Positions 1-64,000 of a stretch of 64,000 nucleotides of DNA are shown here, one piece after another. The position numbers and the translations under genes were made by a program. Every line of letters begins with the position of its first letter. Positions within the stretch are counted from its first letter, which is position 1. Origin of the DNA: Alphaproteobacteria bacterium. Its GTDB lineage: Bacteria; Pseudomonadota; Alphaproteobacteria; JAAXGF01. Below the pieces are notes generated by a model that searched no databases, was not told the origin of the DNA, and worked only from the letters and a program-made list of their open reading frames with translations. The stretch is taken from assembly GCA_963555825.3 (NCBI GenBank), contig CAUVXB020000002.1:2592001-2656000 (forward strand), read 5' to 3'.

Positions 1-1
1 C

Positions 2-112
2 TACGGCACCTTCCCGCCGCTCAAGGGCACGCCCGAGCAGCTCGAGGCGGCGCTGAGCGGTTACGCCGCCGACGTCGTGGTCATGCAGCCGGGCGAGGTC
101 CGCGACTTCTAG
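2..112 (+). CDS. C-terminal fragment of a metal-dependent hydrolase (MBL-fold, UPF0173-like), truncated by the window edge
   Basis: Frame 2 reads YGTFPPLKGTPEQLEAALSGYAADVVVMQPGEVRDF*; (H)YGTFP is typical of this family's C-terminus. Confidence 0.55.
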   Translation, partial: YGTFPPLKGTPEQLEAALSGYAADVVVMQPGEVRDF

Positions 113-140
113 CGCATTGTGCGGCCATCTTTACGCCGTA

Positions 141-213
141 AAGATGACCTGCGCTCAATCGCCGCGCATGCCAATCTTTATCCCACAAGGACTGGCCGAA
201 CGGTCGGCGGCCC
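141..213. repeat. Dispersed intergenic repeat, copy 1 (copy 2 at 10099-10193)
   Basis: tgacctgcgctcaatcgccgcgcatgccaatctttatccca...gactggccgaacggtcggcggccc is shared by both loci; each copy follows a stop codon and a hairpin. Confidence 0.85.
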
Positions 214-267
214 GCAGTCGCGGGCTGGCATAATCCGTTCGATTTCAATCGATCGGATTATGCACTA

Positions 268-1446
268 GTGTCCTGATCGATAAATTGATATGATTATGTC
301 TCTATTTGTTTTTAGGAGGCGCGATTGATGGCGAGAGTGGCGGTGACGATCTCTTTGAGCGATGACGAGCGCGCCGAATTGGAGGCGCTGTCTCGTCGTC
401 GCAAGACGTCGCAGGGGCTTGCGCGGCGGGCTCGGATCGTCTTGGCGGCGGCGGAAGGGTTGGAGAACAAGGAGATCGCCGTTCGTCTCGAGGCGAGCGC
501 GGACACCGTGGGCAAGTGGCGTCGCCGCTATGCGGCGGAGGGCCTCGACGGTCTGTACGACGAACCCCGCCCCGGCGCGCCGCGTCAAATCGGCGATGAC
601 GCCATCGCGGAAGCGGTCCGGCTGACGCTGGAAGAGACGCCGCCGGACGCGACCCATTGGAGCCTTCGCTCGATGGCGCGGGCGAGCGGCCACGCGCCCT
701 CGACCATTCATCGCATCTGGCGGGCCTTCGGCTTGCAGCCGCATCGCTCGGAGACCTTCAAGCTGTCGAGCGATCCCTTCTTCGTGGAGAAGGTCCGCGA
801 CATCGTCGGTCTGTATTTGGCGCCGCCGGATCGTGCCCTGGTTCTCTGTGTCGACGAAAAGAGCCAGATCCAGGCCCTGGACCGTTCCCAGCCCCTCTTG
901 CCGATGCGCCCCGGGCAGGCGGAGCGGCGCAGCCACGACTACAAGCGCCACGGCACGACCTCTCTCTTCGCGGCCCTCGACATCGCCACGGGAGAGATCA
1001 TCGGCAAATGTTTCCCGCGCCATCGGGCCCGAGAGTTCCGCAAATTCCTCGACCTCGTCGAGGCGAACGTCCCTGCTGATCTCGACATCCACATCGTCAT
1101 GGACAACTACGGGACCCACAAGACCAAGGCGATCCGCGACTGGTTCGCCAAACGGCCGCGCTGGCAGGCCCATTTCACACCCACCAGCGCCTCCTGGCTG
1201 AACCAGGTCGAGCGCTGGTTCGGGCTGCTGACCGACAAGCAGATCAGGCGCGGCGTCCATCGCTCCACCAAGGAGTTGGAGCGCACCATCCTCGACTACA
1301 TCGACACGACAAACCAGAACCCCAAACCCTTCAAATGGACCAAATCCGCCGATGACATCCTCGGCGCCATCCAGCGCTTCTGCCTCCGAACAATCGAAAT
1401 CGCTGAACAGCAGGCGAAAATCATGCGAACTTCGGAATCGGGACAC
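268..1446 (+). mobile_element. IS630-family insertion sequence
   Basis: Terminal IRs gtgtcctgat / atcgggacac, flanked by duplicated TA (266-267 and 1447-1448) in a CTAG target. Confidence 0.92.
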
Positions 1447-1449
1447 TAG
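328..1449 (+). CDS. IS630-family transposase
   Basis: N-terminal HTH (RRARIVL...KWRRRY); DDE motifs [29 protein letters not shown]. Confidence 0.95.
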
Positions 1450-2999
1450 TCCTCGCCCGGGCCGTCGCGCTCCGGGGCGTCGCGCCAGGGCAGCCGGGCG
1501 CGCCGCTCGGTGCCGTAGAGCGTGCCGAGGTTGCGGATGTAGTCGCGCGCCGGATCGCGCGCCGGGCGGTAGTCCCAGAGGCTGCGCTCACCCGTCATCA
1601 GCGCCTCGTGCACCAGGCGCCGGCGGCGCTGGCTGGCGATGATGTCTTCGGTCAGCGCCGGGGCGTCCCATTGGCGCGCGACCTCGGCCGCCAACTCGCG
1701 CTCGATCCCGGCGTGCGCGGCATCGCCGGCCAGGTTGTGAAGCTCGTCGGGGTCGGCGGCCAGGTCGTAAAGCTGCGGCGGATCGGCCGGCGAGGCGACG
1801 TATTTGTGCGGCCCGCGCAGGACCATGAAGATCGGCGCCAGCGCGACCTCGGCGGTGTATTCGCCGTACACCGTGTCGTTCCAGCCGGCCGCGTCGCCAT
1901 CGAGCAGCGGGACCAGGCTGTGGCCGTCGACCGGCGCGGCGCGCTCGGGTACCGCGCCGCCGGCGAGATCGAGGAATGTCGGGAACAGATCGACCAGCGA
2001 GACGTTGCGCACCACGCGGCGCGCCGCGCGGCCCGGCGCGGCGACGATCAGCGGCACGCGCGCGGATGGCTCGAAGAAGCTCATCTTGTACCAAAGTCCG
2101 CGCTCGCCGAGCGTGTCGCCGTGGTCCGAGGTGAGCACCACGACGGTGTCGTCGGCCAGGCCGCAGGCGTCGAGCGCCGCCGTCAGCTCGCCGATCTTGT
2201 CGTCGACGTAGGAGATCATGCCGTAATAGGCGTGGCGCGCATTGCGCACGTGGTCGTCGGTCACGCGGTAGCGCCCGCGGTCGTAGTTCTCGTAAAGCCG
2301 CCGGCTGTGCGGGTCGCGCTCGGACACCGGAATGGGGCCGACGCGCGGCGCATCGATCGCGTCGTGGTCATAGCGGTCCCAGTGTTCCCGGGTCGTCGTA
2401 TAGGGGTCGTGCGGGTGGCTGAACGAGACCATCAGGAAGAACGGCCGGTCGTCGTCCTCTCTCGCGAGGTCGTAGATTTTGCGCGTCGCGGCGAAGGCGA
2501 CCTCGTCGTCGTAGTCGATCTGCAGGCTGCGCTCGCAAGGGCCGGCCTCGACCACGTTGAGTATGTCGTGGAACCATTCGAGCCGCCCGTCTGGCGCCTG
2601 CCAGTCGGGCGTCCAGCCGAAGTCGGCCGGGTAGATGTCGGTGGTCAGCCGTTGCTCGAAGCCGTGCAGCTGGTCGGGGCCGACGAAATGCATCTTGCCG
2701 GCGCAGGCCGTGCGATAGCCGGCGAGCCGCAGGTAATGCGCGAAGGATGGGATCTCGGCCGGGTATTCGGCGGCGTTATCGTACGCGCCGATGCGCGTCG
2801 CGAGCCGACCGGTCAAGAGCGAGAAGCGCGACGGCGCGCAGATCGGAAAGTTGCAATAGGCCGCGTCGAACACCGCGCCGCGCGCCGCCAGCGCGTCGAT
2901 ATGGGGCGCCGCGACCAGCGGGTGGCCATAGGCCGGCAGCGCTTTCGCCGCCATCTGATCGGCCATGACGAACAGGAAATTGGGCCGCTTGCCGGGCAT
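1446..2999 (-). CDS. betC: Choline-sulfatase
   Basis: Sulfatase motif CAPSR; [37 protein letters not shown] and [13 protein letters not shown] are characteristic of BetC. Confidence 0.9.
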
Positions 3000-3143
3000 C
3001 GCGTATCCTCGTGGTTTTGCGCGTACATAGCACGACGCGGCGCGGGCGCAAGCGGCGAATCCGCGCGTGGCGATCGGCGCCGGCGCGCCGCGGCGGCCCG
3101 GCCCGGCGGGACACTGGCGGGTCCCGGGGCAATGCCCCGGCGG

Positions 3144-3872
3144 TTATTCCCGAGCGCCGGCTTGCTCGAGAAGCCGGATGATCTCCCGGTAACCGCCGAC
3201 GTCCAGTTGGGTCGAGGCGAGGGATTCATGTATGAACGCCGCCCTCATCAGCGCGGTCGAGCCGAAGTCGCTCTCGGCGTTCACGTCGGCGCCGGCGGCC
3301 AGCAGCGCCTCGACGGTCTTGGCGTGTCCACCGAACGCGGCGAGGATAAGCGCGGTCTCGCCGATGTCGGTTCGCGCATCGACGTCGACGCCCTGGCCGA
3401 GCAGGGTTCGCACGCCAGCCGCGTCGCCGATCCTCGCCGCATCGAGCAGCATGGCCGCCGTTCCGCCGGTCAAGCGGGACGCGAAGTCGTCGTTCGTCGC
3501 CCCGCGGTTGCGCTGATAGAACTGTTTGGCCGCCGCGATTTCGCTCGCCGGCAATCCGGATACGTCGATGTCGCCGACAGAGTGCAGTTCGCATTCGTAT
3601 TTCACGTCGTACGAGGCCGCCTTGTCGTCGCAGGCCTTGGTCGCCCTGCGGACTGCCTCATCGACGGTCCGGCCGGCAAACGCGTAGCCCAACGCCTTGT
3701 CGTGTTTGCCCGTTGTCCGCGAAATGGTGAACGCGCGATAATGCGGGCGGCTCTTGTAGTCCTGATAGCTGTAATAGGCCCATGACGGCACCGCCCCGGC
3801 GTTGCCGTCGGCGACGGCAACCAACGCCAGTGAAATGACGCATAGCGACCCCAAGAGCCGCCGCCCGTTCAT
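3144..3872 (-). CDS. Exported ankyrin-repeat protein
   Basis: Signal peptide; Cys-pair N-terminal domain; ankyrin repeats GETALILAAFGGHAKTVEALLAAGADVNA and GSTALMRAA. Confidence 0.85.
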   Translation of the reverse strand: MNGRRLLGSLCVISLALVAVADGNAGAVPSWAYYSYQDYKSRPHYRAFTISRTTGKHDKALGYAFAGRTVDEAVRRATKACDDKAASYDVKYECELHSVGDIDVSGLPASEIAAAKQFYQRNRGATNDDFASRLTGGTAAMLLDAARIGDAAGVRTLLGQGVDVDARTDIGETALILAAFGGHAKTVEALLAAGADVNAESDFGSTALMRAAFIHESLASTQLDVGGYREIIRLLEQAGARE

Positions 3873-4021
3873 GGCCAGCCCCCGTCGTGACGCGATGACC
3901 GGCAGTCTACGCCCATCGCTCCTCGATGGATACGCTGGCGAAATACCCAGATGACTGCCAATACGATGAAGGCGAAGACAATGGGTCCTACGATCGTCGG
4001 GTCCATCATCCCGTCCCGTTC

Positions 4022-6811
4022 CTAATCGTCGCTCTTGAGCCGCGCCAAGCCGGCGCGCACCTCGTCGACATGGGGCGACTCGTTTTCCTCGAAGATTATC
4101 AAGGCCTCCTGGAGCCGTGTGATGGCTTGGCCACGTTCGCCAGCCTTAGCCAGTTCACAGCCGAGGTTGTACAGGCCAGTACCTTCGCAGCGCCAGTTGC
4201 CGATCTCGCGGGCGATTTCAATTTGTTGCTCATAGAACTCGATGGCGCGGCGGGTCTCGCCGAGGGCCGCATAGGCCAAGCCCAGATTGCCCAGGTACTG
4301 TCCCTCGCCCAACCGGTCGCCGATCTCGCGGGCGATCACCAAATCCTGCTCGTAGAACTCGATGGCGCGGCGGGTCTCGCCGAGGGCCGCATAGGCCACG
4401 CCCAGACTGCCCAGCGCGGCGCCTTCGCCGCGCCGGTCGCCGATCTCGCGGGTAATCTCCAATTGTTGCTCGTGGAACTCGGTGGCGCGGTGGTGCTCGC
4501 CGAGGACCGCGTAGGCCAAGCCCAGATTGCCCAGCGCGTTGCCTTCGCCGCGCCGGTCGCCGATCTCGCGGGCGATCTCCAAATTCTGTTCATAGAACTC
4601 GATGGCGCGGCGGGTCTCGCCGAGGTCCGCATAGGCAGCGCCCAAATGGCCGATCGCGCTGCCTTCGCCGCGCCGGTCGCCGAGCTCGCGGGCGATTTCC
4701 AGCTGTTGCTCGAAGAACTCGATGGCGCGGCGGAACTCGCCGAGGGCCGCATAGGCAGTGCCCAGACAGCCCAGCGCGTTGCCTTCGCTGCGCCGGTCGC
4801 CGATCTCGCGGGTGATCTCCAAATGTTGTTCATGGAACTCGATGGCACGGCGGGTCTCGCCGAGGGTCTGATAGGCCAAGCCCAGATTGCCCAGCGTGGC
4901 GCCTTCGCCACGCCGGTCGCCGATGTCACGAGAGACCTTCAAAGCCTGCTCATGGATCTCGATGGCGCGGCGGGTCTCGCCGAGGTCCCAATAGGCAATG
5001 CCCAGATTGCCGAGCGAGTCGCCTTCACTGAGCCGGTCGCCAAGGTCACGAAAGATATCCAAAGCCTGCTCGTGGAATTCGATGGCGCGGCGGGTTTCGC
5101 TGAGGGCCGCATAGGCCAAGCCCAGATTGCCCAGCGAGACGCCTTCCATACCGCGATCCTGCAACCGCCGCGCCGCCCCAACCGATGCCTTCAACCAGCC
5201 GATACGCGCCTGCGCATGCAGACGCAGGTTCAGCACATAGATCCCCGCGTTCGGGTAACGGCCACAAGCGCGCGCCGCCGTACCATCGTCCGGGGCGGTG
5301 CGGGCCGCCCAGGCCTGGCCCGCCTCGATGTTGCGCCACTCAAGGTCGAACAGCGCCAGACCCTCGGTGATCCCGTCGTCCCCTCGCAGGTAAATCTCTT
5401 GCGCGGACCCTAGCACTGCCAGATAGTGCTCCGCATGGCGCGCCGCCGCCTGCTGCTCAATCGGCGCAAGCGCGGCCAGTTCCGCCTCCGCGAGGTCGGC
5501 GCCGCGCGCCACGTCGCGCATCAGGTCGTGCAGCCGGTACCGCGCGGAGTCCTCGTCGAACAGCACCATGCTGCGCCCGACCAGCGCACTCAGCCCGTCG
5601 CGCGCTTCGTCGGTCGGAACATCCCACACCGCCGCCACCGCGGCGCGCTCGAAGTCTCCGACAAACACCCCCAGCATCCGCCATCGCGCCGCCAGATCCG
5701 ACCGATCGCGCGCCAGCTGCGCTACGCTCAGACCCAAGGATGCCAACACATCGAGCGCCACATCCCCCTCGATCCGCAGCCGCCTTAGCCGCTCGCGCTC
5801 GTCGGACAATGCCGCCAGATACTCGGCCACCGACCAGTCACGGTGCAGATTGAGAAACGCCCCCGCGACCCGCAGTGCAAGCGGCAACCGGCCGCAGGCA
5901 ACCGGAAGCCCGGCCAGCTCCGCGTCGCTCACCCTGTCCGGGCCCAGGATGGCGCCCAGCAGCCCCTGCGCCTCGCTCCCGCTCAACGTATCCAGGTTGA
6001 ACGAGCGAACCCCGTCGAGCGCGATCCCCCGGCGCGAGGTCATGATCGCCGCGCAGGGCGGCGGCGGCATCAGCGGGCGCACCTGGTCCCCGTCCGAAGC
6101 ATTGTCCAGGATGATCAGCGCGCGTTTGTCGGACAGCAGGCCGCGATAGAGCGCCGCCACCGCGTCCGGCTCGTCGGGCAGCCGGGCGCCGGGCTCGAAG
6201 CCGTGGATCACCCGCTCCATCGCCGCCGCCGGCTCGAGCGGCGCATCCGAGGTGCCGGCCATGTCGACCACCAGCTGGCCGTCGGGATAACGGTCGGCCA
6301 GGCGGTGCGCGACATGGACCGCCAGCGCCGACTTGCCGATCCCGCCCATGCCGCCGATCGCGCTGATCGACGCGGCCGCGCCATCGCCCGACAGCAGCGC
6401 CTCCAGCTCGGCCACTTCCCGCTCGCGACCGGCAAAGTCGGCGAGGTCCGCCGGCAACTGCCGGCGCGATGAAATGACCTTTTCTGCGTCGGGGGCCTCA
6501 AAAATCTGGACGGTATCCGCAACAACGGTCCGATCTCCGGTTATGACCTTCGACCCGGCGATGTCGCCGCCCGCCGCGACGCCGCGATCGCCCGTCTGCT
6601 CGATTTTGGGGGTTTCCGGGGTTTGATCGGGCGGCGCTTTGTCCGCCTTCGCCTCCAGGCCAATGTCCCTCGGTCGCTCGGCGCCGTTCTTGGCTCTCCT
6701 GCCGGAGAAATGCTTGTACGCCACCCAAGCGCCACCGATGCCTGCCAAAGCGACTGGAACGACAACGCTGAGTGGGTCGACATTTTCAGTTATCCAATGC
6801 CACAAGTCCAT
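4022..6811 (-). CDS. NB-ARC (STAND) ATPase with C-terminal TPR array and N-terminal TM helix (NLR-like)
   Basis: Walker A GMGGIGKS, Walker B LIILDNA, CGRLPLAL (GLPL-type), RLHDL (MHD-type); eight 40-aa TPR repeats plus a cap. Confidence 0.92.
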   Translation of the reverse strand: MDLWHWITENVDPLSVVVPVALAGIGGAWVAYKHFSGRRAKNGAERPRDIGLEAKADKAPPDQTPETPKIEQTGDRGVAAGGDIAGSKVITGDRTVVADTVQIFEAPDAEKVISSRRQLPADLADFAGREREVAELEALLSGDGAAASISAIGGMGGIGKSALAVHVAHRLADRYPDGQLVVDMAGTSDAPLEPAAAMERVIHGFEPGARLPDEPDAVAALYRGLLSDKRALIILDNASDGDQVRPLMPPPPCAAIMTSRRGIALDGVRSFNLDTLSGSEAQGLLGAILGPDRVSDAELAGLPVACGRLPLALRVAGAFLNLHRDWSVAEYLAALSDERERLRRLRIEGDVALDVLASLGLSVAQLARDRSDLAARWRMLGVFVGDFERAAVAAVWDVPTDEARDGLSALVGRSMVLFDEDSARYRLHDLMRDVARGADLAEAELAALAPIEQQAAARHAEHYLAVLGSAQEIYLRGDDGITEGLALFDLEWRNIEAGQAWAARTAPDDGTAARACGRYPNAGIYVLNLRLHAQARIGWLKASVGAARRLQDRGMEGVSLGNLGLAYAALSETRRAIEFHEQALDIFRDLGDRLSEGDSLGNLGIAYWDLGETRRAIEIHEQALKVSRDIGDRRGEGATLGNLGLAYQTLGETRRAIEFHEQHLEITREIGDRRSEGNALGCLGTAYAALGEFRRAIEFFEQQLEIARELGDRRGEGSAIGHLGAAYADLGETRRAIEFYEQNLEIAREIGDRRGEGNALGNLGLAYAVLGEHHRATEFHEQQLEITREIGDRRGEGAALGSLGVAYAALGETRRAIEFYEQDLVIAREIGDRLGEGQYLGNLGLAYAALGETRRAIEFYEQQIEIAREIGNWRCEGTGLYNLGCELAKAGERGQAITRLQEALIIFEENESPHVDEVRAGLARLKSDD
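4190..5150 (-). repeat. Intragenic 120-bp tandem repeats encoding TPR units
   Basis: cgatctcgcgggcgat...gaactcgatggcgcggcgggtctcgccgag recurs every 120 nt (4201, 4321, 4441, 4561...). Confidence 0.9.
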
Positions 6812-6942
6812 CCGCGCCTATCTCTCCTAGCCGGGGAACGATCGACTCCGAGCCTACTACCGTTACGGGAGACGCTCAATTTGATCTGCACCCCGCTGTA
6901 AAGAAAATGACCATCTCGCGGCAAAACAGAGTCGCTTTCGGA

Positions 6943-6965
6943 GCCGGCCTTCGCCGGGGATGACG
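6943..6965. repeat. Half of an alphaproteobacterial REP-like palindrome
   Basis: gccggccttcgccggggatgacg resembles the CCGGCCTTCGCCGGGATGACG arm; the partner arm is absent. Confidence 0.4.
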
Positions 6966-7042
6966 CCGCCGCCGGGACGGCGTAAGCTGCGCTCTACCGG
7001 CGCGTTCGCGCGCCGCAACGCAACGAGAAGGGGTCGGTGGTC

Positions 7043-8575
7043 ATGGTTGCGCTCGTCGAATTTCCACGCGAGATGGAGCAGCGGGTCCGCTTCATCGAGG
7101 ACACCACGCCCGACCACATCTGCGAGGCGACGCTCGAGAAACTGCGCAAGGGCGACCGGCCCGAGCAGCTGCTCGCCGCGGCCGGGCTCGCGGTCAGCCG
7201 CTCGTCCGAGCTGCCGACGCACCACCACGGCGGCCCGGTGCACCCGGTCGCCGGGCTGCACGCCTCGATGGCGCTGGTCAACCGGCTCGACGGCGAATGG
7301 CGCTACCTGCCGGTCATCCAGTCGGTCGCGCTCGCCAACAAGCACATCCGCTCGCCCGACATGGGGCCGGCGGCGATGACCGAGGTCGAGCCGGTGGCCG
7401 GCGGCGGCCGCGACAAGGAGGCGCTCCTGGCGGCCTTCGTCGAGGCGCTCAGGAACCGCAAGGCGCGCACCGCCGAATGCCACCTCCTGACGCTGCTGCA
7501 CATCGCAACGCCGGGGCGCATCGTCGAGGCGATGATGCAGATCGCGCTGCCGCGCAACATGCTCGACGACCACTTCTTCCTCTATCCGATCTACGCGCTG
7601 CGCGCGCTCGACGACCTCGGCTGGCAATGGGCGTCGGTCCTGCTGCGCCCGCCGGTGCGCTATCTGGCGAGCCATCCGATGCTCGAGCCGATCGACGGCT
7701 TCGGCGCGGCAACGATCGAAGAGGGCGTCAGGCTCTACCAGGATTTCGACGCCATCGAGCGGCTGATCGACGCGCGCGAGCTCGACGCGCAGCACGTCCG
7801 CATCCACTCGGGCGAGGACGAGACGGCGGCGATCGGCGCCCTGGCCGAGCGCATCGGCGACGTCGACGACATCCGCGACGTCACCGGCATGCTGGCCGAC
7901 GCGCTGGCCGCCAAGCTGTCGCTCGAAGGCGTCGGCGAGGCGCTGTCGATCGGCGGCGGCTACCTGTTCCTGCGCTCGCACTCGGGCAACCCGTTCGACG
8001 TCCACATCCATACCGGCATCAACGCGCGCCGCTACCTCCTGACACTCGACGGCGTCAGCCTGCGCACCAAGCTCTTGGCGCTGTTCACCTGGTGCTACGG
8101 GACCGAGGTCCGCGCGCTCTCGTCCACCCTGACCTGGCCGGTGCGCGCGGCGGCCGATACGCTGGCCCATCCGCCGGGCGATTCGCAGCAGGCGCTGCTC
8201 GATGCGCTGATCAACAACATCGCCGCCCAGCCGGTCGTCGACCTCGAGACGATCACGGTGCCGATCGAAAAACTGGTTGCGCCCGACGAGGTCCACCAGG
8301 CGGCGGCGCTAGCCGAACGTTATGCCGCGCTCGGCCACGACGCCGAGCCGTTCTTCAAGCTGCTCGGCGAGCTGGTCTGCCGCGATGACGCCTCGGAGAT
8401 GCACGCCTACAAGATGCAGCAGGCGGCGATCGAGGAGTACCAGACGACGCGCGAGCCGTACCGCTGGGTCCATCTGGTGTCGGCCGCCAAGCACGCCGCC
8501 TGCATCACCGAGATGCGCCCAAAGACGGTCTATCCGCGCATCCGCCCGCTGCTCATGGACCGAGATGCGCCGTGA
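7043..8575 (+). CDS. Hypothetical helical protein with four His-containing motifs (possible metalloenzyme)
   Basis: Long ORF with strong GC3 bias; motifs HHHGGPVHP, DDHFFLY, FDVHIHTG, SEMHAYK; GTGA overlap with the next gene. Confidence 0.8.
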   Translation: MVALVEFPREMEQRVRFIEDTTPDHICEATLEKLRKGDRPEQLLAAAGLAVSRSSELPTHHHGGPVHPVAGLHASMALVNRLDGEWRYLPVIQSVALANKHIRSPDMGPAAMTEVEPVAGGGRDKEALLAAFVEALRNRKARTAECHLLTLLHIATPGRIVEAMMQIALPRNMLDDHFFLYPIYALRALDDLGWQWASVLLRPPVRYLASHPMLEPIDGFGAATIEEGVRLYQDFDAIERLIDARELDAQHVRIHSGEDETAAIGALAERIGDVDDIRDVTGMLADALAAKLSLEGVGEALSIGGGYLFLRSHSGNPFDVHIHTGINARRYLLTLDGVSLRTKLLALFTWCYGTEVRALSSTLTWPVRAAADTLAHPPGDSQQALLDALINNIAAQPVVDLETITVPIEKLVAPDEVHQAAALAERYAALGHDAEPFFKLLGELVCRDDASEMHAYKMQQAAIEEYQTTREPYRWVHLVSAAKHAACITEMRPKTVYPRIRPLLMDRDAP

Positions 8576-9648
8576 CGGCGATGGGCGCGCATGAGCGCGA
8601 CATTCGTGGCCGCTACGACGCCGATCCGGCGCGCTCGTTCACCCTGCCGTCGTGGCTCTACACCGACGCCGCCGTCTTCGAGGCCGAGAAGGCGGCGATC
8701 TTCGGGCGCGCCTGGCAGTGTGTGGCGCATACCGAAGAGCTGCGCGCGCCGGGGGCCGTCTGCGTCAGCGGCATCCTCGATCACGAGATCGTCGTCGCGC
8801 GCGGCCAGGGCGGCGGCTTGCGCGCCTTTGACAACCTGTGCCCGGCCGGGCCGCACCGGATGGTCGACGGGCCGGGCGATGCGCTGGCCTGCACGCGCCA
8901 CGGCCTCGCGTTCGACGACGCCGGCCGCGCCGGCGATCGGGCGCTCGAGGAATTGCGGCTCGAGGTTTTCGCAAACATGGTGTTCGTCAATCTGGATGCG
9001 GCGGCCGCGCCGCTCGCCGATCGGGCCGGCGACCTCGCCGCCGAGATCGCCGGCGCCGCGCCCGACCTCGACCGGCTGACCCACGCCCACCGGCTGAGCT
9101 ATGACGTCGCCGCCAACTGGAAGACGGTCATCGACAACTTCTTGGAATGCTACCACTGCCCGGTGGCGCACCGCGCGTTCGTCGGCCTGATCGACATGGC
9201 GAGTTACAACGTCGTGCCGCACGGCATCTGGTCGAGCCACCACGCGGTCGCCGGCCTCGGCGCCAACGACGCCTTCGACGTCAGCGCCGCCGAAGTCACG
9301 GTGCACGCGGTCTGGTGGCTGTGGCCCAACACCGCGCTGCTGCGCTATCCGGGCTCGCCAAACATGATGGTCTGGCGCTTCATTCCGACCGGACCCGAGA
9401 CGACCCACGAGATCTTCGACTTCTATTTCCTCGCGCCCGAGCCCGACGCCGCGCAGCGCGAGGCGATCGCCTATATCGACGAGGTGCTGCAACCCGAGGA
9501 CATCGGAATCGTCGAGGCGGTGCAGCGCGGCCTGCATTCGCGCGGCTACAGCGAGGGCCGCTTCATCACCGACGGCACCACTTCGGGCCTCGGCGAGCAC
9601 GGCGTCCACCATTTCCACGGCCTGGTGCTCGACGCCCTCGAGGGCTGA
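8572..9648 (+). CDS. Ring-hydroxylating oxygenase alpha subunit (choline/carnitine monooxygenase-like) with atypical Rieske motif
   Basis: TLPSWLYTD N-terminus; mononuclear Fe site ANWKTVIDNFLECYHCPVAH...EDI; C-terminal EHGVHHFH; Rieske region reads CPAGPH...CTRH. Confidence 0.85.
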   Translation: MTAMGAHERDIRGRYDADPARSFTLPSWLYTDAAVFEAEKAAIFGRAWQCVAHTEELRAPGAVCVSGILDHEIVVARGQGGGLRAFDNLCPAGPHRMVDGPGDALACTRHGLAFDDAGRAGDRALEELRLEVFANMVFVNLDAAAAPLADRAGDLAAEIAGAAPDLDRLTHAHRLSYDVAANWKTVIDNFLECYHCPVAHRAFVGLIDMASYNVVPHGIWSSHHAVAGLGANDAFDVSAAEVTVHAVWWLWPNTALLRYPGSPNMMVWRFIPTGPETTHEIFDFYFLAPEPDAAQREAIAYIDEVLQPEDIGIVEAVQRGLHSRGYSEGRFITDGTTSGLGEHGVHHFHGLVLDALEG

Positions 9649-9678
9649 GCGCAAGACGCGACGCGAAGGAGTCCGGTC

Positions 9679-10071
9679 ATGACCGCGTTCGACACCCGCA
9701 CGATCTCCGCCGAACCCGACGCCACCGCGCCCGATGGCGCCGATGTCCGCTTGCTGCTGCGCCTCGCCGGCGGCTCGATGGCGCATTTCGAGCTGGCGCC
9801 GGGCGAGACGACGCACGCGGTCGCGCACCGCAAGGTCGATGATATCTGGTACGTGCTCGGCGGCGCGGGCGAGATGTGGCGCAAGAAGGGCGATGTCGAG
9901 GCCTGCGTCGCACTCGGACCGGGCGTCTCGCTGACCATCCCCCACGGCACGCATTTCCAGTTCCGCGCGACCGGCGACGCGCCACTCGCCGCGGTCGCCG
10001 TCACCATGCCGCCCTGGCCGGGCGAGGCCGAGGCCTACCCGGTGCGCGGCAAATGGCCGCCGACCCGCTAG
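9679..10071 (+). CDS. Cupin-domain protein
   Basis: AVAHRKVDDIWYVLGGAGEMW and LTIPHGTHFQFR cupin motifs. Confidence 0.85.
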   Translation: MTAFDTRTISAEPDATAPDGADVRLLLRLAGGSMAHFELAPGETTHAVAHRKVDDIWYVLGGAGEMWRKKGDVEACVALGPGVSLTIPHGTHFQFRATGDAPLAAVAVTMPPWPGEAEAYPVRGKWPPTR

Positions 10072-10098
10072 AGTTTTGTACGGTCACCTATACTGTGT

Positions 10099-10193
10099 AA
10101 AGGTGACCTGCGCTCAATCGCCGCGCATGCCAATCTTTATCCCATAAGGCCAATCTTTATCCCACAAAGACTGGCCGAACGGTCGGCGGCCCC
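10099..10193. repeat. Dispersed intergenic repeat, copy 2, with an internal ~20-bp tandem duplication
   Basis: Matches 141-213; gccaatctttatccca occurs twice. Confidence 0.85.
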
Positions 10194-10267
10194 CTCTTGT
10201 CCCATTAAGACTGGCGCGGGCTGATTGATAAACCTAAGCAGTATATATTTTACCGTGCGTCGCGGCG

Positions 10268-10759
10268 TCACTCGATCGGGAACGCGCGCAGCGCCTTCAG
10301 AAGCGTCTCGGCCGGCGCGTCGATCGTCTTCGGCGAAATGCGCAGCACCGGCATGCGGACCAGCGGGTTGCGCCACAACCGGGCGCGTTGATCTTCGGGC
10401 AGGCGTTGGGCAAAGCCCTTGGGGTCCTTGAGCTCGATGCAGATCATCGACTTGAGGCGCGAACCGCCGATATAGACATCCGCGATCTCGTGCCACGGCA
10501 CGGTGTCCATACGCCAGTCGCGAAACCAGACGCCTTCGGCGTCGACCGTGAGCCGCGTCTCCTTGGTCATCGACTGGCGCATGCTCATATAGAAGAAGGT
10601 CGCGCCGACGACGATCATCATGACGCCGACCAGCGGCGCGTCCTCGACCGCCAGGTCGGGTATCAGCAGCATCGAGAGGCCGAGCATGGTCACGCCGGCG
10701 CCGATCACCTTGCCGTGGAGCGTCGCCGTCTGGAAGGTGTAGGATCGGGGTTCGGTCAT
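10268..10759 (-). CDS. Membrane protein with two TM helices and a PH-like cytoplasmic domain
   Basis: Two hydrophobic segments followed by RLTVDAEGV...VPWHEIADV. Confidence 0.7.
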   Translation of the reverse strand: MTEPRSYTFQTATLHGKVIGAGVTMLGLSMLLIPDLAVEDAPLVGVMMIVVGATFFYMSMRQSMTKETRLTVDAEGVWFRDWRMDTVPWHEIADVYIGGSRLKSMICIELKDPKGFAQRLPEDQRARLWRNPLVRMPVLRISPKTIDAPAETLLKALRAFPIE

Positions 10760-10839
10760 CGTGCGGTCCGGTGCCTGACTGGTTGCGGGCGGCCGATTAT
10801 ACCGGGTCACGGCGACCCATGAAATGCGAGACAGATGAC

Positions 10840-11661
10840 ATGACCAAACACGACAACCCCATCCGCCCCTCGAAGGCCTACCAGAACGACGGCTTTCTCA
10901 ACAGCCGCGAAGGGCGCCCGCTGCGTATCCTGGCCGAATACGCCGAGCCAAAATCGCGCTTCGACCACCATCAGATCCAGGACACCATCGTGTTCTTCGG
11001 CTCGGCCCGGCTCGCCTCGCGCGAGGTGGCGGAAGCCGGGCTCGCCGCCGCCAGGGCGGCGGGCGGCGACGTCGCGTGCGCCGAGACGCGGCTGGCGATG
11101 TCGCGCTACTACGAGGACACCCGCACGCTGGCGGCGCGCCTGACCGCGTGGTCCAAGGCGCTGCCCAGTACGGAACGCCGCTTCGTGACCTGCACCGGCG
11201 GCGGGCCCGGCATCATGGAGGCGGCGGCGCGCGGCGCGTCGGAGGTGCACGGGCTCAACGTCGGGCTTTCCATTTCGCTGCCAGCCGAGGAGTTCACCAG
11301 CCCCTACGTCACGCGCGAGCTCGGCTTCAAGTTCCACTATTTCTTCATGCGCAAGTTCTGGTTCACCTATTTGGCCAAGGCGGTGGTCGCCATGCCGGGC
11401 GGCTTCGGCACGCTCGACGAGCTGTTCGAGCTGCTCACCCTGATCCAGACGCTCAAGATCAAGAAACGCCTGCCGATCGTGCTGTTCGGCAGCGACTTCT
11501 GGGACAAGGTCGTCGACTTCGACGCGCTGGTCGATTTCGGCACCATCGACGTCGCCGATCTCGACCTCTTCCTGCGCACCGATTCGGTCGACGAGGCCTT
11601 CGACTTCATCACCGCCGAGCTGGAAGAACACGCGATTGCCAGCCCGGGCGCGACGCTATAG
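10840..11661 (+). CDS. LOG-family (lysine-decarboxylase-like) nucleotide phosphoribohydrolase
   Basis: VFFGSAR, TGGGPGIMEAA, FHYFFMRKFWF, PGGFGTLDELFE. Confidence 0.92.
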   Translation: MTKHDNPIRPSKAYQNDGFLNSREGRPLRILAEYAEPKSRFDHHQIQDTIVFFGSARLASREVAEAGLAAARAAGGDVACAETRLAMSRYYEDTRTLAARLTAWSKALPSTERRFVTCTGGGPGIMEAAARGASEVHGLNVGLSISLPAEEFTSPYVTRELGFKFHYFFMRKFWFTYLAKAVVAMPGGFGTLDELFELLTLIQTLKIKKRLPIVLFGSDFWDKVVDFDALVDFGTIDVADLDLFLRTDSVDEAFDFITAELEEHAIASPGATL

Positions 11662-11693
11662 GCGGGAGATCCGGCCATGAGGAGAATTTGAGA

Positions 11694-12679
11694 ATGAAAG
11701 CAGCATGGTATGCCGACTTCGGACCGGCGGCCGAGGTCATCGAAACGGGCGATGTCGAGACGCCCGCCCCGGGGCCGGGCGAAGTGCGGGTGCGCGTCGC
11801 CGCCTCGGGCGTCAACCCGGTCGACGTCAAGCGCCGCAAGGGCGGCCGCGGCGCCATGGAAGCGCCGCGCGTGATCCCGCATTTCGACGGCGCCGGCGTC
11901 ATCGACGCGGTCGGGGAGGGCGTGCCCGAGACGCGCATCGGCGAACGCGTCTGGCTCTACGAGGCGCAATGGCGGAGCGCCACCGGCAGCGCCGCCGAAT
12001 TCGCCGTGGTCGCGGCCGACCGCGCGGTCGCGCTGGCCGGGCACACGAGCTTCGCCGAGGGCGCCGCGCTCGGCATTCCGGCGATGACGGCGCACCGCTG
12101 CGTCTACGCCGACGGCCCGGTCGAGGGCCAGACCGTGCTGGTCACCGGCGGCGCCGGCGTGGTCGGCCGCTACGCCGTGCAGATGGCCAAGCTGGGCGGC
12201 GCCCGCGTCGTCGCGACCGTGAGCAGCGCCGAGAAGGCCGCCCAAGCCACGGCGGCGGGCGCCGATCACGTCGTCGACTACAAGACCGAGGACGTCGCCG
12301 CGCGGCTTGGCGAGATCACCGGCGGCGCCGGCGTCCAGCGCATCGTCGAGGTCGAGTTCGGCGGCAACCTGGCGACCAGCCTCGACGTGCTGGCGTCGAA
12401 CGGCGTCATCGCGGCCTATGCGTCCGACGCCGTCCTTGAGCCGGCGGTGCCGTTCTACCGGCTCGCCTACGCCAACATCGCGGTGCGCCACGTGCTCGTC
12501 TTCGGCATGCCCGAGGCGGCCAAGCAACGCGCGGTCGCCGACATCACGCGCTGGCTCGAGGCTGGCGACCTCGGCCACCACATTGGCCAGCGCTTCACGC
12601 TCGCCGAGACCGCGGCGGCGCACCGCGCGGTCGAGGCCGGCGCCTTCGGCAAGGTCGTCGTCGAGATCGGCGACGCGCC

Positions 12680-12683
<4 letters not shown>
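11694..12683 (+). CDS. NADPH:quinone reductase (zeta-crystallin-type MDR)
   Basis: MKAAWY..., SGVNPVDVK, PHFDGAGVI, VLVTGGAGVVG; RBS aggag upstream. Confidence 0.9.
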
Positions 12684-13780
<1,097 letters not shown>

Positions 13781-13797
13781 AAACAAGCGGACCGATC

Positions 13798-14772
13798 ATG
13801 ACCGACGCAACAATCGTCTATCCCGACGCCAACGAGAATATCGGCGCGCTGATCGTCGCGGAACGGCGCGCGCGGCTCGACGCGATCGGCGGCATCGAGG
13901 TCCATACCGGCCGGCCGGCCGACGTCGCCGACTTCGTCGCGCGCATCGGCGACGCCCGCGCCGTCATCCTCGGTTGGGACATTCCGGCCCAGGCGATGCG
14001 CGAAGCGCCCAATATCGAGGTCATCTCGTTCCTCGGCATCGGCGCCGCGAAGTTCGTCGATTTCGGCGCGGCCGCGCGGCTCGGCATCACGGTCGCCAAC
14101 ACGCCGGCCTATTCGGTCAACGCCGTGGCCGAACACGCGCTCGCGCTGATCTTCGCCACCGCGCGCCAAGTCGTGCGCAACGACCGCACGACACGGAGCG
14201 GCGAATGGGACCAGTCGCTGCCCGGCTTCGAGCTCGCCGGCAAGACGCTTGGGCTTATCGGGGTGGGCGGCATCGGCACGCGGCTCGCCCAGATGGCGGC
14301 GGCCATCGGCATGCGGGTGATCGCCTGGACGCGCAACCCGAGCCCCGCGCGGGCGGCCGAGGCCGGCGTCGTGTTCGCGCCGCTCGATACCGTGCTCGCC
14401 GAGAGTGACGTCATTTCGCTTCACCTCATGGCGACGCCCGAGACCGAGGGTCTGATCGGCGCCGCCGAGCTCGATAGGACCAAGTCCGGCGTCGTCGTCA
14501 TCAACACCGGGCGCGCCGAGCTGATGGACGAGGCGGCGCTGGTCGAGCGCCTCGCCTCGGGCCGCATCGCCGCCGCCGGGCTCGACGTCTTCGCTACCGA
14601 GCCGCTGCCCGCCGACGACCCGCTGACCCGTCTCGACAACGTCGTGCTGGCGCCGCACATCGGCTTCAACACGCCCGAGGCGGTCGGCGCCATGCTCGAC
14701 ATCGCGATCGACAACCTGGTGGCCTATTACGGCGGCGCGCCGATCAACGTCGTCGCCGGACCGGGGCGTTAA
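13798..14772 (+). CDS. D-2-hydroxyacid dehydrogenase family protein
   Basis: AVAEHALAL, GKTLGLIGVGGIG, INTGRAEL, AGLDVF, APHIG. Confidence 0.9.
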   Translation: MTDATIVYPDANENIGALIVAERRARLDAIGGIEVHTGRPADVADFVARIGDARAVILGWDIPAQAMREAPNIEVISFLGIGAAKFVDFGAAARLGITVANTPAYSVNAVAEHALALIFATARQVVRNDRTTRSGEWDQSLPGFELAGKTLGLIGVGGIGTRLAQMAAAIGMRVIAWTRNPSPARAAEAGVVFAPLDTVLAESDVISLHLMATPETEGLIGAAELDRTKSGVVVINTGRAELMDEAALVERLASGRIAAAGLDVFATEPLPADDPLTRLDNVVLAPHIGFNTPEAVGAMLDIAIDNLVAYYGGAPINVVAGPGR

Positions 14773-15041
14773 CCCGGCTTTCTCACCAAGGATAGGTGCG
14801 GCACGGCGGATATCGGGCGACAGGCTAGGAAAAGCGCGTGGGCCACGATGCTTGCGCATCGGGCAAACGCTTTGACGCGGCCTGTCGTCCGAGATCCACC
14901 GCCCTTAAGGGTCGCGCCGGGCGGGCCGCCCGCGGCGTCGAAGGCCTTGCGCGTAGCCCAGGCTACGCTCCGCGGCCTTCTCCTGGCGGCTCGGCTCCGC
15001 CCGACGCGATGACGCACCTGTCCTTGGTGAGAAATCCGGGT
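14772..15041. mobile_element. MITE-like element, ~270 bp (copy A)
   Basis: 29-bp terminal IRs acccggctttctcaccaaggataggtgcg with 2 mismatches; begins at the TA of a stop codon; inverted homologue at 56812-57347. Confidence 0.85.
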
Positions 15042-15044
15042 TGA

Positions 15045-15917
15045 TCAGGCGCGGAGCCGCGCGGCCAGCGCGGCGCGGAGCTCCGACGGCATGTTGAGCA
15101 CGGTGACGCCGGCGGTCTCGAGCGCCGCGCGCTTCGAGGTGTAGCTGCCGCGCTCGCCCATGACGATGGCGCCGGCGTGGCCCATGCGCTTGCCGGGCGG
15201 CGCGGCGCGCCCGGCGATGAAGGCGACGACCGGCTTGGTCATCGCCGCCGCGGCCTCGGCCGCTTCCTCCTCCATGGCGCCGCCGATCTCGCCGACCAGC
15301 GCGACCGCATCGGTGCCCGGGTCGGCCTCGAGGCGGAGAAGCGCGTCGCGCGACGTGGTGCCCAGGATCGGATCGCCGCCGACGCCGATGAAGACCGACT
15401 GGCCGTAGCCGGCGCGCACGATGTTGAGGCAGGCGAGCGCGCCCAGGCTGCCCGAGCGCGACACCACGCCGATCCGTCCGGCCCGGAAGAGGTTGCCGTT
15501 GAACGCCGGCATGATGCCGACGAAGCATTCGCCGGGCGTGACGATGCCGGCGGTGTTGGGGCCGACCACGCAGCAGTCGTTGGCGCGCGCGGCGGCGATG
15601 ATCGCCATGACGTCGCGCACCGGGATGAACTCGGTGAGGACGACCAGCGTCTTGGCGCCCGCCTCGATGGCGTCGAGCGCCGCGGCCCTGGCGGCGAGCG
15701 GCGGGATGAACATGACGGAGGCGTCGAAGCCGCCGGCGTCCATCGCCGCGCGCGCGCTTTCGAACACCGGCACGCCGCAATGCTCGGTACCGGCTTTCTT
15801 CGGGTTGACGCCGCCGACGACGCTGGTGCCGTAGGCCTGCATGCGCTCGGTCCAGAACGTGCCCTGCCGCCCTGTGATGCCCTGGACGAGCACGCGGTCT
15901 TGGGCGCGAACGATCAT
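15045..15917 (-). CDS. ADP-forming acyl-CoA ligase alpha subunit (SucD paralog)
   Basis: [32 protein letters not shown] (phospho-His). Confidence 0.9.
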
Positions 15918-17038
15918 GACGCCGCCGCAATGGCGGCCACAACCGCATCGTCCATCACGTCGAAGGGTTCGAGGCCGAGACCGGCGCGCACCATGGCGAC
16001 CGCCTCGTCCTCGCCGGTGCCGTGGATCGAGAAGAAGATCGGGATGTCGGGCGCCAACCCCTGCCAGGCCTCGATGACGCCTTGCGTCATCACGTCGCAG
16101 CGCGCGAAGGCGCCGCAGAAGTTGACCACCAGGCTCTTGACGCTCGGGTTGGCGAGCACCAGCTCGAGGGCGGGCCGCGCCTTGGTGTAGGCGTCGCCGC
16201 CGATCTCGAGGAAGTTGGCCGGCCGGCCGCCATAGAAGGCGACCGCGTCGATCGTCGTCATGGTCAGCCCGGCGCCGTTGGCGAGCACGCCGACGTCGCC
16301 GCCGAGTGCGATGTAGCGCAGGCCGTGCGCCGCGCCGCGCGCCTCCAGTTCGGTCTCGGGTTCGGCGACGCCCTCGGCCGCGAGATCGGCCTGGCGCGGC
16401 ACGGCCGAGTCGTCGAGCACGAACTTGCAGTCCAACGCGATCACCGCGCCGCCGGCCGTGACCGCCAGCGGGTTGATCTCGACCAGCTCGGCGTCGCGCA
16501 GGTCGTAGAGGCCGTAGAGCCTGACCAGCACATCGGCGACCGTCTCGGCCGCCGCGTCGAGGCCGAGGCCGTCGGTGAGCGCCGCCGCGTCGGCCGCGTC
16601 GAAACCGCGCGTGATGTCGACGGCGTGGCTGCGGATCGCTTGGCGGTTCCGCGCCGCGACCGCCTCTATGTCGATACCGCCTTGCGTCGAGACCATGACC
16701 AGCGGGCCGCGGCTGGCCGGGTCGTTGAGCACCGCGGCGTAAAGCTCGCGCGCAATCGCCGCCCGCCGCTCGACGAGCACGGCCGCGACCCGATGGTCGC
16801 CGATCGTCATGCCCAGGATGCTGCGCGCCGCCGCCTCGGCCGCGGGCGCATCGTCGGCCGGCTTGACGCCGCCCGCCTTGCCGCGCTTGCCAGCCGGCAC
16901 CTGCGCCTTGACGACGACCGGACCGATGCGCGCGGCGATCGCGCCGGCTTCGGTGGGCGTGGTCGCCAGCGCGCCCTCGGGCACCGCGATGCCGGCCTCG
17001 GCGAGCAGGCGCTTGCCGGTATGCTCGGTGAAGTTCAC
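15914..17038 (-). CDS. ADP-forming acyl-CoA ligase beta subunit (SucC paralog)
   Basis: GTG start (M)NFTEHTGK; VVKAQVPAGKRGKAGGV, EINPL, NGAGLTMTTID, PANFLEIGG. Confidence 0.9.
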   Translation of the reverse strand: MNFTEHTGKRLLAEAGIAVPEGALATTPTEAGAIAARIGPVVVKAQVPAGKRGKAGGVKPADDAPAAEAAARSILGMTIGDHRVAAVLVERRAAIARELYAAVLNDPASRGPLVMVSTQGGIDIEAVAARNRQAIRSHAVDITRGFDAADAAALTDGLGLDAAAETVADVLVRLYGLYDLRDAELVEINPLAVTAGGAVIALDCKFVLDDSAVPRQADLAAEGVAEPETELEARGAAHGLRYIALGGDVGVLANGAGLTMTTIDAVAFYGGRPANFLEIGGDAYTKARPALELVLANPSVKSLVVNFCGAFARCDVMTQGVIEAWQGLAPDIPIFFSIHGTGEDEAVAMVRAGLGLEPFDVMDDAVVAAIAAAS

Positions 17039-17048
17039 GGCCGCGCCG

Positions 17049-18479
17049 TCACTTGCCGTGGGCCGTCCAATAGGCGCCGAACAGCGCGTCCTCGGTCGGC
17101 CGGTCCTCGGCGATCGTGGTGACCAGATGGGTGACGTTGATGAAGTGGCGCCAGTTGAGATTCTCGCTGAACGAGTTGCCCGCCCAGGTGCCGCAGCCCA
17201 TCGAGAGCGTAAAGTTGAGGCCGTTGTCGAAACTGCCGCCGTTGCCGAAGGTATGCGCCTGGTTGACCAGCACGCGCACCACGTCGAGTTGCTCGGCAAG
17301 GCGCCGGGCGTGCGCCGGTTCGGCCGTGTGGATGCCGCAGGAATGGCCCATGCCCTGATGGGCCAGGATAGCGCGGGTCTTGGCCAGCGCATCGTCGAAA
17401 TCGACGGCGCGGTAGACCGTCAGCACGAGCGAGAGCTTCTCGCCCGACAGCGGATAGCCCGGTCCGATGCCGCTCTCCTCGCAGATGAAGAAGCGCGCGC
17501 CCCGGGCCGCGGAAGGCAGGCCAAGCGCCTCGGCGGCCACGGCCGCATCGCGCGCGATGACGTCGCGCGAAAGCTTGCCGCCCGGCCACAGCCGCTCGAC
17601 GACGCGTGCCGTCTCGGCGGCGCTCGCCCGATAGCCGCCGACCGCCTCGAGCGCTGTCATGGCGGCATCATAGACATCGTCGAGCACGACCAGTGCGTTC
17701 TCCGACGAGCACGAGGTGGCGTTGTCGAAGGTCTTCGAGGCGCAGATCTTGGCTGCCGCGTCGGCCAGGTCGGCGCTCGAATCGACGATCACCGGCACGT
17801 TGCCGGCGCCGACGCCGAGCGCCGGCGTGCCGCTCGAATAGGCGCGCCGCACGTTGTTCTGCGAACCGGTGACGACGATCAGGTCGACCGCCGCCATCAG
17901 CGCCTGGGTCGTCGCCTTGGTGACCGGTTCGGGCAGCAGCTGAACGAGATCGGCATCGAGGCCTATGCGCGCCAGCTCGGCGCGCGCCAGTTCGACCGTG
18001 CGCGCGGTGGTCCGCCAGCCGCTCGGCGACGGCGCGACGATGACGGCATTGGCCCCCTTGAGCGCCATCATCGCCTTGTTGATCGGTGTCGCCGCCGGAT
18101 TGGTCGAGGGCGTCACCGCGCCGACCACGCCGACCGGCTTGGCGTATTTGACGATGCCGGTCGCCGGATCGTTCTCGATGATGCCGACGCTCTTGGCACG
18201 CATCAGGTCGCGCAGCGCGCCGAACGTCTTGCGCTGGTTCTTGACGATCTTGTCGGCGGCGTTGCCGAGGCCGGTGTCGGCGACCGCCAGTTCGGCCAGC
18301 GCGGCGGCGTTCTTGGGCTTGTAGATCGACCAGGCGAGCGCCGTGACCGCCTCGTCGACGCGCGCCTGACCGACGCCGGCGAGACAGGCCATGGCCGCGC
18401 GGGCCCGGGCGACCAGAGGATCGACGATGGCCCGCGTCTGGTCTTCCAGCTGCGCCGCCGTCGCGGCTTGTGGCTTCAT
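17049..18479 (-). CDS. sauS: CoA-acylating aldehyde dehydrogenase, sulfoacetaldehyde dehydrogenase-like
   Basis: DTGLGN..DKI.KN.RKT, TPSTNPAATP, SKTFDNATSCSSEN, NQAH..GG.FDNGL.F.LSMGCGTW match SauS as I recall it. Confidence 0.75.
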   Translation of the reverse strand: MKPQAATAAQLEDQTRAIVDPLVARARAAMACLAGVGQARVDEAVTALAWSIYKPKNAAALAELAVADTGLGNAADKIVKNQRKTFGALRDLMRAKSVGIIENDPATGIVKYAKPVGVVGAVTPSTNPAATPINKAMMALKGANAVIVAPSPSGWRTTARTVELARAELARIGLDADLVQLLPEPVTKATTQALMAAVDLIVVTGSQNNVRRAYSSGTPALGVGAGNVPVIVDSSADLADAAAKICASKTFDNATSCSSENALVVLDDVYDAAMTALEAVGGYRASAAETARVVERLWPGGKLSRDVIARDAAVAAEALGLPSAARGARFFICEESGIGPGYPLSGEKLSLVLTVYRAVDFDDALAKTRAILAHQGMGHSCGIHTAEPAHARRLAEQLDVVRVLVNQAHTFGNGGSFDNGLNFTLSMGCGTWAGNSFSENLNWRHFINVTHLVTTIAEDRPTEDALFGAYWTAHGK

Positions 18480-18575
18480 GGGTCTTGGCTCCTGTCTGTC
18501 CCTGCCCTATGCGGTGCCGTTCACCGCGTAGTCGAAAATATCGTCACTGGAACGGCCGATTCGTTGGCTTGAGGC

Positions 18576-18603
18576 AAAAAACGGGGGGCCGTGAGGCCCC
18601 CCG
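18576..18603 (-). terminator. Rho-independent terminator of the ABC substrate-binding protein gene
   Basis: Perfect 9-bp stem cggggggcc-gtga-ggccccccg followed by U6 on the minus strand. Confidence 0.85.
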
Positions 18604-18634
18604 AGGTTTGTCGTGATTTGTGTCGTTGGTTGGC

Positions 18635-20272
18635 TCAGGCGTCGAACCACAGCTCGTTGACGAACATGTAGGACGTCGGGTGCTGGGCGTAGCCCTGGAC
18701 CCGCTTGTCCCAACCGGCGAACGAACCGCGCCACAGCGGCTGCACGATCGGGCCGTCTTCCTGCATCAGCGTCTCGATCTCGCAGATCACCTCGCGCCGC
18801 GCATCGGCGTCGAGAATGCCCGAGGCCTTGACCAACAGCTCGTCGAACTTCGGGTTGGCATAGGCCGCCTCGTTCCACGGCACGCCCGAGCGATAGGCGA
18901 GACCAAGAACCATGACGCCGAGCGGACGGTGGGTCCACGACGTGAAGCCGAACGGCACCTTGTCCCAGACCTCCCAGTACTGCGCCGACGGCATCGGGTT
19001 GATGGTCACCCGGATGCCCGCCTCGGCCCACTGCTGCTTCATCACCTGGACCGCGTCGAGCTCCCACTTGGGCGACGTCTTGCCGGCGATCTCGACGTCG
19101 ATGCCGCCCGCGTGACCGGCCTCGGCCAAGAGCGCCTTGGCCGCCGCCGGGTCGCGCGTCATCTCAGGCAGCTTGCAGTATTCCGGATGGATCGGGCAGA
19201 CGTGGTGATGCTCGGCCGGCGTCCCGACATCGCCGTAGACGATGTCGCTGACCGCCTTGGTGTCGACCGCAAGACGCATCGCCTTGCGCACCCTGGGATC
19301 GTCCCACGGCGCGTTGCCGAGACGCATCCGCGCGACGCCGGTCTGCGCCGTCGGCACCGTGTAGATCTCGACATGCGACATCGACTGCATCGCCGTCAGC
19401 GTCGTGATGTCGCCCTGGTTCATGCCGTGGATCTGCTTCGACGCCAAGGCGCCCAAGACCGCCGACGGCTCGTCGCCCAGATCGAGATAGGTCACCCGGT
19501 CGACATAGGGACCGGTGCCCCAATAGTCGCTGCGCGCCTCGACAACCGCCTTCTGCTTGAAGCCGAACTCGACCAGATCGAACGGCCCGGTGCCGTTGCC
19601 GCCGACGCCGAACTTGCCGCCCTCCTCGGGATCGATCATCGGGAAGGGATAGTGGAACAGATGTTCCGGAACCGCCAACTCGGCGACCTTCGCGTTGAGC
19701 CGAACGGTGTGCGAATCGATCTTCTCGACGGCGTTGGCGTCCCACTTCGCCGAACCGTCGTCGTTCATCATGTAGCCCTTCATCAGGCCCAACACCGACG
19801 AACCCGTGTCCGGGTCCAAGACGTGGTTGATGTTCCACACCACGTCGTCGGCATCGAACTCGCGCCCGTTGTGCCACTTGATGCCCTTGCGCACGTTCAG
19901 CGTCCAGGTCCGCAAGTCGTCCGACGCCGACCAACTCTCCAACAGATAGGGCCGCGTCACGTTGTCGGTCCCGGTCTTGGTCAGATACTCCAGCACGTCG
20001 CGCGCGATGTCGGCGCCCCAGCTGAAGGTATGCGGATCCTTGACGTCGATGACGCCCGTCGCGATGCGCAGATGACCGCCCATCTTCGGCGTCGCCGCCT
20101 GCGCACGCGGCGCGAAACTCTCGCCCGTCACCCGGCCCATGAAGGCATAGGCCGTCGCGGCCGACATGCCCAACAGCGTCGACGTGCGCAAAAACTCCCG
20201 CCGGTCGACCTTGCCCTCCGCGAAGTTCCGCTTCAGGGTCGGGATGTAACTATGTTCCCTGACTTCTTTCAT
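18635..20272 (-). CDS. ABC transporter substrate-binding protein, family 5 (peptide/nickel), Tat-exported
   Basis: Tat motif DRREFL; PYLLESW, RKGIKWHNG.EFDADDVVWN, GTGPF; no permease genes adjacent. Confidence 0.9.
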   Translation of the reverse strand: MKEVREHSYIPTLKRNFAEGKVDRREFLRTSTLLGMSAATAYAFMGRVTGESFAPRAQAATPKMGGHLRIATGVIDVKDPHTFSWGADIARDVLEYLTKTGTDNVTRPYLLESWSASDDLRTWTLNVRKGIKWHNGREFDADDVVWNINHVLDPDTGSSVLGLMKGYMMNDDGSAKWDANAVEKIDSHTVRLNAKVAELAVPEHLFHYPFPMIDPEEGGKFGVGGNGTGPFDLVEFGFKQKAVVEARSDYWGTGPYVDRVTYLDLGDEPSAVLGALASKQIHGMNQGDITTLTAMQSMSHVEIYTVPTAQTGVARMRLGNAPWDDPRVRKAMRLAVDTKAVSDIVYGDVGTPAEHHHVCPIHPEYCKLPEMTRDPAAAKALLAEAGHAGGIDVEIAGKTSPKWELDAVQVMKQQWAEAGIRVTINPMPSAQYWEVWDKVPFGFTSWTHRPLGVMVLGLAYRSGVPWNEAAYANPKFDELLVKASGILDADARREVICEIETLMQEDGPIVQPLWRGSFAGWDKRVQGYAQHPTSYMFVNELWFDA

Positions 20273-20523
20273 GACGTCATATCTCCCTGTTCGCGTGCCG
20301 AAAATTCAATCGGGTTGGAGCCCGCAGAACTCGACAACGCATTATTCCTGGGTGCGAACCCTGCGCCCATATATCGGCCCCACCAATGCGCGTCGAATTG
20401 ATCAAGCACGTCTGGTGTGACTTGACCGAATATCGTACACGTCGAGCGAATGTTCGGCGACCCCTTTTGTTTTCGCCTGCGGACAACCGAATTCGGGCCA
20501 ATTTGTCAGGGACTAGCGACACC

Positions 20524-21435
20524 ATGAACGACGCAATCGCCGCCTTGGCGGGCATTCCGCTTTACCGCGGTATCGACCCGGGCCGGCTGTCGATCACGCG
20601 GTTGGGCGGCCTAAGCAACCGCAGCTTTCGCGTCGCCGGGCCGTCCGGCGTCCACGTCTTGCGCCTCGCCGGGGCCGCCGCCGACACCATCGTCGATCGC
20701 CGCGCCGAGGCCGCCAACGCGCGCGCCGCCGCGGCGGCCGGCATCGGCCCCGAGGTGCTCTATGCCGACCCCGGGAGCGCCGTTCTGCTGACCCGCTTCA
20801 TCGACGGCGTGACCATGAGCCGGGAAGGCTTCCGCGAGCCGGGGGCCGTCGCGCGCGCCGCGCTGGCGCTCCGCCGGCTGCACGCCACGGGCGCGCGGTT
20901 CGCCGGACGGCTCGACCCGTTCGCCGCGCTGACCGGTTATGTGGCGGAGATCGAGCGGCGCGGCGCGCCGCTGCCCGACGGCTGTGCCGCGGCGCTCGTC
21001 GAGGCGGCGCCGGTCGGCCCGGCGCTCGCGGCGCATCCGCCGGCGCCGGCGCCCTGCCACGTCGACCCGGTGCCGGAGAACTTCATCGACGCGGGCGTCA
21101 GCATGTATCTCATCGATTATGAATACGCGGCGATGGCCGATCCGATGTGGGACCTCGCCTACTTCGCCATCGAGGCCGATTTGGACGCCACGCGCGAGGC
21201 CGCGCTTCTCGACACCTATTTCGACGAGCCGCCGCCGGCGCGCATGGCGGCGCGGGTCGCGCTCTACAAGCCGATCTGCGACCTCGTCTCGGCGACCTGG
21301 GCGGCGTTGATGGCAGCGCGCGGTGAGCGTTCGGGCGGCCTCCTGGCCGACGCCGATGCGCGCATCGCACGCTGCCGTAGCGCACTGGCCGAGCCGGCGT
21401 TCCGGCGCCACCTCGATCGGGTCGCCGAGACATAG
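20524..21435 (+). CDS. Choline/ethanolamine kinase-family phosphotransferase
   Basis: LGGLSNRSF, Brenner motif CHVDPVPENF, LIDYEYAAMADPMWDLA. Confidence 0.85.
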   Translation: MNDAIAALAGIPLYRGIDPGRLSITRLGGLSNRSFRVAGPSGVHVLRLAGAAADTIVDRRAEAANARAAAAAGIGPEVLYADPGSAVLLTRFIDGVTMSREGFREPGAVARAALALRRLHATGARFAGRLDPFAALTGYVAEIERRGAPLPDGCAAALVEAAPVGPALAAHPPAPAPCHVDPVPENFIDAGVSMYLIDYEYAAMADPMWDLAYFAIEADLDATREAALLDTYFDEPPPARMAARVALYKPICDLVSATWAALMAARGERSGGLLADADARIARCRSALAEPAFRRHLDRVAET

Positions 21436-21461
21436 TCGGTCCGCGAACCCCACGAAGGCGA

Positions 21462-21707
21462 TTAGGGCCGATGGGCGTGGACCAGGAGGCCGCGGATCGT
21501 CGTCTCGCCGAGCGCGCGGGCGGCCTCGAGCCGGTGCAGGCCCTCGACCAGGACGTAGCGGCCGCGGCCCTCGCGCACCAGGATCGCGGTCCGCTGGCCC
21601 TCTTCGATCATGCTTTCGGCGATCGCCTCGACGGTCTTTTCGTCGAGCGTCTTGCGCCGTTTTACCGGCACGTAGATGTCGTCGATGTTGAGCGTTACGT
21701 CTTCCAT
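21462..21707 (-). CDS. Small ParB/Srx N-terminal domain protein
   Basis: IDDIYVP..RRKTLD...IAESMIEEGQ...YVLVEGLHRLEA. Confidence 0.85.
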   Translation of the reverse strand: MEDVTLNIDDIYVPVKRRKTLDEKTVEAIAESMIEEGQRTAILVREGRGRYVLVEGLHRLEAARALGETTIRGLLVHAHRP

Positions 21708-21718
21708 TGCGTCCCCGA

Positions 21719-22195
21719 TTATGCGCCGGTCCAGACCAGATCGAAATACTCGCACACGACGTCGTGGTCCTCGCGCCAGTCGACGCCCCATCGGGCGCAC
21801 TGCTTCTCGAAATAGCGCCGATGGACCGTCGCCCAATAATCGCGGCTCAAATCACCTTCGCCCTCGGCGACGGCGAGTTCGGGGCCGACCGCGTCGAACG
21901 GCGCGACCTCGACCTTCGTGACGCGCACGATGCAGAGCGTTGCGCCGGCCTCGTCGAGCACCACCAGGTAATCGCCGGGCGCGCGCCGGCGCACGCCGTT
22001 GCGCGCGAAATCGAGCGCCAGATGACAGGTCGCCCGCTTCTCGCCGCTCCGCGCCAGACGGCCGATCTTGCCGACGTTGGCGCTTAAGCCCGGGTCGGCG
22101 AAGGTCGCGGCGTGATAGTCGGCATGCGGCGTATCCGTTGCCGCGCGGAACGCCTGCCAGTATGCCTCGACGTCGGGCGTCTTCTCGCCGATCAT
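21719..22195 (-). CDS. ASCH-domain protein
   Basis: SGEKRATC, AVAEGEGDLSRDYW...HRRYF, VVCEYF. Confidence 0.88.
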   Translation of the reverse strand: MIGEKTPDVEAYWQAFRAATDTPHADYHAATFADPGLSANVGKIGRLARSGEKRATCHLALDFARNGVRRRAPGDYLVVLDEAGATLCIVRVTKVEVAPFDAVGPELAVAEGEGDLSRDYWATVHRRYFEKQCARWGVDWREDHDVVCEYFDLVWTGA

Positions 22196-22335
22196 GCGGT
22201 GATTCCTTCGCGTCGCGTCCGCCACCAGACTAACCGGTTTACACGGCCGCGTGTAGCGCATGGGAGGGTCGCCCAGGTTCCCTATCGCACGCGGCGCGCG
22301 CCGATGATAAAGCTCAAGGCCGGGGAGGCGAGGCC

Positions 22336-23259
22336 ATGATGCGCGCGCGACGCAATACGGCGCTGGTGGACGAACCTGGCGCGACGGCCGACAACACCGC
22401 CGGCAGCCTGCAGACCGGCATCCTGTTGATGCTCGCCTCGGGCGTCGTCTTCGCGCTGCTCGACACCGGCGCCAAATACCTGACCGCGGACTACCACGTG
22501 TTCCAGGTCGTCTGGGGCCGCTACTTCTTCTCGATGGCGCTGCTGCCGATGATCGTCGGCCGGGTCAACCCGATGCGTGTCGCGCGCACCAAGCATCTGA
22601 CGCTGCAGATCGTCCGCTCGCTGCTGCTGCTTGCCGCCACCGCCTTCTTCTTCACGGCGCTCCGTTTCATCCCGCTCGCCGACGCCACGGCGATCAGCTT
22701 CGTCGCGCCGCTGCTGCTCACCATGCTGGCGATCCCGCTGCTCGGCGAGACCGTCGGCCGGCGGCGCTGGAGCGCCGTGATCGTCGGCCTGATCGGCGCC
22801 TTGATCGTCATCCGGCCGGGCTTCGGATTAGCCGGTTGGGCGACCTTGCTGCCGCTCTGCTCGGCGCTCGCCTACACGCTCTACCAAATCGCCACGCGCA
22901 AGCTCTGCGCGGTCGACCCGCCGGTCACCATCTTCCTCTACACCGGCATCGTCGGCACGGCGGTGATGACCGCGGTGGTGCCGTTCTTCTGGTCCTGGCC
23001 GACGCTTGGCGGCTGGCTTCTGATGATCGCGCTCGGCGTGCTCGGCGGCGGCGGCCACTATCTGGTGATCCAGGCGTTCCGGCGCGCGCCGGCATCGGCG
23101 CTGTCGCCCTTCACCTTCGCCGTCATCATCTGGACGACGCTCTCCGGCTATCTGGTGTTCGGCGACGTGCCCGACGCGCCGACCATCGCCGGCGCCGGGG
23201 TGATCATCTTGAGCGGCGTCTACGTCTTCTACCGCGAGCGCGTCGTCAAACTGAACTAG
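22336..23259 (+). CDS. DMT/EamA-family transporter
   Basis: About 10 TM helices; PLADATAISFVAPL, LGETVGRRRW. Confidence 0.9.
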   Translation: MMRARRNTALVDEPGATADNTAGSLQTGILLMLASGVVFALLDTGAKYLTADYHVFQVVWGRYFFSMALLPMIVGRVNPMRVARTKHLTLQIVRSLLLLAATAFFFTALRFIPLADATAISFVAPLLLTMLAIPLLGETVGRRRWSAVIVGLIGALIVIRPGFGLAGWATLLPLCSALAYTLYQIATRKLCAVDPPVTIFLYTGIVGTAVMTAVVPFFWSWPTLGGWLLMIALGVLGGGGHYLVIQAFRRAPASALSPFTFAVIIWTTLSGYLVFGDVPDAPTIAGAGVIILSGVYVFYRERVVKLN

Positions 23260-24170
23260 CCGGCCTGCTCGGCGACGACGGCCGGCCAGTCCTTTTCGGC
23301 CCGCCACCCCAAAAGGTCGCGGGCGCGCGTCGTGTCGATCGCGCTGGCGTCGGGCCGGGCGGCATAGCGCGCCGGATTGCGCAGCTCGGGCAGCGCGCCA
23401 TAGACCGCGCGTATGTGGTCGAGCGTCGCCGCGTTGCCGACCGAATCGGCGGCCGCGACGTTGGCGACGAGCGACGGCAGCCCCTCGAACTCGAGCGCGC
23501 GGCGGAACGCCCGCGCGGCGTCGCGCGTGGTCACGTAGGAACGCAGCACCGGCAGGCCGTCGTAGGGCTGGGGCGTTTCATCACCGGGCTCGAGCGCGAC
23601 CACGCCGCGCGCCGCCAGGAACGCGAGCTGCTCGACGATGGCGCCGACCGCCTCGGGACGCACGATCAGCGTCGGGCGCAGGCACAGGGTCTCCATCCGG
23701 CCGCGCCGCGCGAAGCTTGCCGCGACGGTCTCGACGAGCAGCTTGGTCAGCCCGGAGACACCCGAAGGACGTGGCGGGTGGTCTTCGTCGATCGGCAGAT
23801 AGAACGGCGGCTTGTCGCGCGGACCGAGGCCCTGGGCGGCACTCGAGGAGGCCAGCACGACCTTACGGATGCCGAGTTCATGGGCCGCGTGCAGCACGTT
23901 CCAGCTGCCCTGCACGTTGGTCTCGAAATAGGTCTTGTCGGTCGCCGGCACGCCGTCGTCGATCGCCGCCAGATGGACCACCGCGTCGTGGCCGGCGAGC
24001 GCCGCGGCGACCGCGTCGAGGTCGAGCACGTCCACCGCGGCATAGGCGATGCCGGCGGCCGGCGTCGCGATGTCGAGCACCGTGACCTGGGCATGGCCCG
24101 CGAGTTCCTCGACGACATAACGCCCGAGGCGCCCACTGCCGCCGGTCACCGCGACGCGATCGAACTTCAT
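23256..24170 (-). CDS. NAD-dependent epimerase/dehydratase (extended SDR)
   Basis: VAVTGGSGRLG, VVHLAA, ASS; the YxxxK position reads SGLTK. Confidence 0.85.
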   Translation of the reverse strand: MKFDRVAVTGGSGRLGRYVVEELAGHAQVTVLDIATPAAGIAYAAVDVLDLDAVAAALAGHDAVVHLAAIDDGVPATDKTYFETNVQGSWNVLHAAHELGIRKVVLASSSAAQGLGPRDKPPFYLPIDEDHPPRPSGVSGLTKLLVETVAASFARRGRMETLCLRPTLIVRPEAVGAIVEQLAFLAARGVVALEPGDETPQPYDGLPVLRSYVTTRDAARAFRRALEFEGLPSLVANVAAADSVGNAATLDHIRAVYGALPELRNPARYAARPDASAIDTTRARDLLGWRAEKDWPAVVAEQAG

Positions 24171-24440
24171 GGTCGGCCCTCCCTTCGGTGCCGCGTCCTT
24201 TGTAGCCTGTCGCGATGGCGCCGGGAACGGTGGTGTCGCGGTTTGAAGTTTGACGTGGCTCGAAAGCAAGAAACTGCGGCGTATGCCGGCTGATCGTCCG
24301 AGAGCGGCCATCGTTCTGGTACGGCCATTGAGTCCGGGTGTAAGCAGGAACGGACCTAAGATTAAGAGTTGGAAATACGGAAATTTCCAAATTTAAGGCT
24401 TGTGGAAATCCTTTTCGATAATACCCACCTTGCAATCGCC

Positions 24441-26021
24441 TCATTCGAAATACTGTTTTACTGCCTTCTGGTATTGCTCGAAGTTGAATTGCTGATACCA
24501 CCCGGCGAATGCGCCCATCCCTTTCCCATCGGCCTCTCGGCCGTGTTTTGAGAGCAGAACGGCGTAATCGCGTAGGGTTTCAGAGGGGTCGAATCCGAGA
24601 TCCCCGCTTTCGGAACTGTTCCAGCTTTGGCGGAGCCGCACTATCCCTTGGTCGATTTCCATCGCCTTGGCGTCGTTGCCCGTCTTCCTCAGGAGTGCGG
24701 CATAACGCTCCAGGCTTAACAGCACGCCCCGCGCCAGCCTGATCACCATCTGCTGCGAGCGGTCGCCGAGGTCGTACGCCTTCTTGTAGTCTCCGAGCGC
24801 GATTTCATGTTGGCCGAGGGTTTCGTACGCGTAAGCCCTGTTGGCGAAGGCACGGGGATAATCCGGCTTCAAGCGGATCGCGGCATCAAAATCCCGGATC
24901 GCCGAATCTGGCTGACCTGTCTGGCCATAAGAGGCGCCCCGGTTAAGAAAGGCCGTGCCGAGTTGATCGTTGCCTAGGTTCCCTTCGTCGATGCAGCGCG
25001 AGAAGTGTTCAATCGCCAGATCGTGGTCTTGGGCGGTGACTGCCACGGCGCCTTTGAGGCAGTACTCTATATTCACCGCCGATGCGGTGGTCGGTGGCCC
25101 CCGCTCGAGAAGCTGATCCGCCTCAGCATCCCCGCCCTGGGCACGATACGTCTTTGCCAAGTTGCTGAGGCTCTGAGCCACGGCGGGATCGTCCGGGCCG
25201 AGGGCCTTCTCTCGGATCGCCAATGCGCGTTTGTATAGCGGCTCGGCGTCGGCGTAGCGGCCCTGGGTGGAGTACAGCACGGCGAGGTTGTTGAGGCTCG
25301 TGGCGACGTCGGGATGCTCTCGTCCGAGGGCCTGTTCTTTGATGTCCAGCGCACGTTTGTAGAGCGGTTCCGCATCGTCATAACGGCCTAGGTCTGCGTA
25401 CAGTTTGGCGAGGTTGTTGAGCAGTCTCGCCGTATTGCGATGGTCGGGGCCGAACTCCCGCTCACCGAGTTCGAGCGCCTTACGAAAAGCCGGAATAGCC
25501 TGCTCGAATTGGCCGGCCTCGTAGAGGGCCTGACCTTCGCGGTAGACGTCCATGCGCCACCACTTCATCGCCTGGGCGTAGCTCCCCGGCATGCCCCGGC
25601 CCTCGTGGTAGATACGGCCTAGGCCCCTTTGGGCCCCAGGGTGACCTTGGTCAGCCGCTAAGCGGATCCACCTCAACGCCTCGGCATAGTCCTGCGGGAC
25701 GCCCTGGCCCTTTTCGTACATACGACCGAGGGAGGATTGGGCCCCGGCATGGCCCCAGTTGGCTGCCATACGAAACCACTTCGCCGCCTCGGTGTAGTCC
25801 CGTGGCACGCCTTTGCCGTAATAGTACATGGCGCCGAGGCCGACCTGGGCTCTGGCGTTGCCCTGCTTGGCAAGTGGACGCAATTCGAGGAGGGCCGTTG
25901 CGTAGTCTCCGCGTTTGTACGCTGCTATGCCCTCGTAATAGTCCGCATTGGCGGGCACGACGCCCGCGGGCGAGAGCCACAGGACGAAGAGGACAAGTTT
26001 GAGCGCCCGACGGATGATCAT
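24441..26021 (-). CDS. Exported Sel1 + TPR repeat protein
   Basis: Signal peptide; Sel1 repeats (AQ..LG.MY..G.GVP.DY.EA.KW); kinesin-light-chain-type TPRs (LNNLA.LY...GRY.DAEPLYKRAL); further TPRs. Confidence 0.9.
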   Translation of the reverse strand: MIIRRALKLVLFVLWLSPAGVVPANADYYEGIAAYKRGDYATALLELRPLAKQGNARAQVGLGAMYYYGKGVPRDYTEAAKWFRMAANWGHAGAQSSLGRMYEKGQGVPQDYAEALRWIRLAADQGHPGAQRGLGRIYHEGRGMPGSYAQAMKWWRMDVYREGQALYEAGQFEQAIPAFRKALELGEREFGPDHRNTARLLNNLAKLYADLGRYDDAEPLYKRALDIKEQALGREHPDVATSLNNLAVLYSTQGRYADAEPLYKRALAIREKALGPDDPAVAQSLSNLAKTYRAQGGDAEADQLLERGPPTTASAVNIEYCLKGAVAVTAQDHDLAIEHFSRCIDEGNLGNDQLGTAFLNRGASYGQTGQPDSAIRDFDAAIRLKPDYPRAFANRAYAYETLGQHEIALGDYKKAYDLGDRSQQMVIRLARGVLLSLERYAALLRKTGNDAKAMEIDQGIVRLRQSWNSSESGDLGFDPSETLRDYAVLLSKHGREADGKGMGAFAGWYQQFNFEQYQKAVKQYFE

Positions 26022-26090
26022 TCTCCACTGCCCTTCTGTTCGTTGAGGGCGTTGATCGAGATGCTATCACACTGAGGCGCGTGATTCACC

Positions 26091-26274
26091 GATGCCCGTT
26101 CCGGCTCAAAAGCCGCTGTGCCGATGGCCGTGCGTCGAGGTCCGCTGTCGCGCGCAACGCAGACATGATCCGCTGAAAAGCCGACATTCCGGGCGATGAT
26201 TCGACTGAATTTCAAACCGACAGACCACCCGGGGGAACCGCGCCATGCCACGGTACGTGAGACCGACGCGCCGC
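26091..26274. repeat. Diverged ~180-bp direct repeat, copy 1 (copy 2 at 28820-29000)
   Basis: Collinear blocks ccggctc..agc.gctgtgccgatg, gctgtcg.gcgcaac..agacatga.ccgct.aaaagccgac.ttccgggcgatgat, gaatttcaaac, tgccacgg.acgtg.gaccgacgcg. Confidence 0.85.
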
Positions 26275-26366
26275 GCAGATACCACCTCAAAGGGCTTCTT
26301 TACTCAAGGGCGTTTCTGACCGTCCGGCGGAAGCGATCAAGCAGGCGCGCGTCCGAAAACCGAAAA

Positions 26367-27614
26367 TCATTCGCCATGATAAGTCCGAATTTCGTCTTGG
26401 AGTGATTTGTCTCTCGAACCCGCGTCGAGGGCAGCGGCTGCGAGGATCGCCGCGCAATCGCCCGTCGGCGGATAGATGCGCTGAGAGTTGATCTGGTGTT
26501 TGAGCTGCTTGGCCTCGTCCCGGGTCAATTCGACTCGGCGATCCCAGCCCGTCGTGAACACCGCCCCCCACGATCCCAAATCGAGGCAGGTGACGTATCT
26601 GGGCTGGCGGTAGGCCCGAAGCGGCAGGCCGAGGAGGTCGCGCGCTGTGTTGTAGCCGGCGAAGCGGCCCATGGTCAGGGCGTGTTGGCAGGACATCAGC
26701 GCCAGGCGATCGTCGTCGGCGTAGGCCCGCGCGATATCGCCGGTGGCGTAGACATCCGGGACCCCTCGAACGCGGAGCGCCTCGTCCACCGCGAGCCGGC
26801 CAATCTCGTCGCGCTCGGTGCCCAGCAGTTGCGCCAATGCGCTGGCGCGCAGCCCGGCGGTGACGACCACGGTCGCGGCGCCGATTCGCTCGCCGTCGCC
26901 GAGGACCACCGAATCGGAAGCGATACGTGCGACGCGGGTGCCGGTTCGCGTCTCGACGCTGGCGGAACGCAGGGCTTCCGCGATAAAGGGGCGCGGGTTG
27001 TCGCCGAGATTGCGGCCGATGACGTCGGATCGATCGACCAGTATGACCCGCGCCGCCGCGGCCGCCGCCTCGCCCGCATGGACCGCGATGCGGCATCGCA
27101 TCTCCATGGCGAGCTCGATGCCGGTGAAGCCACCGCCGATGATGACGAATGTGTCGTTGCCCGGGGTCCCGGGGTTCGCCGTCACCGTTCGAAGGTGGCG
27201 GTCGAAGGCGAGAGCGGCGTCGTAGGTGTCGATGTTCCAGCTGTGCTCGGCTATCCCCGGGATCGGCGGCGAATGGAGCGCGCTTCCCGTCGCCAGGACG
27301 AGCCGGTCGTAGCTAAGCACGATCTGGCCGCCGGAAGCTGCCGTCGCCGACACCGTATGTCGCTCGGCGTCGATGGCCGTGACGGTCGCTTCGACCAGTG
27401 CCACGCCGACGGGATCGAGTACCGGCCGCAGCGGGGTTCGCAACGTCTCGGGATCCCGTTCGTACAGTCGCGGGCGCACGGTGAGATAGCCGTCCCGCGA
27501 GACCAGGGTAACGCTTGTCCCGTTGCCCTCGCGGGCCTCCTCGATTTCGCGCTTCGCGGCGAGGGCCGCCCAGAGTCCGGCGAAGCCGCCGCCGACGATC
27601 AGAATCTTGTTCAT
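26367..27614 (-). CDS. FAD/NAD(P)-dependent oxidoreductase (type II NADH dehydrogenase-like)
   Basis: ILIVGGGFAG, YDRLVLATGS, IIGGGFTGIELA, YATGD, MSCQHA. Confidence 0.9.
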   Translation of the reverse strand: MNKILIVGGGFAGLWAALAAKREIEEAREGNGTSVTLVSRDGYLTVRPRLYERDPETLRTPLRPVLDPVGVALVEATVTAIDAERHTVSATAASGGQIVLSYDRLVLATGSALHSPPIPGIAEHSWNIDTYDAALAFDRHLRTVTANPGTPGNDTFVIIGGGFTGIELAMEMRCRIAVHAGEAAAAAARVILVDRSDVIGRNLGDNPRPFIAEALRSASVETRTGTRVARIASDSVVLGDGERIGAATVVVTAGLRASALAQLLGTERDEIGRLAVDEALRVRGVPDVYATGDIARAYADDDRLALMSCQHALTMGRFAGYNTARDLLGLPLRAYRQPRYVTCLDLGSWGAVFTTGWDRRVELTRDEAKQLKHQINSQRIYPPTGDCAAILAAAALDAGSRDKSLQDEIRTYHGE

Positions 27615-27710
27615 TTTTGCGCCTCCCTACGAGGACATATCGTCTTAGGTGTCGCTGATAAAATGGGGCCCGTTGGGCCTTGTGCGCAAAGCATCATTTC
27701 TCTACGTTGC

Positions 27711-27725
27711 CTGAGAAAATCTCAG
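27711..27725. promoter_or_regulatory. Putative LysR operator (T-N11-A)
   Basis: Palindrome ctgag-aaaat-ctcag in the divergent intergenic region just before the LysR gene. Confidence 0.6.
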
Positions 27726-27742
27726 ACTAACGGAGCCTTGCG

Positions 27743-28699
27743 ATGGCGCGCCGACTACCGCCCCTGAATGCGCTCAAGGCCTTCGAGGCCGCCGCACGGA
27801 ACGAGAGCTTTACGCGTGCGGCAGAGGAACTCTGCGTCACGCAGGGGGCTGTCAGCCATCAGGTGAAAGCGCTCGAAGCGGAGTTGGGCCTCAAGCTCTT
27901 CATTCGCGAGCCGCAAAGGCTCGTCATCACCGAAGCGGGACGCGACTATCTCGTTGTGGTGCGCGATGCATTGGACCGTATCGCCGTCGGAACCGAGCGG
28001 CTGCTCCAGCGGCAGAGTGCGGGGGTCCTCACTGTCAGCACGTCCCCCAACTTTGCCTCGAAGTGGCTCGTGCATCGTCTTGGCCGTTTTGCTGACGTCC
28101 ACCCATCGATCGACCTCAGGGTCAGCGCCACGCTTCACAATGTCGATTTCGCGCGCGAGGATATCGACGTCGCGGTCAGGGGCCTGCCCTCATCTCTCCT
28201 TACGACCCGGCACGGCGATAGAATTTCGCCAGGGCTCGAGGTCACACTACTCTGCACAGAGGAGCTTTTCCCGGTATGCAGCCCCAAGTTCCTGCGCGGC
28301 CGGCATGCCTTGCGCAGACCTTCGGACCTGGCCCATCATACGCTCCTGCATCTCGACCATCGTCAGGATTGGTCCAAGTGGCTCGATGCCGCCGGTGTCA
28401 ACGACGCCGACCTGTCGCGCGGCCCTGTCCTCAACCAGGCGAGCATGGTTGTTGATGCCGCGGTAGATGGTCAGGGCGTGGCGCTGGCGCGAACGGCCCT
28501 TGCGGCACAAGACCTAATTCGTGGCCGTCTCGTGCGTCCCTTCCCGCTGGCGCTGCCCGTTCCCTATGCTTATTGGATCGTCTGCCCGAAGGCGACGGCG
28601 AAGCTGCCCAAGATTGTGACCTTCCGAGAATGGCTCCTCGCCGAGGCAGCCGAAGAAGCGCAGCGCTTGCGGGAGATCGCACCAAAAGCCGCGCGCTGA
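27743..28699 (+). CDS. LysR-family regulator, GcvA-like
   Basis: MARRLPPLNALKAFEAAAR..SFTRAAEELCVTQGAVSHQVKALE. Confidence 0.93.
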   Translation: MARRLPPLNALKAFEAAARNESFTRAAEELCVTQGAVSHQVKALEAELGLKLFIREPQRLVITEAGRDYLVVVRDALDRIAVGTERLLQRQSAGVLTVSTSPNFASKWLVHRLGRFADVHPSIDLRVSATLHNVDFAREDIDVAVRGLPSSLLTTRHGDRISPGLEVTLLCTEELFPVCSPKFLRGRHALRRPSDLAHHTLLHLDHRQDWSKWLDAAGVNDADLSRGPVLNQASMVVDAAVDGQGVALARTALAAQDLIRGRLVRPFPLALPVPYAYWIVCPKATAKLPKIVTFREWLLAEAAEEAQRLREIAPKAAR

Positions 28700-28819
28700 C
28701 GGATCTCGGTTGATATCGGTCCCGCCTCAGCCTTTCGATTGTCACAACGCCGGATCGCATGGTCTGCCCGAGCAATCTCCGATCATAGCCAGCAAAGCGG
28801 CCGGGTTCAAAACTATGTG

Positions 28820-29000
28820 GATGACTGCCCCGGCTCGATAGCGGCTGTGCCGATGACCGCGCCACGGTCTGCTGTCGGGCGCAACATAGACATGACCCGC
28901 TAAAAAGCCGACGTTCCGGGCGATGATCGAGCAGAATTTCAAACTGAGGCACGACCCCGGAAATCGGGCCTTGCCACGGGACGTGCGACCGACGCGTCGC
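28820..29000. repeat. Diverged ~180-bp direct repeat, copy 2
   Basis: Collinear similarity with 26091-26274. Confidence 0.85.
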
Positions 29001-29058
29001 ATGGTGTAAAATCGGCGCATCGGGGTATTGGCTTGCCGGCGAGGTCGGGAGGGGACGC

Positions 29059-30057
29059 ATGCGAAGCCGATTGACTGTGGCCGTGGTCGCCGTGGCGTGC
29101 CTCGTCGGGGCGCCCGGCGGCGCCTGGGCGCTCGAAGAGACCGTGCCGCCGGTCGGCACCGATCACGAGATGACCCTCGCCGAGCTGCGCTATTGCATAT
29201 TTCAGGGCGTGCGGCTGAAGAGCGCGAACGACGCGCTCGACGCGAGCTCGAGGCTCGAGATCGATCGGTTCAACGAATGGGTCGACGACTGGAACGCGCG
29301 CTGCGCGAGCTACCGCCATCTGCCGTCCGACCTCGACGCGGCCGAGACGTCGGCCGTGCTCAAGCGCATGCAACTGGAAACCGAGGGCAAGGCGCTGGTC
29401 ATCGGCTTGCGCACCGCGCGCGCCGCGTCGGTCTATCACGTCACCGCGTCGGCGTTGAACCTGCGCGCCGGCCCCGACCCGAGCCAATCGATCATCGGCC
29501 GCCTCGAGCGCTTCGAGGACCTGCGCGCCACCGGCCCGACGCTCGGCGAATGGCTGCCGGTCGAGGTCGACGGCATGGCGGGCTATGTGGCGCGGGCCTA
29601 CGTCATGCAGGGCTCGGGCGAGGCGCCGCGGCGCGCCTACTGCCGCTCGATCGCCGGCGCGCGCCCCGAGAACGGCGAAATCCTCGCCGGCGAGGGCAAT
29701 GGCCGGCACGTCGTGCGTGTCACCAACGGGCACGCGAAGGACGTTCTGTTCAAGCTCAAGGACAGCGCTGGGCGCACGCGGCTCGCCTTCTACGTCGTCG
29801 CCGGCCAGACCGCCGAAATCGGCGGCGTGCCCGACGGCGAGTACCGGTTGATGTTCGCCAGCGGCGACGGCTTCAGCCGCGGCTGCAACCGCTTCATCGA
29901 CACCATGCACGCCAAGGTCTTCGACAGGCGCAAGGTTTTCGAGACCGTCGTCGAGGGCGATGCGTCGTACTTCGGCACGTTGCGCATCACGCTGCCCGTG
30001 GTCGAGGGCAGCAATGTCGCGGCTAACGACATCGACCTCGACGCGTTCGACGACTGA
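29059..30057 (+). CDS. Exported protein with bacterial SH3 domain
   Basis: Signal peptide; VTASALNLRAGP...GEWLPV...GYVARAYV; several Cys pairs. Confidence 0.8.
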   Translation: MRSRLTVAVVAVACLVGAPGGAWALEETVPPVGTDHEMTLAELRYCIFQGVRLKSANDALDASSRLEIDRFNEWVDDWNARCASYRHLPSDLDAAETSAVLKRMQLETEGKALVIGLRTARAASVYHVTASALNLRAGPDPSQSIIGRLERFEDLRATGPTLGEWLPVEVDGMAGYVARAYVMQGSGEAPRRAYCRSIAGARPENGEILAGEGNGRHVVRVTNGHAKDVLFKLKDSAGRTRLAFYVVAGQTAEIGGVPDGEYRLMFASGDGFSRGCNRFIDTMHAKVFDRRKVFETVVEGDASYFGTLRITLPVVEGSNVAANDIDLDAFDD

Positions 30058-30084
30058 TCCTTGGTATGAGCTACGGCCCGGCTC

Positions 30085-30351
30085 CTAGACCAGCTTACGG
30101 AACACGCGGATGGCGCAGACGAAGGAATCGAGCCGCATGCCGCTTTGCGTCAGGCGGTTTTCGATGCGATTGAAGTTAGGCTCGACGATGAGGCCGGCCA
30201 GGATCGCCCGGTCCATCGCCTCCTGAACCTTGTTGACGGTGTCGACGATCTGTTCGGCGATCTCGGGATCGGTCGGCTGATGGATTTCAGACACGGAGCC
30301 GGACGCTTCGACGGGTTCGGCCGTGGCCAGCATGGGAGTCACTGCATTCAT
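30085..30351 (-). CDS. Small hypothetical protein downstream of the GEMM riboswitch
   Basis: 88-aa ORF with RBS agaggaagg and coding-like codon usage. Confidence 0.65.
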   Translation of the reverse strand: MNAVTPMLATAEPVEASGSVSEIHQPTDPEIAEQIVDTVNKVQEAMDRAILAGLIVEPNFNRIENRLTQSGMRLDSFVCAIRVFRKLV

Positions 30352-30493
30352 TTCGCTGCCTTCCTCTTGTTGAATAAGTGACGGGTGCGCGTTTCACGCG
30401 CGGCGTCGGCCGTGCGCGGTCGTCGAAATGGCTGTACGGAAATGCCGCGTCCGTGACGGCGGTCGGGTGAGAACTCCAGGCGAAATCGGTCCG

Positions 30494-30580
30494 TCCTTTC
30501 GCTGGCCCCGCTACCTGACACAGGCCAGGCCGGAGGCTTTGCGTCCCGCCGTTGCCGGCGGTTTGCCATTTCGGGGAAGC
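30494..30580 (-). ncRNA. c-di-GMP-I (GEMM) riboswitch, variant
   Basis: Minus strand CGAAAUGGCAAACC-GCCG-GCAA-CGGC-GGGACGCAAAGCCUCCGGCCU...AGGUAGCGGGGCCAGCGAAAGGA closely follows the Vc2 aptamer. Confidence 0.9.
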
Positions 30581-30692
30581 CGGAACGCATCCGGGCCAGG
30601 GCCCGGCACCGCCTTCACATTCACCGATCGAGCCTAGCGCGAAGCCGGCGTTATGTCAGTGATGCCCGTCACCCGCCGCGGGCGGTTCCGGC

Positions 30693-31799
30693 TCAGAGGC
30701 CGAACGACGTGAGGCCGCGCTGCCAGACGCCCGCCTCGCGGTAGCCCGGCTCGATCATGATCAGGAACGGTTCGTGGGTCGCCCAGCCTAGCGCCAGGCC
30801 GTCCGGCACGTCGATCATGCCAATAACTCAGTCACGTTCTCGGGGGCGACGACCCATAAATGAGAGGCGTTCTTGAACGTTACCGTCTTTTTCGAGACGT
30901 ACTTGTCGATGACGGCCATGACCTCGTTCTCGCGCCGACCCTTCCAGTACCCGTCGTTGGCGGCGACGAGAACACGGGTCTCGACGTCTATGGGGTTGCG
31001 AACATTGCGTAGCGTATGCTCGAGCATCTCGTTGAAGCAGCTCACGGAAACATAGTCCCAGTACAGATTGAAACAAATAAAACGCGATTCGAGGTCGGTC
31101 TTGAAGAAGGTTTTTTTCTGAGATTCGTATCTCCATTTGAACGTCGTGGTGGTTTCCGGGTTCAAGAACTTGAGCAGGTTGTGGTTGGGGTACGCCACCC
31201 AGCGGTGCTCGTTATGAACGAAGCCGTTCATGCGGTAGAAGAAGGGTTCCCAAGAGGTTTCTTCGAAGCGGTCGGGCGCGCAAGCGCCCCACAGAAGCGT
31301 CAGCCGCTTGCTCGCTCGCGCGTCGTTCAATTCATCATAGGCCCTGATGAAATCGTAGAAGCCGTTACTCGAGGCGATAACCGTGACGTCACCGTGCGCG
31401 GCGAGAAGGTCGGACAGGTCCTCGACGATCGCATCGCGCTTCTTGTCGACGTTCTCCACGGTATATTTTTCCCAAATGGGCTCGGTGGCGGAAAATTCGG
31501 GAAGGTAACAGCAGCGCACGTAAATGTTCGCGCCGTACCGGTTGAAGAGGCTGGGAAATATGAACCTGATCTGCCCCGGGACACCGCCGATCCCGGGAAC
31601 GAAATAGAAAATCTTACGAGCCGCTTTTTGACTGCCGTATTCATAAATGTCGTCGTAAAAATGCTTATAGAAGCCCAGGGACTCGATATAGCGTTTTCTG
31701 ATGGTGGCGCGCATGTCACTTCTCCCGCGTTCTCTGGTTCCAGATAACCCGTGTGATGTCGATACCGAAGCCGAGCGGCAGGATACGGATGACCGCCAT
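30693..31799 (-). pseudogene. Possible small gene interrupted by the low-GC hydrolase gene (fragments 31758-31799 and 30693-30815)
   Basis: RBS ggagg + MAVIRILPLGFGID joins in frame to IDVPDGLALGWATHEPF...GL* through a 6-bp repeat. Confidence 0.4.
30815..31714 (-). CDS. Hypothetical protein, probable alpha/beta-hydrolase fold, lower GC
   Basis: FVPGIGG, IASSNG (nucleophile-elbow-like), AANDG, SHLW. Confidence 0.65.
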   Translation of the reverse strand: MRATIRKRYIESLGFYKHFYDDIYEYGSQKAARKIFYFVPGIGGVPGQIRFIFPSLFNRYGANIYVRCCYLPEFSATEPIWEKYTVENVDKKRDAIVEDLSDLLAAHGDVTVIASSNGFYDFIRAYDELNDARASKRLTLLWGACAPDRFEETSWEPFFYRMNGFVHNEHRWVAYPNHNLLKFLNPETTTTFKWRYESQKKTFFKTDLESRFICFNLYWDYVSVSCFNEMLEHTLRNVRNPIDVETRVLVAANDGYWKGRRENEVMAVIDKYVSKKTVTFKNASHLWVVAPENVTELLA

Positions 31800-31813
31800 A
31801 GTGGGCCTCCAGG

Positions 31814-33664
31814 CTAGTCCATCATGCCGGGCAGCGCGGTGCTGAGCCGCGGCAAATAGGTGATCGCCAGCACGCCGGCGAGCATGATCGCGAAGAACGG
31901 CAGCGAGGCGCGGTAGACGTCCATCAGCGGGCGCTCGAAGCGGAACGCGGCGAGGAACAGGTTCATGCCGACCGGCGGCGTCAGGTAGCCGAGCTCCATG
32001 TTGGCCAGGAAGATCACCCCGAGGTGCAGCGGATGGATGCCGTAGGCCGCGGCGACCGGGACGATCAGCGGCACCAGCACGACGATCGCCGAGAAGATGT
32101 CGAGCAGGCAGCCCGCCGCCAGCAAGAACAGGTTGAGGCCGAGCAGGAACAGCCAACGCGATTCGACGGTCGCCTCGATCCACCCAGCGGCGACCGTCGG
32201 CACGTCGGCGAAGATCAGATAATTGGCCAGCCCCATAGCGGCGGCGAGGATGATCATGATGCCGCCGACCAGCACGCCGCAGCCGACCAGGACGCGCGGC
32301 AGGTCGTGCCGCAGGCTGAGTTCGCGGTGGATGACGAGCTCGACGAACAGCACGTAGGCGACGCTCAGGCTGGCCGCCTCGACCAGCGTCGTGAAGCCCG
32401 TGAAGATCGCGAACAGGATCGCCGGCGGCAGCATCAGTTCCCATTTCGCGGCGCCCAGCGCGGCGACCGCCTCGCGCGCCTCGAAGCGGTGGCGTGCGGC
32501 GCCATCGATCCGGCTGCGCGCGACGGCGTAGAGGCAGACCAGGCCGATCAGCAGCAGCCCGGGCGCCAGCGCGGCGGCGAACAATCGGTCGATCGGCGTG
32601 AACGAGGCGACGCCGTAGAGGATGATCAGCAGGCTCGGCGGAAACAGTATCCCTAAGCTGCCCGAGGCGGTGATCGTGCCCAGCGCGAAGCGCTCGCCAT
32701 AGCCGTCGCGCACCAGCACCGGCATCATCAACCCGCCGAGCGCCAACAGCGTGACGCCCGAGCCGCCGCTGAAGGTCGTGAAGAAGGCGCAGACCGCGAT
32801 AGTGACGATCGCGGTGCCGCCGGGGCACCAGCCGAACAGCGCCCGGAAGGCGCGCACCAGGCGGCGCGACGCGTTGCCCTCGGCCAGGATGGCGCCGGCC
32901 AGGGTGAACAGCGGGACGGTCGGCAGGATCGGGTTGGCGGCGATGCGGTAGGCCTCGACCGGGATCGAGGCGATCGGCGTCGCGTCGACCCAGAACAGCA
33001 GCAGCGCGGCGGCGCCGAGCACGACGAAGATCGGCGCGCCGGCCGCCGCCGCGACCAGCGTCAGGCCGAAGCCGGGCGCGAGCAGCCACGGCCGAAACTC
33101 GACCGGCACGAGCTCGAGGGCGGCGGCCAGAGCCACCGCGGCGACGGCGACGGCGCGGCCCCGGACGCCGCCCGGCAAGCGCAGGAAGAAGCGCCAGCCG
33201 ATCAGCGCGAAGCCGGCCGGCATGACGATCTCGGCGAGCCACAGCGGCAGCACGCCGCCGACCACCGCCTGCGCCGCGTGGTCGGCCAGCACCATGTCGA
33301 ACGCTGCCTTGGCGAGCAACAAGCAGACCGCCACGGTGAGCGCCCCGGCGACGACCTCGGCGGCGCTGCGCCAGCGTCCGCCGAGCGCCGCCGCGAAGCC
33401 GAGCGCGAGGTGGCGCCCCGCCGGCACCGCCGCGACCGCGCCCAGGAAGCCGATCCAGAGCGTCAGGTGTCGCACCAGGTCGATCGATCCGGGAATGCCG
33501 ATGCCGGCCAGCGGCCGCGTCGCCGCCTCGACCAGCGGCAGGCCGACCAGGCCGGCGAGCGCTGCGACGAGCAGGCCGCGTTCGGCCCGGCCCGGCACGG
33601 CCCGCGCGCGACCCGCGTCAGGGGGCAGTAGCGGGCGGCGGATCTGTGGCGTCGCGGTAGTCAT
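31814..33664 (-). CDS. TRAP transporter fused small+large permease (DctQM)
   Basis: Many TM helices; FTTFSGGSGVT, SGSLGILFPPS, LGYLTPPVGMNLF. Confidence 0.92.
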   Translation of the reverse strand: MTTATPQIRRPLLPPDAGRARAVPGRAERGLLVAALAGLVGLPLVEAATRPLAGIGIPGSIDLVRHLTLWIGFLGAVAAVPAGRHLALGFAAALGGRWRSAAEVVAGALTVAVCLLLAKAAFDMVLADHAAQAVVGGVLPLWLAEIVMPAGFALIGWRFFLRLPGGVRGRAVAVAAVALAAALELVPVEFRPWLLAPGFGLTLVAAAAGAPIFVVLGAAALLLFWVDATPIASIPVEAYRIAANPILPTVPLFTLAGAILAEGNASRRLVRAFRALFGWCPGGTAIVTIAVCAFFTTFSGGSGVTLLALGGLMMPVLVRDGYGERFALGTITASGSLGILFPPSLLIILYGVASFTPIDRLFAAALAPGLLLIGLVCLYAVARSRIDGAARHRFEAREAVAALGAAKWELMLPPAILFAIFTGFTTLVEAASLSVAYVLFVELVIHRELSLRHDLPRVLVGCGVLVGGIMIILAAAMGLANYLIFADVPTVAAGWIEATVESRWLFLLGLNLFLLAAGCLLDIFSAIVVLVPLIVPVAAAYGIHPLHLGVIFLANMELGYLTPPVGMNLFLAAFRFERPLMDVYRASLPFFAIMLAGVLAITYLPRLSTALPGMMD

Positions 33665-34646
33665 CACGGAGCCTCAGCACTTCGTCGAACGCGGCCGCCG
33701 GGATCATCGCGCCGCGCATCACCGGATAGATCGATCTGGTCTCGCGCCGCCACTCGTCGAGCGCCTCGGGCGACACGGCGACGACCTCGAGGCCGCGCTT
33801 GACCATGGCGGCGACGGCGTCCCGTTCCATGCGCCGGACGGCCGCGATCATCGCGGCGCCCTGGTCGCGCGCGATCGTCTCGAGCGCCGTGCGCATCGCC
33901 GGCGGGATGCGGTTCCAGGTCTCGGCCCTGACCACCGTCGCGCCGAGCGCCGGACCCCATTTGAGGTCCGACATCCAGCCGGTGAAGGGAAACCACTGAT
34001 TGCCCAACGCCATGATCGGCGGCGCCTGGAAGGCCGAGATCATGCCGGTCTGCAGGCCCGGCAAGATGTCGGTGCTGGACAGCGGCACCGGCTGGAAGCC
34101 CATGCGCTTCCACTCCTTGCCGAGCGTCGTGACCTCGCCCGTCGTCCAGATGAAGAGCTTGAGCGCGCGCAACTCGTCGATGCGCTCGACCGGCGCCTTG
34201 GTGAAGAAATGCACCCAGCCGGCGGTCGCCCAGTTGAGCACGACGTAGCCCTTGTCGCGCAACCGCGCCTCCCAGCGCGGCATCATGCGGGCCCAGACGT
34301 AATCGAGTTCGTCGTCCGAGGCGAAGGCCATCGGGATGTTCATCGCCGTCACGACGGGATCGATCGTGCTGAGGGCGGCCACGGTCACCAAGGCGGCGTC
34401 GATCTGGCCGATCCGCATGCGCCGCATGATGTCGGATTCGTCGCCCAGCGTGCCCGCGAAGATGCGCATGCGCACCGTGCCGCCGCTCGCCGCGCGCCAC
34501 TTCTCGTCGGTCTCGCGGATCGAGATATCCCAGGCCGAGCCCTTGGGCGCCAGCGAGGCGAACTTGACGACCACCGTCTCGGCCGCCGCCGGCGAACCGA
34601 GCAGCGCGGCGAGGACCGCCGCCAGGGCGAAGCGCCGCGCGCTCAT
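33618..34646 (-). CDS. dctP: TRAP substrate-binding protein DctP (TatP-type)
   Basis: VKFASLAPKGSAW, LGDESDIMRRMRIGQID, DILPGLQTGMI. Confidence 0.88.
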   Translation of the reverse strand: MSARRFALAAVLAALLGSPAAAETVVVKFASLAPKGSAWDISIRETDEKWRAASGGTVRMRIFAGTLGDESDIMRRMRIGQIDAALVTVAALSTIDPVVTAMNIPMAFASDDELDYVWARMMPRWEARLRDKGYVVLNWATAGWVHFFTKAPVERIDELRALKLFIWTTGEVTTLGKEWKRMGFQPVPLSSTDILPGLQTGMISAFQAPPIMALGNQWFPFTGWMSDLKWGPALGATVVRAETWNRIPPAMRTALETIARDQGAAMIAAVRRMERDAVAAMVKRGLEVVAVSPEALDEWRRETRSIYPVMRGAMIPAAAFDEVLRLRDDYRDATDPPPATAP

Positions 34647-35590
34647 CCTTCGTCTCCCAGGAACAGGTCGTCGGCCTGCGAGAGCAGCAGCGCGGCGCGG
34701 CGCTGGGCGATCAGGTTGGCCAACCGCTGGTCGGGCGCGGTGTCGACGTCGAACGCCAGCGCCTGGTGCAACAGTCCCTCGAATTCGCGGCGGTCGCCCA
34801 GCCGTACCGCGACATGCTCGGCGAGCGAGACCATGACCGATAGCCTGCGTCCGTCGGCCAGCGCCATGGCGCGGACATAATGGTCGCGGGCGCGCGCGAC
34901 GCTGCCGCCCTGGGCCTCGTGGCGGCCACCCTCGAAGGCAACCATGAACTCGTGCGCGGCGCCGCCCCGGTAGGTCTCGTCGAGCGCCAGGCAGCGGCGC
35001 GTCATCGGCTCGATCAGCGAGAGGTCGGCGACCAGATCCATGTTCCGCTTGTCCGAGGCGATCGCCGCGGCCCAGGCGACGGTCGCCCAGTAGAGCGCGT
35101 CGACCTGGTCGGTTTGGATCGCCGAAAGCGCCGCCTCCGGCGCCTCGGCGAGGCGCTCGCGGAAGCCGGCGGCGTCGAGCTCGAGCGCGCGCAGCGCGTA
35201 GTCGCGGCCGCGCAGGTAGAGCCGGTGGGCGCGACGGCGCTTCTGGCGCGCCTCGCCGGGCGCCTCGCGCTCGATCTCGTCGGCCGGCAGCGCGACATAG
35301 GCGTAGGCATATTGCGTGAAGCCGCTCGCCGCGGCGACCAGCAGGCCGCGATGGTCGGGCAGCTCTTCGAGCAGGCCCTCGATCGTCTTCAGGCCGAAGG
35401 GGATCGCCTGGCCGACCAGCTCGACGTCGCCGTCGGTCGCATAGACGGCGCTACTGTCGGCCAGACTGTCGGCGACCGCGCGGGTCGCCATACGCTCGAC
35501 GGCCGCACAGCCCGGCGACGCTATCAGGGCGCAGAACGCCCCGATCGGGAGGATGCGCCGCCGGACGATGCGTTTGTCGGAACCAGCCAT
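34643..35590 (-). CDS. TRAP transporter TatT component (TPAT system)
   Basis: Lipoprotein-like signal ending SPGC; D.ELVGQAIPFGLKTIEGLL, SGFTQYAYAYV, LYLRGRDY, ARDHY.RA, NLIAQRRA; directly upstream of dctP. Confidence 0.85.
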   Translation of the reverse strand: MAGSDKRIVRRRILPIGAFCALIASPGCAAVERMATRAVADSLADSSAVYATDGDVELVGQAIPFGLKTIEGLLEELPDHRGLLVAAASGFTQYAYAYVALPADEIEREAPGEARQKRRRAHRLYLRGRDYALRALELDAAGFRERLAEAPEAALSAIQTDQVDALYWATVAWAAAIASDKRNMDLVADLSLIEPMTRRCLALDETYRGGAAHEFMVAFEGGRHEAQGGSVARARDHYVRAMALADGRRLSVMVSLAEHVAVRLGDRREFEGLLHQALAFDVDTAPDQRLANLIAQRRAALLLSQADDLFLGDEG

Positions 35591-35662
35591 GCTGCCCAAA
35601 TATCGAGCGGCCTATGAAATTCAAAATCCTTGGATTTCCCGACTGGGGTAGCGCCTTCGGTA

Positions 35663-35695
35663 ATACCAAGGATCAGCGATAAAGACCCTTGGTAT
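35663..35695. repeat. REP-like palindrome (partial second copy at 37226-37256)
   Basis: ataccaagg-atcagcgataaagac-ccttggtat; ataccaaggatcagc recurs at 37227. Confidence 0.6.
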
Positions 35696-35707
35696 AAGAC
35701 GCCGGTC

Positions 35708-36184
35708 TCAGCCCCGCCTGATTTCGGTGGCGGCGTCGAGCACGGCGCGAACGATCTTGTCGTAGCCGGTGCAGCGGCACAGGTTGCCGGCCAGCCAGTA
35801 GCGCACCTCGGTCTCGGATGGGTCCGGGTTGCGCTCGAGCAGCGCCTTGGCGGCGACCAGGAAGCCCGGCGTGCAGATGCCGCACTGCAGCGCGGCGTGA
35901 TCGAGGAACTTGGCCTGCAGCGGATGCAGTCGCTCGCCCTCGGCCATGCCCTCGATGGTCTCGATCTCGCGGCCCTCGGCCTCGACCCCGAGCACCAGAC
36001 AGGAACACACCAGTCGGCCATCGAGCATGACCGAGCAGGCGCCGCAGTCACCCGACGCGCAGCCCTCCTTGCTGCCGGTCAGGCCGAGCCGGTCGCGCAG
36101 CACGTCGAGCAGTGTCTCCTGCGGCTCGCACAGGAACTCGGCGGCATCGCCGTTGATCGTGGTCGTCGTGTGATAGCTCGCCAT
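35708..36184 (-). CDS. Molybdo-flavoenzyme small 2Fe-2S subunit (CoxS/XdhC-like)
   Basis: GSKEGCASGDCGAC...SC, QCGICTPG, GNLCRCTGY. Confidence 0.93.
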   Translation of the reverse strand: MASYHTTTTINGDAAEFLCEPQETLLDVLRDRLGLTGSKEGCASGDCGACSVMLDGRLVCSCLVLGVEAEGREIETIEGMAEGERLHPLQAKFLDHAALQCGICTPGFLVAAKALLERNPDPSETEVRYWLAGNLCRCTGYDKIVRAVLDAATEIRRG

Positions 36185-37047
36185 CAGCCGGTCCCCGCCC
36201 TGTCGCGCGCGATTACGGCGGCGCGGCGCGCCAGCACACCGGCCACCTTGGTGCGGAATTCTATCGTGCCACGCTTGTCGTCGATCGGCCGGCAGGCGGC
36301 CGACGCAGCGTCGGCCAGACGCGCCAGCGCAGCGTCGTCCAGGCGCGAGCCGTCGAGCGCCGCGCCGGCCTCGGCGACCAGCAGCACGCGCGCCGCCACC
36401 GCGCCGAGCGCGACGCGCGCGTCGCGGCAGACGCCGTCGTCGTCGAGCGTCAGGCTGACGCCGGCGCCGACCACCGCGATGTCCATCTCGGTACGCGGGA
36501 TGAAGCGCAGGTAGGCATCGCCCGAGCGTGGCGGGCGCCGCGGCAGGAAGATCGAGGTGACGAACTCGCCGCTGGCGAGCGAGGTCGCGCCCGGGCCGGT
36601 CGCGATGTCGGCGACCGGCGCCTCGCGCGTGCCGTCGGGCCCGGCGATCGTCGCCAGCGCGGCGGCAGCGATCAGCGCCGGCACACTGTCGGCGGCGGGC
36701 GAGGCGTTGCACAGATTGCCGCCCAGCGTCGCGCGGCCCTGGATCTGGGTCGAGCCGATCAACTCGGCGGCCTCGACGACGCCCGGCCAGGCGGCGACCA
36801 GCGCGGCGCATTCGCCGAGCTCGGCGCCCGACACCGCGGCGCCGATGCGAAAGCCGCCGTCGACGGCCTCTATCGCGCGCAGCGCGGCGATCCGCTTGAC
36901 GTCGACCACCAGAGCGGGTTCGACCAGCCCCGAGCGCATCTGGACCAGGAGATCGGTACCGCCGGCCAGCACACGCGCCGTACCGCCGGCGCCGGCCAGC
37001 AGGCCGACCGCCGCATCGATCGTTTCGGGCGCCTCGTAGCGCATCAT
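36184..37047 (-). CDS. Molybdo-flavoenzyme FAD-binding subunit (CoxM/XdhB-like)
   Basis: LAGGTDL, IGSTQIQGRATLGGNLCNASPAADS, PIDDKRGT. Confidence 0.93.
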   Translation of the reverse strand: MMRYEAPETIDAAVGLLAGAGGTARVLAGGTDLLVQMRSGLVEPALVVDVKRIAALRAIEAVDGGFRIGAAVSGAELGECAALVAAWPGVVEAAELIGSTQIQGRATLGGNLCNASPAADSVPALIAAAALATIAGPDGTREAPVADIATGPGATSLASGEFVTSIFLPRRPPRSGDAYLRFIPRTEMDIAVVGAGVSLTLDDDGVCRDARVALGAVAARVLLVAEAGAALDGSRLDDAALARLADAASAACRPIDDKRGTIEFRTKVAGVLARRAAVIARDRAGTG

Positions 37048-37409
37048 CGCGGAACCATCCTCATGCCGTATGAAGCCGAGAGAATAATGCCACACGCTTG
37101 CAGCGGGTAGCGAAACATCGCATGGGGCCCATTCGCGCAACGCATGGCACGCCGCGCCGCGCTCTCATCCCTTGGCGCCGCCAAATTCTCGCCGTCTGAG
37201 ACCGCGCCCCGACACGTCCACCGGTTATACCAAGGATCAGCCCAGCCATGACCCTTTCGCATGCCTGATGTGCGGCCTTAGCAATACTTCGGGCCCTGGG
37301 GATGCTTACCTATGCTGCAACGCAACAAACACCGCAACCCGCTACGACAACGCCGCGCCATACCGCTTTTCAGAGCAATGGCCGCACTCGGAACAAGGAA
37401 ACCATAGCC

Positions 37410-37553
37410 ATGCAAAACCTCTTCCAGACGATCCGCCAATGGCAGCGCAGCAACGCGGCGGCCAGAATGCTCAACCGGATGGACGACAACATGCTCGCCG
37501 ATATCGGCCTTGCCCGCGGCGACATCCGCAAGGCCGTTCACATCTTTCACTGA
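37410..37553 (+). CDS. DUF1127 small protein
   Basis: 47 aa with LNRMDDNMLADIGLARGDI signature; RBS aagga. Confidence 0.85.
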   Translation: MQNLFQTIRQWQRSNAAARMLNRMDDNMLADIGLARGDIRKAVHIFH

Positions 37554-37790
37554 CGGCACGGGCGGCGCTCCAGCGCCGCATGCGATCAAATTAGTCCGAT
37601 CGAACGGCGGCCCCTCGCAGGGTCGCCGTTTTCGTTCGAGCTCGGGCCGCCTTCCAGGCGGCAAGCGGTGCCCCTTCGACGGCGTGGCAGGCGACGGTCG
37701 CGTCGACGCGGCGCCGAGGCGAAGGCGGCCGTCGAGCGCCGACGCCAGGACGTAGAGCTTGCCAAGGTGAGAGAGCGGCACCTCGCTGCC

Positions 37791-37896
37791 TTGGCTGCTT
37801 GGCTGCTTGGCTGCTTGGCTTGGCTGCTTGGCTGCTTGGCTGCTTGGCTGCTTGGCTGCTTGGCTGCTTGGCTGCTTGGCTGCTTGGCTGCTTGGC
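37791..37896. repeat. Octamer tandem repeat (TTGGCTGC)n
   Basis: 3 units + TTGGC + 9 units + TTGGC. Confidence 0.97.
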
Positions 37897-38265
37897 GCGA
37901 GGCCGAAGAGCCGATCTCTCTCGCGCAATGCCGCCGGCTGCGAGCAAGCGGCGGCACTGCCGACCGAGCTGCGCGATATCGCCCAGCGGTACGGGCGAAC
38001 ACAGCAATTCGCATGTCGTCTCGCCGATATCCGTTCCCGGCATGAGCAGAAGGACCGGTTCCTCGGACGGCTGGCCGCCGCTGGGCTCGGCCGAGGATGC
38101 TCGCCTGGCGTCACGCCTAGCGCACCATGTATGAGCAAATCAGACTAAGCAATCGCGGTCGGCCACCCGTCCCGCGCAAGGCTGCCTTGCGGTATGCAGG
38201 CTTGTCGGACGCCCGCCTTTGCGTGTAAAGCTCTGCCGGACGCCCGCACGCGCGCAAGGAATATC

Positions 38266-39630
38266 ATGTCCGCACCGCCGACATCGGCCGGCCCCACCGT
38301 CAACGACAAACGTGAGCTGTTCGACTACCTCGCCTCGGCGTGCAAGCCGCGTGATGCGTGGTTGATCGGCACCGAGCACGAGAAGTTCGGCTTCCGCGGC
38401 TCAGACAACGCGCCGCTGCCCTACGACGGCCCGCAGGGCATCCGCGCCATGCTCGAGGGCATGCAGCGCTTCGGCTGGCAGCCGGTCGTGGAGGACGGCA
38501 ACGTCATCGCGCTGACGCTCGACAACCAGGCGATCACGCTCGAGCCGGGCGGCCAGTTCGAGCTGTCGGGTTCGCCGTTTTCCGACGTCCACCAGACCTG
38601 CCGCGAGGCCAACACGCATTTGAAGCAGGTGCGCGAGGTGGCGCACGAAATCGGCGTCGACTTCGTCGGCGTCGGCTTCCAGCCCAAGTGGCGGCGCGAA
38701 GACATCCCGGTCATGCCCAAGGGGCGCTACGACATCATGCGCGCCTATATGCCGACGCGCGGCTCGCTCGGCCTCGACATGATGCTGCGTACCTGCACGG
38801 TGCAGGTCAATCTCGACTTCGCCGACGAGGCCGACATGGTGACCAAGATGCGCGTCGGCCTGGCGCTGCAGCCGATCGCCACGGCGCTGTTCGCCAATTC
38901 GCCGTTCACCGAGGGCAAACCGAACGGCTATCTCAGCTATCGCAGCACGATCTGGACCGACACCGATCCCGACCGCTGCGGCATCCTGCCCTTCGTGTTC
39001 GACGACGACATGGGCTTCGAGCGCTACGCCGAGCACGCGCTCGACGTGCCGATGTATTTCATCCACCGCGACGGCGCCTACATCGACGTCTCGGGCCAGT
39101 CGTTCCGCGACTTCCTCGACGGCCGGCTGCCGGCGCTGCCCGGCGAGCGGCCGACGCTCGCGGATTGGGAGAGCCACCTGACCACGCTGTTCCCCGAGGT
39201 GCGCCTTAAGCGTTTCATCGAGATGCGCGGCGCCGACGGCGGGCCGTGGGACATCATCTGCGCGCTGCCCGCCATTTGGGTCGGCCTGCTCTACGACCAG
39301 GGCGTGCTCGATCAGGCGTGGCAGATGGTCAAGGACTGGAGCAACGCCGACCACGAATACCTGCGCGCCGAGGTGCCGCGCACGGCGCTGCACACCGAAT
39401 TCCGGGGCCGCAGCCTGCAGGCGCTCGCCAAGGACGTGCTGGCGCTGTCGCGCGAGGGTCTCAAGCGCCGCGCGGTGATCGATTCGCGGGGCAAGGACGA
39501 GAGCCATTTCCTCGACCCGCTCGACGCCATCGCCCTGACCGGCAAGACGCCGGCCGAGGGCCTCCTGGAGGCCTACGACGGCTATTGGGAAGGCGACATC
39601 GACAACCTGTTCGCCGACATCGCGTATTAG
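38266..39630 (+). CDS. gshA: Glutamate--cysteine ligase
   Basis: IGTEHEKF, TLEPGGQFELSG, MPKGRY, TCTVQVNLDF, FPEVRLKRFIEMRGAD. Confidence 0.96.
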   Translation: MSAPPTSAGPTVNDKRELFDYLASACKPRDAWLIGTEHEKFGFRGSDNAPLPYDGPQGIRAMLEGMQRFGWQPVVEDGNVIALTLDNQAITLEPGGQFELSGSPFSDVHQTCREANTHLKQVREVAHEIGVDFVGVGFQPKWRREDIPVMPKGRYDIMRAYMPTRGSLGLDMMLRTCTVQVNLDFADEADMVTKMRVGLALQPIATALFANSPFTEGKPNGYLSYRSTIWTDTDPDRCGILPFVFDDDMGFERYAEHALDVPMYFIHRDGAYIDVSGQSFRDFLDGRLPALPGERPTLADWESHLTTLFPEVRLKRFIEMRGADGGPWDIICALPAIWVGLLYDQGVLDQAWQMVKDWSNADHEYLRAEVPRTALHTEFRGRSLQALAKDVLALSREGLKRRAVIDSRGKDESHFLDPLDAIALTGKTPAEGLLEAYDGYWEGDIDNLFADIAY

Positions 39631-39754
39631 GTGAGACGATGCCACATTGTCGGACGGTATGGCGGCGCCGTTAAGCCGTGTTCCGCCGTCTGATCATGCC
39701 GCCAAAATCCTGTTTTTCACATCGTGTTGCCGCTGTTGTGCCTGTCGGGATGTC

Positions 39755-39830
39755 GGCCGCCGCCGGCGTTTGGCCGGCCAGGGCGGCACAGGGCCGTTCG
39801 GTGTTGTAGAAGTCGATCCACTCACGGTAG
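39755..39830 (-). pseudogene. Remnant of an IS3-type transposase C-terminus
   Basis: WIDFYNTERPCAALAGQTP resembles W..FYN.ERPHSAL..TP. Confidence 0.55.
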
Positions 39831-39991
39831 GAAATCGGCGACCCTAGGCCCGCCACCGGGCCTGTACCACTCGCGCCCTGTGCCGACGCTGGCGAAATCG
39901 ACACCCCGACCTTCCACAGGCAGTCTGCCGAGATGCTAGCGATTTATGTCAAAGCGCCGACACAGGTCGCCGCGAACAATACACATGACAG

Positions 39992-41440
39992 GATCGTGTC
40001 CCGGCAGGTGGTGTAAGAGCGTTGCGCTCTACGCGGCTCCCGGCGGGTAGGGCCGGGACGTTCAGGCTGCCACGGTGGGCAGCGTGATGGGGACACCATC
40101 GCCCAGCGGAGCGATGGATTCCAGCGTCATGTATCTCCTTGAGACGGCCCACTCGTCGTTCTGCTCGAGAAGGATGGCGCCGACGAGCCGTGTGATGGCG
40201 TCTTCGTTGGGAAAGATGCCGACGACGTTGGTGCGGCGCTTGACCTCGGCATGGAGCCGTTCGATCGGGTTGGTCGAATGCAACTTCTGGCGGTGCTCCT
40301 TGGGGAAGCTCATGTAGGCGAGGACGTCGTGCTCGGCTTCGTCCATCAGGGCGGCGAGCTTGGGGACCTTGGGCCTGAGCTGGTCGGCGACCTGACGCCA
40401 CTGGACCTTCGCGCTGTCGGCGTCCTCCTGGGCGAAGGCGGTGGCGACGAAGGCGGAGACGACGCGCCGACCCTGGCGGCCGGCATGGGCCAGCAGGTTG
40501 CGGGCGAAGTGCACGCGGCATCTTTGCCAGGTGGCGCCGAGGATCCGGGTCGCGGCGGCCTTCAGGCCCTTGTGGTCGTCGGAGATCACCAGCTTCACGC
40601 CGCGCAGCCCGCGCCGGGCCAGCGAGCGCAGGAACTCAGTCCAGAAGGTCTCGGCCTCCGACGCGCCGATCGCCATGCCCAGGACCTCACGCCGGCCTTG
40701 GTCGTTGACGGCCACAGCCACGGTCACCGCGACCGAGACGATGCGTCCGGTCTGGCGCACCTTCACATAAGTCGCATCCAGCCACAGATAGGGCCAGTCG
40801 CCCTCCAGCGATCGATCGAGGAAGCCGTTGACCTTATCGTCGATCTCGCCGCACAGCCTGGAGACCTGGCTCTTGGAGACGCCCGACATCCCCATCGCCT
40901 GAACCAGATCGTCGACCGAGCGGGTCGACACGCCCTGGATGTAGGCCTCCTGGATCACCGCAGCCAGCGCCTTCTCGGCCATCCGCCGCGGCTCCAGGAA
41001 GCCCGGGAAGTAGCTCCCCTTCCTCAGCTTCGGGATCTTCAGCTCGACCGTGCCGGCCCGGGTCTCCCAGGACCGGTCGCGGTAGCCGTTGCGGTGGGTG
41101 ATACGATCCGCCGAGCTCTCGCCGTGAGCGGCGCCGGTCAGGCCCTCGACCTCCAGTGCCATCAGCCGCTCGGCCGTGAAGCCGATCATCTCGCGAAGCA
41201 GATCGGCATCGGAGCTCTTCTCCAAAAGCGCGCGTAGGGTCATCATGTCCTGGGTCATCGTGGTTCTCCTTCGGGTCAGGTTGGTTCGCACTAGCCCAAC
41301 CCTAAACCGGAACCGCGATGGCCTCCGCTGTGGATAGCCGGCTTGCCTACGCCAGACTCTCGGCGGTCGCTACGGCAAGCCGCCTACCCACAGCTACCAG
41401 AGGCTCCAACAACTCCTACACCACGTCCTGGGACACGACC
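39992..41440 (-). mobile_element. IS256-family insertion sequence
   Basis: IRs gatcgtgtcccgg / ctgggacacgacc; 8-bp target duplication catgacag (39984-39991 and 41441-41448). Confidence 0.95.
40062..41258 (-). CDS. IS256-family transposase
   Basis: [48 protein letters not shown]. Confidence 0.96.
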
Positions 41441-41606
41441 CATGACAGCACCCGACCAACTTGCATCAACGCTACAAAAACTCTTGCCAACAAGGAGCCG
41501 TGCACAGATGGCGACAAGCTGACCTGCGGCGGATCAGGCCGCCGGATCCGCTACCGGCTCGAATGCGGGCGTGAGTGTCGTGAATTTTCGAAGTTGCGCG
41601 TTCTAG

Positions 41607-41660
41607 GTCTGGTTACCGCTCGGAAGCGGACGTCGGAGACGATCTCGCTCGACGTCTGCT
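41607..41660. repeat. Palindrome-array unit (GTCYGC...GCRGAC family)
   Basis: gtctggttaccgctcggaagcggacgtcggagacgatctcgctcgacgtctgc; close copies at 49374 and 53531. Confidence 0.8.
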
Positions 41661-41926
41661 TGTGAACATCCCGCTGGAATTTGGAAGAGGGAATTTGAAA
41701 GAATCGCACAGATTTTTCGTCAGGGATCGATCCGGTAGGGACGCTCTTGGGTGAGTATCTTGAAGATGACGCGACAGCGGTGACGGTCGAGCGCCGCGTG
41801 GTCCTGGCGCAGCCTCGCTATCGACGCATCATTGCTCACCATTGCTTGGTAGCGTCAGGCTAACGTGAAGGGGTCGGCGGGTGTTATCGTGATCGCAGCA
41901 GAGGATCTGCATAGAGGCTGAAATCG

Positions 41927-42769
41927 ATGAATCTGGTGGATACTCCCCTGACGGCCTTGGCCAAGGCTGCCGGCTGCGCCGCCAAGATCGGCCAGGCCGA
42001 CCTAGCATCGGCGCTCGCGCACTTGCCGAATATGGCCGAACCACGCCTGCTGGTCGGCCACGCCAGTGCCGACGATGCGGCGGTGTACCGCCTCACCGAC
42101 GATCTGGCGCTGGTCGAGACCGTCGATATCTTCCCGCCCATCGTCGACGACCCCTTCGACTATGGCCGCATCGCCGCCGCCAATGCCCTGAGCGACGTCT
42201 ACGCCATGGGAGCAAAGCCTATTAGCGCGCTGAGCTTCATCGCATGGCCGGTGGAGCAATTGGGCCTCGAGAGCCTGGGCCGGGTGCTCCAGGGCGCCGC
42301 TCATATCTGCGCCGAGGCCGGCATCGCCATCGCTGGCGGCCATTCCATCGTCGACGAGGAGCCTAAGTTCGGTCTCTTCGTCAACGGCACGATCCACCCT
42401 GACCGGGTGGTGAGTAACGCTGGCGCCCGGCCAGGCGACGCGCTGGTGCTGACCAAGCGGATCGGCACTGGCATCCTGACCACGGCGGTCAAGCGCGGGC
42501 ATCTGGACGCTGCCGGGCTCGCCGAGGCGGTCGCGTCCATGACGACACTCAACGCCGCCGCCAGCGCCGCCATGGTCGAGGCCGGTGTCCGGGCGGCGAC
42601 CGACGTCACAGGCTTCGGGCTGCTCGGCCATCTCGGGAACCTGCTGAGGGCCTCGTCGGTAGCGGCCGGACAGCCTTTGGCCGCCCAGCTGCACTATGCC
42701 AAGGTGCCGCTGTTCGAGGGCGTCGAGGCGTTCCTCGAACAAGGCCTCTGCCCCGGCGGGACACACTGA
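41927..42769 (+). pseudogene. selD: Selenide,water dikinase, 3'-truncated by IS21
   Basis: AAGCAAKIG, DDAAVY, PIVDDPFDYGRIAAANALSDVYAMG, GGHS, TDVTGFGLLGHL; ends at CPGGTH* at the IS end, lacking the DPQTSGGLL C-terminus. Confidence 0.9.
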
Positions 42770-42884
42770 GAACGGCAGAGCAATAATCCCCCACTGAAGC
42801 GGCCGGTCGATCCGGCTGCGGCGGACCAAAATGGGACCGCGTATAGCCTTCTGTCAGGGTTGCTCTGACTGGAAGGCGGGGGGG

Positions 42885-44384
42885 ATGTATCGGGTGGAGT
42901 TGTACGCACGGGTTCGGCGGGCGTGTCATGTCGAGGGGATGAGCACCCGCGAGGCCTCGCGGGTGTTTGGTGTAGACCGCAAGACGGTCCGTAAGATGCT
43001 GTCGTTCTCGGTGCCGCCAGGGTATCGCCGAAGCGCGCCGCCGAGGCGGCCAAAGCTGGGTCCGTTCACGGGAATCATCGATCGGATCTTGGAAGACGAT
43101 CGGACCAGCCACCGCAAGCAACGGCACACTGCGAAGCGCATCTTCGACCGCCTCCGGGACGAGTACGGTTTCACGGGCGGCTACACCATCGTGAAGGACT
43201 ACGTTCGTGAGCAGGGGCTTCGGTCGCGTGAGGTGTTCGTGCCACTCTCCCATTCCCCCGGTCACGCCCAGGCGGACTTCGGCGAAGCGATGGCGGTGAT
43301 CGGCGGCGCGTTACGGAAGATCCACTTCCTTGCCTTCGACCTTCCCCACAGTGATGGTTGCTTTGTTGCGGCCTATCCGGCGGAGACGACCGAAGCATTC
43401 TGCGATGGCCACAACGCGGCGTTTGCCTTCTTCGGCGGCGTCCCCCGATCCATCCTGTACGACAACACCAAGCTGGCGGTTGCCCGGATCCTGGGCGATG
43501 GGAAGCGGCAGCGAACGCGCGTCTTCACGGAGCTTCAGTCCCACTATCTGTTCGAGGACAGGTTCGGCCGGCCGGGCAAGGGCAACGACAAGGGCAAGGT
43601 CGAGGGACTGGTCGGCTTCATCCGGCGGAACTTCCTGGTCCCCGTCCCGCGTGCCGAGAGCTTCGCGGCCCTCAACGATGCTCTCGCCGAACAGTGCCGC
43701 CGGCGCCAGGCGGCGCGGCTGCGGGGCCACAAGGAGACCATCGGCGAGCGTCTCGAGCGGGATCGTCAAGTTCTCTTGCCATTGCCGCCTGCTCCCTATG
43801 ATGCCTGCGATAAGCGCCCTGGACGGGCGAGTTCGCTGTCGCTGGTGCGTTACCGCAGCAACGACTATTCCGTGCCCGTGGCCTACGGCCACCGTGAGGT
43901 GCTCATCCGGGGCTACGTCGATGAGGTGGTGATCAGCTGCGGGGCCGAGGTGATCGCCCGGCACCGCCGGTCCTACGACAGCGAGGACCTGATCTTCGAC
44001 CCGCTGCATTACCTGCCCTTGATCGAGCAGAAGATCGGCGCCCTCGACCAGGCCGCGCCATTGGCGGGCTGGGACCTGCCCGAGGCCTTCATCACTCTGC
44101 GGCGGCTCCTCGAAGCTCGTATGGGCAAGGCAGGCAAGCGCGAGTACGTCCAGGTGCTCCGTCTACTGGAGACCTTCCGGCTCGAGGAGGTCGAGGGTGC
44201 GGTCGGCGACGCCCTGCGGCTCGGCGCAATCGGCTTTGATGCGGTGAAGCACCTGGTACTGTGCCGCATCGAGCGGCGGCCGCCCAGGCTCAACCTCGAC
44301 GTCTATCCGTATCTGCCGCGCGCCCGGGTCGCGATGACGTCCGCCAAGTCGTACATGAGCCTGCTGTCGGGGCTCGGCGCATGA
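42885..44384 (+). CDS. istA: IS21 transposase
   Basis: KQRHTAKRIF, AQADFGE, YDNTK, KGKVEGLVG. Confidence 0.95.
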   Translation: MYRVELYARVRRACHVEGMSTREASRVFGVDRKTVRKMLSFSVPPGYRRSAPPRRPKLGPFTGIIDRILEDDRTSHRKQRHTAKRIFDRLRDEYGFTGGYTIVKDYVREQGLRSREVFVPLSHSPGHAQADFGEAMAVIGGALRKIHFLAFDLPHSDGCFVAAYPAETTEAFCDGHNAAFAFFGGVPRSILYDNTKLAVARILGDGKRQRTRVFTELQSHYLFEDRFGRPGKGNDKGKVEGLVGFIRRNFLVPVPRAESFAALNDALAEQCRRRQAARLRGHKETIGERLERDRQVLLPLPPAPYDACDKRPGRASSLSLVRYRSNDYSVPVAYGHREVLIRGYVDEVVISCGAEVIARHRRSYDSEDLIFDPLHYLPLIEQKIGALDQAAPLAGWDLPEAFITLRRLLEARMGKAGKREYVQVLRLLETFRLEEVEGAVGDALRLGAIGFDAVKHLVLCRIERRPPRLNLDVYPYLPRARVAMTSAKSYMSLLSGLGA

Positions 44385-45145
44385 CCGACACACCGCAAGT
44401 GCTGCTCGCCCACCACCTCAAGACGCTGAAGCTGCCGACCTTCCTGCGCGAGTACGACAAGATCGCCCGGCAGTGCGCCTCGGAAGGCGTCGATCACGTC
44501 CGCTACCTGTTGAGACTCGCCGAGCTCGAGCTGATCGACCGCGAGCGCCGCATGGTCGAGCGGCGCATCAAGGCGGCGCGCTTCCCCGTGGTCAAGAGCC
44601 TCGACAGCTTCGACTTCAAGGTCATCCCCTCGCTCAACAAGGCGCTGGTCCTGGAGCTGGCCCGCTGCGAGTACATCGAGCGCCGCGAGAACCTCATCGC
44701 GCTCGGCAACAGTGGGACCGGCAAGACCCACATCGCCCTCGGTCTCGGCCTGGCGGCCTGCCAGAAGGGCCTCTCGGTCGGCTTCATCACCGCCGCCGCG
44801 CTGGTCCACGAACTCATCGAGGCCCGCGATGACAAGCAGCTGCTGAGGTTCCAGAAGAAGCTCGCCACCTACAAGCTTCTGATCGTCGACGAACTCGGCT
44901 TCGTGCCGCTGTCGAAGACCGGCGCCGAGCTGTTGTTCGAGGTGTTCAGCCAACGCTACGAGCGGGGCTCGACCCTGGTCACCACCAATCTGCCCTTCGA
45001 CGAATGGACCGAGGTGTTCGGCTCCGAGCGCCTCACCGGCGCGCTCCTCGATCGCCTCACCCACCACGTCAACATCCTCGAGATGAACGGTGACAGCTAC
45101 AGGCTCAACCAGAGCCGCAGGCGTCAAACCCCGACTGCTAACTGA
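44381..45145 (+). CDS. istB: IS21 helper ATPase
   Basis: GNSGTGKTH, LLIVDELGF, TTNLPF, LLDRLTHH. Confidence 0.96.
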   Translation: MTDTPQVLLAHHLKTLKLPTFLREYDKIARQCASEGVDHVRYLLRLAELELIDRERRMVERRIKAARFPVVKSLDSFDFKVIPSLNKALVLELARCEYIERRENLIALGNSGTGKTHIALGLGLAACQKGLSVGFITAAALVHELIEARDDKQLLRFQKKLATYKLLIVDELGFVPLSKTGAELLFEVFSQRYERGSTLVTTNLPFDEWTEVFGSERLTGALLDRLTHHVNILEMNGDSYRLNQSRRRQTPTAN

Positions 45146-45403
45146 ACCGACCACCCAGCCCACGCTTGACCCCGTGGGCCCACAGGTCCCTCCCGCGCGC
45201 GCCGCCGCGTCAGCCTGTTGAGGGCACGCCGCGTCGCGCGCGGGGCCCTCCCGTGGACTACGGGGACAAGCCCGCAGCCGCCAAGCGGTCCCTTCTTACA
45301 CCGCCGAGGTGGTCCCTTTTTGCTCCGCCATTGACAACTGTACTCGTCGAAACGGGATGGCTACGGGATGTGCCGACGCCCGCATTGGCCGGGAAGGTGG
45401 GAA

Positions 45404-46483
45404 ATGCATCAAGACACGGCTAGCGCTGAACTCAATCTAGCTCTGCGCGACAATCTCACTTTGATAAATAAGGGCTTTGTACAAGCGCTTTGTTTGAGGT
45501 TTCATGACTCGAAACAACGCGCACAACTCGCCTATGCGGACAATCTTGCAGAGACGAGGCGGCTTATGCAGCTCCTTGTTGAGATGCAGCGCCAGGACAT
45601 GCCCCTCGATCCGGATGGCGTATCTGAAAATCCTGATCGCGGTGGTCCCGACCTTCAATCGAAGGCGAAAGAAATCTGGTTGTCGGACTTTAGGTTGGCG
45701 GCCAGGAAACTCGAATCGCTGCGCAGAGGTCAAACTTCGCTCAAGTCCTCAAGACCTGATCGTTCGGGTTCCCTAGGTCTTGATCGCTTGATAGAGGAAG
45801 GCGAAGAGTTCGCGGCCGATTTGCGGGACCGGTCAAATGGTATTGAGAATCTTGATCAATTCGACCCTACAAGAGTGGCATCTGATGCCGAAAGGAAAAG
45901 ACTCGAGGATTTCCTCGGCTATGTCGAGGGTATCGAGGAAGCGTTCATGGTCGGGAAAACGGAAACAACACGGCCAGAAAACGATCCCGTGTTTACCGTT
46001 TTGAACACGGTGTTGAGCAATCACTTCCTGGCGATAGATCAATTCTTCCTACACGGTTTTTTGTTGCACAAATTGAATGAAAAGGCGCTTGCGAAAGAAA
46101 GGATCATGCATTCCGTTGACGAAATGAAAGGCGCGTTCCGAGCCACGCAGCGGATACTTGTTCTTGGATCCGTACCGAGACCGATTTTTCTACAGGATAT
46201 ACGTTCACCTTACTGCGTGCGGGTGGGCTCCGGTCCGCTGGAAGCAATCCGGAACGATCTCGAGCTCACGGAGAAACTGATCGTCAATCTGCAGGGTGCG
46301 AAAGAGCTGGCGGAAACTGCGTCGGAATCTCGTTCTGTCGACATGTTTTCGGATTCCGTCCATATGGAAAGCGACGCAAAGAGACGACTTTCGACGCAAT
46401 TAGAACAACTTTCAAAGGGTGAAACGTCAGGTAAAGGCAGCGATAAGATCGACACGATGCTCGATCGTTGGGGGGTCGCATAG
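45404..46483 (+). CDS. Two-domain bacterioferritin-like protein
   Basis: C-terminal domain LN..L.NHFLAIDQFFLH...SVDEMK...RILVLG..P...DLEL aligns with Bfr; the N-terminal domain shows the same helical pattern; lower GC. Confidence 0.7.
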   Translation: MHQDTASAELNLALRDNLTLINKGFVQALCLRFHDSKQRAQLAYADNLAETRRLMQLLVEMQRQDMPLDPDGVSENPDRGGPDLQSKAKEIWLSDFRLAARKLESLRRGQTSLKSSRPDRSGSLGLDRLIEEGEEFAADLRDRSNGIENLDQFDPTRVASDAERKRLEDFLGYVEGIEEAFMVGKTETTRPENDPVFTVLNTVLSNHFLAIDQFFLHGFLLHKLNEKALAKERIMHSVDEMKGAFRATQRILVLGSVPRPIFLQDIRSPYCVRVGSGPLEAIRNDLELTEKLIVNLQGAKELAETASESRSVDMFSDSVHMESDAKRRLSTQLEQLSKGETSGKGSDKIDTMLDRWGVA

Positions 46484-46517
46484 CCGATCGGTGATGCGTG
46501 GGGCCAGCCGAGCCGCG

Positions 46518-46579
46518 ATGTCCGTCGTTATCCCAATAGCGGACATTGGCCCGGCCCAGCCCAATGTCTATTTATGTCC
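46518..46579. repeat. Palindrome-array units; the second unit is split by IS1182
   Basis: atgtccg...cggacat (46518-46546), then aatgtctattt-atgtcc|cgg-agcggact across the IS. Confidence 0.75.
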
Positions 46580-48263
46580 CAGACTGTGTAAAAACGTCGA
46601 TGGTGTTATGATTCTCTCGTGCTTTGGCGGGAGGGTCTGATGAAGCGTTTTGTCGAGGGTGTCGATCGCAGCCAGGGCACGTTGTTTCCGGAGCGCCTGG
46701 AAGACTGGATCGGCGACGACAACCCGGTTCGGGCGATCGACGTCTTCGTCGATGAGCTCGATCTTGGCGGCCTCGGGTTCGACCGGGTCGAGCCGCTGGC
46801 GACCGGCAGGCCGGCCTATCATCCTTGCGATTTGTTGAAGCTCTACATCTACGGCTATCTCAACCGGGTTCAGTCGAGCCGTCGGCTCGAGAGGGAGGCC
46901 GGGCGCAATGTGGAAGTGATGTGGCTGGTCGGCCGGCTGGCGCCGGATCACAAGACGATCGCCGACTTCCGCAAGGACAACGGCCGTGCGATCCGCAAGG
47001 TCTGCGCCCGGTTCGTCGCGCTGTGCCGGCAACTCGGGCTGTTCGCCGAGGCGAGCGTGGCGATCGATGGCTCGAAGTTCAAGGCGGTCAACAGCCGGGA
47101 CAGGAACTTCACGCGGGCCAAGATGGCGCGGCGGGTGGCGCAGATCGAGGAGAGCGTTGCGCGCTATCTGGACCAGTTGGACAGCGCCGACCGGCAAGAG
47201 CCGTCGCTGGCGCGCACGACCAAGACGACTCGTCTGGCCGACAAGATCGCGATCCTCAAGGAGGAGATGCGGCGCCTGAAGGCGCTTGAAGTCGAGCGGC
47301 GTGCGAGCCCGGACCAGCAGATCTCTCTGAGCGATCCCGATGCCCGCTCGATGGCGACGAGCGGCCGGGGTTCCGGCGTGGTCGGCTACAACGTTCAGGC
47401 CGCCGTCGACACCAAGCACCACCTGATCGTCGCCCACGAGGTGACCAATCAGGGCACCGACCGCGCCCAGCTCTCAGCCATGGCGAAGCGGACCAAGGCG
47501 GCTCTGGAGACCGACGAGTTGGATGTCGTTGCCGATCGCGGCTACTACAACGGCAAGGAGATTCTGGCCTGCGATGAGGCCGGCATCACCGTCACATTGC
47601 CTAAGCCGCTGACCTCTGGAGCCAAGGCCAAGGGCCGCTTCGGCAAACAGGACTTCGTCTATCTGGCCGCCGACGATGTCTATCGCTGCCCGGCCGGCGA
47701 GCGTTTGGTCTACCGCTTCACCAGCCAGGAGAGGGGGCTGAGCATGCGGCGCTACTGGACCAACGCCTGTCAGGGATGCGCCATCAAGCATCGCTGCACC
47801 ACGGCCAAGCAGCGCCGCATCACCCGCTGGCAGCACGAGCATGTTCTCGAGGCCGTCGAGAGGCGGCTCGACGAGCACCCGGAGGCGATGCGTCGGCGGC
47901 GCGAGACGGCCGAGCATCCCTTCGGCACCATCAAGTCCTGGATGGGCGCGACGCATTTCCAGACGAAGACGCTGAAACGGGTGAGGACCGAGATGGCCCT
48001 GCACGTGCTGGCCTACAATCTCAAGCGCGTCATGAACATCACGGGCATCGACCCGCTGATCGCGGCGATGAGGACCGCATAGGCCTCTCTGCGCCGCAAA
48101 TTGCGCCCATATCCGGCCAAATCGCAGCTCACACCGGCGCCAGCCGGCCGACAGGTCCGCACGAGTGGCGAAAATCCTTAATCCCGGAATACCCGCCGCG
48201 ACGGATCATCGAAGCCAAAGACGCGCCGTACAGATCACGCAGCAAACGTTCTTACACAGTCTG
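46580..48263 (+). mobile_element. IS1182-family element, copy 1
   Basis: IRs cagactgtgtaaaaacg / cgttcttacacagtctg; 4-bp DR gtcc. Confidence 0.93.
46640..48082 (+). CDS. IS1182-family transposase
   Basis: GRPAYHP, SSRRLE, PDHKTIADFRK, IDGSKFKA, GYNVQ, ADRGY, CPAG, EHPFGTIK. Confidence 0.95.
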   Translation: MKRFVEGVDRSQGTLFPERLEDWIGDDNPVRAIDVFVDELDLGGLGFDRVEPLATGRPAYHPCDLLKLYIYGYLNRVQSSRRLEREAGRNVEVMWLVGRLAPDHKTIADFRKDNGRAIRKVCARFVALCRQLGLFAEASVAIDGSKFKAVNSRDRNFTRAKMARRVAQIEESVARYLDQLDSADRQEPSLARTTKTTRLADKIAILKEEMRRLKALEVERRASPDQQISLSDPDARSMATSGRGSGVVGYNVQAAVDTKHHLIVAHEVTNQGTDRAQLSAMAKRTKAALETDELDVVADRGYYNGKEILACDEAGITVTLPKPLTSGAKAKGRFGKQDFVYLAADDVYRCPAGERLVYRFTSQERGLSMRRYWTNACQGCAIKHRCTTAKQRRITRWQHEHVLEAVERRLDEHPEAMRRRRETAEHPFGTIKSWMGATHFQTKTLKRVRTEMALHVLAYNLKRVMNITGIDPLIAAMRTA

Positions 48264-48375
48264 GTCCCGGAGCGGACTTTCATCGACAACCCCCGAAACT
48301 CGTCTTCATCATTAAAAGCAGATACGCTGCGCTGACCCGCTGGATTCGATGCCGACCGCTGAAAGGTCGAAGGCC

Positions 48376-49155
48376 ATGCATGTTCGAAACATGATCCTCA
48401 GTCTTAGCACCGTCTTCTTGCTTGCCGCCGCTTTCGTATGGGCAACTCATGATCCCGACTTGGCTTCTGGTGAACGGTCCGAGTTGATGGAGGCTTACAA
48501 CCGTTTCAACACCCTATACCAGCAAGGCCGCTACTCGGATGCCGAACCCTATGCCAAGGAAGCCTTGAGACTGGGGACGGAAGAGCTGGGTCGGAATGAT
48601 CCGGCTATTGTGGCCCTGCTCGACAACCTGGCGGATCTCCATCGAGCTCAAGGTCGCTACGCCGAAGCCGAGCCGCTCTACAAACGCTCTATTGCGATCA
48701 AGGAAAAGGCTCTCGGACCCGAGCATCCGGAAGTGGTCGAGAGCTTGGAAATTTATACCGCACTACTCCGACAGATTGCGCGCGCCGGTGAGACGGAGAG
48801 CATGGAGACGCCCGCCAAAGAGATCGGCGCTGCGAATCAGAAGTTAGCGGCACATGATATCGTAAACATAATTACCACCTATCACGAAAATGAACCGATA
48901 TTCGAAAGTGATTATCTTGGAAAAACTTTCATGGCGACGATGTATTTTAACGCCGTCAGGGGTGAAGTGTTTGGGGGAGGTTACTTTGTGGGTTTCGACG
49001 GGTTAAATGGTTCAGCCGGTCTAACCTGTCGATTTCCCAAAACCCTGCCAAATGAAATTATCGATTGGGACGCGGGTAAGTCGGTTCATTTAACCGGTGT
49101 CGTCTATCACGTCGTACTTTCTACTCTTTATTTAAAAAGATGCAGATTCAAATAA
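48376..49155 (+). CDS. Exported TPR protein with C-terminal OB-fold-like domain
   Basis: Signal peptide; TPRs GRYAEAEPLYKRSIAIKEKALGPEHP; AT-rich C-terminal YHENE...YLGK...LKRC. Confidence 0.75.
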   Translation: MHVRNMILSLSTVFLLAAAFVWATHDPDLASGERSELMEAYNRFNTLYQQGRYSDAEPYAKEALRLGTEELGRNDPAIVALLDNLADLHRAQGRYAEAEPLYKRSIAIKEKALGPEHPEVVESLEIYTALLRQIARAGETESMETPAKEIGAANQKLAAHDIVNIITTYHENEPIFESDYLGKTFMATMYFNAVRGEVFGGGYFVGFDGLNGSAGLTCRFPKTLPNEIIDWDAGKSVHLTGVVYHVVLSTLYLKRCRFK

Positions 49156-49264
49156 GAGCGCGTTTTAATAATGAACGGTTTCATAAGTGGCGCACTCGTG
49201 TTGCTCGTCTATTCAGAATGACCTGTACTGGGAAGACCAAGGTCATTAACACCGTAGCTCGTCG

Positions 49265-49434
49265 ACTTCCGCTTCTTGCTATGAGCAGACATAGGAGAGC
49301 GTGACCCTGAGCGTCCACTTCCCGCCCGAAAGCCGACATGAGCACCCCGCATTTTCCAACTTAAGCGTTTTATGTCTGCTCACCGCTCCGAACCGGACGC
49401 CGGTGACGAAATCGCTCGAGGTCTCCTTTAGACC
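49265..49434. repeat. Array of four palindromic units
   Basis: ttccgct..agcagac, gtccact..agccgac, gtctgct..accggac, gtctcctt..(IS)..aaggagac at ~45-60 bp spacing. Confidence 0.8.
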
Positions 49435-49494
49435 CAGACTGTGTAAAAACGTCGATGGTGTTATGATTCTCTCGTGCTTTGGCGGGAGGGTCTG

Positions 49495-50937
49495 ATGAAG
49501 CGTTTTGTCGAGGGTGTCGATCGCAGCCAGGGCACGTTGTTTCCGGAGCGCCTGGAAGACTGGATCGGCGACGACAACCCGGTTCGGGCGATCGACGTCT
49601 TCGTCGATGAGCTCGATCTTGGCGGCCTCGGGTTCGACCGGGTCGAGCCGCTGGCGACCGGCAGGCCGGCCTATCATCCTTGCGATTTGTTGAAGCTCTA
49701 CATCTACGGCTATCTCAACCGGGTTCAGTCGAGCCGTCGGCTCGAGAGGGAGGCCGGGCGCAATGTGGAAGTGATGTGGCTGGTCGGCCGGCTGGCGCCG
49801 GATCACAAGACGATCGCCGACTTCCGCAAGGACAACGGCCGTGCGATCCGCAAGGTCTGCGCCCGGTTCGTCGCGCTGTGCCGGCAACTCGGGCTGTTCG
49901 CCGAGGCGAGCGTGGCGATCGATGGCTCGAAGTTCAAGGCGGTCAACAGCCGGGACAGGAACTTCACGCGGGCCAAGATGGCGCGGCGGGTGGCGCAGAT
50001 CGAGGAGAGCGTTGCGCGCTATCTGGACCAGTTGGACAGCGCCGACCGGCAAGAGCCGTCGCTGGCGCGCACGACCAAGACGACTCGTCTGGCCGACAAG
50101 ATCGCGATCCTCAAGGAGGAGATGCGGCGCCTGAAGGCGCTTGAAGTCGAGCGGCGTGCGAGCCCGGACCAGCAGATCTCTCTGAGCGATCCCGATGCCC
50201 GCTCGATGGCGACGAGCGGCCGGGGTTCCGGCGTGGTCGGCTACAACGTTCAGGCCGCCGTCGACACCAAGCACCACCTGATCGTCGCCCACGAGGTGAC
50301 CAATCAGGGCACCGACCGCGCCCAGCTCTCAGCCATGGCGAAGCGGACCAAGGCGGCTCTGGAGACCGACGAGTTGGATGTCGTTGCCGATCGCGGCTAC
50401 TACAACGGCAAGGAGATTCTGGCCTGCGATGAGGCCGGCATCACCGTCACATTGCCTAAGCCGCTGACCTCTGGAGCCAAGGCCAAGGGCCGCTTCGGCA
50501 AACAGGACTTCGTCTATCTGGCCGCCGACGATGTCTATCGCTGCCCGGCCGGCGAGCGTTTGGTCTACCGCTTCACCAGCCAGGAGAGGGGGCTGAGCAT
50601 GCGGCGCTACTGGACCAACGCCTGTCAGGGATGCGCCATCAAGCATCGCTGCACCACGGCCAAGCAGCGCCGCATCACCCGCTGGCAGCACGAGCATGTT
50701 CTCGAGGCCGTCGAGAGGCGGCTCGACGAGCACCCGGAGGCGATGCGTCGGCGGCGCGAGACGGCCGAGCATCCCTTCGGCACCATCAAGTCCTGGATGG
50801 GCGCGACGCATTTCCAGACGAAGACGCTGAAACGGGTGAGGACCGAGATGGCCCTGCACGTGCTGGCCTACAATCTCAAGCGCGTCATGAACATCACGGG
50901 CATCGACCCGCTGATCGCGGCGATGAGGACCGCATAG
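49495..50937 (+). CDS. IS1182-family transposase (same protein as 46640-48082)
   Basis: Identical translation in the ORF track. Confidence 0.95.
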   Translation: MKRFVEGVDRSQGTLFPERLEDWIGDDNPVRAIDVFVDELDLGGLGFDRVEPLATGRPAYHPCDLLKLYIYGYLNRVQSSRRLEREAGRNVEVMWLVGRLAPDHKTIADFRKDNGRAIRKVCARFVALCRQLGLFAEASVAIDGSKFKAVNSRDRNFTRAKMARRVAQIEESVARYLDQLDSADRQEPSLARTTKTTRLADKIAILKEEMRRLKALEVERRASPDQQISLSDPDARSMATSGRGSGVVGYNVQAAVDTKHHLIVAHEVTNQGTDRAQLSAMAKRTKAALETDELDVVADRGYYNGKEILACDEAGITVTLPKPLTSGAKAKGRFGKQDFVYLAADDVYRCPAGERLVYRFTSQERGLSMRRYWTNACQGCAIKHRCTTAKQRRITRWQHEHVLEAVERRLDEHPEAMRRRRETAEHPFGTIKSWMGATHFQTKTLKRVRTEMALHVLAYNLKRVMNITGIDPLIAAMRTA

Positions 50938-51109
50938 GCCTCTCTGCGCCGCAAATTGCGCCCATATCCGGCCAAATCGCAGCTCACACCGGCGCCAGCC
51001 GGCCGACAGGTCCGCACGAGTGGCGAAAATCCTTAATCCCGGAATACCCGCCGCGACGGATCATCGAAGCCAAAGACGCGCCGTACAGATCACGCAGCAA
51101 ACGTTCTTA

Positions 51110-52284
51110 TACCAGTGAGCGCCTGAATTGACTCTCGGGATATTCATTGATGGCGGATGATGGCGGATTGTGATTCTATGGTCTCCCACCAGATGTGGGG
51201 GATGTCATGGGATCAGCACTCAAGATACGGGATGATTTGACGCCTTTGGAGCTTCGGCGCTGGGCTCGCGTGGAATCGTACGGTCGAGCGGCGGCGCGGG
51301 CCTATGGGATCGCGAATGCTTTGGAGGAGATGCCCCGGGCTGATGCCGCGCGGCTTGCGGGGATGGATCGCCAAACGCTTCGCGACGCGGTTGTTCGTTA
51401 CAATGCAAAGGGATTGGAGGGGCTTCACGACCGTCCAAAGGGCTACTCGCCGCGGCGGCTGACGGCAGACGAGGAAGCGGCGCTGGCGGCGGTCATCATC
51501 GCCGGGCCGGAGCCTGAGCGCGACGGGGTTTGCGCCTGGACCCGGGCCGATCTGTGCCGCTGGCTGGAGGAGCGCTTCGCCAAGACCTACCACCCCTCGA
51601 GCATGACCCGGGTTCTACGGCGGATGGGATTTTCCCGCCAGAAGGCGCGCCCGAGCCACCCGCGAAGGGACGCCGAAGCGCAGGAGCGCTTCAAAAAAGG
51701 GGGCTTCGCGACATCCTGAAGGCGACCGCCGCGGCGCATCCCGACAAGCGCCTACAGCTGTGGTTTCAGGATGAAGCGCGCGTCGGCAACAAGGGCCGGG
51801 TGTGTCACCGGTGGTGGCGCAGGGGCGAGCGTGCCCCCGGGACGCGTCAAATCGGCTACCAGTGGGCCTACATCTTCTCCGCCGTGCGCCCGGACACCGG
51901 CGACGACGTCACCCTGGTGATGCCGAGCGTCAACGCCAAGGTCATGGACCTGTTTCTCGCACACTTCGCCGATACCCTGGACCAGGATGCGCACGCCGTC
52001 ATGATGTGCGACGGCGCCGGTTGGCACGACGAGCGCGCCCTCACCGTCCCCGACAACGTCACCTTGGCGCTGTTGCCGCCTTACAGTCCCGAACTCAACC
52101 CCGTCGAGCGGGTTTGGCTCTACCTACGCGAACGCTTCCTATCGCTCCGCGTCCTCGACGACACCGAGGCCATCATCGACGCCTGTTGCCAAGCATGGAT
52201 CGACCTCATCGCAGAACCGGATCGTATGCGAACCCTCTGCGCCTATCCATGGATCATGAAGGTGATTTCATAGGCTCACTGGTA
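51110..52284 (+). mobile_element. IS630-family element (two-ORF, frameshift type)
   Basis: IRs taccagtgagc / gctcactggta; tta duplicated relative to the intact IS1182 end. Confidence 0.9.
51207..52273 (+). CDS. IS630 transposase expressed by -1 frameshift (HTH ORF 51207-51719 + DDE ORF ending 52273)
   Basis: Slippery AAAAAAGGGGG at 51693-51703; WFQDEARVG, CDGAGWH, LPPYSPELNPVERVW. Confidence 0.88.
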
Positions 52285-52433
52285 TTACACAGTCTGGACC
52301 CGAAGGAGACTTTGGCGCCTCTTACAGGCGAGCGAAAATTTGTGCTTCGACGGTGGCTTCTGTGAAAGATGTGTTGTCGGCAATTTTCCAACCTGCCACC
52401 ATCGACCAGGCGATTGCGTCAATCGAAAGGCCG

Positions 52434-53120
52434 ATGAGCAAACCACTGATCTACGAGCGCTGGCCTCCGCTGCACGCGGACTGGATTCAGCTTTACTCGG
52501 TCAACTCGCCCAACGGCATCAAGGTCGCCGTGGCGCTGGAGGAAATGGAGCTCGACTACGACCCCCATCTGGTCAACATCCGTGAGGGCGATCAGCACAC
52601 GGCCGAGTTCAGATCGGTCAGCCCCAACGCCAAAATCCCCGCCATCATCGACCCGCAAGGGCGGGGCGGACAGTTGATCACGATCATGGAATCGGGCGCC
52701 ATCCTGATCTATCTGGCGGAGAAGACCGGCAAGCTGCTGCCCACCGACCCCATAGAGCGCAACGAATGCATCCAGTGGCTGTTCTTTCAGGTCGGCCATA
52801 TCGGGCCGATGTTCGGCCAGTACGAGCACTTCTTCGTCCACGCCGCCGACAAGTGCGCTGACCCGTATCCGAAGGAGCGCTACGGCACCGAGGCAATCCG
52901 CTTGCTCGGCGTGCTGGAGGGCCGGCTGGCGGGGCGCAATTTCATTATGGGCGGCGACTACACCATCGCCGACATCGCCATCTGCCCCTGGGTGCGAAGC
53001 CTGCGCAAACAGGCCCAGGGGCACATCGATCTGGCTGATTTTCCCGCTGTCGATGCCTGGTTGGCGCGCTGCACGGGCCGGCCGGCGTTCGAGACCGGAC
53101 GAATCGTCAACGGCCGTTGA
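52434..53120 (+). CDS. Glutathione S-transferase (YfcG/YghU-like)
   Basis: QLYSVNSPNGIKV, SPNAKIPAIIDP, ESGAILIYLAEKTG, YTIADIA. Confidence 0.92.
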   Translation: MSKPLIYERWPPLHADWIQLYSVNSPNGIKVAVALEEMELDYDPHLVNIREGDQHTAEFRSVSPNAKIPAIIDPQGRGGQLITIMESGAILIYLAEKTGKLLPTDPIERNECIQWLFFQVGHIGPMFGQYEHFFVHAADKCADPYPKERYGTEAIRLLGVLEGRLAGRNFIMGGDYTIADIAICPWVRSLRKQAQGHIDLADFPAVDAWLARCTGRPAFETGRIVNGR

Positions 53121-53273
53121 CGGCCTGGGGCGAGCTGCAGTCTCGTTCTGTAAAATGCGTCAAAGCCCGCCCCCGGCCCTTCAGATTTCGGGAATATGAG
53201 TGATGTCGCACCGGCATCGCGATGTGCCACATTGCGAGTGCTGAAACAACGCGACCAATGACCGCTCCTGGCT

Positions 53274-53433
53274 GAGGCTGTTGAAAAAGTCGGTTGCGGA
53301 ACCAAACTCGCCAATTTCCCGGAACCAATGAGAATTCGATTTCAATGAAATCAAAGGCTTAGGAAAACACCGATTTCGGAGAATTGGCAATTCAGGCTCA
53401 AAATGGATGTTTCGGGACTTTTTCAACAGCCTC
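53274..53433. mobile_element. 160-bp MITE with IS1182/IS5-like ends
   Basis: Perfect 18-bp IR gaggctgttgaaaaagtc; 4-bp DR ggct. Confidence 0.9.
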
Positions 53434-53590
53434 GGCTATGAGGAGACCTCCAGCGTGATCTCGCTCGGCGTCCGCTTCCTGCTCGTACGCAGACGTCGGC
53501 AACCCGAAATTCGGAGGTTCGGCGTTCCACGTCTGCTGACCGCTCCGAACCGGACGTCGGAGACGGGATCGTTCGATGTCTCCCAATTGT
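53434..53590. repeat. Palindrome array continuing after the MITE
   Basis: gtccgct..cgcagac (from 53470), gtctgct..accggac (from 53531), gtctcc (53578). Confidence 0.8.
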
Positions 53591-53692
53591 CCGCCGCGGT
53601 GGTCGCCGATGTGGCGCCGCCGTCGACGCCTTGCCGATCGGTCGTATCACAGAGACCCGATGGCGGATCGTCCCCACGGCGTTACGCGGGGC

Positions 53693-54616
53693 TCAGGGCG
53701 CGCCGTTGAACAGCCAATCGATGAAATCCGCCGGATACCTCGCGGTCACCTCGGTTAACAGCGCCAGGCTCTCCGTCGACAACACGCCTCGCCACTGCCC
53801 GGAGGTGCCCTTGTTGAAGAATTGGGAATTATCTTTCCACATCTTGAAATTGGTGTCCGGCGCCGTCCGGTCGGCGTTCTTCTTCATGCTCTCGAAGCTT
53901 GCTGCCGCGACCAGTTCGGGCCAGGCGTCCCGGGCGACCTCGATGCTCAGCGCCACCGCGATCCGGCGCATCTCGGCCGCCAGATCGGCCCCGAGATCGC
54001 CGTAGTGGACGAACACAATATTGATCTCGTCCCGGTGTGCCCAGAATGACGCGCCGTGGCGGAACACCGACCAGAACGGCGCACCGTCGCTCTCCCAGGG
54101 AAAGCTGCCGTTGGTCAGCCACATCCGGAAAAACTCGTTCGGGTCTTCGGGCGCGGCCTCCGCCTCGTCCGCCGCGTCGCGCATCTCGCGCTTGAACATC
54201 GCATCGGCGTCCGGGTTGGAGTTCTGCAGATGGTTCAGCATCGACATGAAGATGTCGCGTGGATCGCGTTGGACGCAATTGTACGTCGCCTCGGGGAACC
54301 AGGGCAGCCCGTCGAGCGGGGTGTGGGTCTTGATGATCCGCCGATGATCCTGCGCGGCGTACACCGCGTGGGTCTCGCTGGTCTGCGCCGCCCTCAGTTC
54401 CATCCACGGCGAAATCTCGGCCAGCGGCAGGTCGAACTCGGTGCGCTGGAAGACCAGCAGCGCGCAGATCATCTGCATCCAGGTCGTGCCCGCCTTGTAC
54501 GGCGTGCAGACGAGGATGTCACCGGGGCGTGGCGCGAAGCCCTGCCAGCGGGCCGAGTCCCACACCGGGTGCTCGTAGTGCCTCAGCGGCAAGGCCGAAA
54601 GGTCGAGCTTTTCCAT
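53693..54616 (-). CDS. PAPS-dependent sulfotransferase (Sulfotransfer_1)
   Basis: 5'-PSB TPYKAGTTW, IIKTH, RDPRD, FFNKGTSGQW. Confidence 0.92.
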   Translation of the reverse strand: MEKLDLSALPLRHYEHPVWDSARWQGFAPRPGDILVCTPYKAGTTWMQMICALLVFQRTEFDLPLAEISPWMELRAAQTSETHAVYAAQDHRRIIKTHTPLDGLPWFPEATYNCVQRDPRDIFMSMLNHLQNSNPDADAMFKREMRDAADEAEAAPEDPNEFFRMWLTNGSFPWESDGAPFWSVFRHGASFWAHRDEINIVFVHYGDLGADLAAEMRRIAVALSIEVARDAWPELVAAASFESMKKNADRTAPDTNFKMWKDNSQFFNKGTSGQWRGVLSTESLALLTEVTARYPADFIDWLFNGAP

Positions 54617-54857
54617 CACATATTCTCCGAAGCGCCGTCATCTGAGTGAGCCAAGCCATGGTAGACGGCGGCGGCACGCGGCACATCACCGATGCGACCT
54701 ACTTGCGGCCTCTCCCGCGAGGGCGGGGTTTGTATGTCTCACCGGGTTCATGGTCGCTCTCCTCGGTGGCGCTTCAACAAGAGGTCGATCCTATCCGATC
54801 GCCTAAGCCCTTGGAGAGCGGCCGCCGCAATTACGCCATGTTCTCTGTATCGTCAGA

Positions 54858-55619
54858 TCAACCCGCGCCCAGCATGACAAGTCCTTCCGGCGGCGTCCAC
54901 CCTTCAGCAAGGATTGGATTGAAGACCCCGGTGCGGATGCCGTCCGCCCTGACTGTGTCGAACGATACTTCGAGCGATGCACGCTGCTCAGGAGATAGTG
55001 GCGCTAAGAGCAAGTCTTTATCGTTTAACGGTTCACCGGCGAAGTACATCTGGGTGTTTACCGGTGGATTGAAGGGTGCGTGTACTTTGAAGTGGATATG
55101 GCGCGGGCGAACCCAATCACCTATCGCCGGATAAGACCCGGGAATAATGGTCAGAAAGCGATACCTTCCATCCTTGTCCGTAACAATCCTGGCGTAGCCT
55201 TGAAAATTCGGATCCAAGGGCCGGTCCGTCGACTTGTCTCCCGGGTGGTTATAACGGCCACGAAGGTTAGCCTGCCAAACTTCGAGCACGGAGCCCGGTA
55301 ACGGCTGACACTTGACGTCGAGCACTTGGCCAGTCACCTCGATCACGTCGCCTTCGGCGCGGCCCGTTTTGCCGGACACGCTGGTGAGGTCCCAGTCGTA
55401 ATCTTCAATAGCCATGGGATAGAATGGGCCGTCGACCTGGAATGGGGTAAGTGCGCAGGCGGCCCTTGCTGCCCGACCCGTCGCAAGTAATGCCACCCCG
55501 GCAGTCATGCCTGCGAGAATTCCCCGCCGAGAGAAATTCCACGACTCGTTCCGCGCGACGTCTTGGATTTTAGGTTTCCCAACCACAATCCTCTCCTCTG
55601 TCCGATGTCGACGCGGCAA
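54858..55619 (-). CDS. Intradiol ring-cleavage dioxygenase (protocatechuate 3,4-dioxygenase beta-like), Tat signal; start uncertain
   Basis: SRRGILAG; GPFYP, EVWQAN..GRYNH, DPNFQGY, PGSY, RPRHIHF. Confidence 0.85.
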   Translation of the reverse strand: MPRRHRTEERIVVGKPKIQDVARNESWNFSRRGILAGMTAGVALLATGRAARAACALTPFQVDGPFYPMAIEDYDWDLTSVSGKTGRAEGDVIEVTGQVLDVKCQPLPGSVLEVWQANLRGRYNHPGDKSTDRPLDPNFQGYARIVTDKDGRYRFLTIIPGSYPAIGDWVRPRHIHFKVHAPFNPPVNTQMYFAGEPLNDKDLLLAPLSPEQRASLEVSFDTVRADGIRTGVFNPILAEGWTPPEGLVMLGAG

Positions 55620-55862
55620 ATAGTCTACACCGACCGGAAGTCGGCGCTAGGGGTTTCCCTGGCATTTCGATGGTTGGCATCAAGCGGCGGAACGGCCGCC
55701 GTTGGCTGAGGCTGTTCTCTACCTCGGACGTTGGCTGACGTCCGGCAATCCAAATGGATAGGTCTGCTCATCGCGTGAAAGCGGACTGGCGCCGTTGAAC
55801 CCGATGGTCGGTCGACCGAAACGGCCGCCGAATCGCCAAAAATACTGCGGGTTGCCCTGCTG

Positions 55863-56804
55863 CTACGTGCTTCCGCGCGGGCCGAGGCCCAACAGCGCGC
55901 GGGCGTAGTCGTCGGCCTCGAAGGGGCGCAGGTCGTCGAGGTTCTCGCCGACGCCGATGGCGTGGACCGGCAGGCCGAAGCGGGCGGCGAGCGCGACCAG
56001 CACGCCGCCCTTGGCGCTGCCGTCGAGCTTGGTGACGACGAGGCCGGTGACGTCGACCAGTTGGCCGAAGGTCTCGACCTGGGCGTGGGCGTTCTGGCCG
56101 ACCGTGGCGTCGAGCACCAGCACGCAATCTTGCGGCGCGCCCGCGTCGAGCTTCGCGAGGACGCGGCGGATCTTGTCGAACTCGGCCATCAGCTCGGCCC
56201 TGTTGTGCAGGCGCCCGGCGGTGTCGATCAAGAGCACGTCGGCGCCCTTGCCGCGCGCCGCCTCGAGCGCGTCATAGGCGAGCCCGGCGGGATCGGCGCC
56301 CGGCCGGCCGGCGACGACCTCGCACCCCGCCCGCTCGCCCCACAGCTGGAGCTGCTCGATCGCCGCGGCGCGGAAGGTGTCGCAGGCGGCCAGCACGACG
56401 TGCTTGCCGTCGTCACGCAACTGCTTGGCCAGCTTGCCGATCGTCGTCGTCTTGCCGGTGCCGTTGACGCCGACGACCAGCACGACATGGGGCCGGTGAT
56501 CGGGCGAAATTTCGAGCGGCCGGGCGACCGGCGCGAGGATGCCGGCGATCGCCTCGGCGAGCGCCGCGCGCACCTCTTCGGGGTCGACCTCGCGGTCGAA
56601 ACGTGTCTCGGCGATCTCGCGGGTCAGGCGCGCCGCCGTCTCGACGCCGAGATCGGCGGTGATCAAGAGCTCCTCGAGTTGCTCGAGCGCCGCGTCGTCG
56701 AGCTTGCGCTTGGTGAAGATCGCGCCGATGCCGGCGGAAAGCCGGCCCGACGATTCGGTCAGCCCGGTCCTGAGGCGGCCGAACCAGCCCTGCGCTTGCG
56801 CCAT
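55863..56804 (-). CDS. ftsY: SRP receptor GTPase
   Basis: GVNGTGKTTTIGKLA, DTFRAAA, DTAGRL, TKLDGSAKGG, GVGE. Confidence 0.97.
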   Translation of the reverse strand: MAQAQGWFGRLRTGLTESSGRLSAGIGAIFTKRKLDDAALEQLEELLITADLGVETAARLTREIAETRFDREVDPEEVRAALAEAIAGILAPVARPLEISPDHRPHVVLVVGVNGTGKTTTIGKLAKQLRDDGKHVVLAACDTFRAAAIEQLQLWGERAGCEVVAGRPGADPAGLAYDALEAARGKGADVLLIDTAGRLHNRAELMAEFDKIRRVLAKLDAGAPQDCVLVLDATVGQNAHAQVETFGQLVDVTGLVVTKLDGSAKGGVLVALAARFGLPVHAIGVGENLDDLRPFEADDYARALLGLGPRGST

Positions 56805-56811
56805 ATGGCTA

Positions 56812-57347
56812 GCCCGGATTTCTCGCCATGGACAGGCGCGTCATCGCGTCGGGCGGAGCCGATCCGCCAGGAGAAGGCCGCCGAGCGTAGCCTGGGCTAC
56901 GCGCAAGGCCTTCGACGCCGCGGGCGGCCCGCCCGGCGCGACCCGAAGGGCGGCGGATCTCGGACGACAGGCGGCGTCAAAGCGCTTGCCCGATGCGCGA
57001 GTACTCACTTGCACGATGCCACGGTACGTAGGACGGCCTTGCGCGGTCGTCCGGCAAGGCGCCCGGCGCGCCGTGATGCTGGGCGCATCACAAGCGCCGG
57101 GCAACGCCGCCGGCGGCCGCGCAAGGCCGCCCTGCGGGTCGCGTTTCCCGTCCCCTCGGGGCGTCGGGAACGCTCTGCGATGCCAAGGCATCGCCGTCAC
57201 GCCCCCGACTGCCGAGGAAACGGGAAACGCGATCCTACGTGCCGTGGAATCGTGCAAGGGAGTACTGGCATCGTGGCCCGCACGCTTTTCCTAGCCTGTC
57301 GTTCGATATCCGCCGTGCCGCACCTGTCCATGGCGAGAAGGCCGGGC
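56812..57347. mobile_element. MITE copy B (inverted relative to 14772-15041) carrying a nested MITE
   Basis: TA-flanked; IRs gcccggatttctcgccatggacagg / cctgtccatggcgagaaggccgggc. Confidence 0.88.
57004..57262. mobile_element. Nested 259-bp TA-flanked MITE
   Basis: 30-bp IR ctcacttgcacgatgccacggtacgtagga (3 mismatches); TA on both sides; absent from copy A. Confidence 0.85.
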
Positions 57348-58588
57348 TAGACGGGGACGGCGGTCAGTGCACAGTCCGCGACGCCCGTGACGACCGCGCG
57401 GACCAGGTTGCCGGGGACGTGGTCACCGGAAAGACGGACCGGCGCGAACGCTTCGCTGCGGCCTTGGTTCGGCTTTTCGACCAGCGCCTCGACGGTGTGC
57501 CCGACACAACCTGCCAGGAAGCGATCGAGCGCCGCGGCGCCGGCGCCGCGCAGGCGCGCCGCGCGTTCCTTGCGGGCGCCGCCCGATACTTGCGGCATGC
57601 GCGCCGCGGGTGTGCCCCGGCGCGCCGAGAAGGGGAAGACGTGCAGATAGGTCAGCCCGGCCTCGTCGACCAGGTCGAGGCTGCGCTGGAACATCGCCTC
57701 GGTCTCGGTCGGGAAGCCGGCGATCAGGTCGGCGCCGAAAGCAACATCGGGGCGCAGCGTGCGCACCGTTTCACAGAACGCGATTGCGTCGGCGCGGTTG
57801 TGGCGCCGCTTCATGCGTTTGAGCACCATGTCGTCGCCGGCCTGCAGGCTGAGGTGCAGATGCGGCATCAGCCGGGGCTCCTCGGCGATCAGGCGCATCA
57901 GCGCGTCGTCGACCTCGGCGACGTCGATCGAAGACAAACGCAAACGGGGCAATTCGGGCACCAGGGCCAGCAGCCGCCGGGTCATGTCGCCGAGCGACGG
58001 GTGGCCCGGCAGGTCGGCGCCATAGGCCGTCAGGTCGACGCCGGTCAGCACGACCTCGCGGTAGCCGGCCTCGACCAGGCGCCGGGTTTGGGCGACGATC
58101 TCGCCGATCGGCACGCTGCGGCTCGGTCCCCGGCCGTAGGGAATGATGCAGAAGGTGCAGCGGTGATCGCAGCCGTTCTGGACCTGGACGAAGGCGCGCG
58201 CGCGGCCCTCGAAGCCGGCGACCAGATGGCCGGCGGTCTCGGTCACCGCCATGATGTCGTTGACGCGCACCGGCTCGCCGTCGAGGTCGGCGAAGCTCTC
58301 GGGGCGCAGCTTCTCGGCGTTGCCCAGCACGCTGTCGACCTCGGGCATAGCGGCGAAGGCCGCCGGGTCGATCTGCGCGGCGCAGCCGGTGACGACGATG
58401 CGCGCCCCGGGCGCGCGGCGCCGCGCACGGCGGATCGCCTGACGCGCCTGGCGCTCGGCTTCCGCCGTCACCGCGCAGGTATTGACGATGATCGTGTCCG
58501 TCAGGCCGGCGGCCGCGGCATGGTCGCGCATGACTTCCGACTCATAGGCGTTGAGCCGGCAGCCGAAGGTGATGACCTCGGCGTTCAC
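57347..58588 (-). CDS. mtaB: tRNA t6A methylthiotransferase
   Basis: TFGCRLNAYES, VNTCAVT, TGCAAQ, radical SAM GCDHRCTFC; dapF-mtaB-ftsY synteny. Confidence 0.95.
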   Translation of the reverse strand: MNAEVITFGCRLNAYESEVMRDHAAAAGLTDTIIVNTCAVTAEAERQARQAIRRARRRAPGARIVVTGCAAQIDPAAFAAMPEVDSVLGNAEKLRPESFADLDGEPVRVNDIMAVTETAGHLVAGFEGRARAFVQVQNGCDHRCTFCIIPYGRGPSRSVPIGEIVAQTRRLVEAGYREVVLTGVDLTAYGADLPGHPSLGDMTRRLLALVPELPRLRLSSIDVAEVDDALMRLIAEEPRLMPHLHLSLQAGDDMVLKRMKRRHNRADAIAFCETVRTLRPDVAFGADLIAGFPTETEAMFQRSLDLVDEAGLTYLHVFPFSARRGTPAARMPQVSGGARKERAARLRGAGAAALDRFLAGCVGHTVEALVEKPNQGRSEAFAPVRLSGDHVPGNLVRAVVTGVADCALTAVPV

Positions 58589-59412
58589 CTGCCGGCCTCG
58601 GGTGCGAATTCGCCGGCGAAGCTGGTCGACCAGGGGCCGGTCATCAAGACATGGCCGTCCGCGCGCCAGGCGATGTGCAGGGCGCCGCCGTCGAGGATCA
58701 CGTCGGCCTCGCGCCCGGTCAGGCCGCGGCGCGCAGCGGCGACCAGCGTTGCGCAGGCGCCGGTGCCGCAGGCGCGCGTGATGCCGGTGCCGCGCTCCCA
58801 AACGCGCATGCGGATTTCGGCCGCGCCGCGCACCTGGGCGACCTCGATGTTGATCCTTTCGGGGAACATCGCGTCTTGTTCGAGGGCCGGGCCGATGCGC
58901 GCCAGATCGACCGCCTCGGCGTCGTCGACGAAGAACACGGCATGGGGGTTGCCGACGTTGACGCCGACCGCCGGCCCGGGCGCCGGTGCCGCGAGCTCGA
59001 TGGCCAGGGTGTCGGCCTCGCGGGCGAGCGGAATGTCGCGCCAGTCGGTGCGCGCCACGCCCATGTCGACGGTGATGCGACCGTCGCCCGCATCCATGCA
59101 GGGCAGCAGGCCGGCGTCGGTCTCGATGGTCACCGCGCGCCGCCCGGTCTCGGCCATCACCAGGCCGGCGATGCAGCGCGTCGCGTTGCCGCAGGCCTCG
59201 GTGACGCCGCCGTCGGCGTTGCGCAGGCTGAGCCGCACGTCGGCCGCCTCGGCCGCCTCGATCAGCACGAGCTGGTCGCAGCCGACCCCGGTGCGCCGGT
59301 CCGAGACTGCTCGCACCCAGTCGCTGTCGAGCGCGACCGGACGCACGCGTGCGTCGACGACGACGAAGTCGTTGCCGAGCCCATGCATCTTGATGAACGG
59401 CAGGGGTTCCAT
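58585..59412 (-). CDS. dapF: Diaminopimelate epimerase
   Basis: FIKMHGLGNDF, GVGCDQ, ACGNATRC, GNPH, WERGTG.T.ACGTGAC. Confidence 0.97.
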   Translation of the reverse strand: MEPLPFIKMHGLGNDFVVVDARVRPVALDSDWVRAVSDRRTGVGCDQLVLIEAAEAADVRLSLRNADGGVTEACGNATRCIAGLVMAETGRRAVTIETDAGLLPCMDAGDGRITVDMGVARTDWRDIPLAREADTLAIELAAPAPGPAVGVNVGNPHAVFFVDDAEAVDLARIGPALEQDAMFPERINIEVAQVRGAAEIRMRVWERGTGITRACGTGACATLVAAARRGLTGREADVILDGGALHIAWRADGHVLMTGPWSTSFAGEFAPEAGR

Positions 59413-59484
59413 AAGGCGCCCTATATGGCGCGGCGCGACGGCGGAGTCCAACGGATTCAGCGACGGCAGTGTGCCACCGAGTCC

Positions 59485-60312
59485 TCAGTCGAAGGCGTCT
59501 GGCGAGCCCTTGGCGCGCGAGATCGCCCTGGCGGCGAGGACGACAGCCGGCGCCAGGCGAGCGCGCACATCTTCGACCGACCAGCGTGCCGTCGGCACCG
59601 GGATGTTCAGCGCGGCCGTGGCGGCGCCGGTGTCGTTGAAGATCGCCGCGGCGACCGAGATCTCGCCGATCACGAACTCTTGGTCGACGATCGCGAAGCC
59701 GTCCGACCGGGCGGCCTCGATATGACGCATGATCGCGTCGACCTCGGTGTGCGTCGTCGGGGTGAGCGGGTTGCGTTCGCTCGTTGCAATTATTTCACGG
59801 ACACGGTCGTTGGGCAGATCGGCGAGCAGGACCCGCCCCGCGCTGGTGCAAAACGCAGGTCGCCGAGACCCGACGACGGCGCCAGTGCGTACCCCTCTTC
59901 GCGGCATGCGGACGATGCTGATGATCTCGGCGCCATCGAGCTGGCTGAGGTTGACGGCTTCGTCACACTGTTTGCCGAGGTCGATCATGTGCGGCGTCGC
60001 GACCTCGGCGAGCCGGTCGGCGCACAGATAGATGAATGAGAAATCGAGAAGTTTCGGCGCGACGCCGTAACGCCGCGTCCGGGCGTCTCTGCTCAAGTAG
60101 CCGAGACGGCAGAGCGTGTGGATGAAACGCTGCGCGGCGCTCGGGTGCAACCCTGTCCGTTTGGCAATCTCACCGAGGCCAAGGGACGTCCCGCCTTGGC
60201 GAAACGCATAGAGGACCCGCAGCCCCTTTTCGAGGGATTTCACGTACAGCGCGCCCTCGCGCGGCCTACCCGCCCGTGCCGTTGATGCCATGCCGACGCC
60301 TTCCACAGCCAT
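59485..60312 (-). CDS. IclR-family regulator (PcaR/PobR-like)
   Basis: YVKSLEKGLRVL HTH; GSRRPAFCTSAGRVLLA; DQEF..GEISVAA. Confidence 0.92.
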   Translation of the reverse strand: MAVEGVGMASTARAGRPREGALYVKSLEKGLRVLYAFRQGGTSLGLGEIAKRTGLHPSAAQRFIHTLCRLGYLSRDARTRRYGVAPKLLDFSFIYLCADRLAEVATPHMIDLGKQCDEAVNLSQLDGAEIISIVRMPRRGVRTGAVVGSRRPAFCTSAGRVLLADLPNDRVREIIATSERNPLTPTTHTEVDAIMRHIEAARSDGFAIVDQEFVIGEISVAAAIFNDTGAATAALNIPVPTARWSVEDVRARLAPAVVLAARAISRAKGSPDAFD

Positions 60313-60354
60313 GCTAACCGTGCCGACAATGCCCTCATTGACGCGTCGGCTCGA

Positions 60355-60415
60355 ATGGATGTAACATTAAATAATAATAGTAAATATTGCAATACGATTA
60401 TAAAGTGAATCATCG
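60355..60415. promoter_or_regulatory. AT-rich divergent promoter/operator
   Basis: Strongly AT-rich tract containing palindrome tattgcaata (60385-60394) between the IclR and CA genes. Confidence 0.55.
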
Positions 60416-60444
60416 CCGGCGCGTTGATATGTGGAAGGGATACC

Positions 60445-61038
60445 ATGGTCACGAGCAACCAGCCGGAGGATTGGCTCGATCAGATGCGTGCGGCAAACGA
60501 TGCGTTTCGGGCGCGCGTCGATCACGAACGCCTGCCGGTCGAACGCAAACCGTCACCCTATGCCGTGATCACTTGCATGGACCCGCGCGTGAACCTTGAA
60601 TGCATCGGCATCCCGTCGTTCGGGTCGGACGGCGCCGGACCGTCGAGCGTGCGCATCGTTCGAACGATCGGCGGCATGGCCGACGAGCGGTCGTTGTTCA
60701 TCGGCGTGTATCTCGCCGGCATCAAGGAGTGGGCGGTGGTCATGCACAGCGATTGTGGCTGCTGTCACGCGGCCAAGAAGATCGACACGATCGTCGAGAG
60801 CATGACGGCGAGCCTGGACGCGGCCGGGCAGGCGCGCGTTCGGGCACGGATGGGCGAGCCATTCCGCGAACGGCTGGCCGACTGGCTCAAGGTATTCGAC
60901 GATCCCAGAGAGGCGGTGAAGCGTGAGATCTCGGCGATCCGCAGCCTAGACTTCGTGCCCTGGTCGATGCCGGTTCACGGCATCGTCTTTGATTTGGCGG
61001 ACGCGAAGATCGACGTCGTCGTCAACGGTTACGCGTGA
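60445..61038 (+). CDS. Beta-class carbonic anhydrase family protein
   Basis: Zn ligands CMDPR and HSDCG; RTIGG; VHGIVFD. Confidence 0.85.
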   Translation: MVTSNQPEDWLDQMRAANDAFRARVDHERLPVERKPSPYAVITCMDPRVNLECIGIPSFGSDGAGPSSVRIVRTIGGMADERSLFIGVYLAGIKEWAVVMHSDCGCCHAAKKIDTIVESMTASLDAAGQARVRARMGEPFRERLADWLKVFDDPREAVKREISAIRSLDFVPWSMPVHGIVFDLADAKIDVVVNGYA

Positions 61039-61047
61039 CCCGGCGGC

Positions 61048-61497
61048 TCAGCCGTCCGACAAGGCCCGATAGGCGTGGCGCAGGGCGTCGGGCATCGGCG
61101 TCGAGCGGTTGGTCTCGAGATCGACCAGCACGCTGACCGCATCGGAAGTCGCGACGCATCGGCCGTCGGCGAACAACGCCTGGCCGAGCAGGCAGGAGCT
61201 GCGCCCGAAGCTCAGCACCCGGGTGCCGACGCGGACCGCGCCCGGGAAGTGGAGCTGCGCCAGGTAGTCGATCGTCATGCGCACGATCATCGTCGTCGTG
61301 CCCGGCGCGAGCGCGCGCGAGCCGGGCACGACGACGAAGGCGACGCGGCCGGCCTCGAAGATCTCGGCATAGGCGACGTTGTTGACGTGGCCCGCCGGGT
61401 CGAGGTCGGCGAAGCGCAGCACATGGTCCTTCCAGTGGCGGTACCGCGCGGCGTCGACGAGGTCGACGTCGCCCAATTTGTGCTGCGCCTCGGCCAT
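61048..61497 (-). CDS. Acyl-CoA thioesterase (4HBT/YbgC-like)
   Basis: RFADLDPAGHVNNVAY..FEAGR. Confidence 0.9.
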   Translation of the reverse strand: MAEAQHKLGDVDLVDAARYRHWKDHVLRFADLDPAGHVNNVAYAEIFEAGRVAFVVVPGSRALAPGTTTMIVRMTIDYLAQLHFPGAVRVGTRVLSFGRSSCLLGQALFADGRCVATSDAVSVLVDLETNRSTPMPDALRHAYRALSDG

Positions 61498-61500
61498 GGT

Positions 61501-62523
61501 CTAATCCCTGCCCAAGCCGTCGAGGAAGGCCACCAGATTGGTGCCGAGCATCGCGCAGTCGTAGCCGCCTTCCTGGACCAATACGGTCGGCGCATCGAGC
61601 GCGCCGATCGCGCGGCCGGCGGCGCGGAAGCCCTCGGTCGTCACCTTGAGGCCGGACAGCGGATCGTCCTGGTAGGCGTCGAAGCCGAGCGAGATCAAAA
61701 GCGCCTCGGCGCCGTGCGCGCGGATCGCATCGAGGCCGCGGCCGATCGCCGCGAGATAGACGTCGTCGCCCGTACCCAGCGCGAGTGGCAGGTTGAGGTT
61801 GGCGCCTTCGCCCGCGCCCGCGCCGTGCTCGTCGGCGTAACCGGCGTAGAACGGATAGAAGGCGCTGGGATCGGCGTGGACCGAGACGAAAAGGACGTCG
61901 CCGCGATCGTAGAAGATACCCTGGGTACCGTTGCCGTGGTGCACGTCGATGTCGAGGATCGCGACGCGGCCGAGCGTGGCGGCCATGTGATGGGCGGCGA
62001 CCGCGACGTTGTTGAGGAAGCAGAAGCCGCCGGCCATGTCGCTGTACGCGTGGTGGCCGGGCGGCCGGCACAGACCGTATGCGACGTTCGCGCCGTCGAG
62101 CACGAGCTGGGCCGCGTGGGTCGCGACATTGGCGCCCAAGCACGCCGCCGCCCAGGTATTTGGACCGATCGGGCAGGCGGTGTCGGCCATGTGATAGCCG
62201 GCCTGGCCGACGACGCCTTCCGGGTAGTGGCTCATGTTGCGCGTCGGATGCATGTTCGGCACGACCTCGTCGCCGGCCACCGGGTGGTCCTGCCAGCGCG
62301 CATGCACGGTCTCGAGGAAGGTGAGATGCCGGGCCGCATGCACGGCCTCGCGCGGGCCGGGCCCGAAGTCGTCCGGCGCGACGATGGTGTGGCCGCCGGC
62401 GCGCGCCGCGGCGACCAGGTTCTCGGCGCGCTCAGGCACCTCGGGGTTGTCGACCCGGGTGCCGCGCACCAGAAAATGCTTCGGCGCGTGCCGGCGGTGG
62501 GCGTCGGAATAGACGACCTGCAT
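61501..62523 (-). CDS. Histone-deacetylase-family protein (acetylpolyamine amidohydrolase-like)
   Basis: RPPGHHA, GGFCFLNN, DIDVHHGNGTQ, SLGFD, VQEGGY. Confidence 0.93.
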   Translation of the reverse strand: MQVVYSDAHRRHAPKHFLVRGTRVDNPEVPERAENLVAAARAGGHTIVAPDDFGPGPREAVHAARHLTFLETVHARWQDHPVAGDEVVPNMHPTRNMSHYPEGVVGQAGYHMADTACPIGPNTWAAACLGANVATHAAQLVLDGANVAYGLCRPPGHHAYSDMAGGFCFLNNVAVAAHHMAATLGRVAILDIDVHHGNGTQGIFYDRGDVLFVSVHADPSAFYPFYAGYADEHGAGAGEGANLNLPLALGTGDDVYLAAIGRGLDAIRAHGAEALLISLGFDAYQDDPLSGLKVTTEGFRAAGRAIGALDAPTVLVQEGGYDCAMLGTNLVAFLDGLGRD

Positions 62524-62538
62524 GGTGAGACGTCCGGG

Positions 62539-63606
62539 CTAGTTGAAATCGTTGGCGCGCGCGAGCTCGGCCTTGGCGCCGGCGAACTCGACGAAGTGGC
62601 TGGCGCCGGTCTCGATCGCCAATTCGAACGCGCGCATGGCGGCGTCGCGCTCGCCCCGGATCAGATGAAGCTGGCCGATGTAGAAATGGGCCTCGCATTC
62701 GTGCTCGCGCGCCCCCGCCTGGTCGATCGCCCTGGCGGCGGCGATGACCTCGGCGGCGTCAGCGCGGCCCAGGTAGAGATCGGCGATACGGCCGGGCCAG
62801 GCGGCGCGGTCGCGCTTGTCGGCGACGGCGCCGAGCGCGCCGGCGCCGTCCTCGCCGTTGCGGGCGAGCGACAGGTAGCGCCAGATCGCGCGATAGAGAT
62901 TGTCCTGGTCGGTCGCCAGCAGGTGTTCGAAGTCTTGTGCGGCGGACGAGAACCAGCCCATGTAGAACTTGGCGTTGCCGCGGCTGCCGTAGGCCTCGTC
63001 GTCGTTGGGGTCGAGTTCGATGGCCCTGTCGTAGTCGGCGACGGCGAGCGGGTACCGGCCCAGCGCCCGGTTGGTGTTGCCGCGATTGTAATAGGCGTAG
63101 GCGTAGCCGGGATCGAGCGCGACGGCGGTGTCGTAGTCGGTGATGGCGCGCTCGAATTCACCCTTGCCGTGATGAGCGACGCCGCGGTTGTTGACCACCT
63201 CGGCGTCGTTCGGTTCGAGGCGCAGCACCAGGTCATAATCGCCGATCGCGGCGTCGTAGAGGCCCTTGGCATAGCGCGCGAGGCCGCGGTTGTAGTAGGC
63301 GAAGCTGTAATCGGGCATCAACATGATCGCCGTGTCGTAGTCCTCGATCGCCTGGTCCTGCAGGTCCTTGGCGCGGTAGGCGATGCCCCGGTTGTTGAAG
63401 ACGACGGCGAGGCTCTCGCGGTCCAGCTCGCCGGTGTCGATCGCCTTGGAATAGAGCCGGATCGATTCGTCGATATCGCCGTCGACCTTGGCCTGGTAGG
63501 CCGAGCGTGCGTCCTGGAGCGCGTCGGCGCGCGCTTGCGTCGCGCCCAGCACGATCGCGAGCGCAAGGGCGCTGAGCAGCGATCGGCGCGAAACGGCGTC
63601 GAACAT
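62539..63606 (-). CDS. Exported TPR protein with NlpI-like C-terminus
   Basis: Signal peptide; AYYNRG TPRs; CEAHFYIGQ...FVEF. Confidence 0.88.
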   Translation of the reverse strand: MFDAVSRRSLLSALALAIVLGATQARADALQDARSAYQAKVDGDIDESIRLYSKAIDTGELDRESLAVVFNNRGIAYRAKDLQDQAIEDYDTAIMLMPDYSFAYYNRGLARYAKGLYDAAIGDYDLVLRLEPNDAEVVNNRGVAHHGKGEFERAITDYDTAVALDPGYAYAYYNRGNTNRALGRYPLAVADYDRAIELDPNDDEAYGSRGNAKFYMGWFSSAAQDFEHLLATDQDNLYRAIWRYLSLARNGEDGAGALGAVADKRDRAAWPGRIADLYLGRADAAEVIAAARAIDQAGAREHECEAHFYIGQLHLIRGERDAAMRAFELAIETGASHFVEFAGAKAELARANDFN

Positions 63607-63657
63607 CGACGGTCTCCGGGAAGGCTTCGAACAACACAACCACACAACGCCCCCAGC

Positions 63658-64000
63658 CTACCGTCGAACCGCCGCCGCTTGCAACGGTGGGCGGCGCGAA
63701 TCGGTCGCATTCCGGAGTGGATACGTTGGTCGAGGATTCACTCGTCGGACGGCACGGAGCGATTGAATGCGGTCCCGGCAGAAGATCCAGGAAATTCCTC
63801 GACCCAATTCGGATAACTCGTTCAGCTTTCGAATCTCAGCTCTTGCCGCCCGGGGCTCGATAAAAGTGTGGGGACAGGTCTCGTTTGTCTTTTCAAACAT
63901 TGCCATCGCCGCCGACTTATCCCCCGCGAGCAGCTTGAACTGGCCAACGTAGAAACTCGCCTCGCACAACTGACCGTGGTCGTTGTCGACCTCGGCCTGT
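63658..64000 (-). CDS. C-terminal part of a second NlpI-like TPR protein (5' end outside the window)
   Basis: CEASFYVGQ...FIEPRAARAEI parallels the C-terminus of 62539-63606. Confidence 0.7.
   Translation of the reverse strand, partial: QAEVDNDHGQLCEASFYVGQFKLLAGDKSAAMAMFEKTNETCPHTFIEPRAARAEIRKLNELSELGRGISWIFCRDRIQSLRAVRRVNPRPTYPLRNATDSRRPPLQAAAVRR

Follow-up and report, generated by a model that had tools for sequence, protein, structure and literature searches.

The window analysed here, a stretch of 64,000 nucleotides from an alphaproteobacterial genome (contig CAUVXB020000002.1 of assembly GCA_963555825.3), carries on its minus strand a c-di-GMP-I (GEMM-I) aptamer, which lies in the 5' leader of a gene for a small uncharacterised protein and on the same strand as that gene (Table 1). 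A sequence-only reading of this DNA had described a near-canonical aptamer with a GCAA loop on P2, a fully paired P3 and an intact fold, situated about 140 nt upstream of the gene; the spacing is 146 nt, and the rest of this description is borne out by comparison with the Rfam model. A search with cmscan recovered RF01051 at 30577..30498 with 64.3 bits and an E-value of 2.8e-10, against a gathering cut-off of 35 bits, with the match extending over the entire model (positions 1-87 of 87). This is the sole match above the gathering score in the window, and RF01051 is also the best-scoring member of its clan (CL00126) for this aptamer. None of the 23 base pairs tested is broken, and alignment to the model shows that the bases of the C44/G83 inter-helix tertiary pair and of the GAC and AG bulges are all there, the docking itself being predicted. 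With the exception of position 92 (numbering of Vc2) the bases of the pocket and of the tertiary contacts are canonical in the alignment to RF01051. These include the G at position 20, for which the assignment to 30567 in the sequence-only reading is confirmed by the model alignment, and the A at position 47, which is shared by all 63 of the aptamers aligned in this study. The window RNA is thus, as judged from its alignment, a genuine c-di-GMP-I-type aptamer with an intact fold.

Table 1. Features of the riboswitch locus in window coordinates
Feature	Coordinates	Strand	Basis or remark
88-aa gene, uncharacterised small-protein family	30085..30351	-	ORF; starts 146 nt after the aptamer
146-nt leader (candidate expression platform)	30352..30497	-	74.0% identical to L099
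Shine-Dalgarno-like GAGGAAGG	30360..30367	-	8 nt before the ATG; GGAAGG conserved in L099 and L100
Candidate anti-aptamer segment	30424..30432	-	complementary to 30573-30565 (5' end of P1, J1/2, G20, base of P2)
c-di-GMP-I (GEMM-I) aptamer	30498..30577	-	RF01051, 64.3 bits
Proposed P1 3' strand (CG, AAA bulge, GG)	30495..30501	-	identical in L099 and L100
G at Vc2 position 92 (model position 83, consensus C)	30502	-	ungapped RF01051 alignment
P3	30504..30537	-	proximal helix, bulge at 30534; fully paired in the model alignment
P3, distal 4-bp stem, loop and AG bulge	30527-30524/30519-30516 (stem); 30523-30520 (loop); 30512-30511 (AG bulge)	-	
A47-A48-A49 junction adenines (model positions 38-40)	30538..30540	-	model alignment
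P2 hairpin, GCAA tetraloop at 30555-30552	30546..30561	-	model alignment
G at Vc2 position 20 (model position 11)	30567	-	model alignment
Proposed P1 5' strand (CCCCG)	30572..30576	-	complementary to 30501-30500 and 30496-30495; P1 as annotated in RF03167

The protein encoded downstream has no Pfam match, and all its Atlas neighbours are hypothetical proteins. Its AF2 model (pLDDT 74) comprises a disordered N-terminus, a helix at 28-51 and a beta hairpin, and has no fold match in the PDB at E <= 0.001; an HU/IHF-like fold was considered and set aside, the resemblance (E 0.5-2, TM about 0.25) being too weak. Its orthologues fall into 13 clusters (P0001-P0013), all of 88 residues and with 72-92% identity. 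Homologues are present in 8 of the 12 other genomes of the family, and the genome to which the window belongs has seven matches, namely the window gene and six paralogues. Three of the paralogous loci (L127, L129 and L130, respectively G000:C1:1139000-1150000, C1:420000-431000 and C2:695500-706500) adjoin the same pair of ORFs of 183 and 231 residues, which together match one DDE_Tnp_1_4 transposase split in two, and the paralogues at C1:425683 and C2:700870 are identical, upstream sequence included.

The distinctive feature of the aptamer is the base at position 92. The 3' end of the model, from C75 to a87, corresponds in the window to C G G G G C C A G C G A A, aligned with no gaps. The structure line of RF03167 leaves the C at model position 83 unpaired, immediately 5' of the P1 3' strand. 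In Vc2 the pair G14-C93 forms the apex of P1 and C92 lies in J3-1, the 3'-to-1 junction, according to the excerpted text of PMC3764141; taken together, these two placements identify model position 83 with C92 of Vc2. The G that had been assigned to this position by an ungapped comparison is therefore where the Infernal alignment also puts it, at model position 83, and no C is placed there. In the excerpts of PMC6140456 and PMC5888326, C92 forms a Watson-Crick pair with one guanine of the ligand, and G20 reads the Hoogsteen edge of the other. Two aptamers, L004, a paralogous copy from the same genome, and L014/L111, from a genome of another family of the class, share the stretch of the window from the AG bulge to the P1 3' strand with a C in place of the one G, which in the case of L004 is the sole difference in the 3' junction.

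The base was checked on contigs of four sequencing runs aligned to the window stretch; an index search had found 17 runs from 5 studies that contain 50% or more of the words sampled from 30085-30700. Over this interval the contigs of runs X1 and X6, which come from two studies, are identical to the window, and that of X12, from a third study, differs at 30267 only, so that the G, which the sequence-only reading had wished to see confirmed in reads, is carried by independent assemblies. Two contigs of relatives that also span 30502 (X18 record 17 and X12 record 13) do not enter into this result. A scan of a metagenome collection with a pattern fixing the P3 register and requiring G at 92 then recovered three contigs (L099, L100 and L101) with two distinct sequences, L100 and L101 being near-identical to each other and 2.4% from L099. 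All three represent the orthologous locus, and each has the G92 aptamer, a diverged leader and the orthologous 88-aa gene in the same arrangement as the window. The Rfam alignment of L099 and L100 (62.4 bits) has the same register with G at model position 83, and a model of our own (R1) gives L099 90.5 bits. The protein of L099 belongs to cluster P0011 and is 74% identical to that of the window, placing it among the most distant of the orthologue clusters. The possibility that the G is an artefact of sequencing or assembly, or a mutation confined to one strain, is refuted by the contigs from three studies and by orthologous leaders that differ from the window at 26% of their sites and still share the G, and has next to no probability left. 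By parsimony, the leaders of L099, L100 and L101 suggest that G92 probably predates most of the orthologue clade. Runs containing the window locus or a relative of it include ones labelled sponge metagenome and marine sediment.

A strict G92 pattern was also run against one genome for each of 185,579 species, the window's own genome falling outside the answers of that collection. Among the 77 loci obtained none is an in-register G92 aptamer: no more than 5 of the 7 P3 pairs are in register, except in L054 (6/7), where the canonical end is visible further in. The Rfam alignment gives a C in all seven of L025, L076, L081, L032, L084, L053 and L028, and the remaining loci are canonical switches caught through a chance match downstream or non-riboswitch DNA. 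The pattern is a strict one, its C version catching one of the four copies in the window's own genome, so that G92 cases with other flanks could be missed; applied to 400 genomes sampled from the phylum, the same C version matched in register 7 times, in 6 of the genomes. The R1 model, built from 23 aptamers and run on 100 loci, yielded 63 matches, of which 59 have C at position 92, one has U (L114) and three have G (L099, L028 and L053). L028 and L053 are short, low-scoring mis-registrations, for which the longer Rfam alignments give C. With these two rows corrected, and leaving out L099 and the seven matches selected for C (L103-L108), an incidental sample of 55 other aptamers has 54 with C, one with U and none with G. 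The impression that c-di-GMP-I riboswitches are uncommon in Alphaproteobacteria was about right: they are present in 11 of 150 other genomes of the class, sampled one per family, and the 3' ends of these aptamers read C, save one U. No paper reporting a C92G change, a G92 class or a 'GAG' pattern was found in the literature searched, the main papers on natural variation and their supplements lying outside that search. On these collections, G92 is a very rare, inherited variant of a narrow marine alphaproteobacterial clade.

Comparison of the window with L099 allows the different parts of the locus to be contrasted. The aptamer is 93.8% identical (5 differences in 80 positions) and the 146-nt leader differs at 38 of 146 positions, and this disparity is significant (Fisher p = 1.7e-4). 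The coding sequence of the 88-aa gene is 84.6% identical and the 3' part of a convergent gene for an SH3-domain protein 73.7% identical. The five differences in the aptamer comprise one in the GNRA loop (GCAA in the window, GCGA in the orthologues), one in the P3 bulge, one in the P3 loop and two in distal P3, at 30525 and 30524, which preserve their pairs (G.U to A-U and C-G to U.G, respectively). All five are thus neutral with respect to the fold, and both lineages (the window and L099/L100) retain an intact GNRA loop along with all the tertiary-pair bases and junction adenines. This pattern of differences fits purifying selection on the predicted fold; it bears on the fold and not on ligand binding, and at about 26% neutral divergence the conservation of the one site G92 is by itself no proof. 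The aptamer is also not the sole conserved piece of the region, given that it does not differ significantly (5/80 versus 22/183, p = 0.19) from the 183 nt upstream of it, which are 88.0% identical to L099. This upstream stretch (30578-30760, minus strand), conserved much above the leader, contains the 3' end of a short ORF that stops near 30678 and, immediately ahead of the aptamer, a G+C-rich hairpin, and may be a promoter region or the remnant of a gene. Further upstream, 30815-31714 (minus strand) encodes a 299-residue protein without a Pfam match and has a G+C content of 0.52-0.58, against 0.61-0.78 in neighbouring bins; in L099 and L100 its place is taken by a different gene, by eye resembling a [2Fe-2S]-binding small subunit, and the 299-aa ORF stretch looks like an insertion or replacement in the lineage of the window.

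The ancestry of the variant can be approached through the canonical copies. The genome of the window has four c-di-GMP-I aptamers, the other three of which have the canonical C92, and among the loci of paralogues and homologues of the 88-aa gene that were fetched a riboswitch was found at L014 only. Here, in genome G015 of the other family, 11 nt separate the end of a canonical C92 switch from the start codon of the homologue, so that L014/L111, like the window aptamer, precedes a member of the same small-protein family. The link between the fold and this gene family is therefore older than the G, which is the derived state of a narrow clade rather than a broad class. Orthologous leaders with C92, which would have refuted the sequence-only reading, are not what the close orthologues show: L099, L100 and L101 have G, and it is the more distant homologous leader of G015 that has C. 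Both L004 and L014/L111 further differ from the window in having, along with C92, a start codon 10-11 nt after the aptamer, as opposed to G92 and a leader of 146 nt.

This difference in layout extends to the class at large. In 12 of 15 switches compared (L110-L125, L003 and L004, most of them drawn from the class sample) a mechanically called ORF of 45 residues or more starts 8-14 nt after the aptamer, and in 12 of the 15 the P1 3' strand continues into AGGA or GGGA. The presence of AGGA or GGGA in P1 together with a nearby start codon implies a compact translational-switch layout, in which P1 would hide the Shine-Dalgarno sequence. The proposed P1 3' strand of the window likewise includes the AGGA that is the Shine-Dalgarno sequence in most of the sampled alphaproteobacterial GEMM-I switches. 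Here the AGGA is kept with no start codon (ATG, GTG or TTG) nearby, and the ATG of the gene, with a Shine-Dalgarno-like sequence of its own, follows only at the end of the leader. In L099 (761-1162) an ATG 8 nt after the AGGA of P1 opens a frame of 133 codons which is stop-free into the small gene, and this riboswitch-proximal frame may be the trace of an older start. A coding function of the leader, which is open in L099, was rejected: in the window the frame is displaced by an indel of 1 nt, and no third-position bias of the substitutions is apparent by eye.

No terminator-like or sigma-70-like site was found in the leader region, and the minimum free energy folds differ among the window, L099 and L100. 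A helix between 30432-30424 and 30573-30565 is present both in the RNAalifold consensus and in the minimum free energy fold of the window, and all 9 of its pairs can form in the window and 8 of them in L099/L100; it is based on three sequences, two of them near-identical. This pairing is the best candidate for the switch: when no ligand holds it, the 5' side of the aptamer would pair with the leader segment. With the aptamer pairs held, and the P1 constraint not enforced, the mean accessibility of the Shine-Dalgarno sequence and AUG shows a slight and uncertain decrease, from 0.63 to 0.55, 0.61 to 0.53 and 0.47 to 0.37. The alternative that 30432-30424 acts by masking the AUG through a 7-nt match that the window has between the start region and the 5' side of the aptamer was dropped, with L099/L100 keeping 5 of the 7 pairs by eye. 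A contig from an RNA library (X18) spans the coding sequence, the leader and half of the aptamer; it may derive from DNA and is therefore no evidence of transcription.

Among known systems, the window RNA shares with the type of RF01051, Vc2 of V. cholerae, the three-helix junction, the GNRA loop of P2, G20, A47-A49, C44/G83 and a position in a 5' leader, and differs from it in having G instead of the C92 that pairs with the ligand guanine. The 3',3'-cGAMP riboswitches (GEMM-Ib, as in Geobacter Gs1761) provide a parallel in that the same fold has one pocket base changed (PMC6140456, in excerpt); in these the change is to A at position 20 with C92 kept, whereas the window has G20, at 30567, and G92. 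The c-di-GMP-I-GGC RNAs (RF03167) are likewise a variant of the same fold within clan CL00126, and are set apart by a consensus G at position 47 (GACGCGAA) where the window has an A (30540). A further Rfam variant model, c-di-GMP-I-UAU, is said to go back to Weinberg et al. in 2017 and reportedly has U at both 20 and 92, in contrast to the G at both positions in the window. In the naming used for these Rfam variants the pattern of the window would be 'GAG', which is seen in no model. Rare riboswitch variants with an altered ligand-contact base have repeatedly led to new ligands: variants of the guanine class recognize xanthine and 8-oxoguanine, and the A20 variants of GEMM-I recognize cGAMP (excerpts of PMC7266159 and PMC6140456). 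A G92 aptamer whose fold appears to be kept across diverged relatives could accordingly be regarded either as a natural experiment on the tolerance of the pocket, tuning the threshold of response to a second messenger, or as a sensor of something else.

The signals available to the cell have a bearing on this choice. The genome of the window (99.3% complete) has five matches to the GGDEF domain and none to the SMODS (CD-NTase) or DAC domains. Two of the five GGDEF domains have an intact GGDEF motif together with an Asp at the base-specifying site, as read from the sequences, and the other three are degenerate. We take this Asp to be at the position that specifies guanine. With GGDEF but neither SMODS nor DAC domains, the sole cyclic dinucleotide predicted to be produced by the cell is c-di-GMP, and this favours a c-di-GMP sensor with altered recognition. 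The three canonical copies similarly imply that control by c-di-GMP riboswitches is in use in this genome. The idea of a pyrimidine-containing cyclic dinucleotide put forward in the sequence-only reading finds no support in this inventory, including the two intact GGDEF domains with their canonical Asp.

To the reading of the window RNA as a c-di-GMP sensor with a changed recognition or threshold we would assign an even chance. It agrees with the full-length match to the model with all pairs kept and everything else in the pocket canonical, with the inheritance of the same G in a lineage with a 74% identical protein, with the significantly lower divergence of the aptamer than of the leader through changes that are all neutral to the fold, with GGDEF as the only cyclic-dinucleotide synthase domain found, with the canonical copies in the same genome and with the C92 switch close to the start codon of a distant homologue. 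Mutants at the two ligand-pairing positions, in the work of Smith et al. in 2010, reportedly retain a biologically useful affinity, which would be in line with such a sensor. The G92 RNA would then still respond to c-di-GMP and read the second guanine differently. G92 might meet the ligand guanine in a purine-purine pair like that between G20 and the other guanine; alternatively, P1 might slip by one base, which would bring the next C (30501) into pairing with the ligand and leave a J1/2 of 5 nt, as in L111. Either would result in a weaker response or a shifted threshold rather than a new ligand. Against this stands the removal by G92 of what is, in the excerpts of PMC6140456 and PMC5888326, the only Watson-Crick pair to the ligand. 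A tolerated G should also recur, whereas the genome scan gave no other in-register case and the incidental sample none in 55. The conservation of the aptamer does not significantly exceed that of the 183 nt upstream, the start codon lies 146 nt away rather than at the 8-14 nt seen in 12 of 15 switches, such that coupling to the gene is not evident, and the anti-aptamer helix draws on few sequences. The analysis also links an uncharacterised small-protein family to predicted c-di-GMP control in two alphaproteobacterial families.

It is conceivable, if unlikely, that the aptamer binds no ligand at all, being a former translational switch that was stranded 146 nt upstream after a new start codon and Shine-Dalgarno sequence took over, and that is kept as a structured leader (e.g. 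for RNA stability) or is too young to have decayed. The usual layout of the class, with the Shine-Dalgarno sequence in the P1 3' strand and the start codon 8-14 nt later, the lack of any ATG, GTG or TTG at that site in the window and the ATG retained by L099 and L100 at 8 nt from the AGGA, which shares the reading frame of the gene over 45 codons, would all be accounted for in this manner. The same is true of the loss of the base that pairs with the ligand, and the conserved 183 nt upstream point to other constraints acting in the region. Against a defunct aptamer stand its 5 differences in 80 positions, all of them harmless to the fold, as against 38 in 146 for the leader, and the intact GNRA loop, tertiary-pair bases and junction adenines of both lineages. 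A long leader is also not unique to this locus, given that the canonical aptamer of L001, in the same genome, lies several hundred nt before its ParA-like gene.

That G92 has switched the ligand also seems unlikely to us; the new ligand would be, for example, a cyclic dinucleotide containing a partner for G (C in a Watson-Crick pair or U in a wobble), a linkage isomer or a linear dinucleotide, and its source could be the cell itself, its neighbours or a host. A single pocket change does re-aim this fold in the A20 switches that sense 3',3'-cGAMP (excerpts of PMC6140456 and PMC7266159), G92 is inherited within a fold apparently under purifying selection, and the great rarity of the variant is as expected of a specialised class. 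The gene under control has no known function, and the sponge-metagenome and marine-sediment runs with the locus or a relative make foreign signals conceivable. The genome, with no SMODS/CD-NTase or DAC match and with canonical GGDEF domains, speaks against such a switch, as do the restriction to one gene in one narrow clade and a pocket that is otherwise unchanged, G20 and A47 included. The list of cyclic-dinucleotide riboswitch classes stood at four in October 2026, with no natural 2',3'-cGAMP riboswitch known (PMC13715770, in excerpt), and C92G was not encountered in the literature searched. In its boldest form the proposal is quite doubtful, namely that this is the first natural GEMM-I to carry a purine where the ligand is normally held by its Watson-Crick pair, and that it now senses a different signal such as a pyrimidine-containing or otherwise non-canonical cyclic or linear dinucleotide. 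Given that the genome has no match to SMODS or DAC, such a signal may not be self-made. If this were true, a re-aimed aptamer would control a small-protein family in marine, sponge- and sediment-associated Alphaproteobacteria. On present evidence the c-di-GMP sensor is the reading that we prefer.

Certain other observations emerged from the comparison of these aptamers. RF03167 outscores RF01051 on several aptamers with A at position 47 (L001:1502-1581, L003:1502-1582, L014:1787-1873, L081, L032 and L084), so that ordinary switches would be wrongly assigned to the GGC variant if annotation were filtered by clan. The incidental sample includes other pocket variants: an A at position 20, the pattern of cGAMP-type switches, is present in a tandem pair in L108 (G132:C36, about 220 nt apart) and in L085, and two copies in L051 have C at this position. 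In L001 (G000:C1, about 460800-462100), L113 and L119 the alphaproteobacterial GEMM-I switch is followed by a gene for a ParA/MinD-like ATPase with an N-terminus of the type MRV.VFASQKGGSGKTTL.
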